NCBI GenBank assembly: GCA_037444705.1
Contig: JBBILY010000004.1
Coordinates: 1 to 48,688 of the forward strand
Reading direction: 5' to 3'
Length of the DNA: 48,688 nt
DNA from: Chloroflexota bacterium
GTDB lineage: Bacteria; Chloroflexota; Anaerolineae; Anaerolineales; UBA4823
Numbering within the stretch: the first letter of the stretch is position 1; every line of letters begins with the position of its first letter. Positions 1 through 48,688 of this stretch are shown one piece after another. The notes under the pieces are model-generated. The model saw only the letters and a list, made by a program, of their open reading frames with translations. It was not told the DNA's origin and made no database searches. Made by a program: the position numbers and the translations under genes.

Positions 1-383
1 TGGTAAGATACGCTGGCGAAGTTGAAGCCCATGCCCCAGGCGCCAAAAACTAACACTCCTAACCCGACGCCAGCCCAAAAATTATGGGCGAAAAGAAAGG
101 CTGCCAGAGGCGATAAGATCACCCCCGCCACACATAGAAGTAACCCTAGAAGGATATAGGGCGTGCGGCGTAACCCAAGTAAGGGATGGCGATCGGAAAA
201 CGAACCAATGGCAACCTGAATGGGAGAAAACAGGTAGGGGAGAGAAGCCAGGATGGCTACCAGGGCGGCTGAAACAGCCAGTTCTTTAATCATCACGCGG
301 TTCAAAGTGCTGTTAATTGGCACCAGGGTCATAGCGACAGCCACATGCACCAGACCTAATTGAAAGCGTTTAAGCCACATCAT
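1..383 (-). CDS. MFS transporter, BCD (PucC/LhaA-like) family, N-terminal part; the 3' end lies beyond the window start
   Basis: My own reverse-strand translation from ATG 383 (or 380) reads MMWLKRFQLGLVHVAVAMTLVPINSTLNRVMIKELAVSAALVAILASLPYLFSPIQVAIGSFSDRHPLLGLRRTPYILLG... This fits the conserved TLNRVMI.EL / IG.xSD.H / RR.PYI N-terminal pattern of PucC/LhaA-type MFS proteins. The frame is open to position 1. It is absent from the ORF track because no stop lies in the window. Confidence 0.7.
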   Translation of the reverse strand, partial: MMWLKRFQLGLVHVAVAMTLVPINSTLNRVMIKELAVSAALVAILASLPYLFSPIQVAIGSFSDRHPLLGLRRTPYILLGLLLCVAGVILSPLAAFLFAHNFWAGVGLGVLVFGAWGMGFNFASVSY

Positions 384-513
384 AACTCTCTGAAGATCGA
401 GGGTGGGGGTAATTCTACCCAAATTTATCAAGTATTTTAGCAGATCGTCAATGTAAGTTTACGTAGATTTTCTATAGAGAAAAGTGAGGATAGACTCTCC
501 CCCTAACCTACGC

Positions 514-1920
514 TCAGTCCGTTTGCTCCATAAGCAAGGCCTGTTCCAGCGCCTGGCGCAGCGAACGCACCTCGATGACCTGAATCCCCTCTGGCCAGGG
601 TTCGCCGCGGCGCATGCGCCGCGGGACAATGGCGACTTTAAAGCCCAGATTAGCGGCTTCGCGCAGTCGGGCTTCCATCTGTCCTACCATACGGAGTTCA
701 CCAGAGAGGCCCACCTCGCCGATCAACACCGTATCGGCGCGCACTGGAGCGTTGCGGGCTGAGGAGGCAATCGCCGCGGCAATGGCCAGATCAGCCGCCG
801 GCTCATCCACCTGCAGGCCTCCCACCACATTGACGAAGATATCCTGATCGCCCAGGCGCAAACCAACGCGCCGCGTGAGCACGGCCACAATCAACAACAG
901 GCGGTTGAAATCCACACCGTTGGAGGTGCGCCGCGGGTTTTGGAAAGAGGTGGACGTAGTCAGGCCTTGAATCTCAACCAACAGAGGGCGCGTACCCTCC
1001 ATGGTCACCGCCACCGCCGAACCGGGTGTGTTCACCAAACGCTCGGCGAGAAAAGCCTCGGAGGGATTGGGCACCTCGGTCATGCCACGTTCGCGCATCT
1101 CAAATACGCCCACTTCGGAGGTCGCCCCAAAGCGATTTTTGACCGAGCGCAGCAGTCGGTAAGACTGAAAACGGTCGCCTTCGAGATAGAGCACGGTGTC
1201 CACAATATGCTCGAGGATACGCGGCCCGGCAATAGCGCCCTCTTTGGTCACATGCCCGATCAAAAACACGGTGATGCCCGAAGATTTGGCCAGTTCTCGC
1301 AGGCGTGAAGCGCACTCACGCACCTGAGAAACCGAACCCGCGGATGATTCCAGTTCGGGCAAGAGGGTGGTCTGAATCGAATCGATGACCAGCAAGCGGG
1401 GTTTGATCTCGGTCACGTGTTCCAGGATAACATCCAGGTTGGTTTCGGTCACCAGATACAGGTCTTCGGGGAAGGGCATACTATTCCCGTCACTATCACG
1501 CTGCAGGCGCAAGGTACGCATCTTAATCTGCCGCGTTGACTCCTCCCCTGAAACATAGAGCACCGGAACCTGGGAAGCCAGGCTCAAGGCCACCTGCAAC
1601 AAGAGGGTTGACTTGCCAATACCTGGGTCGCCGCCAATCAACACCACCGAACCGGGCACAATCCCACCACCCAACACCCGTGCAAATTCGCCCATAGAGA
1701 GGGGCAGGCGCTCTTCGACCTCTTCTCCAATATCGGCCAGACGTTGCGGCGCAGAGCGTCCTGTCAGGAGGTACGTTGGTCGGGTTGTGGTTGCCGCGGG
1801 TGGGGAAACCACCTCCTCGACCATGCTGTTCCAGGCGCCGCACTGCGGGCAGCGCCCCATGCTGCGCACCGAGACTCGGCCGCATTGCTGGCATACATAT
1901 TGGGTATAAGTTTTGGGCAT
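514..1920 (-). CDS. radA: DNA repair protein RadA/Sms
   Basis: N-terminal zinc ribbon CQQCG..CPQCGAWNS, Walker A GGDPGIGKSTLLLQV, the KNRFG motif (LRSVKNRFGATSEVGVFEM) and a Lon-like C-terminal domain. The track ORF extends to 1938. MPKTYTQYVCQQCG at 1920 is the family-typical start. Confidence 0.93.
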   Translation of the reverse strand: MPKTYTQYVCQQCGRVSVRSMGRCPQCGAWNSMVEEVVSPPAATTTRPTYLLTGRSAPQRLADIGEEVEERLPLSMGEFARVLGGGIVPGSVVLIGGDPGIGKSTLLLQVALSLASQVPVLYVSGEESTRQIKMRTLRLQRDSDGNSMPFPEDLYLVTETNLDVILEHVTEIKPRLLVIDSIQTTLLPELESSAGSVSQVRECASRLRELAKSSGITVFLIGHVTKEGAIAGPRILEHIVDTVLYLEGDRFQSYRLLRSVKNRFGATSEVGVFEMRERGMTEVPNPSEAFLAERLVNTPGSAVAVTMEGTRPLLVEIQGLTTSTSFQNPRRTSNGVDFNRLLLIVAVLTRRVGLRLGDQDIFVNVVGGLQVDEPAADLAIAAAIASSARNAPVRADTVLIGEVGLSGELRMVGQMEARLREAANLGFKVAIVPRRMRRGEPWPEGIQVIEVRSLRQALEQALLMEQTD

Positions 1921-1995
1921 GAGGTTATTATAATGCAAAGACCTGGCAGGCTACGAAAGCCTGCCAGGTCTTACAAGCGGTTTAGAAGAGACAGC

Positions 1996-4479
1996 TTAAG
2001 AGGGGGTAGCCAGCGTCTCTTGCGGGGCGCGTTCTTCGAAGCGACGCAATTTAATTTCGCCCTCCACTACGTCCACCAAAACAGCATCGCCATCGTCAAA
2101 TTCGCCCGCCAGCAGGGCATCAGAGAGAGGGTCTTCGACCTTCTGCTGAATGATGCGGCGCAGAGGCCGGGCGCCCATCTCCGGGTCATAGCCCAACTCG
2201 GCCAGGAGATCAATGGCTGCAGGCGAGGCACTCAGGGAGATCTCGTGCTCCCGCAGGCGGAAACTGACCTTGTCCAGTTCCAGCTGGACGATCTTCTTAA
2301 TGTCTTCTTTGTTCAGCGAGCGGAAGACGATTACGGCATCCAGGCGGTTGATGAACTCCGGGCGGAAGACGCGCTTAAGCGCCTCCAGGAGTTTCTTGCG
2401 CATCTCCTCGTACGCCATGCGCTCTTCGGTTTGCTCATCGCGCTTCAGGGCGAAGCCAATAGACGTCTGGCGCTTGATCATATCCGCTCCAACGTTGGAG
2501 GTCATGACGATGATGGCGTTGCGGAAGTCCACTTTGCGCCCACGCGCATCCGAGAGGTGGCCCTCTTCCATGATCTGTAGCAGCATGTTGTGAGCCTCTG
2601 GGTGGGCTTTTTCGATCTCATCGAAGACTACGATGGAATAAGGGCGGCGGCGTAAGGCCTCAGTGAGTTGTCCGGCATCCTCATATCCCACATAGCCGGG
2701 AGGCGCACCCACCAGACGGCTCACCGTATGCCGCTCCATAAATTCAGACATATCCAGTTGGATCAAGGCTTCTTCACTGCCAAACAGGAAGCGCGCCATG
2801 GCCTTGGTCAATTCGGTTTTACCCACACCAGTTGGTCCCAGGAAGATGAAGGAACCAATGGGGCGGCGCGGGTCCTTCAAGCCGGCACGGGCGCGCCGCA
2901 CCGCTTTGGAGATAGCCTGGATAGCCTCTTCCTGACCGATGATGTATTTGCTCAATTCGGCTTCCATCTGTAACAGGCGTTGAGATTCCTCCTGGGCAAT
3001 CTGCATCACCGGTACGCCAGTCCACATGGAGACCACCTCAGCGATGTCATCCGCGGAGACCACCGGGCTGTTCGAACGATCCCAAACGGTACGCATGCGC
3101 TCCAATTGTCGTTCTAGAGCCTCAATGCGCTCCAGGTATTCCTGGGCGTCATCATAGCGGTTGTCTTCCAGCGCCATGGCGTGGTTCTGACGCAACTCGC
3201 GCAACTCTTCCATGATCTCTTTGGTGGTCTTGGCGGCTGCGCTCTTGTACATGCGGACGCGTGAAGAGGTTTCGTCAATCAGATCAATGGCTTTATCTGG
3301 CAGGAAGCGCTCGGTGACATAGCGCGCCGAAAGGCGCACCGCCGCCACCAAGGCTTCGTCGGAGATGGTGAGACGATGATGTTCTTCATAGGCGCTGCGG
3401 ATACCGCGCAGGATTTCAATGGCCTCTTCCTCAGTTGGCTCTTCAACCATAATGGGTTGGAAGCGGCGTTCGAGGGCAGCATCGCTCTCAATATATTTGC
3501 GATATTCATCCAAAGTGGTGGCGCCAATAACCTGAAGTTCGCCGCGCGAGAGAGCCGGCTTTAAGATATTGGCTGCGTCCACCGATGAGCCGGCCGCCCC
3601 CGCGCCCACCAACATATGCACTTCGTCAATGAAGAGGATGGCACCTGACGACTTGAGTTCATCAATGACGCGTTTGAGGCGCTCTTCAAACTGGCCGCGA
3701 TACATAGTGCCCGCCACCAGTGAGCCAACATCTAATTGCAGCACTCGCTTACCTAAAAGAGGCGCCGGCACATCGCCATCCACAATGCGTTGTGCCAACC
3801 CTTCCACAATGGCTGTCTTGCCAACGCCGGGCTCACCAATTAGGGCCGGATTGTTTTTAGTGCGACGGGCCAGCACCTGGATCACGCGTTCGATCTCCAT
3901 CTGGCGGCCGATCACGGGGTCGAGTTTACCCTCTTCGGCCAAGGCGGTCAGATCCGTGGCTAATTGGTCCACCATGGGCGTCTTTGGCTTCTGTTGTTCA
4001 ACCCGGCCAGCCTTCTGGGGTTCTGCGGTGCTAGTGCGACGCGAAGCAGTGCTCTCTTGCAAGACGCGGCGCGTCTGGCGGCGAATCTGCTCTGGCGTCA
4101 CGCCCAGGCGGCGCAGCACATCCAACGCCACACCCTCGCCATAACGCACCAGGCCTAACAACAGGTGTTCCGTGCCAATGTAATGATGCCCCATACGCCG
4201 GGCTTCATCCACGGCATATTCCAAAACTTGTTGCGTGCCAGGCGATAGATCCAACTTGCCTCCGCGGTACTGCCCGGTGCCGGTCAGGCGTTCGACGATC
4301 TCTTGCACACGATCGGGCTCCAGGCCCAATTCTCGCAATACCCGTCCGGCAACGCCCCCTTCTTCGCGGATCAGACCCAGAAGCAGGTGCTCGGTACCAA
4401 TATAATTATGACGCATGCGCTCGGCCTCTTGATGGGCCAGGCTGAGCACCCGTCTTGCCCGTTGTGTAAAACGTTCCAT
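1996..4479 (-). CDS. clpC: ATP-dependent Clp protease ATP-binding subunit ClpC (class III stress AAA+ chaperone)
   Basis: Duplicated Clp_N repeats ([11 protein letters not shown] twice), two AAA+ modules ([15 protein letters not shown] and [15 protein letters not shown]) and a middle coiled-coil region. The start is taken at [12 protein letters not shown] with GGAGG upstream. The track ORF extends to 4542. Confidence 0.93.
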
Positions 4480-4649
4480 TCCAGCCAAGGTACAACCTCC
4501 CAGATTGTCCGCAGCCATTGTCACCGCTGCGCGACAATCCATTGATTACGAGACTTTTAGTCCAAATGGATTCTACCAGAGTTTGCCAGGAGCAAATGCC
4601 TTTTTAATTATCCACGGTGAACTTTTAACACGATTCTTAGAAATACTTC

Positions 4650-4680
4650 AAAGGCGCACCTGCTATAAGGTGCGCCTTTT
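4650..4680 (-). terminator. Hairpin downstream of rpsA; candidate intrinsic terminator
   Basis: aaaGGCGCACC-tgctataa-GGTGCGCCttt forms an 8-11 bp stem 27 nt after the rpsA stop. The U-tract on the minus-strand transcript is weak (TTTGAAG). The plus strand has T5. Confidence 0.5.
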
Positions 4681-4706
4681 TCGCAAGGGTTTCTCATCAG
4701 TCCATG

Positions 4707-5990
4707 TTATTCTTCTTCAGGAGGGCGGGGTTCTTGGCTCTCTTCTGCTTCTGAACCCTTGAGTTCTTCCACCTCTTCGGCCAGGGCTATCTTCCAATCC
4801 AGATCGGTGTAGGCTGGGGAGTCCACTTTACGCAGGCTCAAGCCAATCCGCCGTCGTTCAGGGTCAATTTTGATCACCCGCAAGGTAACCACATCCCCTT
4901 CCTTCACCACCTCTTTAGGGTGATTAATGCGCTGTTCGCTCAATTCCGAGATGTGGATTAACCCTTCCAGATCTTCTTCCAGGCGGGCAAAAGCGCCAAA
5001 TTTGGTCAGATGGGTGATGGTGCCCTCCACCAATTGCCCTTCGCGCAGATGCTTCACCTTCTTTAGCCAGGGATCTTCCTGGGTCTGTCGGATGGAGAGG
5101 CCAATACGGCGGCGCTCGTGATCAATGCTGATCACTTTAACCTGGACCTCTTGGCCAACTTTGAGCACTTCATTGGGATGGTTGATCCGTTCCCAGGAGA
5201 TTTCGGATAGGTGCACCAGCCCATCAGCACCATCAATATTGACGAAAGCGCCAAAATCAGCCACGCTGGTTACCCGTCCGGTACGGATATCCCCTTCCTT
5301 GAGTTGCTCCAGCAGACGATCCTTGAGGGCCTCACGCGTCTCCTGTAAGGCAGCCCGTTCCGAGAGGATCAGGCGTCGCCGTTCGCGATCCACCTCGATC
5401 ACTTTACAACTAATCGATTCACCCACCATTTTCGACCAACGCTGGTCAGGAGTGTCTCCACCCAGCGCAGCGCGGCGCAGCATGCTGATCTGAGATGAAG
5501 GCACAAAACCCCGCAGCCGACCAAAACTCACCAGGAAGCCGCCTTTGTTATAGCCAACAATTTTGCTGGTAAAAACCTTGGCCTCTTTCAGCAACTTTTC
5601 AGCCTCTTCCCAGTCTTTCGCCTCACGGGCGCGCACATAGGAGAGCAGAACGTTGCCGTTAGCATCTTCGGGAACCACGATATAAACGGGGATCTCCATC
5701 CCTACCTGGAAGGTGGCGCGCTCCTCAGGCGGAATTTGCTCCAATTCACGTCCAGGAATAATGCCCTCGGACTTGGTGCCCACGCTCACCAGAATTTCGT
5801 TCTCACCAACTGAAGCGATAATTCCGGTACGAATTTCGCCTGCTTTAGGAAGGTCAAATTCCTGCTGCCCTAAAAGGGTCTCCATCGAGTTAGTCTCAGA
5901 ATTTGGCCGTTCCTCGGATGTTGATTGAACTAATGGATGAACTTCGGGCTCCACCCCCTGCCCGGAGAGAATATGATTATTTTCCATCAT
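4707..5990 (-). CDS. rpsA: 30S ribosomal protein S1 (four S1 domains)
   Basis: Four repeated S1/OB modules (GxV..V..fGaFV patterns: GGFLVSFGRLRGFVP, FGAFVNIDGADGLVHLSEIS, FGAFARLEEDLEGLIHISELS). Start taken at ATGATGGAA (5990) with GGAG about 10 nt upstream. The track ORF extends to 6053. Confidence 0.9.
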   Translation of the reverse strand: MMENNHILSGQGVEPEVHPLVQSTSEERPNSETNSMETLLGQQEFDLPKAGEIRTGIIASVGENEILVSVGTKSEGIIPGRELEQIPPEERATFQVGMEIPVYIVVPEDANGNVLLSYVRAREAKDWEEAEKLLKEAKVFTSKIVGYNKGGFLVSFGRLRGFVPSSQISMLRRAALGGDTPDQRWSKMVGESISCKVIEVDRERRRLILSERAALQETREALKDRLLEQLKEGDIRTGRVTSVADFGAFVNIDGADGLVHLSEISWERINHPNEVLKVGQEVQVKVISIDHERRRIGLSIRQTQEDPWLKKVKHLREGQLVEGTITHLTKFGAFARLEEDLEGLIHISELSEQRINHPKEVVKEGDVVTLRVIKIDPERRRIGLSLRKVDSPAYTDLDWKIALAEEVEELKGSEAEESQEPRPPEEE

Positions 5991-6104
5991 TAAGTAAACT
6001 CCGCATACGATTGAGATTGTGTTCATTATAAATCCTAAAAACAAACTTGGCAACCTTTTGATAAGAACAAGAGTGGATTATAATGAAAAAAACAAGAGGT
6101 AAAT

Positions 6105-7208
6105 ATGCCGCCTATTTATCCTTTTACTGCTATTGTTGCCCAAGAGCGGATGAAACGCGCTCTGATTTTGAACGCGGTGGATCCGCGTATTGGTGGAGTG
6201 TTGATACGTGGTGAGCGTGGCACTGCCAAATCCACAGCCGCGCGTGCCCTGGCTGCCCTGCTGCCTAAAGTGGCTGTAGTAGCCGATTGCCGCTTTGGCT
6301 GCGACCCCGATCGGCCTACCACATGGTGTACCGAATGTCGGGAACGCGTGGCCAAGGGTGAATCACTGCCGGTCGAACTGCGTGCTACACCCTTCGTTAA
6401 TCTACCCGTTTCTGCCACAGAGGATCGCGTGGTAGGAACGCTCGATATTGAGAAAGCCATTCAAAAAGGCGAACGCCACTTCGAGCCAGGCATCCTGGCA
6501 GCCGCAAATCGCGGTCTGCTTTACATTGACGAGGTTAACCTGTTAGATGATCACGTTGTAGACGTGCTGCTCGACTCAGCAGCCATGGGGATGAATATCG
6601 TTGAACGTGAGGGCATTTCTTTTGCCCATCCTGCACGTTTTATTCTGGTGGGCACTATGAACCCTGAAGAGGGAGACCTGCGCCCCCAACTGCTGGATCG
6701 GTTTGCCCTATCGGTCGAAATTCACGGTGTACGCGATGCGCGCGAGCGCGTGCTGATCATGGAGCGCAACCTGGCTTTCGAAAGCGATCCCGAAGGATTC
6801 CGCAAACAATGGCTGCCCAAAGAGGAGGAACTCTCACGGCGCATCGAAGAGGCGCGCACCCTGGTGGATAAGGTGACCTATACTCAGCGCGATCTGCTAT
6901 CCATTGCGGCCTTGAGCGCCTCGCTCAATGTAGAAGGCCATCGCGCCGATCTGGTAATCCTGAAGACAGCCCGAGCCCATGCTGCCTTCGAAGGGCGTAA
7001 AGCCATCAGTGAGCGCGATATCATCCTGGCCGCAGAACTGGCCCTGCCACACCGCATCAAGCGCGGCCCCTTCCTCCAGGCCGAAGTCACTATGGAAGAA
7101 CTGCAGGAACGCATCGAACAACTTCAGGGTGCGGCTCTCAGCACGGGCGAACCCGAACCCGTGCCTGAGGAGCGCAAACAACCCAGCCTCGAAAAAAAAA
7201 AGAACTGA
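6105..7208 (+). CDS. Mg-chelatase-type AAA+ ATPase (ChlI/BchI or ChlD N-terminal-like)
   Basis: YPFTAIVAQERMKRALILNAVDPRIGGVLIRGERGTAKSTAARALAALLP, Walker B LLYIDEVNLLDDHVVDVLLD, sensor/arginine-finger region MNPEEGDLRPQLLDRF, and C-terminal LALPHRIKR. The P-loop is GTAKS rather than GTGKS. From memory that form is typical of ChlD N-domains (unverified). The ORF ends in an A10 run (see findings). Confidence 0.85.
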   Translation: MPPIYPFTAIVAQERMKRALILNAVDPRIGGVLIRGERGTAKSTAARALAALLPKVAVVADCRFGCDPDRPTTWCTECRERVAKGESLPVELRATPFVNLPVSATEDRVVGTLDIEKAIQKGERHFEPGILAAANRGLLYIDEVNLLDDHVVDVLLDSAAMGMNIVEREGISFAHPARFILVGTMNPEEGDLRPQLLDRFALSVEIHGVRDARERVLIMERNLAFESDPEGFRKQWLPKEEELSRRIEEARTLVDKVTYTQRDLLSIAALSASLNVEGHRADLVILKTARAHAAFEGRKAISERDIILAAELALPHRIKRGPFLQAEVTMEELQERIEQLQGAALSTGEPEPVPEERKQPSLEKKKN

Positions 7209-8152
7209 TTGGGGAGATACAGGAAGAGGACTCTAAGCAAACCCAAACAGAGTCCTCCTCCCAAAAGATTTTCGAAAGCGGCAACGCCAACTGGTGGGAA
7301 GGCGGGGAGAAGGTCAAGATTGGGCAGACCTTTGTACCACGCCGCATCGAAAATCCCTTAGACAAAATCACGCGCCGCCAGGGAGGTAGGCGCTCGCGCA
7401 CCCTCACCCAGCGCAAGCGCGGACGTTATATCCAGGCGCGCCCCTCGCCAGGCAAAGCAGACGACCTGGCTTTCGACGCCACCTTGAGAGCCGCTGCCCC
7501 CTATCAAAAACAGCGCAGCGAAATGCGCAAACGGGTGGCTTTTGCCATCCGTTCCAGCGACTATCAACGCAAGGTGCGGGTTAAAAAAGCCGCAAACCTG
7601 GTGCTCTTTGTGGTGGATGCCTCCTGGTCCATGGCGGTAGCTGAGAGGATGGCAGCCACCAAAGGCGCCATCCTCTCGCTCCTGACCGATGCCTATCAGC
7701 GGCGCGACCGCGTGGGTCTGGCAGTCTTCCAAAAAGACCGCGCCACGTTAGTCTTACCTCCCACGAATTCTATTCAGTTAGCCAAGCGCGCCCTGGCCGA
7801 TATCCCCGTCGGTGGCAAGACCCCGCTTTCAGCCGGCTTGTATCTGGCTCATCAGGTGATTCAAAAGGAACGCCTGGTGCATCCGGATGTGATGCCGCTG
7901 ATCATCCTGCTCACAGATGGTGCCGGCAACGTCTCGATGAGCGGCTTGCCCCCGCAAGAAGAAGCTCATCTCATCGCCGAGCAAATCGCCGAGGATAACA
8001 TCCGCAGCGTAGTCATCAACATGGAGCATGCTGCTTTTGACCAGGGGCTGGCTCAAGCTCTGGCTCACCATTTGCACGCCCCTTGTTACACCTTGAGCGA
8101 ACTTAAAGCCGAATCGCTCTATCAAAAGGTGCGCGAGGAGATGGCCGGGTAA
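7202..8152 (+). CDS. VWA (integrin-I/MIDAS) domain protein, ChlD/BchD C-terminal-like; the true start is unresolved
   Basis: MIDAS DxSxS (VVDASWSM) and LLTDGAGN. Upstream of the track start (TTG 7484) the same frame encodes family-typical motifs GGRRSRTLTQRKRGRYIQARP...DLAFDATLRAAAPYQ. This frame is open from 7169 and has no ATG/GTG/TTG before 7484. Confidence 0.8.
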   Translation, partial: ELIGEIQEEDSKQTQTESSSQKIFESGNANWWEGGEKVKIGQTFVPRRIENPLDKITRRQGGRRSRTLTQRKRGRYIQARPSPGKADDLAFDATLRAAAPYQKQRSEMRKRVAFAIRSSDYQRKVRVKKAANLVLFVVDASWSMAVAERMAATKGAILSLLTDAYQRRDRVGLAVFQKDRATLVLPPTNSIQLAKRALADIPVGGKTPLSAGLYLAHQVIQKERLVHPDVMPLIILLTDGAGNVSMSGLPPQEEAHLIAEQIAEDNIRSVVINMEHAAFDQGLAQALAHHLHAPCYTLSELKAESLYQKVREEMAG

Positions 8153-8186
8153 ATGGCCTGAGGGGAACGCATTTGTGCGAACGGGG

Positions 8187-9689
8187 ATGAAACTGCTGCA
8201 TTTTTCCTGGCCCTTACTCCTTTTGATAACCCTTACGGCCTGCGCTGCAGATCGCCCCTCTCCTACCAATAGCGATCGGCCAATACCCACGACAGCATTG
8301 ATCACCTCAAGCCCACCCACAACCATCCTGCCAGCAACCCTCGCCCCTTCCCTCTCGCCCACAACACCTGCCGATCTACCCGCCACACCTCTCTCTCACT
8401 ATACTTTAACCGCCGTGCTCAACTACACGCAACATTACCTGGCGGTGGATGAGCAAATTCACTATATCAACCGCAGCGGTGAAACGCTCAATGAATTGCT
8501 GCTCGTCATCGAGCCGCTTAATTATCCGGGCGTTTTCAGACTCAACAGCCTGACCTGGCAAGATGGCCGGCCTATCCAGGGATACACCTTGGATGGTAGC
8601 CAGATGCACCTGCCTCTTGAGCAACCCTTGCCCTCGGGAGCAAGCGCGGATATCTCCCTGACTTATGAACTTTTCCTCCCATCACCTGTCCCCTCACCCG
8701 ATGTCCGCCCTATCCCTTTCGGCTACACTGCCCGTCAGGCAAACCTGGTAGATTGGTACCCTTTCATCCCTCCATACAAGCCCGGCCAGGGCTGGTTGGC
8801 TCACCCACCTGGCTATTTTGGCGAGCATCTGGTCTATGATATTGCCGATTTTGAAGTGAACATCCATCTTCCCCAGGAGCAGCCAACCCTGGTTATCGCG
8901 GCTGCAGCTCCTGGACAACGTGATGGCCAATGGTATCGTTACCGGCATGAAAAGGCGCGCAATTTTGCCTGGTCGGTCAGCCCCGATTACCAGGTGAGAA
9001 CTCACAGCGTGCAAGGGGTAACCATCTCCAGTTACTTTTTCCCCTTTCACCCTCAGGCCGGCGAGGCTGCGCTCAACACCACAGCCGAAGCCCTGACTCT
9101 CTATAGTCAACTCTATGGCCCTTACCCGCGCTCTACATTGAGCGTTGTGGAAGCCGATTTTTTAGATGGCATGGAATTCGATGGCCTGTTTTTCCTCAGC
9201 AATGGTTTTTATAACATCTATCAAGGTACACCAGGCGAATATCTGGTGGCCATCGCCGCCCACGAGACCGCTCATCAATGGTTCTATGCCCTAGTGGGTA
9301 ATGATCAAGCATTGGAGCCCTGGCTGGACGAAGCCCTTTGCACTTACAACGAAAAGGTTTATTACGAACGCCTGCATCCCGAGGCCCTGGATTGGTGGTG
9401 GCAATACCGCGTGCTTTTCTATGAACCCCAGGGATGGATCAACCGTAGCATTTATGAAAGTGGAGGATACCGCGCTTATCGTGACGCAGTTTACCTTAAT
9501 GGTGCCAGATTCTTTGACGATCTGCGAACTACCATGGGCGATCAAGCCTTCTTTACCTTCCTGAGCAAATATGTAAATCAGAGCGCTTACCACATTGCTA
9601 CAAGTAAAGACTTTTTTGACTTGTTAAGGCGTTCATCTCATCAAGACTTATCCTCAATATTTAATACTTATTTCAATAACCCTCCTTAG
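8187..9689 (+). CDS. M1-family (gluzincin) metallopeptidase, probable lipoprotein
   Basis: HETAHQWF followed 18 residues later by E (HExxH-x18-E). Signal peptide with lipobox LLITLTAC. Pro/Thr-rich linker after the Cys. Alternative GTG start at 8175. Confidence 0.8.
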   Translation: MKLLHFSWPLLLLITLTACAADRPSPTNSDRPIPTTALITSSPPTTILPATLAPSLSPTTPADLPATPLSHYTLTAVLNYTQHYLAVDEQIHYINRSGETLNELLLVIEPLNYPGVFRLNSLTWQDGRPIQGYTLDGSQMHLPLEQPLPSGASADISLTYELFLPSPVPSPDVRPIPFGYTARQANLVDWYPFIPPYKPGQGWLAHPPGYFGEHLVYDIADFEVNIHLPQEQPTLVIAAAAPGQRDGQWYRYRHEKARNFAWSVSPDYQVRTHSVQGVTISSYFFPFHPQAGEAALNTTAEALTLYSQLYGPYPRSTLSVVEADFLDGMEFDGLFFLSNGFYNIYQGTPGEYLVAIAAHETAHQWFYALVGNDQALEPWLDEALCTYNEKVYYERLHPEALDWWWQYRVLFYEPQGWINRSIYESGGYRAYRDAVYLNGARFFDDLRTTMGDQAFFTFLSKYVNQSAYHIATSKDFFDLLRRSSHQDLSSIFNTYFNNPP

Positions 9690-9968
9690 ATGAATTCAGT
9701 CGGCTATTCAGATATTCACAGATTGAAACATCGTTTGTAAGATGATAATTGTTAACCGTAGTCATAGTAGAGATGGGGAAAATGTGGAAAGAGCAAACTG
9801 TGGAGGGAAAAGACCCCAGGTATAGGGGAACAGCGGAAAGACGGAATAGATGTGGGATGTTCTGCTGTGAAAATCATCCCCAGATTATTGGGGAAAGAGG
9901 GGTGATAAAAAGCGGGGATTTTGGGATATAGAAGCCGCGGGAAATATTTGGGCAATTATTGAAACTAA

Positions 9969-10125
9969 CCCCCATATATAGGGGTGATAGATAAAGGGAA
10001 TGAGGGGTGCAAATTTAAGATTTTCCCCATAATGAGGCAGTTATCCACAGTTTTCCATGAGTTTTCCACAATTTAAGCGAATTTCGCCCTCTATGCACCA
10101 GAGTATGTGTTTCTATATATGGGGG
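9969..10125. repeat. 13-bp perfect inverted repeat pair flanking the DnaA-box cluster
   Basis: CCCCCATATATAG at 9969-9981 and its exact reverse complement CTATATATGGGGG at 10113-10125. Confidence 0.9.
10021..10070 (+). other. Cluster of co-oriented DnaA-box-like 9-mers
   Basis: TTATCCACA at 10041-10049 is a perfect match to the DnaA-box consensus. TTTTCCACA at 10062-10070 has 1 mismatch, TTTTCCCCA at 10021-10029 has 2, and TTTTCCATG at 10051-10059 has 3. Opposite-orientation TGTGGAAAG (9783), TGTGGAGGG (9799) and TGTGGGATG (9851) lie upstream. Confidence 0.45.
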
Positions 10126-10141
10126 ATATTAAAACAATGAT

Positions 10142-11428
10142 CTAATCTCCGACAAGCGCCTGTGCACGGACTTGGCGGCTCTCTCGCCAGAAGAATGCCC
10201 AATACAGGGTAATTGAAAGGCTATACAGGATGATCGTGCCCAGGAAAGGCGGAGCAAAACCATAGCGTACCTGCAACCAGCCGCTAATTGTAGGGCTGAA
10301 AGCCCAACCAAAGTTCCAGGCCATGCTCACCAGGCTGGCCACAGTGGCGCGGGCCGAGGCTTCAACATGCTCCATGACAAAGGTTTCGTACACTGGCCCG
10401 CCCATATTCATCAACGCCAGGCGCACATAGAAAGCCATGGCGCTCAACCAAAACGACGGAGCAAAGCCCAACAAAACCAGGAATGGGATGGAGAGGCCTT
10501 GGGTAACCACAACAAACTGAATCTTACCCAGGCGATCTGCCAGTGGCGGGGCTAACATCAAGCCAATCCCCATGGCTAGAGAACCCCAGGCAAAGAGTAT
10601 CCCGATCACCGCATCCGATTGATGATGCACAACGCGGAAGAAGACGTTCATAAAGGGCATAATCAGACCCGCCCCAATGGAGGTGAGCAGCATGGGTAGC
10701 ACCAACTTACCCAAAAGGATGGGTTGCTGGGCTGCAAAGGCTAACGGCGAGAACAGAGATCGCTCCGATCTGTGCAGGCGTGGGAGGCGGATCAAGCCCA
10801 AGGGTAAAACGCCAATAAGGGCGACGCTGGCGACCACCAGCAAGGCGCCTCCATAAGCAACACTGCTAGTTGGAGAAGAGCCGCTCGCGCGGGCGATCCA
10901 GGTGGGTAAATAACCTCCAACCCAGTTGCCAATGGAGCCCACCGCGGTCTGGAGGCCAAAACTGAAACTGAAAAGATAAGTGCGCTCACCCTCGTTGCTG
11001 TTTTCCATCAGGAAGGGGGCCATGGTTACAGCCGCTAAAGCCTGAGCCAATCCAGACAGCACGTTCATCGTATAGAAAACCGAGCGCGTTGGCCAGAACA
11101 CCATGACCAGGACCGATAACGCGATCAAAACGGCTGAGATGAGCAACGCCAGTTTTCGTCCTAAAATATCCGCCAAATAGCCCATGGGAATGGCTGCGAC
11201 CAGCGCCGTGAGGCTGCTAAGGGTGATCAAATTGCCGAGCAAGGCTTCGTCATAACCCAGGCTGAGCACATAGAAGTTAAACAAGAGGCGGAAGACCCCC
11301 ATGGCTGCGCCGCTGATGAACACATATAAAAGATAGAGGCGGGCATTCGGGCTGAAGGCGCGCAAATGCGAGAGGTACTCGCGCGTGAGCCGCGCTAACG
11401 CCGAATATCTAATCCTTTTGGAAGTCAT
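10142..11428 (-). CDS. MFS transporter
   Basis: A 428-aa polytopic membrane protein with about 12 hydrophobic segments. It has an MFS-type loop motif (GYLADILGRK) after TM2. It overlaps the upstream ArsR-type gene by 20 nt, suggesting an operon. Confidence 0.85.
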   Translation of the reverse strand: MTSKRIRYSALARLTREYLSHLRAFSPNARLYLLYVFISGAAMGVFRLLFNFYVLSLGYDEALLGNLITLSSLTALVAAIPMGYLADILGRKLALLISAVLIALSVLVMVFWPTRSVFYTMNVLSGLAQALAAVTMAPFLMENSNEGERTYLFSFSFGLQTAVGSIGNWVGGYLPTWIARASGSSPTSSVAYGGALLVVASVALIGVLPLGLIRLPRLHRSERSLFSPLAFAAQQPILLGKLVLPMLLTSIGAGLIMPFMNVFFRVVHHQSDAVIGILFAWGSLAMGIGLMLAPPLADRLGKIQFVVVTQGLSIPFLVLLGFAPSFWLSAMAFYVRLALMNMGGPVYETFVMEHVEASARATVASLVSMAWNFGWAFSPTISGWLQVRYGFAPPFLGTIILYSLSITLYWAFFWRESRQVRAQALVGD

Positions 11429-12515
11429 GGCTGCTCTTTAAAAACACTTGCAGGTGATCAAAGATAGTCTGGATAGCTTCCAGACGCGCCGTATAGCGCC
11501 GTTCTTCATCGGGCTCCAGGGTTAGATGCACAAGACCCGCCAGGCGCAGAGCGTTGAGATGATGAGTGACCGTGGGAGCCCGCAGGCGCAGCCGTCGCGC
11601 CAGTTGGGCGGGCGTCAAAGATTCTTGCGCCAGGTAGCGCAAAATGCGCAAGCGTGTCGGGTCTGCCAGGGCTTTAAGGGCGCGCAACATCGTATCCGGG
11701 ATGATCTCCCCTGGGATCAGGGAGACCTCGGTTGGCCGCACTCCGAACATAAAGAGCATCTGATCCGGGCTAATATGGGTGAAGAGCACCAGAGGTGTGC
11801 TCCAAAAAACCGGGACTAAAATCAACTCGGAGGTTTTGAGTGTGGTTTCGAAATGCACGCCCTGGGACAACTCTACCAGTAACTCAGCCGGGCTCAATTT
11901 TTTAGCCAATTCCTGAGCGCCTGTCAACCCGCTCTGAAGATAGGTAGACAGGCGTTTCTCCTCGTCGGCAAAGAAGACCTGATAATAGGACTGCAAGGCT
12001 GATAAGACCAATTCACCGAACGCCTCGGGCTGCGCCCACCAATTCAAAAAGCGGGGCAGAATTTTCTGGACCTGGGCACGTTTGTGCTCTTGCACAGCGC
12101 GCTTGAAATCTTCTACATCTTTTTCGTCCCAGCGGCGCTGATTAGCAACCCGTTTCAGTAACTGAGCTACCTCATCTTTTGTTTCGGGATTGATTACCAG
12201 AACCTGAGGGCGTTGCTCAGGCGGCAGGCGGCGTAAAGCCCACAGCGCGCTAAGGGCATCCTTGGGTGAGGTGAGGTTGTAAACCCAATGATATGGCCAG
12301 ATGAAAGGCTGCACTTCTTCTAAAAATTTGCGTTCAACGGGGGGTAAGCGGGAGCGCACCCCCGCCGCCCAGGAAGGGCGTAAGCCATAGGCTTCAGGTT
12401 CATGCAGCACCTCCAGGCTGATGAAAAAATCATAGGCAGTGCCCACATCCCACCTGATGTTGGGGGTGAACATAGCCTCATTAGAGGTGTGCTTTAAATC
12501 TTTTGACCTTTTCAT
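11409..12515 (-). CDS. ArsR-family wHTH transcriptional regulator with a long (about 270 aa) N-terminal domain
   Basis: C-terminal LKALADPTRLRILRYLAQESLTPAQLARRLRLRAPTVTHHLNALRLAGLV is a canonical ArsR/SmtB HTH. Start ATG 12515 follows AGGAGG by 5 nt and overlaps the upstream ORF stop (ATGA). Confidence 0.8.
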   Translation of the reverse strand: MKRSKDLKHTSNEAMFTPNIRWDVGTAYDFFISLEVLHEPEAYGLRPSWAAGVRSRLPPVERKFLEEVQPFIWPYHWVYNLTSPKDALSALWALRRLPPEQRPQVLVINPETKDEVAQLLKRVANQRRWDEKDVEDFKRAVQEHKRAQVQKILPRFLNWWAQPEAFGELVLSALQSYYQVFFADEEKRLSTYLQSGLTGAQELAKKLSPAELLVELSQGVHFETTLKTSELILVPVFWSTPLVLFTHISPDQMLFMFGVRPTEVSLIPGEIIPDTMLRALKALADPTRLRILRYLAQESLTPAQLARRLRLRAPTVTHHLNALRLAGLVHLTLEPDEERRYTARLEAIQTIFDHLQVFLKSSHDFQKD

Positions 12516-12721
12516 ACGCCCTCCTGCGCGCATTCATCCAGAGATGAGCCTGATTTCAGCCTGTTCCCCAGGGCGACCAGAAGATCGCCTAAAGCGAAAA
12601 GCAGGCGGTCTCGCCACCCAGGCGAGTGCCAATAGAGGTAACGTATGGCACGTTCGGTTTGCGCCATACGTATCAATTCCTGGTGATGTTCATGAGCATA
12701 GCGATAGTACCACTCGTTCAT
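12512..12721 (-). CDS. Small hypothetical protein (69 aa), first gene of the ArsR-MFS operon
   Basis: GGAGG lies 5 nt upstream of the ATG. There is an ATGA stop/start overlap with the ArsR-type gene. His/Tyr/Trp-rich N-terminus and a hydrophobic stretch LLFALGDLLVALG. No family recognised. Confidence 0.55.
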   Translation of the reverse strand: MNEWYYRYAHEHHQELIRMAQTERAIRYLYWHSPGWRDRLLFALGDLLVALGNRLKSGSSLDECAQEGV

Positions 12722-12772
12722 ATCTGCCTCCTTAGAAACCCAGATATATGCCTAAGAAAGACGCTGCTCTAA

Positions 12773-12790
12773 TTTAGATAATTATCTAAA
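12773..12790. promoter_or_regulatory. Perfect 18-bp palindrome; candidate operator
   Basis: TTTAGATAATTATCTAAA is its own reverse complement. It lies immediately downstream of the predicted -10 of the minus-strand operon. A further ATCTAAATA half-site sits at 12907-12915 upstream of the OsmC-like gene. Confidence 0.45.
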
Positions 12791-12793
12791 TAG

Positions 12794-12822
12794 ATAATAA
12801 CCTAAATCTGTTCCTGTGTCAA
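12794..12822 (-). promoter_or_regulatory. Sigma-70-type promoter for the small-ORF/ArsR/MFS operon
   Basis: On the minus strand: TTGACA (12822-12817), a 17-nt spacer, then TATTAT (12799-12794). Confidence 0.5.
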
Positions 12823-12956
12823 GAATGAATCGGGCGCAGATAGAGGCCTCTTGAGAGGCTGTGCATTGATAAGAACCACCTTTTGCAACCTTTCTCAAAG
12901 GGGTGCATCTAAATAATTGTGTTATTGAACACGATATCCTCTTGGAGGTCATCCGT

Positions 12957-13355
12957 ATGGAGATGATTATTGATTTTCCTGGCGGGGCGCGCGTTGATGC
13001 TCATTTTGGGCCCTTCACCGTCAAAACCGACCAGCCCCCTTCAGCCACTGCACCAACGCCTTTTGCCACCTTCCTGGCTTCGATTGGCACCTGCGCAGGC
13101 ATTTATGTGTTGGGTTTTTGTCAGCAACGTGGACTGCCGACCGAGGGCATTCGCATCATTCAGCGGGTTTACAGCGACCCAATGAGCGGCATGGTGGGTA
13201 AGATAGATTTGGAGATTCAGGTGCCGCCCACCTTCCCTGAGAAGTATCTGCCCTCGCTGGTGCGTGCCGCCGATCTGTGCGCAGTGAAGAAGCACATGGA
13301 GCGTCCACCCCAGTTTGAGATTTACACGCGCACGCTGGAAACGGCAGAGCAATAA
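12957..13355 (+). CDS. OsmC/Ohr-family peroxiredoxin-like protein
   Basis: Two conserved Cys contexts (ASIGTCAGIY and AADLCAVKKH) with the spacing typical of the OsmC fold. GGAGG lies 8 nt upstream of ATG 12957. The track ORF starts at 12903. Confidence 0.75.
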   Translation: MEMIIDFPGGARVDAHFGPFTVKTDQPPSATAPTPFATFLASIGTCAGIYVLGFCQQRGLPTEGIRIIQRVYSDPMSGMVGKIDLEIQVPPTFPEKYLPSLVRAADLCAVKKHMERPPQFEIYTRTLETAEQ

Positions 13356-13379
13356 CTGCCTTTTAGATGGCATGCACTG

Positions 13380-14639
13380 CTACGCCGGCCCAATGAAGGT
13401 GCCCGGATAGAGGATCGTGTCTTTAGGGATGACCACGATCCCATCTTGAACCACCCAGGTGCCGGCGTCTAATTCTGTGCCACGCGGGAAGGGTTGGATG
13501 ATCACACCCTCTCCCATGCGCACATTCTTATCAATAATAGCCCCTTCGACCTGGCAGTTCGGTCCGATGCCCAGAGGGATGCCAGCGCGCGGGGGCAAAT
13601 CAGGGTCGTCATAGTAATCCGCCCCCATCAGGATTGTGCGACTCATGCGCACCCCCGCCGCAATCTGACTGCGCAAACCAACGATGGAATCCTGGATCTC
13701 CGCTTGATGGATCTGGCAACCATCGGCGATAAGTACATTTTTCAAGGTAGCGCCATTGATCACCGAACCTGGCAGGTAACGTGGGCGAGTGTAGATGGGG
13801 CGCAGGGGGTCATAGAAGTTAAAAGGCGCATCGGGTTGGGTCAGGCTGAGATTGGTCTCATAGAAAGAGCGAATTGTCCCAATATCCACCCAATAGCCGT
13901 CAAAGTCGAAGCCATAAACGGTGTGGGTTTGGATCGCGCTGGGGATCACCTGCCCGCCAAAGTCTTCGGCGCTCGAACCCTCAAGCACCTGAATCAGCAC
14001 CTCAGTTTTGAAGAGGTAAATTCCCATTGAGCCCAGATAGGGGCGATCAGGATCATCACGGCTGACAAATTGGGCTAGAACCTGGGGATCTTTGGGTTTT
14101 TCCACAAAGGCTACGATGCGCCCATCGGAGTTGCGCTTCAAGAGGCCGAAGCGGCTGGCTTCCTGGGAAGGTACTGCCTGCACAGCGATGGTAATGTCCG
14201 CCTGAGATTCCTGATGAAAGGCGTACAATGCTCCATAATTCATCCGGTAGAGGTGATCGCCAGCCAGGATGAGCACGGTGTCGGCGCCGGTGACTTTAAT
14301 CTCGAACAACTGCTTGCGCACCGCGTCGGATGTGCCCTGGTACCAGTCCGTGCTCCGCGGCGTTTGTTCTGCGGCCAGGATTTGAACCCAACCGCGATGA
14401 AAGTCGTCGAAGGTGTAGGTCTGGGTGATGTGGCGATGCAGGGAGACGGAGTTAAACTGGGTTAACACGGCGATATGGTAAATGCCCGAGTTGATGCAAT
14501 TGCTGATGGGCACATCAATCAGGCGATATTTGCCGGCGATGGGGACGGCCGGCTTAGCCCGCAGTTTGGTCAGGGGATACAGGCGTTTGCCTGCCCCGCC
14601 GCCCAGGATCACCGCCAGAACGTTGTCTAAAGATGTCAT
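13380..14639 (-). CDS. glgC: Glucose-1-phosphate adenylyltransferase
   Basis: LAVILGGGAGKRLYPLTKLRAKPAVPIAGKYRLIDVPISNCINSGI, followed by a C-terminal left-handed beta-helix region. Confidence 0.93.
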   Translation of the reverse strand: MTSLDNVLAVILGGGAGKRLYPLTKLRAKPAVPIAGKYRLIDVPISNCINSGIYHIAVLTQFNSVSLHRHITQTYTFDDFHRGWVQILAAEQTPRSTDWYQGTSDAVRKQLFEIKVTGADTVLILAGDHLYRMNYGALYAFHQESQADITIAVQAVPSQEASRFGLLKRNSDGRIVAFVEKPKDPQVLAQFVSRDDPDRPYLGSMGIYLFKTEVLIQVLEGSSAEDFGGQVIPSAIQTHTVYGFDFDGYWVDIGTIRSFYETNLSLTQPDAPFNFYDPLRPIYTRPRYLPGSVINGATLKNVLIADGCQIHQAEIQDSIVGLRSQIAAGVRMSRTILMGADYYDDPDLPPRAGIPLGIGPNCQVEGAIIDKNVRMGEGVIIQPFPRGTELDAGTWVVQDGIVVIPKDTILYPGTFIGPA

Positions 14640-14677
14640 AGGTAACCTCTTTTACAGGGGATGCTGAAGACCACTGA

Positions 14678-14715
14678 AGAAAATAAAACGCACGAGTATC
14701 GTTCACCTCGTGCGT
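14678..14715 (-). terminator. Intrinsic terminator downstream of tRNA-Leu
   Basis: On the minus strand ACGCACGAG-gtgaacgata-CTCGTGCGT forms a 9-bp stem, followed by TTTTATTTTCTT. Confidence 0.75.
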
Positions 14716-14737
14716 CGCTTTGCCCATGCTATAATGC

Positions 14738-14822
14738 TGGTGCCGAAGGTGGGAATCGAACCCACACCCCCGAGGGGACACGATTTTGAGTCGTGCGCGT
14801 CTGCCAGTTCCGCCACTTCGGC
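14738..14822 (-). tRNA. tRNA-Leu (anticodon CAA), class II with long variable arm, CCA encoded
   Basis: Reverse complement: GCCGAAGTGGCGGAACTGGCAGACGCGCACGACTCAAAATCGTGTCCCCTCGGGGGTGTGGGTTCGATTCCCACCTTCGGCACCA. Acceptor stem GCCGAAG/CTTCGGC is 7 bp. Anticodon stem is CACGA/TCGTG with loop CTCAAAA. The T-arm contains GGTTCGATTCC. Confidence 0.93.
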
Positions 14823-14834
14823 CTGAGTGGTTTT

Positions 14835-14863
14835 AGTATAATCAAAAGTGGACACAGGGTCAA
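14835..14863 (-). promoter_or_regulatory. Sigma-70-type promoter for tRNA-Leu
   Basis: On the minus strand: TTGACC (14863-14858), a 17-nt spacer, then TATACT (14840-14835), 12 nt upstream of the mature tRNA 5' end. Confidence 0.55.
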
Positions 14864-14904
14864 GATTTTCACCACCAATTGAAAAGATGAAGGATTAAAG
14901 CCTC

Positions 14905-15975
14905 ATGCGCCTTGGGATTATCGGCTTACCTCAATCGGGAAAGACCACGATTTTCAATGCTCTTACGCGTGGCAATGTGCCCACTTCCGTCAGCGGAGGA
15001 CGCTTTGAGGTGCACACGGCAGTAGTGGATGTACCCGACGAACGGGTGGATCGCCTGGCAGCCATCTTTCGCCCTCAAAAGGTCATTTATGCTAAAGTGA
15101 CTTATGCCGACATCGCCGGCCTGGAGGGGAGCGCCAGCAAAGGCGGCATATCCGGGCCTTTACTCAATCAATTGACCCAGATGGACGGCTTTGTGCATGT
15201 GGTGCGTTGTTTTGAGGACCCCAGCATACCCCATCCCGCCGGCCGCGTTGACCCTGGCAGGGACATCGAGGCTATGGATGCTGAACTCTTGTTAAATGAT
15301 TTGATCGCTGTTGAGCGCAAATTAGAGCGTCTGGCCGAAGAGAAGCGCAAGGGTGGTGGGCGCGAGAAAGCCCTCATCGAGCGCGAGATAGCCCTCTTCG
15401 AGAAACTGCATCAAGTCCTTTCACAGGAAAAACCCCTGAGAGATCTCGAACTTTTGCCAGAGGAAGAAAAAACCTTGAGCGGGTTCGGTTTTCTCACCCG
15501 CAAACCGGTATTGATCATCCTGAACCTGGCTGATGGACAATCGCCGCCCTCGATCCATTATCCCCATCAACGCAGCGCTGTGGTGGCACTGCAAGGCCGC
15601 CTGGAAATGGAACTGGCCCAATTGTCACCCGAAGATGCCCAGGTTTTCATGGCTGAGTATGGTATCGAAGAATTGGGTCTGTCCAAAGTGATTCGTTTGT
15701 CCTATGATCTGCTGGGGCTGCAGTCCTTTTTCACTGTAGGCCCGGACGAAGTGCGCGCCTGGACCATCCATCGCGGCGACACGGCTCACACCGCGGCCGG
15801 GGTGATCCACACCGACCTGCAAAAAGGCTTTATCCGGGCCGAGATTATCGCATATCAAGACTTGATCGCTCTGGGAAGCCTGAGCGAAGCCCGTGCGCGG
15901 GGGAAACTGCGCCTGGAAGGCAAAGATTACATCTTGCAAGACGGGGAGATCATGCACGTGCGCTTTAACATTTGA
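14905..15975 (+). CDS. ychF: Ribosome-binding ATPase YchF (Obg-like)
   Basis: MRLGIIGLPQSGKTTIFNALT (G1 motif), DIAGL (G3 motif) and a C-terminal TGS-like domain (AAGVIHTDLQKGFIRAEII...GKDYILQDGEIMHVRFN). Confidence 0.93.
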   Translation: MRLGIIGLPQSGKTTIFNALTRGNVPTSVSGGRFEVHTAVVDVPDERVDRLAAIFRPQKVIYAKVTYADIAGLEGSASKGGISGPLLNQLTQMDGFVHVVRCFEDPSIPHPAGRVDPGRDIEAMDAELLLNDLIAVERKLERLAEEKRKGGGREKALIEREIALFEKLHQVLSQEKPLRDLELLPEEEKTLSGFGFLTRKPVLIILNLADGQSPPSIHYPHQRSAVVALQGRLEMELAQLSPEDAQVFMAEYGIEELGLSKVIRLSYDLLGLQSFFTVGPDEVRAWTIHRGDTAHTAAGVIHTDLQKGFIRAEIIAYQDLIALGSLSEARARGKLRLEGKDYILQDGEIMHVRFNI

Positions 15976-16035
15976 ACATCGGGTATAATAGCCCGAAAAT
16001 AATCCCATATAATTGACCTGATAAGGAAAAATAAC

Positions 16036-17823
16036 ATGGCCTTACCTTACACACAGACACGTTGGAGCCTTGCCGATCTCTATCCATCTTATGATAGCCC
16101 CGAACTGGAACGAACCTTTTCCGAGGTGGAAAAGAAAGTCGCCGAATTTGAGAGCCTGCGGCCTAAATTGTCACCCCAAATATCAGTGCCTGACTTTTTA
16201 GATTTTGTGCGGCGGCTGGAAGAAGTTCAAGACCTGGGAGCGCGTTTGTACGCCTTCGCTGGCTTGAGTTTCAGCGCCAATACTCAGGATCAGGCAGCGC
16301 AAACCCTGCTGGCGCGGGTAGATCAATTCCTGGCTAACATGCAAAATCGCACCCTCTTCTTCAACCTGTGGTGGAAAGGTTTGGACGATGACGTGGCAGA
16401 ACGCCTGATGGCTGAAGTCGGGGATTACCGCTACTGGCTGGAGGAGATGCGCCATTTCAAGCCTCATACCCTGAGTGAGCCTGAGGAGAAGATCATCAAC
16501 ATTAAAAATGTGACCGGCTTTAATGCCCTGACCAATCTGTATGATGCCATAACCAACCGTTATACCTTCAAGATCGAGGTGGAGGGCGAGGTCAAGGAAC
16601 TGACGCGAGGTGAGTTGATGGTCTATGTGCGCCATCATGATCCCCATTTACGCGAGGCGGCCTATAAAGAACTCTATCGCGTATACGGCGAAGAAGGTCC
16701 AATTTTAGGACAGATGTACCAGATATTGGTGCGAGATTGGCGCAATGAACAGGTGGACCTGCGCCATTTCAAGAGCCCCATCGCTGCTCGTAACCTGACC
16801 AACGACATCGCGGATGAAGTGGTGGACACCCTTTTAGATGTATGCCAGCGCAATGCTGGTCTGTTCCAGCGTTATTTTCGCCTGAAGGCGCGCTGGTTGG
16901 GGATGGAGCGCTTGCGCCGCTATGATATTTATGCCCCGGTGGCCAAATCGGAAAAGCGCTACGAGTTTTCCGAAGCGGCTGAGATCGTGCTCGATTCGTT
17001 CAATAAATTTGACCCCGCTCTATCCAGGCTGGCGGAACGCGTCTTGCGGGAGAACCACCTGGACAGCGAGGTGCGCAAAGGTAAACGGAGCGGGGCGTTT
17101 TGCTGGTCGGTAGTGCCCAAGATGACGCCCTATGTATTGCTTAATTATCAGGGGCGAGCGGACGATGTGGCCACCATGGCGCATGAATTAGGCCATGCCA
17201 TCCATACCATGCTGGCCTCCCACCATAGCGTGTTTACCTTCCACGCCTCGCTACCCCTGGCAGAGACGGCCTCCACTTTTGGGGAGATGATGCTGATTGA
17301 TCGTCTGCTGGCCGAGGAAGAGGATGAAAGCGTGCGCCGCGATCTGCTCTTTCGGCAAATGGACGATGCTTACGCCACTATCCAGCGCCAGGCGTTCTTC
17401 GCCCTATTTGAACGCCAGGCGCACGACATGGTCATCCAGAACGTCTCGGTGGATGACCTCGCGGCCGCCTATATGGAGAATCTCAAGGCGCAATTTGGCG
17501 ATGCGGTCGAGGTCAGCGATGAGTTTCGTTGGGAGTGGGTGTCTATCCCCCACATCTACCAGGTGCCATTTTACGTCTATGCCTACGCCTTTGGTCAATT
17601 ACTGGTGCTTTCGCTGTATCAACAATACAAGAATGAAGGTGATGCATTTAAGCCGCGTTATCTCAACATTCTGGCCGCGGGTGGCTCAGAAGCCCCAGCG
17701 CGCGTGTTGGCAAAGGCGGGCATTGACATCAAAGACCCTGAATTCTGGCAGGGAGGCTTTAACGTCATTGCCCATTTGCTGGAGCAACTTGAGGCGCTAC
17801 CGTTGCAGGTAGCCAGCCCTTAG
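16036..17823 (+). CDS. pepF: M3B-family oligoendopeptidase F-like metallopeptidase
   Basis: Zinc motif HELGHAIH with a downstream E (LAETAS). Length of 595 aa and overall layout are typical of PepF. Confidence 0.88.
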   Translation: MALPYTQTRWSLADLYPSYDSPELERTFSEVEKKVAEFESLRPKLSPQISVPDFLDFVRRLEEVQDLGARLYAFAGLSFSANTQDQAAQTLLARVDQFLANMQNRTLFFNLWWKGLDDDVAERLMAEVGDYRYWLEEMRHFKPHTLSEPEEKIINIKNVTGFNALTNLYDAITNRYTFKIEVEGEVKELTRGELMVYVRHHDPHLREAAYKELYRVYGEEGPILGQMYQILVRDWRNEQVDLRHFKSPIAARNLTNDIADEVVDTLLDVCQRNAGLFQRYFRLKARWLGMERLRRYDIYAPVAKSEKRYEFSEAAEIVLDSFNKFDPALSRLAERVLRENHLDSEVRKGKRSGAFCWSVVPKMTPYVLLNYQGRADDVATMAHELGHAIHTMLASHHSVFTFHASLPLAETASTFGEMMLIDRLLAEEEDESVRRDLLFRQMDDAYATIQRQAFFALFERQAHDMVIQNVSVDDLAAAYMENLKAQFGDAVEVSDEFRWEWVSIPHIYQVPFYVYAYAFGQLLVLSLYQQYKNEGDAFKPRYLNILAAGGSEAPARVLAKAGIDIKDPEFWQGGFNVIAHLLEQLEALPLQVASP

Positions 17824-17838
17824 CCGCCTGCCATACCG

Positions 17839-17872
17839 GCCTCCCGCCAGGAACTCAGCGGGAGGCTTTTTT
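17839..17872 (+). terminator. Intrinsic terminator after the pepF-like gene
   Basis: GCCTCCCGC-caggaactca-GCGGGAGGC forms a 9-bp stem followed by TTTTTT. Confidence 0.75.
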
Positions 17873-17899
17873 CGCATCTGCTCTGGGCAGGCTAAGGCC

Positions 17900-18604
17900 T
17901 TATGGCTTCCAAACTTCCCAGACCTTACCCACCAATGCAGGGCTGGGTTTCAGTGTGATCTGGCCTGGTTGCCAGCCTGAGGGTGTCACCTCACCTGTGG
18001 CGCGTACGTGCTGAAAAGCTTTGATCTGGCGGATCAATTCATCTGGATTGCGCCCTACTTCCGGGGTCAACACTTCCATGGCGCGGATGACGAAGTCGGG
18101 GTCTATGATAAAGCGCCCGCGGATGTCAACGCCCGCTTCTTCGTCATAGACGCCATAGACAGCGCCGATCTTGCCGCCGGCATCGGCCAACATGGGGAAG
18201 GGCACCCCACCCGGCGTCATGCGGGATAATTCTTGCTCTTGCCAGACTTTATGCACGAAGCGGCTATCCGTGCTGACGGCCAGAACTTCCACCCCCAAAG
18301 CCTTCAATTCCTCATAACGGACGGCAACTGCCGTCAATTCGGTCGGTCAAACAAAAGTGAAGTCCCCCGGATAGAAGCAAAGCACAATCCATTTGCCTTT
18401 GTAGTCCGAGAGTTTAATCGGTTGAAAGCCAACACCTTCGATGTAGGCGTTGGCTTCAAAATCAATGGCTTCTTTGCCGACGCGGGCGAACATTTGGCTT
18501 ACCTCCTGTGATAGTCTGATTTCTTCCGTTGAGGCGGCGGATTCTCGTAGGGGCACAATTGGCCCACGCGCAGGTTTAACACAGCCGTCTTTGAGTTCTG
18601 GCAT
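17900..18604 (-). CDS. Peroxiredoxin (AhpC/Prx1-type) with in-frame TGA at the peroxidatic position: probable selenocysteine-containing peroxiredoxin
   Basis: Track ORFs 18347..18604 and 17900..18337 share one frame, separated only by TGA (18349-18347). Read-through gives ...[43 protein letters not shown]..., the universal FTFVCPTE active site with U in place of Cys. The probable start is ATG 18493 ([23 protein letters not shown] 8 nt upstream), giving Sec49. An upstream in-frame ATG at 18604 also has AGGAGG 6 nt upstream. Confidence 0.8.
18320..18335 (-). other. Candidate bacterial SECIS hairpin
   Basis: mRNA: UGA-CCGACCGAAUU-GACGGC-AGUU-GCCGUC. A 6-bp GC-rich stem begins 11 nt after the UGA, and the apical tetraloop contains GU. 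Flanking AA/UU could extend the helix around a small internal loop. Confidence 0.5.
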
Positions 18605-18702
18605 AGAAACCTCCTTTAATATATTGCTTCAGATAAGATTGTGTTGATAACGGTTCTCAGAGCGGCTCGTTGTGGGGTAACATTGAAACAACTTTCACAA
18701 TG

Positions 18703-18730
18703 ATTATATAACCACCTCATGGAAAGTGAA
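18703..18730 (-). promoter_or_regulatory. Candidate promoter for the peroxiredoxin gene
   Basis: On the minus strand: TTCACT (18730-18725), a 16-nt spacer, then TATAAT (18708-18703). Confidence 0.4.
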
Positions 18731-18823
18731 TAAAGAATTTATTTCGTCTACAGAGGTTGCGCAGTCTGGCTTTCGCTGGTATCCTTGAGCATAATCAAAA
18801 TCTATCTACCGAGGCAAGTCACC

Positions 18824-19486
18824 ATGTATCTTGCAATCGAAGGTGTCATTGGGGTTGGGAAAACCACTTTGGCTCGTTTGTTGCAGCCCAGGTTCCAGGC
18901 CGAGTTGCTCCTGGAAGTGTTTGAAGAGAACCCCTTCCTCTCTGATTTCTATGCCGACCGAGAGCGCTATGCTTTTCAAACGCAGATTTTCTTTCTGCTC
19001 AGCCGCTACTATCAACAGCGACGGGCGGTGCCCGAAATTCTGGCGCGGGGGGTGAATTTGATCGCCGACTATACATTTGAAAAGGATGCCCTCTTCGCCC
19101 GCATCAACCTGAAGGGGGACGAGTTAGATATGTACTATCGGGTGCATGAGGCTCTGGCGGAAAAGATCCCTGAACCGAACTTGATCGTTTACTTGCGCGC
19201 CGATACCGAGGTGCTGATGCAGCGCATTGCCCTGCGCGATCGTCCTTATGAGCGGCACATGGAGAGGGAATATATTGACCAGCTCAACCGCGCCTATGAT
19301 GAGCATTTTCTGCGCCTTCATCCGCAAGATGTGCACAAAGGGCGGAATGTGCTCGTCATTGACACCAATGGCATTGATTACGTGCGTCGGCCAGAGGAGT
19401 TGAACTGGATTGAACAACGCATCCGTCAGGCATTGAGGTTATCCCCATTTCAAGAGGAACTACCGCTTAAGGTCGAGAAGGGATAG
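18824..19486 (+). CDS. Deoxynucleoside kinase (dCK/dGK family)
   Basis: MYLAIEGVIGVGKTTLARLL P-loop, the ERS/DR-type motif region (FQTQIFFLLSRY) and the LID region RIALRDRPYER. The track ORF starts at TTG 18785. Confidence 0.85.
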   Translation: MYLAIEGVIGVGKTTLARLLQPRFQAELLLEVFEENPFLSDFYADRERYAFQTQIFFLLSRYYQQRRAVPEILARGVNLIADYTFEKDALFARINLKGDELDMYYRVHEALAEKIPEPNLIVYLRADTEVLMQRIALRDRPYERHMEREYIDQLNRAYDEHFLRLHPQDVHKGRNVLVIDTNGIDYVRRPEELNWIEQRIRQALRLSPFQEELPLKVEKG

Positions 19487-19523
19487 CCGGCGGGGAAAAC
19501 AGGCAAGAGGGAGGCGTTAATCT

Positions 19524-20528
19524 ATGCGCATTAATCGTCAGATGCTGCTCAAGATTGCCGAGGACACGGTAGCCCAACGCACCCGCAGGGAACATGACAT
19601 CCTGGCGGTTTACCTGAGTGGCTCCCTGCTGGGCGATGATTTTTTACTGGGTGGCACAGCGGACATTGACCTGACCTTCATCCATCTGGGCAGTGTGGCG
19701 GCTGAACGGGAAATCGTGCGCCTGACCGAGGAGGTACACCTGGACATCGCCCACCATGAGGAGAAGCTCTATCGCCAGGCACGCCAATTGCGCCTGCATC
19801 CATGGCTTGGCCCCACAATCTTTACCTGCAAGGTGCTCTACGACCCTCAACATTTTCTGGATTTAATCCAGGCCTCCGTGCGTGGGCAGTTCAACCGTGC
19901 GGATTACGTGCTGCAGCGGGCGCGGCAACAAGCGGAGCATGCGCGCCAGATATGGCTGGGTTTTCGTGAAGAGACCCCGCAGGCGGTAGGCCCCGGAGAA
20001 TTAACCCTTTATCTGAGAGCGGTCGAGCACGCGGTAAACGCAGTCGCCAGCCTGAATGGCCCTCCACTGACGGAGAGGCGATTTACTCAGGGCTTTTCCC
20101 AAAGGGCGGCCGCCTTAGAACACAGCGGCTTGTATGCCGCCTTGCTGGGCATCCTGGGTGGGCGCCAGGTTGACGGGGAAATGCTTAAAGGGTGGCTTTC
20201 AGAATGGCATATGACCCTTGAAGCCCTTCCTGCTGAGAGCCTCCCGCCGCGCTTACATCCCGCCCGTCGGGCTTATTACCGCCGCGCTATTGAGACCTTC
20301 CTGGAAGGCGAACAGCCTCAGGATGCTCTCTGGCCATTATTGCATTCGTGGACCCTTGCAACCCGCTTGTTGCCCCAGGGTGAGGCCGCCCTGTCCGCCT
20401 GGTATGAGGCCACCCAGCAATTGGGATTTGGGGGAGATGGCTTTGGCGAACGCCTGACAGCGCTGGATGCCTTTCTCGATTTGGTAGAGGAGACGATAGA
20501 GGCCTGGGGGCGCGAGCGCGGCGAATAA
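19524..20528 (+). CDS. Hypothetical protein with an N-terminal minimal nucleotidyltransferase-like signature and a helical C-terminal domain
   Basis: YLSGSLLGDDFLLGGTADIDLTFI fits the polymerase-beta-fold pattern GS-x(10-15)-DxD. The remainder is predicted helical and Ala/Leu/Arg-rich. GGGAGG lies 10 nt upstream of the ATG. Confidence 0.55.
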   Translation: MRINRQMLLKIAEDTVAQRTRREHDILAVYLSGSLLGDDFLLGGTADIDLTFIHLGSVAAEREIVRLTEEVHLDIAHHEEKLYRQARQLRLHPWLGPTIFTCKVLYDPQHFLDLIQASVRGQFNRADYVLQRARQQAEHARQIWLGFREETPQAVGPGELTLYLRAVEHAVNAVASLNGPPLTERRFTQGFSQRAAALEHSGLYAALLGILGGRQVDGEMLKGWLSEWHMTLEALPAESLPPRLHPARRAYYRRAIETFLEGEQPQDALWPLLHSWTLATRLLPQGEAALSAWYEATQQLGFGGDGFGERLTALDAFLDLVEETIEAWGRERGE

Positions 20529-20534
20529 TGTACA

Positions 20535-20550
20535 TGTTTCACGTGAAACA
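20535..20550. other. parS (ParB/Spo0J centromere-like binding site), perfect palindrome
   Basis: TGTTTCACGTGAAACA matches all defined positions of the chromosomal parS consensus TGTTNCACGTGAAACA. The palindrome extends to 18 bp (ATGTTTCACGTGAAACAT, 20534-20551). It is intergenic. Confidence 0.75.
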
Positions 20551-20690
20551 TCTTACGACAACCTGATAAGCCATCTTTATCCACGTGTTTTAGCGGGGAA
20601 GACGGCGCGTGCCAGGTATTACCTGATCTATTCGGTGTTAATATTATGTTAGAAACGCTCTCCTGACCCTTGGCTGGCTTGGTTGCTGGA

Positions 20691-20719
20691 TTGTCACTCA
20701 ACCTTGGGCGTGGTAGAAT
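20691..20719 (+). promoter_or_regulatory. Sigma-70-type promoter for pdxST
   Basis: TTGTCA (20691-20696), a 17-nt spacer, then TAGAAT (20714-20719) preceded by TGG (extended -10-like). Confidence 0.55.
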
Positions 20720-20763
20720 GAATCAAAAAACCGAGTCATACGTGACTCAGGAGGTTTGGAGTT

Positions 20764-21651
20764 ATGGAACAACAGATTGCGACTTTTGCGGTCAAAAAGG
20801 GCCTGGCCCAGATGCTTAAAGGTGGTGTGATCATGGATGTAGTCACCCCGGAACATGCGCGCATTGCCGAAGATGCCGGGGCGGTGGCGGTGATGGCTTT
20901 GGAGCGCGTTCCGGCCGATATTCGCGCCCATGGTGGGGTGGCGCGCATGAGCGATCCTGAGTTGATCCTGCAGATCATGGATGCCGTCTCCATCCCGGTC
21001 ATGGCTAAGTGTCGGATTGGCCATTTTGTCGAGGCCCAAATCCTGGAAGCCATTGGAGTAGATTATATTGATGAATCCGAGGTGCTCACCCCAGCGGATG
21101 AGGAGCATCATATCAATAAGCACGCCTTTAAGGTGCCCTTCGTGTGTGGGGCGCGCAATCTGGGCGAAGCCCTGCGGCGTATCGGTGAAGGGGCTGCCAT
21201 GATCCGCACCAAAGGCGAAGCAGGCACCGGCGACGTGGTTGAAGCTGTGCGCCATGCTCGCGCGGTGCTGGGCGAAATCCGTCGCTTGCAGAACATGCCC
21301 GAAGAAGAGTTGATGACCTATTCCAAGGAGATCGGTGCCCCATATGAGTTGGTGCTGGAGACGCGCAGCCTGGGGCGTTTGCCGGTGGTGAATTTCGCTG
21401 CGGGTGGCATTGCCACGCCGGCGGACGCGGCGCTGATGATGCAACTGGGCATGGATGGCGTCTTCGTTGGTTCGGGTATCTTTAAGTCCGGCAATCCCGC
21501 AAAACGGGCGGCGGCCATCGTCAAGGCGGTGACCCATTACAATGATCCCTATATTCTGGCTGAGGTCAGCCGCAATCTGGGTGAGCCCATGGTTGGGCGC
21601 CAGATTTCCAGCATACCCGAAGCGGAGTTAATTGCTGGCCGTGGTTGGTAG
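20764..21651 (+). CDS. pdxS: Pyridoxal 5'-phosphate synthase, lyase subunit PdxS
   Basis: [42 protein letters not shown]...ESEVLTPAD...[14 protein letters not shown]...[31 protein letters not shown]. Highly conserved PdxS/SNZ sequence. Confidence 0.96.
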
Positions 21652-21654
21652 GGT

Positions 21655-22245
21655 GTGAATAAGGAGATGAAGATTGGTGTCCTTGCTTTGCAAGGTGACT
21701 TTGCCGAACATCTCGCTATGTTGCGTCGCATTGGCGTGGCAGCGGTGGAGGTGCGCCTGCCGCAACACCTGGAAGATCTGGATGGATTGATCATTCCGGG
21801 CGGCGAATCGACAACCATCGGTAAACTGGCCACGGATTTTAACTTGATCGAGCCATTGCGCCAGTTTGGGCGAGAAAAAGCCATCTGGGGCACCTGCGCT
21901 GGAGCCATTTTCCTATCGAAGGATGCGGCGCGGCCACAACCTCTGTTGGGTTTGATGGACATCACCGTAGAACGTAACGCCTTCGGCAGGCAGGTGGCCA
22001 GTTTCGAAACAGATCTGGAAGTGCCTGCTCTACTCGAAGTGGATGCGCAGGCTCGACCCTATCACGCTGTGTTTATTCGCGCCCCTCTAATCAAGTCTGT
22101 CCAGGGAGATGCCCAGGTGTTGGCTCGCCTGGAGGATGGGCGCATCGTGGCTGCCCGCCAGGGCCGATTACTGGCGACTTCATTCCATCCCGAACTGACA
22201 GAGGATGACCGCTTTCACCGTTACTTTTTAAGACTAGCAGGTTAA
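21655..22245 (+). CDS. pdxT: Pyridoxal 5'-phosphate synthase, glutaminase subunit PdxT
   Basis: [28 protein letters not shown], catalytic GTCAG, and C-terminal SFHPELT. An alternative ATG start lies at 21667. Confidence 0.93.
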
Positions 22246-22294
22246 TCCTTAAGGAGGTTATAATTTAAGAATACGGTGCTACAGCGGTTGACAA

Positions 22295-23275
22295 ATGAAG
22301 ATTCGAGCGTTTGACTGGCGTGACTTGCCAACTTTACATCGTTACCGGCGGCAGAGCATCTTCTTGCATTCTTCTCTGCTCTTGACCCGCGGGCCAATGT
22401 TGTTTTCGGGGGCGTTGCTCTCTACACTGTCGCCGGCCACAGGGATTTTCACTTCGGTGAGCGTTGCCGATGGCGATGGAGGCCCGGTGTTAATTGGTCA
22501 GACAGTGCATACACCGGGCTCGCAATGCGCCCAATTGACCTTCCTGGCGCCCGAGGTTGCTCTGGATTCGGCTGCTTTGCCGGCCTTGCTAGAGCATCTA
22601 TCGGCCCAGGCGGTGGATCACGGCGCTTTGCGCTTAGTAGCTGAGGTTGAGGAGCGCACCCAGGCTTTCGAAGCCTTGCGCCGCGTAGGATTTGCCACCT
22701 ATGCGCGTCAGCACATCTGGCGAATAGATGAGCAGCCATCCCCCTCACCTAAGGCAAGTGGTTGGCGACCTGCGACTGAGCGCGATCTGATTGCCGTGCG
22801 CTCGCTTTATAATAATCTAATCCCAGGTTTAGTGCAGCAGGTGGAGCCATTCCCCGCCGAACGTCTGCATGGCCTGGTTTATTGCCAGGGTAACGACCTG
22901 CTGGCGTATGTCGAGTTGAAATATGGACATCGGGGTATTTGGGCACAACCCTTTATCCATCCTGATATGGAGGTAGGGTCACAATGCCTGGCGGAACTAT
23001 TGCAAAACCTACCCATGCGCCCAAACCGCCCCGTGTTTGTGTGTGTGCGTTCGTATCAATCCTGGTTGGAGGTGGCTTTAGACGACTTGGGAGCAGAGCC
23101 ACTCTTCCATCAAGCCATCATGGTAAAGCACCTGGCTGTCCCGCAGAAGGCATTTCGTCCCTTCCCATTGCCGGCGCTGGAGGGAGGGCATCCTGAGATC
23201 TCCGCACCGATTAGCGGCGCTCGCTTTCAGGAGCCATTGCCAGAAGCACAGCCATGGCTGCAAATAGAGAGTTAA
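22295..23275 (+). CDS. Hypothetical protein, possibly a tandem GNAT-like acetyltransferase fold
   Basis: The segment LRLVAEVEERTQAFEALRRVGFATYARQHIW resembles the C-terminal beta-alpha element of GNAT domains. There are no strong motifs otherwise. Confidence 0.45.
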   Translation: MKIRAFDWRDLPTLHRYRRQSIFLHSSLLLTRGPMLFSGALLSTLSPATGIFTSVSVADGDGGPVLIGQTVHTPGSQCAQLTFLAPEVALDSAALPALLEHLSAQAVDHGALRLVAEVEERTQAFEALRRVGFATYARQHIWRIDEQPSPSPKASGWRPATERDLIAVRSLYNNLIPGLVQQVEPFPAERLHGLVYCQGNDLLAYVELKYGHRGIWAQPFIHPDMEVGSQCLAELLQNLPMRPNRPVFVCVRSYQSWLEVALDDLGAEPLFHQAIMVKHLAVPQKAFRPFPLPALEGGHPEISAPISGARFQEPLPEAQPWLQIES

Positions 23276-23285
23276 ATAATTACGT

Positions 23286-24917
23286 ATGACACAGAGAAGG
23301 ATTACAGACGATTTACAAGCCCTACTGGATGTTTTACCTCCTCGCATTTCTCACGCTGTTTCGGCAGCCAATGATAGTGATAACCTTTTAGAGGTGATTC
23401 TGGATTTAGGGCGTGTGCCCACCGCGCGTTTTGTGGATCGGGAGGTAGTGCTCAGTTCCACTGAGGTCAGCCGGGCGGATATTGATTATGTGGTTGAACG
23501 CATTGGTGAGTTCGATGCCGATAACCGCGCTGGCCTGGAGCGAACATTGCATCGCATCTCTGCCATCCGAAATCGGCGTGGCCACATTGTAGGGTTGACC
23601 TGCCGCGTAGGCCGGGCGGTGTATGGCACCACTGACATCATCAAGGATCTGATCGAGAGTGGGAAAAGCCTCTTACTCTTGGGTCGCCCGGGTGTGGGCA
23701 AGACTACCATGTTGCGTGAGGCCGCCCGTATCCTGGCAGAGACCAAACGCGTGGTCATTGTGGATACCTCCAACGAAATCGGTGGCGATGGGGATGTGCC
23801 TCACCCCGCGGTGGGGCGGGCGCGGCGTATGCAGGTGAGCACGCCCTCCCTGCAGCACGAGGTGATGATCGAGGCGGTAGAGAACCACAATCCGGAGGCC
23901 ATCATCATTGATGAAATCGGCCGCGAACTGGAAGCCGCTGCCGCCCGCACCATTGCCGAACGGGGTGTGCAACTGATCGGCACCGCCCATGGTAACACCC
24001 TGGAGAACTTGCTGCTTAACCCTACCCTGTCAGACCTGGTGGGAGGCATCGAGGCAGTCACCCTCTCGGATGAGGAGGCGCGGCGACGGGGCACCCAAAA
24101 GACGGTACTGGAACGGCGCTCTCCACCCACTTTCGACGTGCTGATCGAGATTCAAACCCGCGATCGGCTGGCGGTGCATGCCGACGTGGCTGCCGCGGTG
24201 GATGCGCTGTTGCGTGGCCATCCTCTCCCGCCCGAGATTCGCTCACGCGATGAGCAGGGGCAAATCCATATCGAACGCCCGCCTCAACCACTGCGCACCT
24301 TCGCTTTCCCGCAAGGGCAGCAAGGCTACCGACGGCAATCCACTGAGAGTTGGGGGATGACTTCCCCTTTAGTTGCACAGGATACAACCCCATACCAGCC
24401 ACAGGCGTCTCAAGTGTACTCCGAAGATCGTCTCAGGACGCATACGCCCCTTCAAACCGTGCGCATTTATGCCTATGGGGTAGCGCGTAACCGCCTGAGC
24501 CAGGCGGCTAAGCGCCTGGGCGTGCCGGTCGTTTTAGCCACCGACCCCGGTCAGGCCGACGTCCTGGTAACGCTGCGCTCTTATTACCGTAAGCGGCAGC
24601 AGGCGGTGGTGGATGCCGAGAATCGGGGCATGCCCATCTACGTGTTGCGCTCCAACACCGTCAACCAGATGCAGCAGTTCCTGAGCGGGTTGTTTAACCT
24701 GAGTGAGGCGAGCCTGGATCAAACAGGGGAGGATCGCATCCGTCAGGAGACCATGGCAGCCATTAACGCCGTCTTGAATGGGGAACGCTGGGTGGAGTTG
24801 CCGCCGGCCTCAGCGGCCGTGCGCCGTTTGCAACACCAGATGGCGCGCCAGGCGAATCTGCTCTCTCACTCTTTTGGCAAGGAACCCCATCGTCGAGTGC
24901 GCATCTATCGTGAGTAG
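23286..24917 (+). CDS. AAA+ ATPase with C-terminal R3H nucleic-acid-binding domain (Ycf45/SpoIIIAA-like)
   Basis: LLLLGRPGVGKTTMLREAARILAE (Walker A), VVIVDTSNEIGGDGDVPHPAVGRARRMQV, IIIDEIG (Walker B), and an R3H-like C-terminus (LLSHSFGKEPHRRVRIY). Confidence 0.8.
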   Translation: MTQRRITDDLQALLDVLPPRISHAVSAANDSDNLLEVILDLGRVPTARFVDREVVLSSTEVSRADIDYVVERIGEFDADNRAGLERTLHRISAIRNRRGHIVGLTCRVGRAVYGTTDIIKDLIESGKSLLLLGRPGVGKTTMLREAARILAETKRVVIVDTSNEIGGDGDVPHPAVGRARRMQVSTPSLQHEVMIEAVENHNPEAIIIDEIGRELEAAAARTIAERGVQLIGTAHGNTLENLLLNPTLSDLVGGIEAVTLSDEEARRRGTQKTVLERRSPPTFDVLIEIQTRDRLAVHADVAAAVDALLRGHPLPPEIRSRDEQGQIHIERPPQPLRTFAFPQGQQGYRRQSTESWGMTSPLVAQDTTPYQPQASQVYSEDRLRTHTPLQTVRIYAYGVARNRLSQAAKRLGVPVVLATDPGQADVLVTLRSYYRKRQQAVVDAENRGMPIYVLRSNTVNQMQQFLSGLFNLSEASLDQTGEDRIRQETMAAINAVLNGERWVELPPASAAVRRLQHQMARQANLLSHSFGKEPHRRVRIYRE

Positions 24918-25034
24918 ATTAATAGATCGTTTGTTCTATTTATGCTGCCCCCGCGTACCGCCTACTCTCGGGTCGGTGAGGGGGCTGAATTCTATGTCTG
25001 CCTGGCTGGAGTTGGGAGGCGGGCATTTCTCTGA

Positions 25035-25673
25035 GTGAACATGGGCATGTTTATCACCTTTGAGGGGCCGGAGGGGAGCGGGAAGACCACCCAGGCGGCC
25101 ATGCTGGCTGAGTTTCTGAGCCGGAAGGGCTATGCAGTGCTGGCGACGCGCGAGCCAGGCGGCACGCCGATTGGCGATCAAATTCGTGCCATCCTTTCCA
25201 ATCTAGAGAACGTGGATATGCAGCCGCGCACCGAAATCTTGCTTTTCCAGGCTTCGCGCGCTCAACTGGTAGAACAAGTGATCCGCCCTCACCTGTCCAG
25301 AGGTGGGATTGTGGTGTGCGACCGCTATGCTGATTCCACCCTGGCTTATCAGGGCTACGGTCACCAGGTGGACTTGGAACAATTGAAAATCATCGTCCAG
25401 TTTGCCACGGCGGGTTTAAAACCGGACCTGACCCTATTACTGGACCTGGATGTAGAGCTGGGCCTGCAACGGCGTGCCAGGGGTGGAGGTTGGAATCGCC
25501 TGGATGCCTATGATCTGGATTTTCACCGCCGCGTGCGCCAGGGATACCATCAACTGGCGCAGGCAGAACCTCAACGCTGGGTGATCATAGACGCCGATCA
25601 ACCGGCAGAGAGCGTTCAACGCGCTGTTCGACAGGCCGTGCTTTCTAGATTGGAGGCAATGGGCAAGGCCTAG
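25035..25673 (+). CDS. tmk: Thymidylate kinase
   Basis: FITFEGPEGSGKTTQ P-loop, the TREPGGT motif, the DRY motif (CDRYADSTLAYQG) and the LID region. The start may be ATG 25041 or 25047. Confidence 0.92.
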   Translation: MNMGMFITFEGPEGSGKTTQAAMLAEFLSRKGYAVLATREPGGTPIGDQIRAILSNLENVDMQPRTEILLFQASRAQLVEQVIRPHLSRGGIVVCDRYADSTLAYQGYGHQVDLEQLKIIVQFATAGLKPDLTLLLDLDVELGLQRRARGGGWNRLDAYDLDFHRRVRQGYHQLAQAEPQRWVIIDADQPAESVQRAVRQAVLSRLEAMGKA

Positions 25674-25709
25674 CCTGGGGTGGCTTCATTCACGCTGGTG
25701 CTGTGAGGG

Positions 25710-26108
25710 CTAGAATTCGTCTAAATCCTCGCCACCATCTTCACCGCTGCCTTCACCCAGTTCGGGGATGGCTTTTTCGATCTCTTCCGGGCTCTGGCCT
25801 GCCTCCAGGCGGTCAATCACCTCGTCAAACTCGGGCCCCAGGTCTTCACCCAGTTCGTGGCTCATCTTACGCATCATGCGCCCCAGGGCCTTGGGATCAT
25901 CTTCCAGCCCTTCCAGGTTGCTTGGGTCTGCCAGGTCTTCCAGGCGGCTTTCTTCAGAACGGGCAACCCGCACGCGACCAATACGCCGCCGCACCTGCGG
26001 GCTGGCACAATGGGGGCAGTGCACCGCACGCGCCCCATATTCATTGTATGGGATAAAAGTTTCAAATCGCTTGCGGCAATTCAGGCAAACGTACTGATAA
26101 ATTGGCAT
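25710..26108 (-). CDS. FmdB-family zinc-ribbon protein with acidic C-terminal tail
   Basis: MPIYQYVCLNCRKRFE...CPHCAS (CxxC-x-CxxC) is the canonical FmdB/CxxC_CxxC_SSSS N-terminus. Confidence 0.8.
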   Translation of the reverse strand: MPIYQYVCLNCRKRFETFIPYNEYGARAVHCPHCASPQVRRRIGRVRVARSEESRLEDLADPSNLEGLEDDPKALGRMMRKMSHELGEDLGPEFDEVIDRLEAGQSPEEIEKAIPELGEGSGEDGGEDLDEF

Positions 26109-26219
26109 GACTTATCTCGCCTCCGCTATAAGGAATATGCTATAAAGACAATTGGAGAGCGCCTGCTAGAATTATAATCAGGAGTACAATCAACAGAGAG
26201 GATTCCGACTAATCCAAAG

Positions 26220-26864
26220 ATGAATAAAGCCAAGCCAATAATGGCCGACCCTCCGCCTTTTAACCTACACCGTGATGACCCCTTGCTGATTGTTATCTCT
26301 GGGCCTTCAGGGGTGGGTAAAGACACGATTATCCAGCGTATGAAAGAGCGCAACCTGCCCTTCCACTTCGTGGTTACTGCCACCACGCGCCCGCCGCGCC
26401 CAGAAGAAGTGCATGGGGTAGATTATTATTTTGTTTCACATGACCAGTTTGCCGAAATGATTGAAAAGGGCGAATTGTTGGAATATGCGATTGTTTATAA
26501 CGATTATAAGGGTATTCCCAAAGAGCAGGTGCGCCAGGCTCTAGCCAGCGGTAAGGATGTCATTATGCGCGTGGATGTGCAGGGTGCGGCTACAGTGCGC
26601 AAACTGTCTCCCGAAGCGGTGTTAATTTTTGTCACGGTGAGCGATGAAGAAGAGATGATTCGCCGCTTAATGGCGCGTAAGACCGAGACCCCTGAGGGGC
26701 TGAAACTGCGCATTGCCACTGCCCGCCAGGAATTGACGCGCGTGGGTGAATTTGATTATGTTGTCGTCAATCGAGACAATCACCTGGATGAAACTGTGGA
26801 TACCATCCTGGCGATCATCAAAGCCGAGCACCATCGCGTTCATCCCAGAAAGGTAACCTTGTGA
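26220..26864 (+). CDS. gmk: Guanylate kinase
   Basis: LLIVISGPSGVGKDTI, TTRPPRPEEVHGVDYYFVS, GELLEYAIVYNDYKGIP. Confidence 0.93.
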   Translation: MNKAKPIMADPPPFNLHRDDPLLIVISGPSGVGKDTIIQRMKERNLPFHFVVTATTRPPRPEEVHGVDYYFVSHDQFAEMIEKGELLEYAIVYNDYKGIPKEQVRQALASGKDVIMRVDVQGAATVRKLSPEAVLIFVTVSDEEEMIRRLMARKTETPEGLKLRIATARQELTRVGEFDYVVVNRDNHLDETVDTILAIIKAEHHRVHPRKVTL

Positions 26865-27682
26865 GCCACCAACCCCCCGATAACTACTCATTTGTGCCAG
26901 ATGAGGGTGAAACCTCTCACCAGAGTCCACCTCCGAATGTAGTCCCGCCGCAATGGGTGGCGGTTCAAGCCCCTTCGAGAAGGCCCTGGGTAACTTACAC
27001 GCTGCTTGGGGTGACGCTATTCGTCTTCGGGTTACAATTGCTGAGCAAATTCCTGTTCCACGGCATGGATTTCCCTGCAGCGCTGATGTTGAAGGATAAT
27101 GCTGCCATCCTGCAAGGGGAACTCTGGCGCTTGATTACCCCGGCTTTCCTCCATTCCACCACTTCTATCCTGCATATTGGTTTCAACATGTATGCCTTGT
27201 ACATCCTTGGCCCAGGCCTGGAGCGCCACTTCGGGCATGGACGCTTCTTGGCCCTTTACTTGCTGAGTGGATTTAGCGGGAACGTAATCTCTTTCATCTT
27301 TTCGCCGGAATACTCTCTAGGATCTTCTACGGCGATCTTTGGCTTGATCGGGGCTCAAGGAGTTTTCTTATATCGCCACCGGGAACTGTTTGGCAGGAGT
27401 GCGCAACGGGCTTTGGTGAACATCATTTCCGTGGCGGTGATTAACCTTATCATTGGCCTTTCACCGGGCATTGACAATTGGGGACATGTGGGCGGCTTGA
27501 TCGGGGGCACGCTTTTCTCCTGGTTTGGTGGGCCGCTCCTGCATGTGGAGGGAGTATTCCCGACATTAAGATTAAGTGACCAACGGGAAGGTGCCAGCGT
27601 CTTTACAGCGGGGGTGATGGTGGCCCTGTTGTTTGCGGCGTTGGTGGCTCTCAGATTCTATCTAGGAGGTAGATTGCCTTGA
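26861..27682 (+). CDS. Rhomboid-family intramembrane serine protease
   Basis: [20 protein letters not shown], catalytic [12 protein letters not shown] and the downstream HVGGLIGG. The GTG start overlaps the gmk stop (GTGA). Confidence 0.87.
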
Positions 27683-28692
27683 TGCGCATCCTGGTTACGG
27701 GTGGTGCGGGCTACATCGGTAGCCATACGTGTGTTGAGTTGCTTCAGGCAGGTTATCAGGTGGTGGTGGTAGATAACCTGTCCAACAGCAAGGCCGAATC
27801 GCTCAATCGTGTGCAAGAGTTGAGCGGCAAGCGCCTAGAATTTCATCAGGTGGACATACTTGACGAGGCGGCGCTGGAAGCCGTTTTTCAGGCCAGGGCG
27901 GTGGACGCGGTGATCCACTTCGCTGGCCTGAAGGCTGTGGGCGAGTCGGTGGCGGTGCCACTGCGGTATTACCATAACAATGTGAGCGGCACCCTGGTGC
28001 TCTTGAAGGTAATGAATGCCTTCGGTGTACGTCATCTGGTGTTTAGTTCATCTGCCACCGTCTATGGCGATCCCCATCGGGTTCCGATCACCGAAGATTT
28101 TCCCCTCTCAGCCACCAACCCTTATGGGCGCTCGAAATTGATGATCGAGGACATTTTGCGCGACCTTTACCAGGCTGATCGCTCCTGGAACATTGCCTTG
28201 CTGCGCTACTTTAATCCTGTGGGCGCTCACCCCAGTGGGAGAATCGGCGAAGATCCTAATGGCATCCCCAATAACCTCATGCCCTATATCGCTCAGGTGG
28301 CGGTGGGCAAGTTGCCCCACCTGCGTGTATTTGGCAATGATTACCCCACGCTCGACGGCACGGGGGTGCGAGATTATATCCACGTGGTAGATCTGGCGCT
28401 GGGGCACCTCAAAGCCCTGGAGAGATTGAATACAAATCCTGGCCTGGTCACCTATAATCTGGGCACTGGCAGGGGGTATAGCGTCCTGGAGGTGGTGGCG
28501 GCCTTTGAGCGAGCCAGCGGCAGGAAAATCCCTTATCAGATCGTTGAGCGTCGTCCGGGAGATGTGGCTGTTACCTATGCCGATCCATCCAGGGCCAATC
28601 GCGAGTTAAATTGGGCGGCTGAGCGCGGCCTGGACGAGATGTGCGCCGATACCTGGCGCTGGCAATCTGCCAACCCTAATGGCTATGAATGA
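27682..28692 (+). CDS. galE: UDP-glucose 4-epimerase
   Basis: [15 protein letters not shown] Rossmann motif, SSSATVYG, catalytic YGRSK (YxxxK), and [15 protein letters not shown]. Confidence 0.93.
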
Positions 28693-28731
28693 GGTGCTCC
28701 AGTCTGGGTGTGGGCTATCAGACCTGAAATC

Positions 28732-29505
28732 TTATCGAATAAACAATGGTGGGCGCTTTTCCAGGAAGGCGCTCACCCCTTCTTTGTGTTCTGGGCTGCG
28801 TCCGGCAATATCTTGCAAGTTGGCTTCGTAATCCAACACCTGCTCCAGGTGGGGTAATAAGGCGCGGTTGAAGGCGCGTTTTGTCAGTCCGTAAGCGTAG
28901 AGTGGACCTTGTGCCAGGCTGCTGGCCCATTCAAAGGCCTGCTCCTGGAGTTCAGCGGCTGGCACCACACGGTTGACCAGACCAAGCGCCAAGGCCTGCT
29001 CAGCAGAGATGGGTGTGTTCATAAAGGCGTGTTCGGTGGCGCGCCCCAGGCCGATGAGCAAGGGCAGAAAGAGCGAGACCGCCGAGTCGGTGGTTAGCCC
29101 AATCCCCAGAAAGCCAACCACAAAGCGGGCGCTATCGGCGGCGATGCGCAGATCGCAGGCCAGAGCAATTCCCAGGGCTGCTCCTGAAACCGCTCCATTG
29201 ATGGCAGCCAGCACAGGTTTTTCTAGTTGGCGGATTTGCAACACCAGTGGGTTATATGTATGCTGTAGATGATGGCGAAAAGAGGCGTCTTCGGCCTGCT
29301 TTATTTCGGTGATGTCCTGCCCCGCGCTGAAGACATTGCCGCTAGCGGTAAGCAAGACACACCTCACCTCAGGCTGGCGCTGTGCCTGCTTGAAAGCTGC
29401 CTGAGTGGCCTTGATCATTTCTAAGTTGAAGGCGTTAACCTTAGGGCGGTTGAGGGTGATGATGAGCACATGGTCTTTAATTTCAGTGAGTAGAGTCTCG
29501 GTCAT
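28732..29505 (-). CDS. Enoyl-CoA hydratase/isomerase (crotonase) family protein
   Basis: ITLNRPKVNAF, FSAGQDI, AAINGAVSGAALGIALACDLRIA (oxyanion-hole region). Confidence 0.88.
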   Translation of the reverse strand: MTETLLTEIKDHVLIITLNRPKVNAFNLEMIKATQAAFKQAQRQPEVRCVLLTASGNVFSAGQDITEIKQAEDASFRHHLQHTYNPLVLQIRQLEKPVLAAINGAVSGAALGIALACDLRIAADSARFVVGFLGIGLTTDSAVSLFLPLLIGLGRATEHAFMNTPISAEQALALGLVNRVVPAAELQEQAFEWASSLAQGPLYAYGLTKRAFNRALLPHLEQVLDYEANLQDIAGRSPEHKEGVSAFLEKRPPLFIR

Positions 29506-29640
29506 AGCACCTCCCTCAGGGTTACTTAGGATGGGGGAGAGATTTTACCTGGCTTATCTCCCCTGGGATATGGCTTCATTCAGATTGGCGCTCTGCCCGT
29601 ATGGCAGGGCTTGAATGCGGGGTGAGCATTGAAAATGAAA

Positions 29641-29672
29641 ATAAAGGGGGGCGGTGTCACCACCGCCCCTGG
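29641..29672 (-). terminator. Candidate intrinsic terminator downstream of the 29682..30065 gene
   Basis: On the minus strand GGGGCGGTG-gtga-CACCGCCCC forms a 9-bp stem followed by CCTTTATTTT. Confidence 0.55.
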
Positions 29673-29681
29673 GCGTTTATT

Positions 29682-30065
29682 TCAGGGCAGGTCAGGATAA
29701 TCCAAATCGCTCTCGTGATCGTCGCCTTCCTCGTCCTCGTATCCCAATTGCACCTCCACCTCTTCGTCTATCAATCGCACCCACAAGATGAGTAAATGCC
29801 CTTCCTCAAGTTCAATGTAGCGGGCGGCGACGATGGGCGTCTGATGCTCGAGGCCTTCGGGCGTGCGATATTCCAGATAAATGCTCTGGTGGTTATGCCA
29901 GGCGCGATGACAACGCTCAACCAGGGCTGGCCCATTGAAAGTTCGCAGGCGAGTGGCGGCGATTTGACCGAGACGCGGGCCTTCGTTTAATCCGGTGACC
30001 CATTCGTCGCTAACCGCTTCGAAGGTTGGCGGAGGCCCTTCGATTATCGTAATTTTCTCGTCCAT
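29682..30065 (-). CDS. Hypothetical protein with acidic C-terminus
   Basis: Start taken at ATG 30065 (MDEKITIIEGPPPTF) with GGAGG 7 nt upstream. The track ORF extends to 30092. No family recognised. Confidence 0.55.
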   Translation of the reverse strand: MDEKITIIEGPPPTFEAVSDEWVTGLNEGPRLGQIAATRLRTFNGPALVERCHRAWHNHQSIYLEYRTPEGLEHQTPIVAARYIELEEGHLLILWVRLIDEEVEVQLGYEDEEGDDHESDLDYPDLP

Positions 30066-30263
30066 AGACATGCCTCCAGTGGCGTGAATCATACCACGAA
30101 ATCAGGCAGCCCTGGTAAAGTTTTTGAGATGCAATTTTATATACAGGATGCAATTTGGGAATACTTTCTTTTCCCAAGAGTTTCCAAACGCACCCCAGGT
30201 AATCCTGATGAACAAAGGCCAAGGCAGCATTGAACAGGAGTATAATCTGCGGGAGGTTGAGCC

Positions 30264-30635
30264 ATGCATAAACTGGTGATTTTGATTGAATCGCCCGAGG
30301 ACTGGAATGCCTTTGATGAGGCCTGGCCTCGCTTCCTGCACCTGGTGGAAAGCGTGCCCGGTTTGCGGCGAGAGACCACCAGCCGCGTGGAAGTTGCGTT
30401 GTATGGGAACAAAGCCCTTGCGTTGATGCATGAGTTGTACTTCGATTCGCTTGAGGCCGCCCAGACAGCCCTGGCTACCCCAAATGGACGGGAGGCGGGA
30501 AAACTGCTCCAGGAGATCACGCGCGGCCGCATGACGCTATTTTTGCTGATCATAAGGAGGACGACCTGGAGAATATCCGCAAGTTTCGCCCAGGCAGCAC
30601 CTCTCCGCCGCCCTGAGCACCTTCGTCGCGGATGA
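30264..30635 (+). CDS. EthD/Dabb-like (ferredoxin-fold) small protein; C-terminus questionable
   Basis: MHKLVILIESPEDWNAFDEAWPRFLHLVESVPGLRRE...HELYFDSLEAAQTALATPNGREAGK fits the roughly 100-aa EthD-type pattern. GGGAGG lies 7 nt upstream of the ATG. The last 30 or so residues are Arg-rich and look out of frame (see findings). Confidence 0.55.
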   Translation: MHKLVILIESPEDWNAFDEAWPRFLHLVESVPGLRRETTSRVEVALYGNKALALMHELYFDSLEAAQTALATPNGREAGKLLQEITRGRMTLFLLIIRRTTWRISASFAQAAPLRRPEHLRRG

Positions 30636-30745
30636 TGTTTCACAGGATTTTCTGAAGCGCTGCCAGTTATGGCAGATCGAGGCTGGATTTGGCAATCCAA
30701 CCCGAATGAGATGAATAAAACAACAGCATTTACTTGTGGAAGTGG

Positions 30746-31504
30746 ATGATGAGTGAATTTCAGGATAAAGTCGTACTTGTGACCGGCGCCGGTCGTGGTA
30801 TTGGCCGCGCCATCGCTGAGGCTTTTGCCGCTCGGGGTGCCTGTGTGGCTGCCAACGATCTCACCCCGGTGAATTTAGATGTGACCCTGCAACGCATTGC
30901 CGCTATGGGCGGGCGTGGCAAGGGCTATGTCTTTGACGTGGCCTTGAAAATGCCGGTACAGGCGATGATTGAGCAGGTGCGCGATGATTGGGGGCGGATT
31001 GATATTCTCATCAACAACGCCGGGGTCGAACCCCATGCTACGATCCTGGAGATGGACGAATGGGACTGGCGCCGCACCCTTGATGTGAATCTGAGCGGGC
31101 CTTTCTTCCTGATGCAGTCGGTGGGTCGGGTGATGCGCGATCAGGGCGGTGGGGTCATGGTGAATATCGCCTCTATCGCCGGGCGCGCTCACGGTCTAAA
31201 GGATCGGGCAGCCTACGTTGCCAGCAAGATGGGTTTAATTGGCTTGACGCGCGAGGCAGCGCGTGAATTTGCCGCGTATAACATCCGTGTCAATGCCGTT
31301 TGTCCCGGTGTGATCGAAACCGAGATGACCGCCGCCTTGCGCCAGAATGAAACCATGTTGCGCAAGTGGCTGGAGGATATTCCCCAGGGGCGTCTAGGGC
31401 GACCAGAGGACGTGGTCGGGCTGGTGCTCTTCTTATGCAGCGCAGCCGCGGCCTATCTCACCGGGCAGGCGATCAACGTAGATGGGGGAAAGGTAATGTG
31501 CTAG
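30746..31504 (+). CDS. SDR-family oxidoreductase (FabG-like)
   Basis: VVLVTGAGRGIGRAIA (TGxxxGxG), NNAG, catalytic S...YVASK (YxxxK), and PGVIETEM. Confidence 0.9.
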   Translation: MMSEFQDKVVLVTGAGRGIGRAIAEAFAARGACVAANDLTPVNLDVTLQRIAAMGGRGKGYVFDVALKMPVQAMIEQVRDDWGRIDILINNAGVEPHATILEMDEWDWRRTLDVNLSGPFFLMQSVGRVMRDQGGGVMVNIASIAGRAHGLKDRAAYVASKMGLIGLTREAAREFAAYNIRVNAVCPGVIETEMTAALRQNETMLRKWLEDIPQGRLGRPEDVVGLVLFLCSAAAAYLTGQAINVDGGKVMC

Positions 31505-31548
31505 AATTGCCCGCTGGGGCGTCAATTTTATCTTGATGGTTTGAATTT

Positions 31549-32799
31549 ATGACATTGCGCATACCTCCCGCACTTCAACATCGTCGTTTTCGTCTGTTGT
31601 GGTTAGGGCTGATGATCTCCGTCACCGGCACCCAGATGCAAATCTGGGCGCTTTTCTGGCACATTCGCAGCCTGACCGATCAGCCCATCGCCCTGGGCGG
31701 GGTTGGCCTGGCACGTATCCTGCCGGTTGTCATCTTTTCGCTGGTGGGTGGGGCGGTGGCCGATGTGGCCAATCGCCGGCGCGTGATGCTGATCACCCAG
31801 AGCGCCGCCATGTTTATTGCCTTGATTCTATCGGGGTTGAGTTTCAGCGGGCACATCACCCTGTGGCAGATCTATTTGCTCACTGCTATTCAGGCAGTGG
31901 TTGTCTCTTTTGACCTGCCAGCCCGTCAGGCGCTGGTGCCGAACCTGGTGCCAGAGCGCGATCTGCCCAGCGCTTTTAGCCTTAATTCCATCGCTTTTCA
32001 AACGGGGGCTATTGTAGGGCCAGCCCTCAGCGGCCTGGTAATTGCTTATTGGGGGCAGCCGTATACTTATCTCATCAACGGTATCTCTTATCTGGCAGTG
32101 ATTCTGGCCCTGCTCTGGATGGGGCCAGTACATCAGCAAACCCCTGCGGGGCACAAGGCTACCATTGACCTGGCGGCCATCCGCGAAGGGGTGAGGTTTA
32201 TTGTTAGCCAGCCCATTATTCTCTCCAGCATGATTTTGGACTTCTTTGCTACCTTTTTCTCATCGGCTAACACCCTTATGCCCATTGTGGCGCGCGATGT
32301 CTTGCATGTAGGGGCGCTGGAATATGGCTGGCTCTCAGCCGCCCAGTCAATTGGCGCGGTCTTGGCGGCGATGGTCATCTCCCAGTTGAATGAGATTCGG
32401 CGCCAGGGCCCGATTTTGTTGGGCTCAGTGATCATCTTTGGCGCGGCCACCATCGCCTTTGGCGCAGCGCATACCTTCGCTCTGGCTATGTTGGCCTTGA
32501 TGGCAGTGGGCGCCGCCGATTCCATAAGCACCATCATTCGCAATACCATCCGTCAGTTGCATACACCTGATTATCTACGTGGACGCATGACCAGCATCAA
32601 CCAAATCTTCTTTATGGGTGGACCCCAGTTAGGTGAGGTGGAAGCCGGGCTGGCTGCCCAGTTTTTCGGCGCACCTTTTGCCATTATCAGCGGTGGGTTG
32701 GGGTGTATTCTGGTGACTATCTTGATCGCTCGCCGCTGGCCTCAACTGCTTCGTTATAACGGCGATGAACCTATTCGCGCCGGCGCAACCGCCGATTAG
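31549..32799 (+). CDS. MFS transporter
   Basis: A 416-aa polytopic membrane protein. The N-terminus (FRLLWLGLMISVTGTQMQ, GGAVADVANRRRVM) is typical of EntS/MFS_3-type exporters. Confidence 0.85.
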   Translation: MTLRIPPALQHRRFRLLWLGLMISVTGTQMQIWALFWHIRSLTDQPIALGGVGLARILPVVIFSLVGGAVADVANRRRVMLITQSAAMFIALILSGLSFSGHITLWQIYLLTAIQAVVVSFDLPARQALVPNLVPERDLPSAFSLNSIAFQTGAIVGPALSGLVIAYWGQPYTYLINGISYLAVILALLWMGPVHQQTPAGHKATIDLAAIREGVRFIVSQPIILSSMILDFFATFFSSANTLMPIVARDVLHVGALEYGWLSAAQSIGAVLAAMVISQLNEIRRQGPILLGSVIIFGAATIAFGAAHTFALAMLALMAVGAADSISTIIRNTIRQLHTPDYLRGRMTSINQIFFMGGPQLGEVEAGLAAQFFGAPFAIISGGLGCILVTILIARRWPQLLRYNGDEPIRAGATAD

Positions 32800-34829
32800 G
32801 TCTGCGAACTCAGGGATTGCTGGAGTTTTTCCCATTCTTCTAGCAGGGTTTCCATGCGGCGTTGCACCTGGACGTATTCATGACCCAGATAACGCACTTT
32901 TTCCACTTCAGAGGGCGGGTTTTCCAGTTGGCTGGAGATTTGACTTAAGCGCTCTTCTAATCGGGTAATCTCCTCTTCCACTTCTTTCAGACGGGCGCGA
33001 TGACGTTTCTCCTCGGAGGTGGCCGGTATAGGTCGCAACCTATGGATGGGCATGGCTTGTCTTTCCGAGGCATCGGGCATGGCTTTTTCCATCTCTTTTT
33101 GTAAGCGATATTGACTGTAACTGCCTTCAAAGACACGTAAGGCGGCTTCGTCCGCTTCGATTTCCCAAATTTGGGTTGCCAACGCATCTATGAGGTAGCG
33201 ATCGTGGGAGACCAGTAAGATTGTGCCCTGATATTCTGCCAGCACCTCTTGCAAAATCTCCTGGGATGGAATGTCCAGATGGTTGGAAGGTTCGTCCAGC
33301 AGGAGCAGGTTAGCGTCAGAAAGAGCAAGTTTGGCCAGAGCCAGGCGGCCGCGCTCTCCACCAGAAAGGGTGGAGACCTTTTTAAAGACCTCCTCACCGC
33401 TGAACTGATAGCGTGCCAGATAATCTCGGATTTCGGCCGGCAGCATCTGTGGGGCGATGGATTGGATCTCTTCCATTAGGGTGTGTTCGGGGTTCAGGCC
33501 TTCATGGGCCTGGGCGAAGTAAGCAATGTTCAAACTGGCGCCAAGGACGACCTCACCTGCCAGAGGGGGGATGATCCCTAGAAGGGTCTTCAGAAAAGTG
33601 GTCTTGCCAGCCCCATTAGGCCCAATTAAGGCAGCACATTCGCCTCGCTTAAGCACCAGATCCGGCACGTGGAAGAGCGGTTTTCCATTTTCGGGATAAC
33701 CGATAGCCACACCATAAGTGCGCAATACCAGATCGCCGGAACGTTTCCCCGCTTTCAGGTTCAGGCGTGGGGGTAGATAGCGCTGCCTTGGTTCTCTCAA
33801 GGCACGTAGACGGCGTTCGGCCTCTTCAACGCTCATCGAGTGCGCTGAGAGATCGGCCTCATGGCTGACTTCGGCCCAGTTCTTGCTCAACGCCGCCTCG
33901 ATGCCCAGGCTTTCGATTGCCTCGATCTGACGGCTCAGGCGGCGTAATTTACCCTTGGCTTGCAGTGAACGTTGCCCAGAGATATTGCGCTTGATGTAAT
34001 CCAGTTCTTTTAGCAGGCGTTCTTTTTCAGCCTGGAAGAGTTGGCGGCGCTGTTCCCAGCGTTGTTGCCTTTGTTCCACGTAGGCGCTGTAGTTACCACG
34101 ATATACCTCGATCCCACTGGGGCCCATTTCCCAGATATGGTCCACCACACGGTCGAGGAAATAGCGATCGTGAGAGACCATCAACACCGCCCCCTCCCAT
34201 TGGCTCAGATAGCCCTCCAGCCATTCTACGGCTGCCAGGTCCAGGTGGTTGGTAGGCTCGTCTAATACCAGCAAATCGGGGTCAGAGAGCAGCAGGCGCG
34301 CCAGTGCCGCTCGCGTGCGCTGCCCACCGGAAAGATGGCCTATGGGGCGATGGAAGTCCTCCGCATTGAACCCCAATCCACTCAAGGTCTGACGGATGCG
34401 GGTTTCGTAAAGATAGCCGCCGCGGCGCTCGAATTCCGCCTGCAGAGGCCCATAGCGTTCCAGCGCTTCTTGGCTGTGAGCGGGATCGCTCATCTGGGCT
34501 TCCAACTGCGCCAGTTCGGATTCCATGGAGCGCAAGTCAACCATCGCGCTCAGGCATTCTTCCCATAAGGTATGCGTCCCTGTTAAAATGGCTTCCTGGG
34601 GCAGGTAGCCCAGGCGCAAGTTGCGCGCCCGGCTCACCGTGCCCGCAGATGGCTCCTCCAATCCGATCAATACGCGCAACAGGGTGGTTTTGCCCACCCC
34701 GTTAGGTCCCACGATGGCAATACGTGCCCCACGTGGCACGCTTAGAGAGATGTTGGAGAAAATATCTTTAGGCCCGTAAGATTTAGCCAGGTTCGTGGCA
34801 GAGATCAGGGACATATCTTCTGCGGTCAT
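32796..34829 (-). CDS. ABC-F family ATPase (two ABC domains, no TM domain, C-terminal coiled coil)
   Basis: Two Walker A motifs (GPNGVGKTTLL and GPNGAGKTTFL), two signature motifs (LSGGQRTR and LSGGERGR), an inter-domain linker and a charged helical tail. Alternative start at 34814. Confidence 0.9.
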   Translation of the reverse strand: MTAEDMSLISATNLAKSYGPKDIFSNISLSVPRGARIAIVGPNGVGKTTLLRVLIGLEEPSAGTVSRARNLRLGYLPQEAILTGTHTLWEECLSAMVDLRSMESELAQLEAQMSDPAHSQEALERYGPLQAEFERRGGYLYETRIRQTLSGLGFNAEDFHRPIGHLSGGQRTRAALARLLLSDPDLLVLDEPTNHLDLAAVEWLEGYLSQWEGAVLMVSHDRYFLDRVVDHIWEMGPSGIEVYRGNYSAYVEQRQQRWEQRRQLFQAEKERLLKELDYIKRNISGQRSLQAKGKLRRLSRQIEAIESLGIEAALSKNWAEVSHEADLSAHSMSVEEAERRLRALREPRQRYLPPRLNLKAGKRSGDLVLRTYGVAIGYPENGKPLFHVPDLVLKRGECAALIGPNGAGKTTFLKTLLGIIPPLAGEVVLGASLNIAYFAQAHEGLNPEHTLMEEIQSIAPQMLPAEIRDYLARYQFSGEEVFKKVSTLSGGERGRLALAKLALSDANLLLLDEPSNHLDIPSQEILQEVLAEYQGTILLVSHDRYLIDALATQIWEIEADEAALRVFEGSYSQYRLQKEMEKAMPDASERQAMPIHRLRPIPATSEEKRHRARLKEVEEEITRLEERLSQISSQLENPPSEVEKVRYLGHEYVQVQRRMETLLEEWEKLQQSLSSQT

Positions 34830-34976
34830 TATACCGTGTTATAATCGCAGCCGTTAAGCCAATGGCTGTGCGGTAAAAAGACCATCAAGTGATCTATCGG
34901 GCATGAAAAGGTCTTTTTACAAAAAATCACTGGAAGCAGCACAGGATATGGATCCTGTTCTGAAATAAAGACTTCT

Positions 34977-36386
34977 ATGGAACCAAAACGAACTTCTTTA
35001 CTTTCTATGCAACGCTTGCTGTTGGTCATGGCGGTGGCTTTTCTGATTGCTGCCGGACTAATAGCCTATTTGACCTTTGTCGCCATCAGGGATTTTGTGA
35101 CTTCCTGGGAACTCACTTCGCTTCCAGGAATCACCATCCGCCAGGGTGAAAGTCCCTCCTCGGGAGGTGGGGCAGTGAGCGATTTGCACACCCCGCTGCA
35201 ACCCGTGGGAGGCCCTACGCCTCAGCCCTGGGATGGCGCCAGTCGGGTCTCGGTGTTGATCATGGGGCTGGATTATCGCGATTGGCTGACGGGTGAAGGC
35301 GCGCCTCGCACCGATACCATGATTTTATTAACCCTTGACCCTCTGGCGCGCACCGCTGGCATTCTCTCCATCCCGCGCGACTTGTGGGTGAACATCCCTG
35401 GTTTTCAGTATGGGCGCATCAACACTGCCTACAGTCTGGGTGAGGCCTACAAATATCCCGATGGAGGCGGCCCAGGTCTGGCTATGGCCACAGTGGAAGA
35501 GTTATTGGGGGTGCCCATTGATTACTACGCCCTGATAGATTTCAACGCCTTTATCCGCTTCATTGACGAGATTGGCGGGATTAAGGTCAACATCCAGGAA
35601 CCCATCGTGGTTGACCCGTTGGGAGATAACAATACCAAGAAACTGAAGCCCGGCGTGCAGGTTCTTCCAGGTGATCTGGCTCTGGCTTACGCCCGCACGC
35701 GCAAGACCGAGGGTGGTGATTTTGACCGCGCCCAGCGCCAACAACAGGTAATCATGGCCATTCGCGACCGCGTCCTCAGCCTGAACATGCTCCCCACCTT
35801 GATCAGTAAGGCCCCTATCTTGTATCAAGAACTTTCTTCGGGGGTGCGTACTAATCTGACCCTGGAGCAGGCCATCAAATTGGCCTGGTTGGCACAACAA
35901 ATTCCCGACGATAAAATCAAGCGCGGCGTCATTGGTCCGCCGGAACAGGTGCTTTTGGTCAAATCTCCCCAAGGGGATGATGTGCTCAAACCCATCACGG
36001 ATAAAATCCGCCTCCTGCGGGATGAGATCTTTTTCGATCAGCAATACCTCAGCCCTGCCGCTGCCAGCATGTCCCCCATTGACCTGGTGAAAGCCGAGGC
36101 TCCAAGGGTAACAGTCCTTAATGGTACCACTACGCCGGGGTTGGCAGCGCGGACGATGGAATATCTACAATCGCAAGGCATCCCGGCTACAGCGGGCAAC
36201 GCCGATCAACTGTATACGAATACCACCCTTTACGATTACACTGGCAAAGTCTATACCCTGAAGTACCTGATGGACTTGATGAAAATCTCCCCCGAACGCC
36301 TTTTCAGCCGCTACGATCCCACCAGCCAGGTGGATGTAGTGGTGATCCTGGGGGCAGACTGGGCGAATAATAATCCCATGCCCTAG
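34977..36386 (+). CDS. LCP (LytR-CpsA-Psr) family cell-envelope phosphotransferase with a LytR_C-like C-terminal domain
   Basis: N-terminal TM helix, then RTDTMILLTLDP...ILSIPRDLWVNIPG...NTAY, then ALAYARTRK..GDFDRAQRQQQVI. Confidence 0.88.
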   Translation: MEPKRTSLLSMQRLLLVMAVAFLIAAGLIAYLTFVAIRDFVTSWELTSLPGITIRQGESPSSGGGAVSDLHTPLQPVGGPTPQPWDGASRVSVLIMGLDYRDWLTGEGAPRTDTMILLTLDPLARTAGILSIPRDLWVNIPGFQYGRINTAYSLGEAYKYPDGGGPGLAMATVEELLGVPIDYYALIDFNAFIRFIDEIGGIKVNIQEPIVVDPLGDNNTKKLKPGVQVLPGDLALAYARTRKTEGGDFDRAQRQQQVIMAIRDRVLSLNMLPTLISKAPILYQELSSGVRTNLTLEQAIKLAWLAQQIPDDKIKRGVIGPPEQVLLVKSPQGDDVLKPITDKIRLLRDEIFFDQQYLSPAAASMSPIDLVKAEAPRVTVLNGTTTPGLAARTMEYLQSQGIPATAGNADQLYTNTTLYDYTGKVYTLKYLMDLMKISPERLFSRYDPTSQVDVVVILGADWANNNPMP

Positions 36387-36416
36387 GTCACTGATTTTGA
36401 CTTCCGAATAAACGCT

Positions 36417-36444
36417 GAGGGTGGCCTGATTCCTGGCCACCCTC
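36417..36444. terminator. Hairpin between convergent LCP and pcm genes
   Basis: GAGGGTGGCC-tgattcct-GGCCACCCTC forms a 10-bp stem. There is no strong U-tract on either strand. Confidence 0.4.
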
Positions 36445-36445
36445 A

Positions 36446-37123
36446 TTAATAGGTCTCTCTGTTATCATTTTCCCAACCATAGCGGCCACGCAGGGGGACA
36501 AAGGCTACCGGCGCCAGTATTTCCTGGTCGAACCTGGAGCCGCGGCGGCGCCAACGCTCCAGAAACTGGCTCATCTTCCCCCCCACCGGTATTACCAGGC
36601 GTCCTCCATCAGCAAGTTGGTCCAGCAGGGTCTGCGGCACCTGGGGCGCTGCGGCGGTGACGATGATCGCCTGAAAAGGGGCATACTCCGGCAGGCCAAG
36701 AGAACCATCGCCAATGTGCACTTGCACGTTGGTGATCCCCAGGCTTTTCAGCACGCTGGAGGCCTGTTCTGCCAGATCGGGATAGCGCTCAATTGTGTGC
36801 ACCTGACGGGCTAAATGGGCCAGGATGGCTGCTTGATACCCTGAGCCAGTTCCCACCTCTAATACATTCTCGTCACCGCGCAGGCGTAACAGTTGGGTCA
36901 TCAAGGCTACGATATAGGGCTGGGATATGGTTTGTCCGCAGCCAATCGGCAGTGGCCCATCAGTATAGGCCAAGTGGCGGTATTCATGGGGGACGAAGAG
37001 GTGGCGTGGGACAGCGCGCATGGCTCGTAGGACGCGCCGATCGCGAACGTCACGGCTGAGCAATTGCTCTTCCACCATGCGCTGGCGTTCGATTTCGTAA
37101 TAACTCTCTTCGTCCACGCTCAC
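36446..37123 (-). CDS. pcm: Protein-L-isoaspartate O-methyltransferase
   Basis: TISQPYIVALMTQLL, SAM-binding motif VLEVGTGSGYQAAILA, and LLDQLADGGRLVIPVG. Confidence 0.92.
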   Translation of the reverse strand: MSVDEESYYEIERQRMVEEQLLSRDVRDRRVLRAMRAVPRHLFVPHEYRHLAYTDGPLPIGCGQTISQPYIVALMTQLLRLRGDENVLEVGTGSGYQAAILAHLARQVHTIERYPDLAEQASSVLKSLGITNVQVHIGDGSLGLPEYAPFQAIIVTAAAPQVPQTLLDQLADGGRLVIPVGGKMSQFLERWRRRGSRFDQEILAPVAFVPLRGRYGWENDNRETY

Positions 37124-37124
37124 T

Positions 37125-38123
37125 TTAGTGAATTTGATTTAGCAAACTTTGCCAGAAAGCGTCTCGCTCTCCAGGCACAAAAGGAATATAAAGGCCCAGG
37201 CGATCGGCCAAATTGCGGTATTTTTCGCTCAGCGCTGCTGGCAAGTCGGCTGGGGCGGCCACCACAGCAAAGGTGTTGAGCATCTCATCTGTGATGAGGG
37301 CGGGCATCTCGCCCCATTCACCGCGGGCGGCCAGGGCTGAAAGGTGTTCGGCGGTCTCTTGCCAGCCATGTAGCGCCATGACCGGTCGGTAAGAAGGGGT
37401 GGAGGCATAAAAGGCAATCTGTGAGCGCACGAAAGCGCTCTCCTTAGGAGAGGTGGCCACAAAGGCTGAGATAGAGACTTGGATGTGTTCCCGTTTTCGA
37501 CCTGCGCGGTTGGCGCCTTCGTGGATAGCGGGCAAGATCATCTCTCGAAGGTATTGGGCCGAGTGCAGGGGGTGGACATGGAAGCCATCAGCCACTTCCC
37601 CGGCCAGCCGCGCCAGCCCGGTATTGACCCCGGCGATGTAGATAGGGATTTGTGGATGCGAGATGGGGCCAGGATTAAAGAAGGGAGACATCAGGGTTAA
37701 CTTGTAGTATTCCCCGCGAAAGTTAAGGCGTTCCCCTGTTTGCCAGGTGTGCCAGAAGGCGCGTATGGCAGCGATTTGTTCCCGCAATTTACCTACCACT
37801 GAGTCAGGCCAGGGCATGCCGAAGCGGCGTTCGATATGGGCTTTGACCTGAGTGCCCAACCCCAGGATGAAGCGCCCCGCGGAAGCCTGAGCCAGGTCCC
37901 AGGCGGTGTAGGCCAGAGTGGCGGGGCTGCGGGCAAAGGCGATGGCTACTGCCGTGCCAAAATGCAGGCGCTGGGTGTGCTCGGCGATTAAAGCCCCCGG
38001 CAGAAATGGATCGTGCATGGTTTCGGTGGACCAGAGGGCGTCGAAGCCCAGCGCCTCGGCGGCGCGGGCGATGGCGGGAATGGCGGTTAGAGAGGTGGGA
38101 GGAAGAGAAGCATCAATGTGCAT
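37125..38123 (-). CDS. Luciferase-like monooxygenase (LLM) class oxidoreductase, probably F420-dependent
   Basis: AEALGFDALWSTETMHDPFLPGALIAEHTQRLHFGTAVAIAFARSP...GRFILGLGTQVKAHIERRFGMPW is the typical LLM TIM-barrel N-terminal pattern. Confidence 0.8.
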   Translation of the reverse strand: MHIDASLPPTSLTAIPAIARAAEALGFDALWSTETMHDPFLPGALIAEHTQRLHFGTAVAIAFARSPATLAYTAWDLAQASAGRFILGLGTQVKAHIERRFGMPWPDSVVGKLREQIAAIRAFWHTWQTGERLNFRGEYYKLTLMSPFFNPGPISHPQIPIYIAGVNTGLARLAGEVADGFHVHPLHSAQYLREMILPAIHEGANRAGRKREHIQVSISAFVATSPKESAFVRSQIAFYASTPSYRPVMALHGWQETAEHLSALAARGEWGEMPALITDEMLNTFAVVAAPADLPAALSEKYRNLADRLGLYIPFVPGERDAFWQSLLNQIH

Positions 38124-38149
38124 TTTTCTTTTCCAGGTTATTGGTTTGG

Positions 38150-38343
38150 GTCAAGCGTTTATTTAAACAAGGGCAAAGCCTCAATGTGAGCCTCTCGTTG
38201 TGAGAGTTGTAATGGATATCTACATTATACGGCGGTGAGGTCACAATGAGGTCAATAGAGGCCTCAGGGATTTCCTGGGTGGTTAGCGTATCGTCTTGAA
38301 TGATTTTAATTCGCTCGCTGGAAAAGAAAATGGGACGGTTCAT
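38150..38343 (-). pseudogene. N-terminal relic of a DNA (N4-C/N6-A) methyltransferase
   Basis: MNRPIFFSSERIKIIQDDTLTTQEIPEASIDLIVTSPPYNVDIHYNSHNE carries catalytic motif IV (SPPY) in its usual N-terminal context for beta-class MTases. No SAM-binding or target-recognition region follows. The frame runs into the LLM gene start and stops at 38113. Confidence 0.6.
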
Positions 38344-38437
38344 GGGGCACCCTTCTTGATTTTCTGAACCCTTGACCGTGTAATAACCATATCGCTACTT
38401 ATGACATGAACCACGGGCGCTTCCACAAAACTCTTGT

Positions 38438-39517
38438 TCAAATAATTGACCCATTGCTTTCCTCTGCCTGAGAGAGCAGATAAGCCAGGATCCAGCGGGT
38501 GGTGGCCATCAGGGCTTCGAGATGGGTGCGCTCATAATTATGAGAGGCGTCTACGCCAGGGCCGATGAGGGCAACCGCGGTGTCATTGCCAGCGCGCCAG
38601 TAAGCGCCTCCATCGGAGCCATAATAGGGATAGATGTCCACCTTGTGAGGGATGGCGTGTTTTTCCGCCAGTTGGCGCAGGCGTTGGCTCAGTTCGTGAT
38701 GGTAAGGCCCTCCCGAATCTTTAACGCAAAGCGTGGCGTGGAATTCATCGGAAGCCTGGCCTTCGCCGATCGCAGCCATATCTACCACTACCAGTTCACT
38801 CACCCCGACGGGGAGACCAGCGGAAGCGCCGTGGCCCACCTCTTCGAAAGTGCTGAAGTAGAAGTGCGTGGTGAGACTGGGTTGCACACCCGCTTCAGCC
38901 AAGGCTTTGATAGCTTCGACCAGGCAGGCGACACCGGCTTTGTCGTCCAAGTGGCGGGATCGGATGAAACCCGTGTTGGTTTCCAGGCGCGGATCAAAGG
39001 CGACAAAATCTCCCACCTCAATCCCCGCCTGACGGGTTTCGCTGGCACTGGAGGTACGGATATCCAGGCGCACTTCCATGTGATCATCGTCGCGCTTTAT
39101 CTCGTTGACCTGATTGCCGTAAACATGGCTGGAGGCTTTGTCTAGCAAGAGCGAACCGCGCACCGCTTGGCCCGTGCGAGTGAAAATGGTAACCCCTTCC
39201 CCTTCTACCGTGTTCCAGGCGAAGCCACCGATTTTGCTCAATTTGAGACGCCCATTGGGTTTGATCTCTTTCACCATTGCGCCTAAGGTGTCAATGTGAG
39301 CGGTGAGGGCACGCGGGGAGGTGCCGTCTTGTCCCCTCCAGGTTGCCAGCAAAGCCCCTTTACGGGTGATAGAGAGTTCCAGAGGGGTAAATGCTTCCAG
39401 TTCCCGACGCAGGCGCTCAATGGCTCGCGCGGTATAGCCTGTGGGGCTGGGGATGTTGAGTAAATCAGTCAGAAAAGTCACCAGGCGGGCTTGATCGATG
39501 CTGGGAAGTTGGGTCAT
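38438..39517 (-). CDS. M42-family (FrvX/glutamyl aminopeptidase-like) metallopeptidase
   Basis: LLNIPSPTGY, HIDTLGAMV, RHLDDKAGV, FSTFEEVGHGA. These are metal-ligand contexts typical of M42. Confidence 0.85.
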   Translation of the reverse strand: MTQLPSIDQARLVTFLTDLLNIPSPTGYTARAIERLRRELEAFTPLELSITRKGALLATWRGQDGTSPRALTAHIDTLGAMVKEIKPNGRLKLSKIGGFAWNTVEGEGVTIFTRTGQAVRGSLLLDKASSHVYGNQVNEIKRDDDHMEVRLDIRTSSASETRQAGIEVGDFVAFDPRLETNTGFIRSRHLDDKAGVACLVEAIKALAEAGVQPSLTTHFYFSTFEEVGHGASAGLPVGVSELVVVDMAAIGEGQASDEFHATLCVKDSGGPYHHELSQRLRQLAEKHAIPHKVDIYPYYGSDGGAYWRAGNDTAVALIGPGVDASHNYERTHLEALMATTRWILAYLLSQAEESNGSII

Positions 39518-39590
39518 AAGAGATTACCTGTATTCTAAAAGGCCAGCCATCGGGTCATAACGGTTCTCAATAGCAGGGCTGTAAAATTCT

Positions 39591-40022
39591 CTAGGCTTTT
39601 TCCATTTCCAGTTTTTCAAATTCCGTGATCACCTGGCGCCATTCGTTTGGGATCGGGATGGATTGGCCAAGGCAATAATCGTAGGCTACGATCACAGAGG
39701 TGCCCGTCGCCAGCACCTGGCCGCTTTGGGCGTCTTCCAGGATATATTCCATATCCATGCTCTTATTCCCCAGGCGGGTGATGCGCACTCCCACCCGCAC
39801 TGGCTGTCCAAAAAGCACCGGGGCGCGGAAGGTAATATGTATTTCAGCCAGGATGATGCCAATATCCAGAAATGAGCCTCCCTTCCACAGGCCCAGGTGC
39901 TTGAGGTAGTTGATGCGTGCCTGCTCCATGTAAGTCAAGTATTTGGCATTGTTGAGGTGGCCCTGGGGGTCCAGGTCTCCATATCTAACTTCGATGGGGT
40001 GGTAGAAGCGAAACTCAGACAT
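39591..40022 (-). CDS. Acyl-CoA thioesterase, 4HBT/YbgC hotdog family
   Basis: IEVRYGDLDPQGHLNNAKYLTYMEQARINYL matches the catalytic Asp region of YbgC-type thioesterases. Length is 143 aa. Confidence 0.85.
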   Translation of the reverse strand: MSEFRFYHPIEVRYGDLDPQGHLNNAKYLTYMEQARINYLKHLGLWKGGSFLDIGIILAEIHITFRAPVLFGQPVRVGVRITRLGNKSMDMEYILEDAQSGQVLATGTSVIVAYDYCLGQSIPIPNEWRQVITEFEKLEMEKA

Positions 40023-40159
40023 ACTGAGATTATAAACGCAAAACTTTTGGGATAGGGAAGAGCCATCGCCGATTTAGACGGCTTTTTACGGTTTTTTTCG
40101 TGGGTGAAGCCCGGGTTACCTCCCCTTTTGGGCAGAGCGTCTGCGGTATAATGGGCGGC

Positions 40160-41467
40160 ATGACTGCTTTAGATGAAACTCAACCTGTAAATAGAGATGA
40201 TAAATTTACTTCTATGGATGAAACTCAGCCGATTTTCACGGGGGAGAACCCACCTGAGCCTCAAGACCTGGCTCAGACGGTAGCCATGTCCGTTGCTCCT
40301 GAAGATAAGTCAGCGGGCTTAGAGGCTACCCTGCCTACTCAGACAGATATTCAACCCCCTCAGGCACCCCCGCCAACCACCACAATGCAGGAGAAGGGTA
40401 AGCGCCCTCTTCCCCTGCGCACCTGGGCTGTGTTAGGCCTGGTGGGCTTGGGTTTGGTCGCCTTGCTCAGCGCTGCGAGTGGCTATGGCGCAGGCATCCG
40501 CCTGCGCAAAGAGGCCGAATCCACCCAAATGGCTCTGGTGGCTCAGGAGCAATTTCAATTGGGCGTGCAAGATATGCAGGCCGGGCGCTATGATCTGGCG
40601 CGTCAACGCTTCGAGTATGTGGTTCGCCTCGATCCAGATTATCCGGGGGTGACGGAGAAACTGGCAGATGTGCTGCTCCAACTGAACACCACGGCTACAC
40701 CCACGCCAGTGCCCAGCCCTACCCCCTCACCGACACCCGACTTACGCAGTGTGCAGGAACTCTTCGCCCAGGCGCAGCAACATCTAGCCAATCAAGAATG
40801 GAGCATGGCGATTGATACTTTGCTCTCTCTGCGCAAAGCCGACCCTAATTACCAGGCGGTTTGGGTGGATGACATGCTCTATGTGGCTTTTCGCAGCCGT
40901 GGCAAAGATAAGATCCTCAAAGAAGGTGACCTGGAGGGCGGGATTTACGACTTAACCATGGCGGAGCAGTTTGGCCCGCTAGATGCCGACTCCAAAAGCC
41001 TGCAAACCTGGGCAAGGTTGTATATTACCGGGGCCAGTTTTTGGGAACTCGACTGGGCGCAGGCGGTTTATTATTTTGCCCAGGTGGCGCCGGCCATGCC
41101 CAACCTGCGGGATGGCTCTGGTTGGACGGCAACCGAGCGCTATCGCCTGGCGCTTATTGGATATGGTGGCTATCTGGCGGACCAAAAGGAATGGTGTGCT
41201 GCGGCTGAACAATTCCAGGCTGCTTTGTCCCTGGGGGCTGATGCGAAAGCAGAGGCAGCTCTTGATCAGGCGCTAGAGAAATGTGGCGCCTCTGAGGGTG
41301 AATCGTCCGCACCTCCTCAGGGGGGCGCAGAGAGCACGCCAACCCCAACCGCCCCACCTGAGGCTCAGCCCACGCCCACTGAGGCGCCGCCCACACAACC
41401 ACCCTCAACCGAAGCTCCACCCACGGAACCTCCACCGCCAGAGCCATCTCCAACCCCTGGGGCATGA
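40160..41467 (+). CDS. Hypothetical membrane-anchored protein with TPR-like helical region and Pro/Thr-rich tracts
   Basis: One TM helix (WAVLGLVGLGLVALLSAA), helical repeats and the low-complexity stretches TPTPVPSPTPSPTP and PTPTAPPEAQPTPTEAPPTQPP. The start is uncertain: the track gives GTG 40100, and ATG 40160 lies 7 nt after a TATAAT box. Confidence 0.55.
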   Translation: MTALDETQPVNRDDKFTSMDETQPIFTGENPPEPQDLAQTVAMSVAPEDKSAGLEATLPTQTDIQPPQAPPPTTTMQEKGKRPLPLRTWAVLGLVGLGLVALLSAASGYGAGIRLRKEAESTQMALVAQEQFQLGVQDMQAGRYDLARQRFEYVVRLDPDYPGVTEKLADVLLQLNTTATPTPVPSPTPSPTPDLRSVQELFAQAQQHLANQEWSMAIDTLLSLRKADPNYQAVWVDDMLYVAFRSRGKDKILKEGDLEGGIYDLTMAEQFGPLDADSKSLQTWARLYITGASFWELDWAQAVYYFAQVAPAMPNLRDGSGWTATERYRLALIGYGGYLADQKEWCAAAEQFQAALSLGADAKAEAALDQALEKCGASEGESSAPPQGGAESTPTPTAPPEAQPTPTEAPPTQPPSTEAPPTEPPPPEPSPTPGA

Positions 41468-41973
41468 CAGCAACTTCGCTTTGGCTGCTCAGCCTTTTCT
41501 ATTGGCTGCATATGCTCGCCACAGTGGTTTGGCTGGGCGGTCTGGCGAGCCTTTCGATATTTATCTTGCCCCTCGCCGAACGTTCTCTGGATGAGAGCGC
41601 TTATGCCCGCTTTCTGGACGGTGTTCAACGCCACCTGGAGGCTTTAGGTTGGCTTTGTTTGCTAATCCTGGTGGGAACAGGGTTGTTTCAGATGGTGGCT
41701 AACCCGAATTATCAGGGTTTCCTGGAGATTCAGAACCACTGGGCGCTGGCCATCTTCCTCAAGCATCTGATCTTCGCCGTTGTGGTTGGCCTCAATGCCT
41801 ATATCACCTGGGTCTTGACCCCCAAATTACGCCGCCTGGCGCTTTATCGGGCAAAGGGAAAAGAGATGGCTCAGGAACAGCACCTGCAGATGCGCATGGC
41901 GTTTATGTTACGTCTTAATCTGATTCTGGGACTGATCATCCTGGCCCTGACGGCCCTGGCGCGCGCCTCGTGA
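41464..41973 (+). CDS. CopD-like integral membrane protein
   Basis: Four predicted TM helices. The N-terminus LFYWLHMLATVVWLGGLASL resembles the CopD family. ATGA overlap with the upstream gene. Confidence 0.5.
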   Translation: MTATSLWLLSLFYWLHMLATVVWLGGLASLSIFILPLAERSLDESAYARFLDGVQRHLEALGWLCLLILVGTGLFQMVANPNYQGFLEIQNHWALAIFLKHLIFAVVVGLNAYITWVLTPKLRRLALYRAKGKEMAQEQHLQMRMAFMLRLNLILGLIILALTALARAS

Positions 41974-41978
41974 GGTTT

Positions 41979-43511
41979 TTATGGCTCACCGTCTATTTTT
42001 GAGACCGGAGTGACATAGCACCCCCAGGGCTCTTCCGGGTAGTAGTGGTAAACCTTGCGGTGGGGGACGTGCTGTGCCAGGGCGGCATCCGCCGCCGGAC
42101 CACGGCTGATGGCAAAGATAAAGGGGGTGCTCAACGCTGGGTCTTGAAGTTCCAGAAGCGTGCCGTATTCAGTCCAGTGATCGGGGTGAACAATGACCAG
42201 TGCCGGGGTTAACCCCTGGCTCTGGGCGACCAGGAAGGGTTGCAGGCGCGCCCTCTGCACGCCATATAAGCCATACATGCCTCCCAGGCGTATAGGCGTG
42301 TAAAAGAGTAGATTGGCGCTAAGCAGAAGAGCCAGGATGGCTGTGCTCCCCAGCGGGCGCAGACGGCGCCAGCCTTGGTACATAGGCCAGGATGCGCCTT
42401 CATGGGTGGGCCATCCGGCCAGGAAGGCTATTCCGGCCGCGCTCAGTAGGGTTAGGCTGTATAAACCTTCATAATAATACCGAGGCCCAAAGAGGGACGA
42501 TCCAATCCAATAAGCCATATAAACCAACACCAGGCTGGGGAAAACCCCCAAGACCGGCAGGGATTTCCATCTCCGCTGGCGCAAGACCGCCAGCGCGCCG
42601 CAGGGTAGAAATGCCCAGGAATAGGAGCCCCAGCCAAAGAAATCATGCCAGCCTACCCAGAGGCTGTGACGGGTGTTGATGAGAGCCTGATGCAGCGTAT
42701 GGCCTCCTTCCAGCCGCCCCACGCCAGGGCCAAACCCCACTTTGTCGTAATTCCACCACAGGGTATAAGGATTGAGAAGCGGATCTCCCGTGACAGAAAA
42801 TTGCCACACGAAGAGCAGGCTGGCCAGAGCCAACACACCCAGGCTAAAGAAGAGCAGATGACGGCGCCCGATTCTATCGGTTTTAAACCAAAGGTGGAGC
42901 CCATGGGGGATAAAAGGCAGGCAGACCCCAATTGCCGTCAGGGGACGGGTGAGCGCCAGCAAACCCAGGCACAGAGCCGCAGTGCTCAAGGGTAACCAGC
43001 GTGGCAGGCGTGGTTCGTCCCAGGCCTCCAGCCACGCCAGGGCAAAGGCTGCGCTCAACATCAGCCCCAAGGGGTGGGAGAGCAAAGAGCCAGAGTTCAT
43101 CAAGAAAAAGGGGGAGGAAAGGCTTAGAATGGCAGCCAGCAAGCCGACGCTTGTGCTGAAAAGCCGTTTCCCCAGGCGATAGGTTAACCAGATTCCCAGG
43201 CCGGCCAACACAGGGTTAACCCAAGCGCGCCCTCCCACCATGATCCCCAGTGCCAGGGTGGCCGGCCAGCCAGGGGGATATTTGCCGAAACGCTGGCCCT
43301 GATAATCTATCACGAAGGGTACCAGGAAACTTTTAGGGTCGGGCGGTGAGGGATAGGTCAGGTGTCCGTGGGCGATGGCTTGTGCTTGCCAGACAAAAGC
43401 CATTTCGTCTTCGATGTGGGGCAGACGTTCGAAGACGCGCTCTTCCACGCCATAGGTTACGAGTATGGCGATAAGACTGAGGAACAATGCCAGACGATCA
43501 GCGCGGGACAT
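41979..43511 (-). CDS. GT-C fold glycosyltransferase (family 39 / ArnT-PMT-like)
   Basis: A 510-aa polytopic protein. The first loop contains an acidic motif (HIEDEMAFVWQA), as in ArnT/PMT-type enzymes. Confidence 0.7.
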   Translation of the reverse strand: MSRADRLALFLSLIAILVTYGVEERVFERLPHIEDEMAFVWQAQAIAHGHLTYPSPPDPKSFLVPFVIDYQGQRFGKYPPGWPATLALGIMVGGRAWVNPVLAGLGIWLTYRLGKRLFSTSVGLLAAILSLSSPFFLMNSGSLLSHPLGLMLSAAFALAWLEAWDEPRLPRWLPLSTAALCLGLLALTRPLTAIGVCLPFIPHGLHLWFKTDRIGRRHLLFFSLGVLALASLLFVWQFSVTGDPLLNPYTLWWNYDKVGFGPGVGRLEGGHTLHQALINTRHSLWVGWHDFFGWGSYSWAFLPCGALAVLRQRRWKSLPVLGVFPSLVLVYMAYWIGSSLFGPRYYYEGLYSLTLLSAAGIAFLAGWPTHEGASWPMYQGWRRLRPLGSTAILALLLSANLLFYTPIRLGGMYGLYGVQRARLQPFLVAQSQGLTPALVIVHPDHWTEYGTLLELQDPALSTPFIFAISRGPAADAALAQHVPHRKVYHYYPEEPWGCYVTPVSKIDGEP

Positions 43512-43538
43512 AGGAGGCGACGAACTCTGGACGAATGG

Positions 43539-44564
43539 CTAAGCCGACAATGTCCGCAGGGCTTGCAACGCAGCAGAATGCAGGAGGCCATTAGAGGCTA
43601 AAATGCCACGATTGCCCGCCAGAGTGCGGCCTTGGGTAAAATCCAAGGGTTTGCCATCCAGGTCAATGATCTTGCCACCCGCCTCTGCGACTATCAAGGC
43701 CCCGGCGGCATGGTCCCAGATCTTCTCTCGGTAATCCGGCTTGGACGGCGACAGCAGCCGCACCAGCAAATCTCCCTGGCCGGCTGCCAGCAATGCATAC
43801 TTGGCCTGGCTATCCAGGCGCAGAGGTGGGGTTCGTATGCCCAGAATTTGAGCCAGGGCGTCCACCTGATTGACATTGGTGTGCCCAGATTCAAAAGAGC
43901 GTAGCAGGCGTGCCTGAGATGGCTCGGTGCAGGTAGAGACATGGAGGCGTTCGGGTGTCAGCGCACCTTCCAGGGAAGTCATCCAGGTTCCCTGACCACG
44001 AGCGGCGAAGACCAGAGCACCAGGAGCGTCATCGTCACCCAGGCTGCCCAGGTTCAATTTGGGGCAACCTAATATCCCCAGTTGCACCTCACCGCGGACA
44101 ATCAGCGCCAGGGCGATGGCGTATTGGTCACCCCGCAGGAAGCCTTTTGTGCCATCAATGGGGTCCAGCGTCCAGAACCGATGGGCAGGGCTGGCGCCAC
44201 CCCTTTCGATCCACTGCACCACCTGATTAGCATTGGCATTGGGGATCACCTGACGAAGATAATACGTGACCATGTCCAGGGTCTGGCTAGCGCTCTCTCT
44301 TTCGTCAGCGCTGGCAGCGCGCAGGATGAGACTATCCTCTTCGCCCACCAAAGGGTCTTGGGGAAAAGCCTGTTCCAGTAAGGCAGCCACCAGGGCCTGA
44401 ACGGCGAAGTCGGCAACGGTCACAGGGGAATGGTCGTCTTTGGTCAGGGCTGGGGTCACCAGTTCGGACTGAATCTGACGTACCAGGGCGCAGGCCTGGC
44501 TCACAGCGTGCCAGGCAAATTTAAGTTCCGTGAGGTCAGAGTTGAGCATGAGATTCTTTAGCAA
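43539..44564 (-). CDS. 3'(2'),5'-bisphosphate nucleotidase (HAL2/CysQ, inositol monophosphatase superfamily)
   Basis: KDDHSPVTVADFAVQ, GEED, WTLDPIDGTKGF, and WDHAAG. These are the IMPase metal-binding motifs with a HAL2-type insertion. Confidence 0.85.
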   Translation of the reverse strand: MLKNLMLNSDLTELKFAWHAVSQACALVRQIQSELVTPALTKDDHSPVTVADFAVQALVAALLEQAFPQDPLVGEEDSLILRAASADERESASQTLDMVTYYLRQVIPNANANQVVQWIERGGASPAHRFWTLDPIDGTKGFLRGDQYAIALALIVRGEVQLGILGCPKLNLGSLGDDDAPGALVFAARGQGTWMTSLEGALTPERLHVSTCTEPSQARLLRSFESGHTNVNQVDALAQILGIRTPPLRLDSQAKYALLAAGQGDLLVRLLSPSKPDYREKIWDHAAGALIVAEAGGKIIDLDGKPLDFTQGRTLAGNRGILASNGLLHSAALQALRTLSA

Positions 44565-45957
44565 CGAGAGGTTTAACCCTTGTGGCGCTCGGGGCTATAA
44601 TGCCGCTCAGATCATAGGTCATAGCGCCGGTGATGCGCACGGGGATAATCTGGCCAATGGGGGCCTCGCCTTCGATGAGTACTACGCCGTCAATTTCCGG
44701 GGCATCACGGTAGGTGCGCCCCAGCGCTATCGGCTCTCTACGGCGGTGGGGAGGCGCGGTATTCTCAATTTCACCCTGGCCTTCGACCAGCACCTCTAAT
44801 GTCTTACCTACCAGAGCCTGGTTCTTTTCCAGCGAAATGCCCTGCTGCAACTCCATCAGGCGTTGCCAGCGCTCCTCTTTTACCTCAGGAGGGATGGGAT
44901 CGCCCAAAGGCTCACTGGGCGTGCCCGGTTCAAAGGAGAAACGAAAGGCTCCAAGGCGATCAAAGCGTATTTCTTGCACGAAATCCAAAAGCGCCTGAAA
45001 TTCTTCCTCCGTCTCACCGGGGTATCCAACTATGAATGTCGTGCGTAAGGCCAGGTCAGGCATAGCGGCCCGCATTTTCTCTAGAGTGCGATAGACCCAA
45101 TCTATGTTGGCGGGGCGGCGCATGCGCCGTAATGTGGCTGGGTGTGCATGTTGTAAGGGCATGTCCAGATAATGGATAATTTGAGGCTGGCTAGCCATCA
45201 CTTCAATCAGGCGCTCGGTCACGTAGCCCGGATAGGCATATAAGATACGGATCCAGGGTATATCGGGGACGGTGGCAACCAGGCGTTCCAGCAATTGCAC
45301 CAGGCCATCCTTCAGGCCCAGATCGTAACCGTAATCAGTCGTATCTTGAGCGATCAAAATGAGTTCGCGCACCCCCATGTTTTGCAGGCGGCGCGCCTCA
45401 TCCAGGATGACTTCCATGGGACGGCTGACCGAGGTGCCCTTAATCAGGGGGATGGCGCAGAAAGCACAGGGGCGGCGGCAGCCATCTGCAATCTTGAGAT
45501 AGGCGCTTGCCCCCTGAATAGCGGCGCGTAAAGTGCCGCGTTCGTCGCGGCCGATGGTGGGCACTTCGGGGAGGTGGTAAAGAGGCTCGGGGTGTCGCTC
45601 ACCATTGCGCAGGCGTTGCACTACTTCCACAATGTCCATCCAGCGCCTTGTGCCCAGAATGCCATCTATCCCAGGGACGCGGCGAACCACCTCGGCTGCA
45701 TAGCGTTGAGTCAGGCAGCCGGCGGCAATGAGAAATTGTCCTTTTTTCTTTTGGGTAGCCAGTTTGTTTAAGACCTGCAGGGATTCATCCCTGGCAGGTC
45801 CAATGAAGCCGCAGGTGTTTACGATGAGCACTTCGGCTCGCGAGGGATGATCCACCGGGCGAAAGCCGGCTGCATCCAGTAACTGCGCCATTGATTCGGA
45901 GTCAACCGTATTTTTAGCACAGCCTAAGGAAACCAGATGAAAGGTCTTTGATCGCAT
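44536..45957 (-). CDS. rimO: Ribosomal protein S12 methylthiotransferase RimO
   Basis: UPF0004 N-domain (HLVSLGCAKNTVDSE), radical-SAM CRRPCAFCAIP (CxxxCxxC) and a C-terminal TRAM domain. Confidence 0.92.
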   Translation of the reverse strand: MRSKTFHLVSLGCAKNTVDSESMAQLLDAAGFRPVDHPSRAEVLIVNTCGFIGPARDESLQVLNKLATQKKKGQFLIAAGCLTQRYAAEVVRRVPGIDGILGTRRWMDIVEVVQRLRNGERHPEPLYHLPEVPTIGRDERGTLRAAIQGASAYLKIADGCRRPCAFCAIPLIKGTSVSRPMEVILDEARRLQNMGVRELILIAQDTTDYGYDLGLKDGLVQLLERLVATVPDIPWIRILYAYPGYVTERLIEVMASQPQIIHYLDMPLQHAHPATLRRMRRPANIDWVYRTLEKMRAAMPDLALRTTFIVGYPGETEEEFQALLDFVQEIRFDRLGAFRFSFEPGTPSEPLGDPIPPEVKEERWQRLMELQQGISLEKNQALVGKTLEVLVEGQGEIENTAPPHRRREPIALGRTYRDAPEIDGVVLIEGEAPIGQIIPVRITGAMTYDLSGIIAPSATRVKPLVAKESHAQL

Positions 45958-45987
45958 AAGTTCACCGTTAATAATTGCGCATGTCCT

Positions 45988-47220
45988 CTAAGGTGCCGCG
46001 GTAGCCACAGGTGTACGGGTTGGGCGTGGCGTGCGGGTAGGGGTGACGGTCACCGTTGGGGTGGGGGTCAAGATGCCTTGCCGGGTGAAAATTTGATGTG
46101 CCACCTGCCCAAAAAGTCCCATTACGCCGTAATCTTGTTGATTATAAAAGATTTGCAGGGCGGCGGCGTTGCCAGTCAGGATTTCGACCTGTTGTTCGCC
46201 TACATATTGAAAGGCTGAACCGGGTGCAACGCGTCCCTCAAACGCCACTTTACCATCCACCACCACGCGCATCCAGGCACGCTGGCGCACGGTGACATAC
46301 ACCCGAACAGCGTCTCCCTCACCCCCGGGAGCAAGGGTCACTTCGGGGGTAGTCTGAGTTTCTTGGGGCAAAATCGCCAGAGGTGCAGGCAAGGTTGGGG
46401 TTGAAGGGATGGGGGAAGGAGTAGGAGGTTGTGTCTCTGTTGCCAGTAACACTTCGACAATGGAGGGGGCGGTGGGAGAGGGGGACTGAGCCTCTTGCAT
46501 GGCTAAGATACGGATGCCCGCCCAGACGAAAAAGACCACCAGGCCTATGATCAGGGTGGCAGCAAAGATCAATTCGATGGAGAAGGCCCAACGCAGGCTG
46601 GTTGGCAAGCGCAGGTGGGGGCGGACGGCATGTCGCCTTGGAGGTTGCGTCGCTAGGCGCTCTGTCAGGCGGGCTTGCAAAGCCTCAGCGAAGCGCAGGA
46701 GCAGTGGCTCAGGGTCCAGCCCCAGAAATTCGGCGTAAGTGCCTAACATGCCGCGCCCTTGTACAGGGGAGAGCAATTGATCCAGGTCTCCTGCCTCTAA
46801 GGCTTTGAGGTTATTAATGCGCAAACGCGTGTGGCGCGCGACATCCTGTAGCGATAGGCCTAATAATTCCCGTTGTTGTCTCAGTGTTTGGCCGATCTGC
46901 TGAAGGATCTCTGCTCCAGGGGTGGTGATGGCCTCTGATTTTGTCGGCTTCACTTCAGCCGCAGGCGCAGCAGGGCTGGCCTGGGCCGAGGTGCCGCTAT
47001 TCAACGCCGTCAGCAATGAGGTGGCATCCAGACCTAAGTAGTCGGCATACAGGCGCAGGAAACCGCGGGCCTGCACCATAGAAGGTAAGGCATCGTAGTC
47101 GTCTGCCTCCAGGGCTTGCAGGTAGTACAGGCGCACGTGGGTCTCCTGTGCTGCTTGCTCCAGGGTGAGCGAGCGAGCCAGACGCGCTTGCCGCAATTGC
47201 TGACCGAGCGACTCTGTCAT
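45988..47220 (-). CDS. rodZ: RodZ-like cytoskeletal protein with duplicated N-terminal XRE-type HTH, a TM helix and a DUF4115-like C-domain
   Basis: Two HTH_25-type modules (LGQQLRQARLARSLTLEQAAQETHVRLYYLQALE and IGQTLRQQRELLGLSLQDVARHTRLRINNLKALE), a TM segment (IFAATLIIGLVVFFVWAGI) and a C-terminal VYVTVRQRAWMRVVVDG...LQIFYN. Start taken at ATG 47220 to avoid overlap with rplI. The track ORF extends to 47373. Confidence 0.8.
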   Translation of the reverse strand: MTESLGQQLRQARLARSLTLEQAAQETHVRLYYLQALEADDYDALPSMVQARGFLRLYADYLGLDATSLLTALNSGTSAQASPAAPAAEVKPTKSEAITTPGAEILQQIGQTLRQQRELLGLSLQDVARHTRLRINNLKALEAGDLDQLLSPVQGRGMLGTYAEFLGLDPEPLLLRFAEALQARLTERLATQPPRRHAVRPHLRLPTSLRWAFSIELIFAATLIIGLVVFFVWAGIRILAMQEAQSPSPTAPSIVEVLLATETQPPTPSPIPSTPTLPAPLAILPQETQTTPEVTLAPGGEGDAVRVYVTVRQRAWMRVVVDGKVAFEGRVAPGSAFQYVGEQQVEILTGNAAALQIFYNQQDYGVMGLFGQVAHQIFTRQGILTPTPTVTVTPTRTPRPTRTPVATAAP

Positions 47221-47320
47221 AGGATTACAGGATCCAGGGGCGGCATAAGGGGCGGAGTTCCTCATCGCTGATGGGCAACCCCGCCCCTGAAATTGGCTAC
47301 CTGTTCCCCGAAAGAGGGGT

Positions 47321-47839
47321 TTACTCAGCCGCGGGTGTTTCGGCTGAGGAAGGTGCTTCCACTGCGGTCTCAACCGCGCTTATCGCAGGCGTTTCACCCT
47401 CGCGATGGACCAGGATCGTGATTTCAGGCACCAGATCCATGGTCAAGCGGATGCGCACCTTGTGCTCTCCCAGGGCGCGCAGAGGTTGCGTATCCACCTG
47501 GCGGCGGTCAATGGACACGCCCAGTCTCTGGTTGACGGCATCCGCGATCATCTGGGGGGTGATGGAGCCATACAGTTTCCCCGTTTCCCCAGCGCGGGCG
47601 GGGAAGGTGAGCACCAGGTTTTCAAGTTTTTCAGCCACAGCGCTCAATTCCTGGTTGAGTGCTGAGCGTTTGGCTGCGGCGCGGGCGCGGATATGCTCCA
47701 CCTGTTTAAGCGTGGCAGGGGTAGCCAGCACCGCTAGTCCTTGGGGAATCAAATAGTTGCGACCGTAGCCATCGGCCACTTTTTTGATGTCGCCAGCGCG
47801 ACCCAACTTGTAAACGTCCTCTAATAACAATACCTTCAT
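47321..47839 (-). CDS. rplI: 50S ribosomal protein L9
   Basis: [36 protein letters not shown] is the canonical L9 N-terminus. Start at ATG 47839. The track ORF extends to 47935. Confidence 0.93.
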
Positions 47840-47967
47840 TTCACAAGCCCTTTCATTGCGATCAAGATCTGCAAATGCAGGCCCGGGCGAAGGGTACAAC
47901 GCCGCGGGCAGGGCGGATTTTACCAGAAGGCGCAAGGCTAGTCAACGAGATATTGTATAATCAACTC

Positions 47968-48688
47968 ATGCCAACGCGTCAGCGTTCATTTAGCGTGGAG
48001 GCTGTGGTACTACGTCACAGCGATTGGGGTGAGGCGGACCGCCTGCTCTGGCTGTTCACTCGCCAGATGGGCAAGGTGCGGGCAATCGCCAAAGGAGCGC
48101 GTAAACTGCGTTCGCGCAAGGCGGGTCATCTGGAGCCATTTACCCAGGTGGCTTTGCTCTTGGCCCAGGGGCGCGAAATCTGGTTGGTCACCCAGGCCGA
48201 GACCCTCAACGCCTTTCCTGCTCTGCGTCAGGATTTGAACCTGTGGGAGTACGCCTGTTATGTGGTCGAACTCCTGGACCGCTTTACCTATGAGGAAGGG
48301 GAAAATCGCGCCCAATATCGCCTGTTGGTAGATACGCTGATGCGCTTGTGCTCCTCTGCCAATCCGCAACTGGCCTTGCGCTATTATGAAATGCGCTTGC
48401 TGGACCTGGTAGGTTTTCGCCCCCGGTTGTTTAATTGTGCTCAGTGTGGCAAGGAAATTCAGGCTGAAGACCAGTATTTCTCCGCTGAGTTGGGGGGCGT
48501 AATATGCCCACAATGCGCTCGGGATATGGTGGGTGTCCGCCCGGTATCCATGCGCGCCCTGAAGTATCTGCGTCACTTCCAGCGGAGCGACTTTGCCGAG
48601 GCCTCGCGTGCGCAAATTGCGCCTGGCGAGATGCGGGAAATGGAAGCCCTGATGGAATACTATCTGACATATTTATTGGAGCGCAGCC
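47968..48688 (+). CDS. recO: DNA repair protein RecO (3' end beyond the window)
   Basis: My own translation from ATG 47968: MPTRQRSFSVEAVVLRHSDWGEADRLLWLFTRQMGKVRAIAKGARKLRSRKAGHLEPFT...CAQCGKEI...CPQCA. This gives an OB-fold N-domain and a zinc-finger CxxC..CxxC. It is not in the ORF track because no stop lies in the window. Confidence 0.88.
   Translation, partial: MPTRQRSFSVEAVVLRHSDWGEADRLLWLFTRQMGKVRAIAKGARKLRSRKAGHLEPFTQVALLLAQGREIWLVTQAETLNAFPALRQDLNLWEYACYVVELLDRFTYEEGENRAQYRLLVDTLMRLCSSANPQLALRYYEMRLLDLVGFRPRLFNCAQCGKEIQAEDQYFSAELGGVICPQCARDMVGVRPVSMRALKYLRHFQRSDFAEASRAQIAPGEMREMEALMEYYLTYLLERS

Follow-up and report, generated by a model that had tools for sequence, protein, structure and literature searches.

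The magnesium-chelatase fs-gene cluster is a described case of recoding, in which a −1 shift takes place at a poly-A run (Antonov 2013, PMC3711429), and the A_AAA_AAR site of this gene family has been covered in review (Atkins 2016, PMC5009743). [quoted passage not shown] In E. coli reporters, which carried sequences from taxa other than the one studied here, frameshifting was 10, 40 and 63% for runs of 7, 9 and 11 A's, respectively (PMC3711429). Among Anaerolineaceae, fs-chlD has been reported from Brevefilum, Anaerolinea, Ornatilinea, Longilinea and Levilinea, without cobN or chlH (Kuznetsov 2022, PMC9227772). The same work classes genomes with no separate chlI as stage 8 when cobN is present and as stage 1 when it is absent, and raises the question of the role of a ChlI/ChlD pair without a large chelatase subunit (PMC9227772). 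Published work reads the fs-chlD family as ribosomal frameshifting. A further study, by Antonov in MBE in 2020, is said to be concerned with the frameshifted chlD recoding family as well.

Two dnaX genes are also close in design. In E. coli dnaX, one gene with an A_AAA_AAG heptamer gives two products that have a common N-terminal AAA+ module; in the cassette, the heptamer is preceded at about 10 nt by an SD-like sequence and followed at 5–6 nt by a stable hairpin, and the shift leads to the short product. In Thermus thermophilus dnaX, slippage on a 9-base homopolymer yields a fixed mix of long and short AAA+ products, and a tract of about 9 A or T is required for RNA polymerase to slip efficiently (PMC5009743).

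In this study, we analysed positions 6105–8152 of the window, which denotes the whole 48.7-kb stretch of DNA, from a member of the Anaerolineales (Chloroflexota). The locus belongs to the published fs-chlD (magnesium chelatase) −1 recoding family, and the phenomenon is already known. We found no essential difference from that family: a ChlI-like ORF runs into a downstream VWA ORF that is read in the −1 frame and overlaps it by a few codons, a poly-A/A_AAA_AAR site under purifying selection lies in the overlap, and the fusion is a full ChlD-type protein with in-frame homologues. Two points may be additions to the published description, namely the in-frame relatives that have the A-run and an off-frame stop, and the lack of conservation of the downstream structure in the clade.

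The features are collected in Table 1. As originally predicted, the AAA+ ORF (367 aa) has the terminal codons GAA AAA AAA AAG AAC TGA, with ten consecutive A's shortly before the stop, and the VWA frame is −1 relative to it, open from 7169, directly after a TGA at 7166–7168, to the TAA at 8150–8152. The two ORFs overlap by 37 nt, and the A10 run lies inside this overlap. The A_AAA_AAG heptamer pointed out there is present, together with a second heptamer, A_AAA_AAA, which overlaps it. The first canonical start (ATG, GTG or TTG) of the VWA frame is TTG 7484, before which there are only CTG 7205, ATT 7208, ATA 7217 and similar codons. Nevertheless, 19 invariant alignment columns (W397...T460) lie downstream of the A-run and upstream of TTG 7484, which bears out the view that the real N-terminus of the VWA part is upstream of any canonical start.

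Table 1. Features of the recoded chlD-like locus (window positions)
Feature	Position	Strand	Remark
Short ChlI-like AAA+ product, frame 0	6105..7208	+	C-terminus ...SLEKKKN(stop); Pfam Mg_chelatase, AAA_5, AAA_lid_2
Walker A GERGTAKS	6210-6233	+	within 367-aa ORF
Walker B DE	6528-6533	+	within 367-aa ORF
A10 slippery run	7192..7201	+	two overlapping in-phase heptamers
Heptamer A_AAA_AAA	7193-7199	+	in phase
Heptamer A_AAA_AAG	7196-7202	+	in phase
Zero-frame stop TGA	7206..7208	+	two codons past last run codon, 4 nt past A10
−1 frame continuation (acidic linker and VWA domain)	7202..8152	+	stop TAA 8150-8152
Stem-loop	7212..7262	+	5-bp lower stem, 9-nt bulge, 9-bp upper stem; lineage-specific
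MIDAS motif DASWS	7616-7630	+	VWA domain, −1 frame
Predicted long product	6105-7201 joined to 7202-8152	+	682-aa ChlD-like fusion
Trans-frame peptide of predicted fusion			(K)ELIGEIQEEDSK, KKK directly before

The original estimate of a fusion of about 680 aa with a ChlD-type layout agreed well with the computed length of 682 aa and with the profile comparisons. The fusion matched the NCBIfam profile TIGR02442 "putative cobaltochelatase" with 787.8 bits over profile positions 1–640 of 641 (cut-off, 779.45 bits), whereas the separate halves scored 506 and 275 bits, both below the cut-off. The 120 best database matches were single proteins of 636–736 aa that run across the junction with 92–100% query coverage, and KKK was near-invariant in their linker. 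The AAA+ ORF matched TIGR02030 (BchI-ChlI) with 420 bits over profile positions 1–323 of 337 (cut-off, 466.95), and the score for the BchD-ChlD equivalog TIGR02031, 456.4 bits, did not reach its cut-off of 499.55. Among PDB entries, the N-terminal part matched ChlI (8osf, 6l8d and 1g8p; E about 1e-100) and the C-terminal part matched BchD (2x31). Judged from these matches, the predicted protein has the BchD/ChlD architecture (AAA+, acidic linker, and VWA with a DxSxS MIDAS) and is not an equivalog. The pair thus resembles BchI/ChlI and BchD/ChlD of Mg-chelatase and CobS/CobT of aerobic cobaltochelatase in its AAA+ small subunit and AAA+-linker-VWA(MIDAS) medium subunit, but differs from them in scoring below the equivalog cut-offs, in having no ChlH or CobN nearby and in an invariant Cys4 insertion, which is carried by the AAA+ module.

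A Pfam scan of the 36 ORFs of the window revealed no second chlI, cobN, chlH or cobalamin gene. Likewise, the flanks of the relatives' genes (about 0.98 Mb) contained large ORFs of 850 aa or more, and of the eight that were scanned, none was cobN, chlH or a cobalamin gene; no tetrapyrrole gene was found in the window or beside the relatives' genes.

We consider it highly probable that the locus is one chlD-like gene of the TIGR02442 type that a −1 shift of frame at the conserved poly-A divides into two ORFs and that gives two products. Standard decoding of a template-length mRNA would end at the TGA and produce the 367-aa ChlI-like AAA+ ATPase. In a fraction of expression events, a one-base shift would occur within A10: RNA polymerase would add one extra A in the run, and/or the ribosome would slip by −1 on A_AAA_AAA_AAG. 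Reading would then cross the junction as ...LEKKK-ELIGEIQ... and carry on through the acidic linker and VWA/MIDAS region, giving the ChlD-like long protein. Programmed slippage that makes an I-like short and a D-like long product had been the third option of the original prediction, and it is the one supported by the full-length TIGR02442/ChlD-type fusion and by 87 of the 109 related junctions described below.

The census comprised 109 distinct junctions from Anaerolineae-type genomes and metagenomes, with an N-terminal part at least 68% identical. Aligning orthologous loci, a check proposed at the outset, revealed an A7–A12 run in all 109 junctions, although the linker around it is hypervariable. 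The VWA part was in the −1 frame in 87 junctions, in frame in 18 and in the +1 frame in four (L021, L099 with A12, L118 and L121); these counts, as well as the p-values given below, overstate the support because related junctions are not phylogenetically independent. The runs of the 87 −1 loci were mostly A9 (42) or A10 (37), together 79/87 (91%), with A8 and A7 in four loci each. All 87 had an in-phase A_AAA_AAN heptamer, and a 0-frame stop was found 1–2 codons past the run-end codon in 71. Divergence within the −1 group extends to 63% amino-acid identity. When 35 A10 relatives were aligned, the only invariant linker DNA was A10 plus the following G, and the nearest relatives (88–90% amino-acid identity, independent assemblies) had the identical layout gAA AAA AAA AAg NNN TGA/TAA. 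On this comparative evidence, the −1 poly-A arrangement is real and strongly conserved.

Elsewhere in these genes, lysine codons are 53% AAA and 47% AAG, so that the all-A KKK points to a constraint at the nucleotide level. Composition is a weak argument for the significance of A10: it is the only homopolymer of at least 8 bases in the window, but A10 also occurred somewhere in 15 of 100 dinucleotide-preserving shuffles. We therefore dropped the composition-based argument and relied on position and conservation, since the run lies within the 37 nt shared by the two frames and is conserved among relatives, which argues that it is non-random.

A homopolymer miscall or assembly error, the first option of the original prediction, would mean that the true genome has A11 (or A8) and one uninterrupted chlD-like ORF. 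In-frame orthologues do occur in the same subclade with the same synteny (P0001, P0003 and P0005; 80–82% identity), and near-identical metagenome contigs can be one A apart: L118 (A9) and L121 (A10) have identical flanking sequences, indicating that tract-length noise exists, either in assemblies or in populations. However, exact A10 in phase 1 with a stop 4 nt later is common to 35 distinct junctions from independent assemblies, the closest relatives included; 87 junctions are −1 against 18 in frame; and the in-frame alleles of the subclade arise by changes upstream of the run, not by A11. Given the identical layout in relatives of 88–90% identity, a miscall is very unlikely.

A slightly poorer chance still is given to two independent genes, in which translation of the VWA part begins at a non-canonical codon (CTG 7205, ATT 7208) or resumes, by termination-reinitiation, at the stop that overlaps it. 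Some downstream initiation was seen in parts of the reporter set of Antonov 2013 (PMC3711429), and the VWA-frame codon over the stop is GTG, TTG or ATG (NTGA overlap) in 15 of the 87 −1 loci. This codon has the form NT(A/G) in the −1 loci, mainly TTA, GTA or ATA, and in 72 of the 87 it is TTA, GTA, ATA, CTG or CTA; no canonical start is present near the junction in the VWA frame of 65 of the 87. Moreover, two separate genes would leave unexplained both the all-A run in 109/109 junctions and the common in-frame fused orthologues. Independent VWA initiation was rejected as a general mechanism because there is no conserved canonical start.

The second option of the original prediction, that of a pseudogene created by the frameshift or of a contingency tract whose length changes in the DNA turn the long product on and off (phase variation), is also very unlikely and the most improbable of the three. 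In its favour, replication slippage is frequent at long homopolymers, all three frame states are found among relatives with repeated changes in evolution, and L093 (A11, in frame) shares 93% identity with L057 (A9, −1). Against it, purifying selection on the two halves is strong (65–91% identity, invariant motifs), the run and the stop just past it are both maintained, the nearest relatives have the identical layout, the −1 state is stable over a clade diverging to 63% identity, and random switching would not leave 80% of the junctions in the same out-of-frame state. A contingency locus would show tract lengths that vary among close strains without a preferred frame; here, only rare length variants occur (L099 and L118/L121).

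The in-frame relatives bear on how the recoded gene would be expressed. A9 or A10 is retained in syntenic in-frame orthologues, whose ggNNTGA stop is found in the +1 frame at a distance of one codon, and a −1-frame stop lies within 1–11 codons in 18/18 in-frame loci (Wilcoxon p = 7.6e-6). Because these relatives keep the run and a nearby off-frame stop, the −1 and in-frame arrangements are probably both able to yield both products. A stretch of 9–10 A corresponds to the length of the RNA:DNA hybrid, while the ribosome needs 7. We infer that both products are made and that the shift in this clade comes mainly from RNA-polymerase slippage, with ribosomal −1 frameshifting contributing, since the runs are held at 9–10 A rather than at the ribosome's 7 and since the run, together with an off-frame stop, is retained in the in-frame relatives. 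The sequence features of Thermus-type slippage, at least 9 A/T with nearby off-frame stops, are found here, with A9/A10 in 91% of the −1 junctions. At the shorter runs, the heptamer is in the phase required by the ribosome in 4/4 A7 and 4/4 A8 junctions, which favours a ribosomal component and speaks against polymerase slippage alone being enough in those lineages.

The comparison with dnaX follows the same lines. The locus has the heptamer and the shared AAA+ module of E. coli dnaX, but the shift would lead to the long product instead of the short one, a "reversed dnaX" layout that has been noted for fs-chlD (PMC3711429, PMC5009743). With Thermus dnaX it shares a run of at least 9 and nearby alternative-frame stops; in Thermus, the zero frame encodes the long form, as in the in-frame relatives and opposite to the default of the window.

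More tentatively, the poly-A may be a frame-agnostic device acting mainly via RNA-polymerase slippage, coupled with a ChlI/ChlD-like pair that works without a ChlH/CobN large subunit in Anaerolineae; we regard this combined proposal as possible rather than probable. Transcripts with n−1, n and n+1 A's would always be made, and a −1 genome (short by default) and an in-frame genome (long by default) would give the same two proteins. In the subclade of the window, one T(G/A)A stop terminates the short product irrespective of the frame state (−1 or in frame). If the device is frame-agnostic, lineages could flip states repeatedly with function kept, and if the pair works without ChlH/CobN, its function would be other than tetrapyrrole metal insertion.

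With the recoded gene as the preferred reading, positions 6105–8152 should be annotated as one recoded chlD-like gene with two products; neither a "magnesium chelatase" next to a shortened "VWA protein" nor a pseudogene is an appropriate label. Such a gene would be a clean natural case of fixed-ratio co-production of two AAA+ motor subunits, and the census, with the run kept in all three frame states, would be a good system to separate ribosomal from polymerase slippage.

As for stimulators, the window has the heptamer of the E. coli dnaX cassette but does not match the cassette as a whole. By inspection, an SD-like stimulator is absent about 10 nt upstream of the heptamer; the sole GGAG (7169–7172) is 20–23 nt away, unlike the dnaX geometry, and was rejected. 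An Rfam gathering scan of the window found one tRNA-Leu only and no riboswitch or other known RNA. Concerning the downstream hairpin, the perfectly complementary 9-bp arms of the original prediction (7226–7234 and 7249–7257) stood, but its start 19–23 nt past the heptamer did not: a 5-bp lower stem (GGGAG 7212–7216 with CUCCC 7258–7262) extends the structure, which therefore begins 9 nt past the heptamer, not 23. In thermodynamic terms the hairpin is real, with a folding energy of −20.1 kcal/mol (z = −2.4). Its proposed stimulatory role found no evolutionary support: when it was mapped onto the 35 A10 relatives, 42.9% of cells were paired versus 43.1% in shuffles, and RNAalifold gave no consensus pairs or covariation at the hairpin in the same relatives. 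The hairpin was therefore rejected as a conserved element, and the stem-loop of the window is possibly incidental or a local stimulator. Across the 87 −1 loci, downstream structure showed a weak general excess (mean z −0.43 vs 0.00 in controls, p = 0.002).

The end of the upstream ORF, the A10 run, the limits of the -1 frame and the absence of ATG, GTG or TTG in that frame upstream of TTG 7484 were all found in the sequence as originally described. With its first A at codon position 2 of the zero frame, the run holds two overlapping in-phase heptamers, and either a -1 shift or one additional A in the mRNA would yield ...PSLEKKK-ELIGEIQEEDSK... and a product of 682 aa, in agreement with the fusion of about 680 aa (AAA+/linker/VWA, a ChlD-like architecture) in the original prediction. 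A10 is the only homopolymer of at least 8 bases in the window (55.5% GC); since an A10 also appeared somewhere in 15 of 100 dinucleotide-preserving shuffles, composition alone is a weak argument, and the case for the run is carried by its position in the 37-nt frame overlap and by its conservation. A 50-aa ORF that follows directly on the zero-frame TGA and keeps its frame is probably spurious; it runs over conserved coding sequence of the -1 frame.

Features of the junction and its surroundings in the window, and of related loci (L handles, fetched as DNA; positions are those of each locus)
Feature	Location	Strand	Description
Zero-frame ORF, 367 aa	6105-7208	+	ends GAA AAA AAA AAG AAC TGA
A10 run	7192-7201	+	read in the sequence
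-1 frame	open from 7169 to TAA 8150-8152	+	closed upstream by TGA 7166-7168
Heptamer A_AAA_AAA	7193-7199	+	in phase, slippery
Heptamer A_AAA_AAG	7196-7202	+	in phase, slippery
50-aa ORF	7209-7361	+	TTG start
Cys motif of the AAA+ ORF	6288-6338		C62, C66, C75, C78; Cys-x3-Cys...Cys-x2-Cys
S1-domain protein	4707-6053	-	divergent
M1 peptidase	8175-9689	+	
L009, Chloroflexaceae	~5977		A10; distant in-frame homologue
L059, Thermodesulfobacteriota	~9061		A10; distant in-frame homologue
L034, Methanolliviera	~6282		A9; distant in-frame homologue
L165	213-2258		gene; in-frame single-ORF orthologue
L166	1501-3540		gene; in-frame single-ORF orthologue

The upstream ORF encodes a ChlI-type AAA+ module in full: it matches Pfam Mg_chelatase, AAA_5 and AAA_lid_2, keeps both Walker motifs intact (A, GERGTAKS; B, DE), and aligns with PDB ChlI and BchI chains at E ~1e-100. 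The -1 frame codes for the linker and for a VWA domain carrying the MIDAS motif DxSxS, and it matches the BchD structure 2x31. Against TIGR02442 ("putative cobaltochelatase"), the fusion scored 787.8 bits over profile positions 1-640 of 641 and the separate halves 506 and 275 bits, so that only the fusion passed the curated NCBIfam cut-off of 779.45; it missed the BchD-ChlD equivalog cut-off (456 vs 499.55). The fusion belongs to the TIGR02442 branch and is ChlD-like in architecture. Alignment with 17 in-frame homologues shows 19 columns without variation (W397 to T460) downstream of the run and upstream of the first canonical start; the coding region clearly reaches back to the run. Independent initiation of the VWA ORF was considered and rejected as the general mechanism: the start is not conserved, and in 65 of the 87 -1-state loci described below the surroundings of the junction lack a canonical start. 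The stop is overlapped in the VWA frame by an NT[AG] codon in these 87 loci, mostly TTA, GTA or ATA. The Cys motif (CRFGCDPDRPTTWCTEC) of the ChlI-type module, unchanged in 18 of 18 aligned family members, looks like a zinc-ribbon-like insertion.

The best 120 matches of a protein search with the fusion were each one protein (636-736 aa, 65-82% identity, 92-100% query coverage) from Anaerolineae or Chloroflexota metagenomes, with a near-invariant KKK tripeptide in the hypervariable acidic linker at the position of the window's A10. DNA was fetched for 80 loci from GTDB species-representative genomes and 80 from metagenome contigs, and the N- and C-terminal parts were placed in each by tblastn; 109 distinct junctions had an N-terminal part at least 68% identical. 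The VWA part was in the -1 frame in 87 (A9 in 42, A10 in 37, A8 in 4 and A7 in 4), in frame in 18 (A7 to A11) and in the +1 frame in 4 (A9, A9, A10 and A12). Every -1 junction has an in-phase A_AAA_AAN heptamer, with divergence within the group down to 63% amino-acid identity, and the zero-frame stop lies 1-2 codons past the codon holding the run end in 71 of them. Throughout the window's subclade (35 distinct junctions, closest relatives 88-90% identical) the layout gAA AAA AAA AAg NNN T(G/A)A is exact, and A10+G is the sole invariant block of the DNA alignment. Outside the run, lysine is encoded in these genes by AAA in 53% of cases and by AAG in 47%; the all-A run therefore reflects a nucleotide-level, not a protein-level, constraint. 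Long A-runs also occur in the linker of some distant in-frame homologues (42-61% identity), and are absent from most archaeal, Dehalococcoidia and Streptomyces homologues.

The window belongs, as an ordinary member, to the fs-chlD ("magnesium chelatase") family of recoded genes, which is already published and was reportedly developed further by Antonov in 2020 (MBE). GeneTack led to the discovery of this family and reporters validated it (PMC3711429); a review treats it under "Magnesium chelatase: also regulatory?" (PMC5009743), and it has been catalogued with Anaerolineaceae included (PMC9227772). Here the shift makes the long product, so that the layout is opposite to that of E. coli dnaX; the dnaX geometry of SD and hairpin is lacking. 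The feature is real, conserved and rightly spotted, but already known; the present analysis adds, modestly, a census of the uniformly kept run and -1 state in the clade, the lack of conservation of the hairpin, and in-frame alleles that retain the run and a close off-frame stop.

Anatomy, census and mechanistic evidence therefore lead us to favor programmed slippage, which very probably yields both proteins; among the options originally raised, an I-like short and a D-like long product would best suit the conserved run, the -1 state and the nearby stop. Ribosomal and RNA-polymerase routes both fit the junction anatomy. We infer that polymerase slippage is the probable main route, at close to an even chance: A9 or A10 makes up 91% of the -1-group runs, exceeding the 7 that a ribosome needs, and bacterial polymerase slips efficiently at this length (PMC5009743). 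In E. coli reporters, runs of 7, 9 and 11 A's yielded 10%, 40% and 63% shifted product (PMC3711429), a length dependence typical of polymerase slippage too. In-frame relatives keep A7-A11 runs, and a -1-frame stop lies within 1-11 codons in 18 of 18 in-frame junctions (p = 7.6e-6, not phylogeny-corrected). In-frame orthologues in the window's synteny keep A9 or A10 with a ggNNTGA stop one codon off in the +1 frame, and their transcript minus one A would stop where the window's short product stops. Such alleles point to a frame-agnostic mechanism leaning on polymerase slippage. A ribosomal component is suggested by the universal in-phase heptamer and by the few A7 and A8 junctions, which are always in the ribosome-required phase. 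The in-frame single-ORF orthologues L081-L096 and L161-L167 carry A7-A11 at the same linker position and have a stop nearby, 1-11 codons off (-1 frame) or one codon off (+1 frame). Slippage could give them a short product, as a mirror image of the window.

A pseudogene or phase-variable tract, also proposed originally, would accord with some tract-length noise but is at odds with three observations: both halves are under strong purifying selection, one out-of-frame state is preferred (80%) throughout a deep clade, and the stop adjoining the run is maintained. Loci L118 (A9) and L121 (A10) have the same flanks, and the VWA part is in the +1 frame in L099 (A12) and L021 (A9); these rare +1-state tract variants could stem from noise in assembly or reflect true heterogeneity within populations. 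The homopolymer miscall suggested for A10 is very unlikely, as dozens of independent assemblies have the same state.

The downstream hairpin was only partly upheld. The stem-loop holds up thermodynamically (-20.1 kcal/mol, z = -2.4) and starts 9 nt past the heptamer once a 5-bp lower stem is counted, rather than the 19-23 nt first given, but it is not conserved: placed on 35 relatives, the structure had 42.9% of cells paired vs 43.1% in shuffles, and RNAalifold predicted no consensus pairs among them. The 60 nt downstream of all 87 -1 loci have a slight folding advantage over controls (mean z -0.43 vs 0.00, p = 0.002), which fits the remark in a 2016 review that the family has structure potential without a conserved structure sequence (PMC5009743).

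The window's genes are housekeeping (RadA, ClpC, S1, M1 peptidase, MFS transporters, an ArsR-type regulator, GlgC, YchF, PepF, PdxS/T, kinases and others). It contains no cobN, chlH, second chlI, cobalamin or chlorophyll gene and, by Rfam, no riboswitch, and no CobN/ChlH was found among the eight ORFs scanned out of the large ones present in ~0.98 Mb flanking 108 related loci. This lack of a large-subunit gene agrees with a published list in which Anaerolineaceae have fs-chlD but neither the large subunit nor the pathways for B12 and chlorophyll, and in which the function is called unknown (PMC9227772). No tetrapyrrole gene is linked to the chlD-like gene in the window or in the orthologous loci L161, L162, L164, L166 and L167. 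The order S1-domain protein, chlD-like gene and M1 peptidase is common to the window and some orthologues, and in others a CitMHS-type transporter replaces the M1 peptidase.

Follow-up and report, generated by a model that had tools for sequence, protein, structure and literature searches.

A probable selenocysteine-containing peroxiredoxin gene (prxU) listed as two open reading frames

Results

The prxU locus

The window, i.e. the whole 48,688-nt stretch of DNA analysed here, carries on its minus strand between positions 17900 and 18604 a coding sequence of 234 codons plus a TAA stop, which was assigned by its translation and by Pfam and NCBIfam searches to the AhpC/Prx1-type selenocysteine peroxiredoxins (prxU). 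The frame runs from the ATG at 18604 to the TAA at 17902-17900. It contains one in-frame TGA (codon 86, minus strand, 18347..18349), and no other stop codon or frameshift. In the list of open reading frames the gene was represented by two halves lying in the same frame, one of 85 amino acids (18347..18604) and one of 145 amino acids (17900..18337). Translation confirmed the original prediction that the two ORFs are one gene broken by the single TGA at 18349-18347; the number of sense codons downstream of the TGA is, however, 148 and not 149. The residues around the interruption (P79-G-D-F-T83-F-V-U86, then PTE) preserve the PxxxTxxU motif as defined for peroxiredoxins (PMC13188914). Read in this way, the TGA takes the place of the catalytic Cys of FTFVCPTE, giving GDFTFV-U-PTE with selenocysteine (Sec) at the peroxidatic position, as had been proposed. 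The conserved catalytic Arg is also present (R162 in the sequence IRGRF), and it is invariant in the homologue alignment (A2).

The ATG at 18604 is preceded at a distance of 5 nt by the Shine-Dalgarno sequence AGGAGG (minus strand, 18610..18615). Among the 75 orthologues amenable to parsing, 69 have an SD-like sequence of 4-6 nt before their first start (AGGAGG in 37, GGAGG in 16, AGGAG in 14 and GGAG in 2). Further upstream, a consensus scan detected a putative promoter, TTCACT-16-TATAAT, with 10 matches out of 12 (minus strand, 18703..18730). Another AGGAGG (18507-18502) lies within the coding sequence, 8 nt before the in-frame ATG at 18493 (Met38). This segment (minus strand, 18491..18507) is a possible second start that would yield a short form of 197 amino acids. 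The earlier observation that both in-frame ATGs follow an AGGAGG was thus correct, the spacings being 5 and 8 nt.

At the other end of the gene, 28 nt past the prxU stop codon, the sequence of the plus strand reveals a terminator hairpin of the convergent gene pepF (GCCTCCCGC-N10-GCGGGAGGC followed by T6, 17839..17872), which probably serves prxU as well. The hairpin scan, limited to loops of up to 8 nt, did not list it.

Family assignment and closest known proteins

For database searches with the prxU product Cys was put in place of the TGA. Pfam recognized the domains AhpC-TSA (E = 8.5e-38) and 1-cysPrx_C. When translation was started at Met1, the NCBIfam equivalog model NF040737 (peroxi_PrxU) matched with 376 bits over model positions 2-230 of 233, well above its curated cut-off of 270 bits, in agreement with the suggestion that the protein belongs to the established family of Sec-containing peroxiredoxins. 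The score decreased to 358.8 bits when the protein was started at Met38. The next family, AhpC (TIGR03137), scored 190 bits against a cut-off of 272. Since the match to NF040737 spans nearly the whole model from Met1, the ATG at 18604 is a real start, and the long N terminus belongs to the PrxU architecture.

The fact that ORF callers deliver exactly the two ORFs, and that database entries of 145 amino acids exist, could be taken to mean that the locus has two products, an N-terminal peptide of 85 residues and a protein of 145 residues initiated at the TTG at 18337. This TTG, however, sits within the conserved motif and the region of the downstream hairpin (see below), the family HMM crosses the junction in one stretch, and alignment with Prx2 and AhpC shows that a break at this point would divide the thioredoxin fold within the active-site helix. 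We consider the existence of two separate products extremely unlikely.

The best matches of the single 234-residue PrxU among proteins of solved structure were typical 2-Cys peroxiredoxins (human Prx2 and AhpC; PDB 7kj1, 1qmv and 1we0; E ~1e-48). They align over residues 40-221, across the active site, and none of the alignments begins before residue 34. The typical 2-Cys enzymes have the active-site motif DFTFVCPTE and the conserved Arg in common with the window PrxU, but their peroxidatic residue is Cys where PrxU has Sec, and they possess no solved counterpart of its N-terminal extension. A further difference concerns the C-terminal resolving Cys (EVCPxxW), by which 2-Cys peroxiredoxins are recognized: their motif EVCPAGW reads EVTPSGW in the window protein. 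The window protein has the fold and the active site of the Prx1/AhpC subfamily in common, and differs from it in the resolving mechanism.

Conservation of the TGA codon and of the downstream sequence

Relatives of the gene were collected as the best 80 species-level loci, one genome per species, with products 71-84% identical to that of the window gene. They derived mostly from metagenome-assembled genomes (MAGs) of Anaerolineae and other Chloroflexota; the others included Desulfothermobacter, Desulfacinum hydrothermale, Desulfothermus, and MAGs assigned to Nitrospirae, Acidobacteria and further phyla. The codon aligned with codon 86 was TGA in all 80 relatives.

In protein databases the nearest relatives of the window PrxU occur in two forms. 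Some are 145-residue fragments that start just past the TGA and are 86-90% identical to the corresponding part of the window protein, others are full-length proteins with W at the TGA site (FTFVWPTE). The W residues are gene-caller artefacts arising on short contigs, for which the program switches to a code with TGA as Trp. Four more homologues (P0008, P0010, P0026 and P0042) have Cys at this position; inspection of their DNA revealed TGC or TGT at that codon. The Sec forms and the Cys forms constitute a classic Sec/Cys pair, and such pairing is a criterion by which selenoprotein families are defined (PMC13188914).

The sequence past the TGA had been described as peroxiredoxin-like, and this was borne out by the comparison with relatives. 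Between the window and 60 relatives the divergence of this part was 0.166, 0.078 and 0.572 at codon positions 1, 2 and 3, respectively, with an amino acid identity of 83%. Nei-Gojobori dN/dS values calculated for the same part against the six nearest relatives were between 0.03 and 0.06, and the amino acid substitutions specific to the window were few and all conservative. Judged from this pattern of substitutions, the 148 codons past the TGA are under strong purifying selection.

The hairpin downstream of the TGA

A hairpin with a 6-bp stem and a loop of four nucleotides was found downstream of the TGA as originally described (minus strand, 18320..18335): GACGGC (18335-18330), AGUU (18329-18326), GCCGUC (18325-18320), with GU in the apical loop. 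The stem begins 11 nt past the UGA, and addition of the 6-nt arm to this spacer places the beginning of the loop at 17 nt. The hairpin was compared with the consensus model of the bacterial SECIS element (bSECIS) as quoted in PMC13188914 (Fig. 2). This model prescribes an upper stem of 4-16 bp capped by an apical loop of 3-9 nt, a G at the first or second loop position, mostly with G or U after it, a distance of 16-37 nt between UGA and loop, and a minimum free energy at or below -7.5 kcal/mol. The prxU hairpin has a 4-nt loop (AGUU) on 6 bp, a G at loop position 2 followed by U, a spacing of 17 nt, and a folding energy of -10.4 kcal/mol for the 20-nt hairpin alone or -13.2 kcal/mol for the 48 nt from the UGA. 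Folding of the single sequence 18290-18352 gave z = 0.31, with 118 of 200 shuffled sequences folding at least as well. Because the folding energy by itself is unexceptional relative to the shuffles, the significance of the hairpin rests on the comparison with relatives.

For this comparison base pairs were counted in an alignment of 81 sequences, the window and its relatives (A1). The consensus hairpin was GGCGGC-GGUC-GCCGCC; the loop nucleotides G31 and U32 were invariant in the 81 sequences and 95.9% of the cells were paired. Cells in which both partners had changed numbered 52, as opposed to 12.6 ± 2.7 in shuffled alignments, none of 500 shuffles reaching the observed values. When the register of the stem was slid by 1-3 nt, only 1-14 double changes were obtained. 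Because part of the stem is dictated by the Ala-Ala-Val-Ala-Ala codons, the informative stem sites are the synonymous ones. The pair 27-36 consists of the wobble bases of two Ala codons, and was GC in 54, AU in 21, CG in 2 and UA in 1 of the sequences; the remaining three were not Watson-Crick pairs (UC in two, the wobble pair GU in one). State changes of this pair were mapped on a neighbour-joining tree constructed from the rest of the gene. The pair changed approximately 18 times and its single sides 17 and 16 times, which means that the changes on the two sides coincided, and argues for many independent compensatory events rather than one that was inherited. Loop positions 30 and 33 also covaried (G..C in 57 sequences, A..U in 20). 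At pair 25-38 the window itself has A-U in place of G-C; here the compensation is at the protein level, Thr91 (ACG) and Val95 (GTC) replacing Ala (GCG) and Ala (GCC).

In the Cys-form relatives, available as four loci only, 3-6 of the 6 pairs were kept, a control that does not discriminate because the Ala and Val codons are self-complementary. RNAalifold predicted only the inner 3 pairs for the 81-sequence alignment, and the full 6-bp stem was therefore tested by the pair counts. An Rfam scan of the whole window at the gathering thresholds yielded a tRNA-Leu and no match to a SECIS family. The pair counts show a conserved and covarying hairpin at this place. Together with its agreement with the bSECIS model, the covariation at synonymous sites upholds the proposal that the hairpin is in the position of, and of the type expected for, a SECIS element.

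The SECIS element of Escherichia coli fdhF (K-12 genome) also lies inside the coding sequence just past the UGA. Its loop is GGUC, the same as the PrxU consensus loop, and is located 18 nt after the UGA, compared to 17 nt in prxU; the window loop AGUU is a covarying variant of this shared sequence. The prxU hairpin is a perfect 6-bp stem which, lacking the long lower helix and the bulged U that fdhF possesses, amounts to a minimal upper stem-loop.

Genetic code and selenocysteine machinery

The numerous database members of the family that read FTFVWPTE could, at face value, suggest that in this organism TGA is a sense codon for Trp or Gly throughout the genome. Against this, TGA is the stop codon of 8 of the 29 other window genes with family support and the final stop codon in 18 of the 81 prxU orthologues, which indicates that the code has not been reassigned. 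A scan of the window for in-frame TGA codons found neither a further convincing selenoprotein gene nor another gene that needs TGA read-through. (One case, at 30104, was interpreted from its sequence context as two adjacent genes.) Neither Trp nor Gly is known to serve as peroxidatic residue. Since, in addition, the W calls are artefacts of gene calling, the probability of a reassigned code seems negligible.

Genes for the machinery that inserts Sec at the UGA were sought in the window and around prxU in the relatives. None of selA, selB, selD and the tRNA-Sec gene was found in the 48.7-kb window, and no tRNA-Sec gene was detected near prxU in the loci of 60 relatives. When the E. coli SelA, SelB and SelD sequences were used as tblastn queries against the window plus 84 loci, the only matches near prxU were a selD gene in the Anaerolineales locus L030 and a weak (24%) SelD match in L017. 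The L030 selD is located approximately 1.1 kb from prxU, its product is 43% identical to E. coli SelD, and it has itself an in-frame TGA at the active site (AG-U-AAK). This Sec-type selD next to prxU indicates that the carriers of this prxU include demonstrable Sec users. The gene order around prxU is not conserved, the only shared neighbours being pdxST in L070 and pepF in L027.

The lack of Sec machinery genes in the window would be compatible with prxU being a recent pseudogene, either because the window lineage has lost Sec decoding or because TGC or TGT has mutated to TGA, in which case only an inactive 85-residue fragment would be made. The second possibility had been named in the original prediction as the alternative explanation. 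It loses its ground with the presence of TGA in all 80 relatives: the TGA is ancestral and no new nonsense mutation needs to be assumed. Divergence concentrated at third codon positions, the low dN/dS and the conservative nature of the window-specific substitutions are likewise at variance with a pseudogene. Moreover, the frame is free of other stops and frameshifts, and the hairpin is intact with its compensated A-U pair, which also makes a very recent loss of the Sec trait in the window lineage unlikely. On this evidence a pseudogene is very improbable. In the alignment with relatives, which had been suggested as a check, the TGA was kept and the hairpin covaried.

The N-terminal extension and the internal start

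The original prediction held that no resolving Cys is present. This is true of the canonical C-terminal site (VTPSGW), but the N-terminal extension contains a conserved block with Cys8 (codon TGT, minus strand, 18581..18583), which is a candidate resolving cysteine. All 80 relatives possess the extension with its Cys; the codon for this residue was TGT or TGC, never TGA, in each of the 75 orthologues that were parsed. The fractions of non-consensus nucleotides in the block were 0.15, 0.11 and 0.53 at the three codon positions, a pattern according to which the block evolves as coding sequence. Among 120 database homologues, the N-terminal Cys was found in 43 of 50 long forms and a C-terminal Cys in none of these 50. 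Of the short forms, some of which are perhaps entries with mis-called starts, 18 of 61 had a Cys close to the site where the resolving residue is canonically located (EVTPCGW). This distribution suggests that Cys8 may act as an alternative resolving residue. The pLDDT values in an AlphaFold prediction for a Cys-form relative were above 90 in the core and 50-74 in the N-terminal 40 residues.

The internal Shine-Dalgarno sequence was found at the same place in the orthologues, as AGGAGG in 64 of 81 and as GGAGG in a further 13, so that GGAGG is kept in 77 of 81. In most orthologues an in-frame start codon (ATG or GTG) follows at a distance of 5-8 nt; this distance is 2 nt in L062 and L075. The amino acids encoded by the SD sequence vary (QE, EE, KE, ME, RE, GG and others), and the linker around it is otherwise not conserved. 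This combination suggests that a second initiation site has been retained, and perhaps that two isoforms are made. It is conceivable, although we regard it as rather doubtful, that the long-form prxU mRNA directs the synthesis of both a 234-residue enzyme, in which Cys8 and Sec86 form a selenenylsulfide, and a 197-residue form devoid of the resolving residue.

Discussion

The match to the PrxU family, the TGA found without exception in the relatives and the covariation of the hairpin bear out the view that the two ORFs are a selenoprotein gene split by ORF calling. On the basis of these sequence comparisons we are highly confident that the region is a single functional prxU gene with Sec at the peroxidatic residue.

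Decoding would follow the bacterial SelB/SECIS pathway, which is well established (PMC13188914). As the ribosome approaches, SelB carrying Sec-tRNA(Sec) and GTP would bind the loop of the downstream hairpin with its exposed G and U. When the ribosome arrives at UGA-86, SelB would deliver Sec instead of allowing termination, and the 148 remaining codons would be translated. In keeping with the chemistry of the peroxiredoxin family (PMC8533274), Thr83 and the conserved Arg would then activate the selenolate, which would reduce H2O2 or an organic hydroperoxide and be converted to the selenenic acid. A thiol would recycle the latter; this could be an external reductant such as thioredoxin or, hypothetically, Cys8, through a selenenylsulfide. 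SelB binding, selenium incorporation and peroxidase chemistry are ascribed to the window PrxU by analogy with these known systems.

The enzyme resembles the PrxU of Eubacterium acidaminophilum, which also has Sec in a TxxU motif, lacks the canonical C-terminal resolving Cys, and is encoded by a gene with a hairpin in the coding region close behind the UGA. The E. acidaminophilum protein has about 203 residues and presumably corresponds to the short form. The window PrxU is, in contrast, a long form with a 37-residue N-terminal extension carrying the invariant Cys. The hosts differ as well: E. acidaminophilum is a clostridial amino-acid fermenter, and the window, judged by its closest relatives, derives probably from an Anaerolineae-like member of the Chloroflexota.

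According to PMC13188914, a Sec-containing peroxiredoxin was purified first from E. acidaminophilum (Sohling et al. 2001), and the same source counts PrxU with its TxxU motif among the experimentally supported prokaryotic selenoproteins. Genes of this family have been among the commoner bacterial selenoprotein genes since the earliest surveys, with 43 counted in sequences from the Sargasso Sea (PMC1088965), 12 in early genomes (PMC1794560) and 91 in 78 organisms in a later survey (PMC5029168). Given the 2001 purification, these surveys and the existence of a curated equivalog model in which the N-terminal extension is represented, the window prxU is a rediscovery of a known family member. Neither the N-terminal Cys nor the internal start was found in the literature searched, a search that extended to papers other than the original PrxU report. 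The family is already known; the N-terminal Cys and the conserved internal SD and start may be new.

As a family member the window prxU brings no new biology, and its practical value lies in annotation. The appropriate annotation is a single selenoprotein of 234 residues, with codon 86 marked as a translation exception. Entries as two fragments, as a pseudogene or with Trp at the TGA would be wrong, and many such errors for the PrxU family are found in public databases. For the recycling of Sec-peroxiredoxins the gene offers two small leads that lend themselves to experiment, the N-terminal Cys and the conserved internal start. For the organism, prxU is likely to mark a selenium user with a selenium-dependent defence against peroxides.

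Cysteine residues and a possible second initiation site of PrxU

The selenocysteine peroxiredoxin PrxU occurs in a long form with an N-terminal extension and a short form lacking it. The extension contains a conserved block (18557-18589, minus strand) in which the cysteine, Cys8 in the window (codon 18583-18581), is invariant. In the alignment of homologues, a C-terminal cysteine was absent from all long forms and was found in some short forms (EVTPCGW). Structure comparison revealed no counterpart of the extension in solved structures. Judged from these sequence patterns, Cys8 is a candidate N-terminal resolving cysteine. A second cysteine of PrxU, Cys76 (codon 18377-18379, context IVLCFYPGD), lies 10 residues ahead of the selenocysteine, and no fewer than 90% of the homologues in the alignment retain it; in those short forms that have the C-terminal cysteine it is replaced by phenylalanine.

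An internal Shine-Dalgarno sequence, AGGAGG, precedes an in-frame ATG at 18493 (Met38) with a spacing of 8 nt (18491-18507, minus strand). As a nucleotide motif it is retained by 77 of the 81 orthologues, and its position is the same in the loci of the 80 relatives (L001-L080). The amino acids encoded across it differ among the orthologues, and the rest of the linker is not conserved. This pattern suggests that ATG 18493 may serve as a second initiation site, from which a short isoform of 197 residues would be made.

RNA hairpins

At codons 91 and 95 the window gene has Thr (ACG) and Val (GTC), where the consensus has Ala (GCG) and Ala (GCC). Since the two changes jointly turn one pair of the SECIS stem (18320-18335) from G-C to A-U, the protein sequence appears to co-vary in a way that keeps the RNA hairpin intact.

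The prxU gene and pepF converge (stops at 17900 and 17823, respectively) on a strong hairpin, GCCTCCCGC-N10-GCGGGAGGC, which is followed by T6 (17839-17872, plus strand). Its loop exceeds 8 nt, which is why the scan did not list it. The hairpin probably acts as a terminator, shared by the two genes or bidirectional.

Distribution and annotation of prxU

According to the record titles of L001-L080, the MAGs and isolates that carry orthologues with 71-84% identity have been placed in many phyla (Chloroflexota, Thermodesulfobacteriota, Nitrospirota, Acidobacteriota, Planctomycetota and Armatimonadota, and also the Firmicutes-like Desulfothermobacter), and the genes neighbouring prxU are unrelated among these loci. 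This suggests that prxU spread horizontally, although some of the MAG taxonomy may be unreliable. In one Anaerolineales relative (L030) a selD gene (about 11750-12795 of that locus, minus strand) lies approximately 1.1 kb from prxU. Its predicted product shares 43% identity with E. coli SelD, and the active-site position is an in-frame TGA (AG-U-AAK); this SelD is therefore, as read from its gene, itself a selenoprotein.

Among the database homologues, P0001-P0005, P0083 and P0111 carry tryptophan at the selenocysteine position (FTFVWPTE), TGA having been read as Trp, implying that a genetic code with TGA as Trp was picked for short contigs. Four others (P0098, P0107, P0117 and P0120) are 145-residue fragments of prxU genes cut at the TGA. 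Public database calls of the PrxU family are systematically wrong, the TGA being either read as Trp or taken as the point where the gene is cut.
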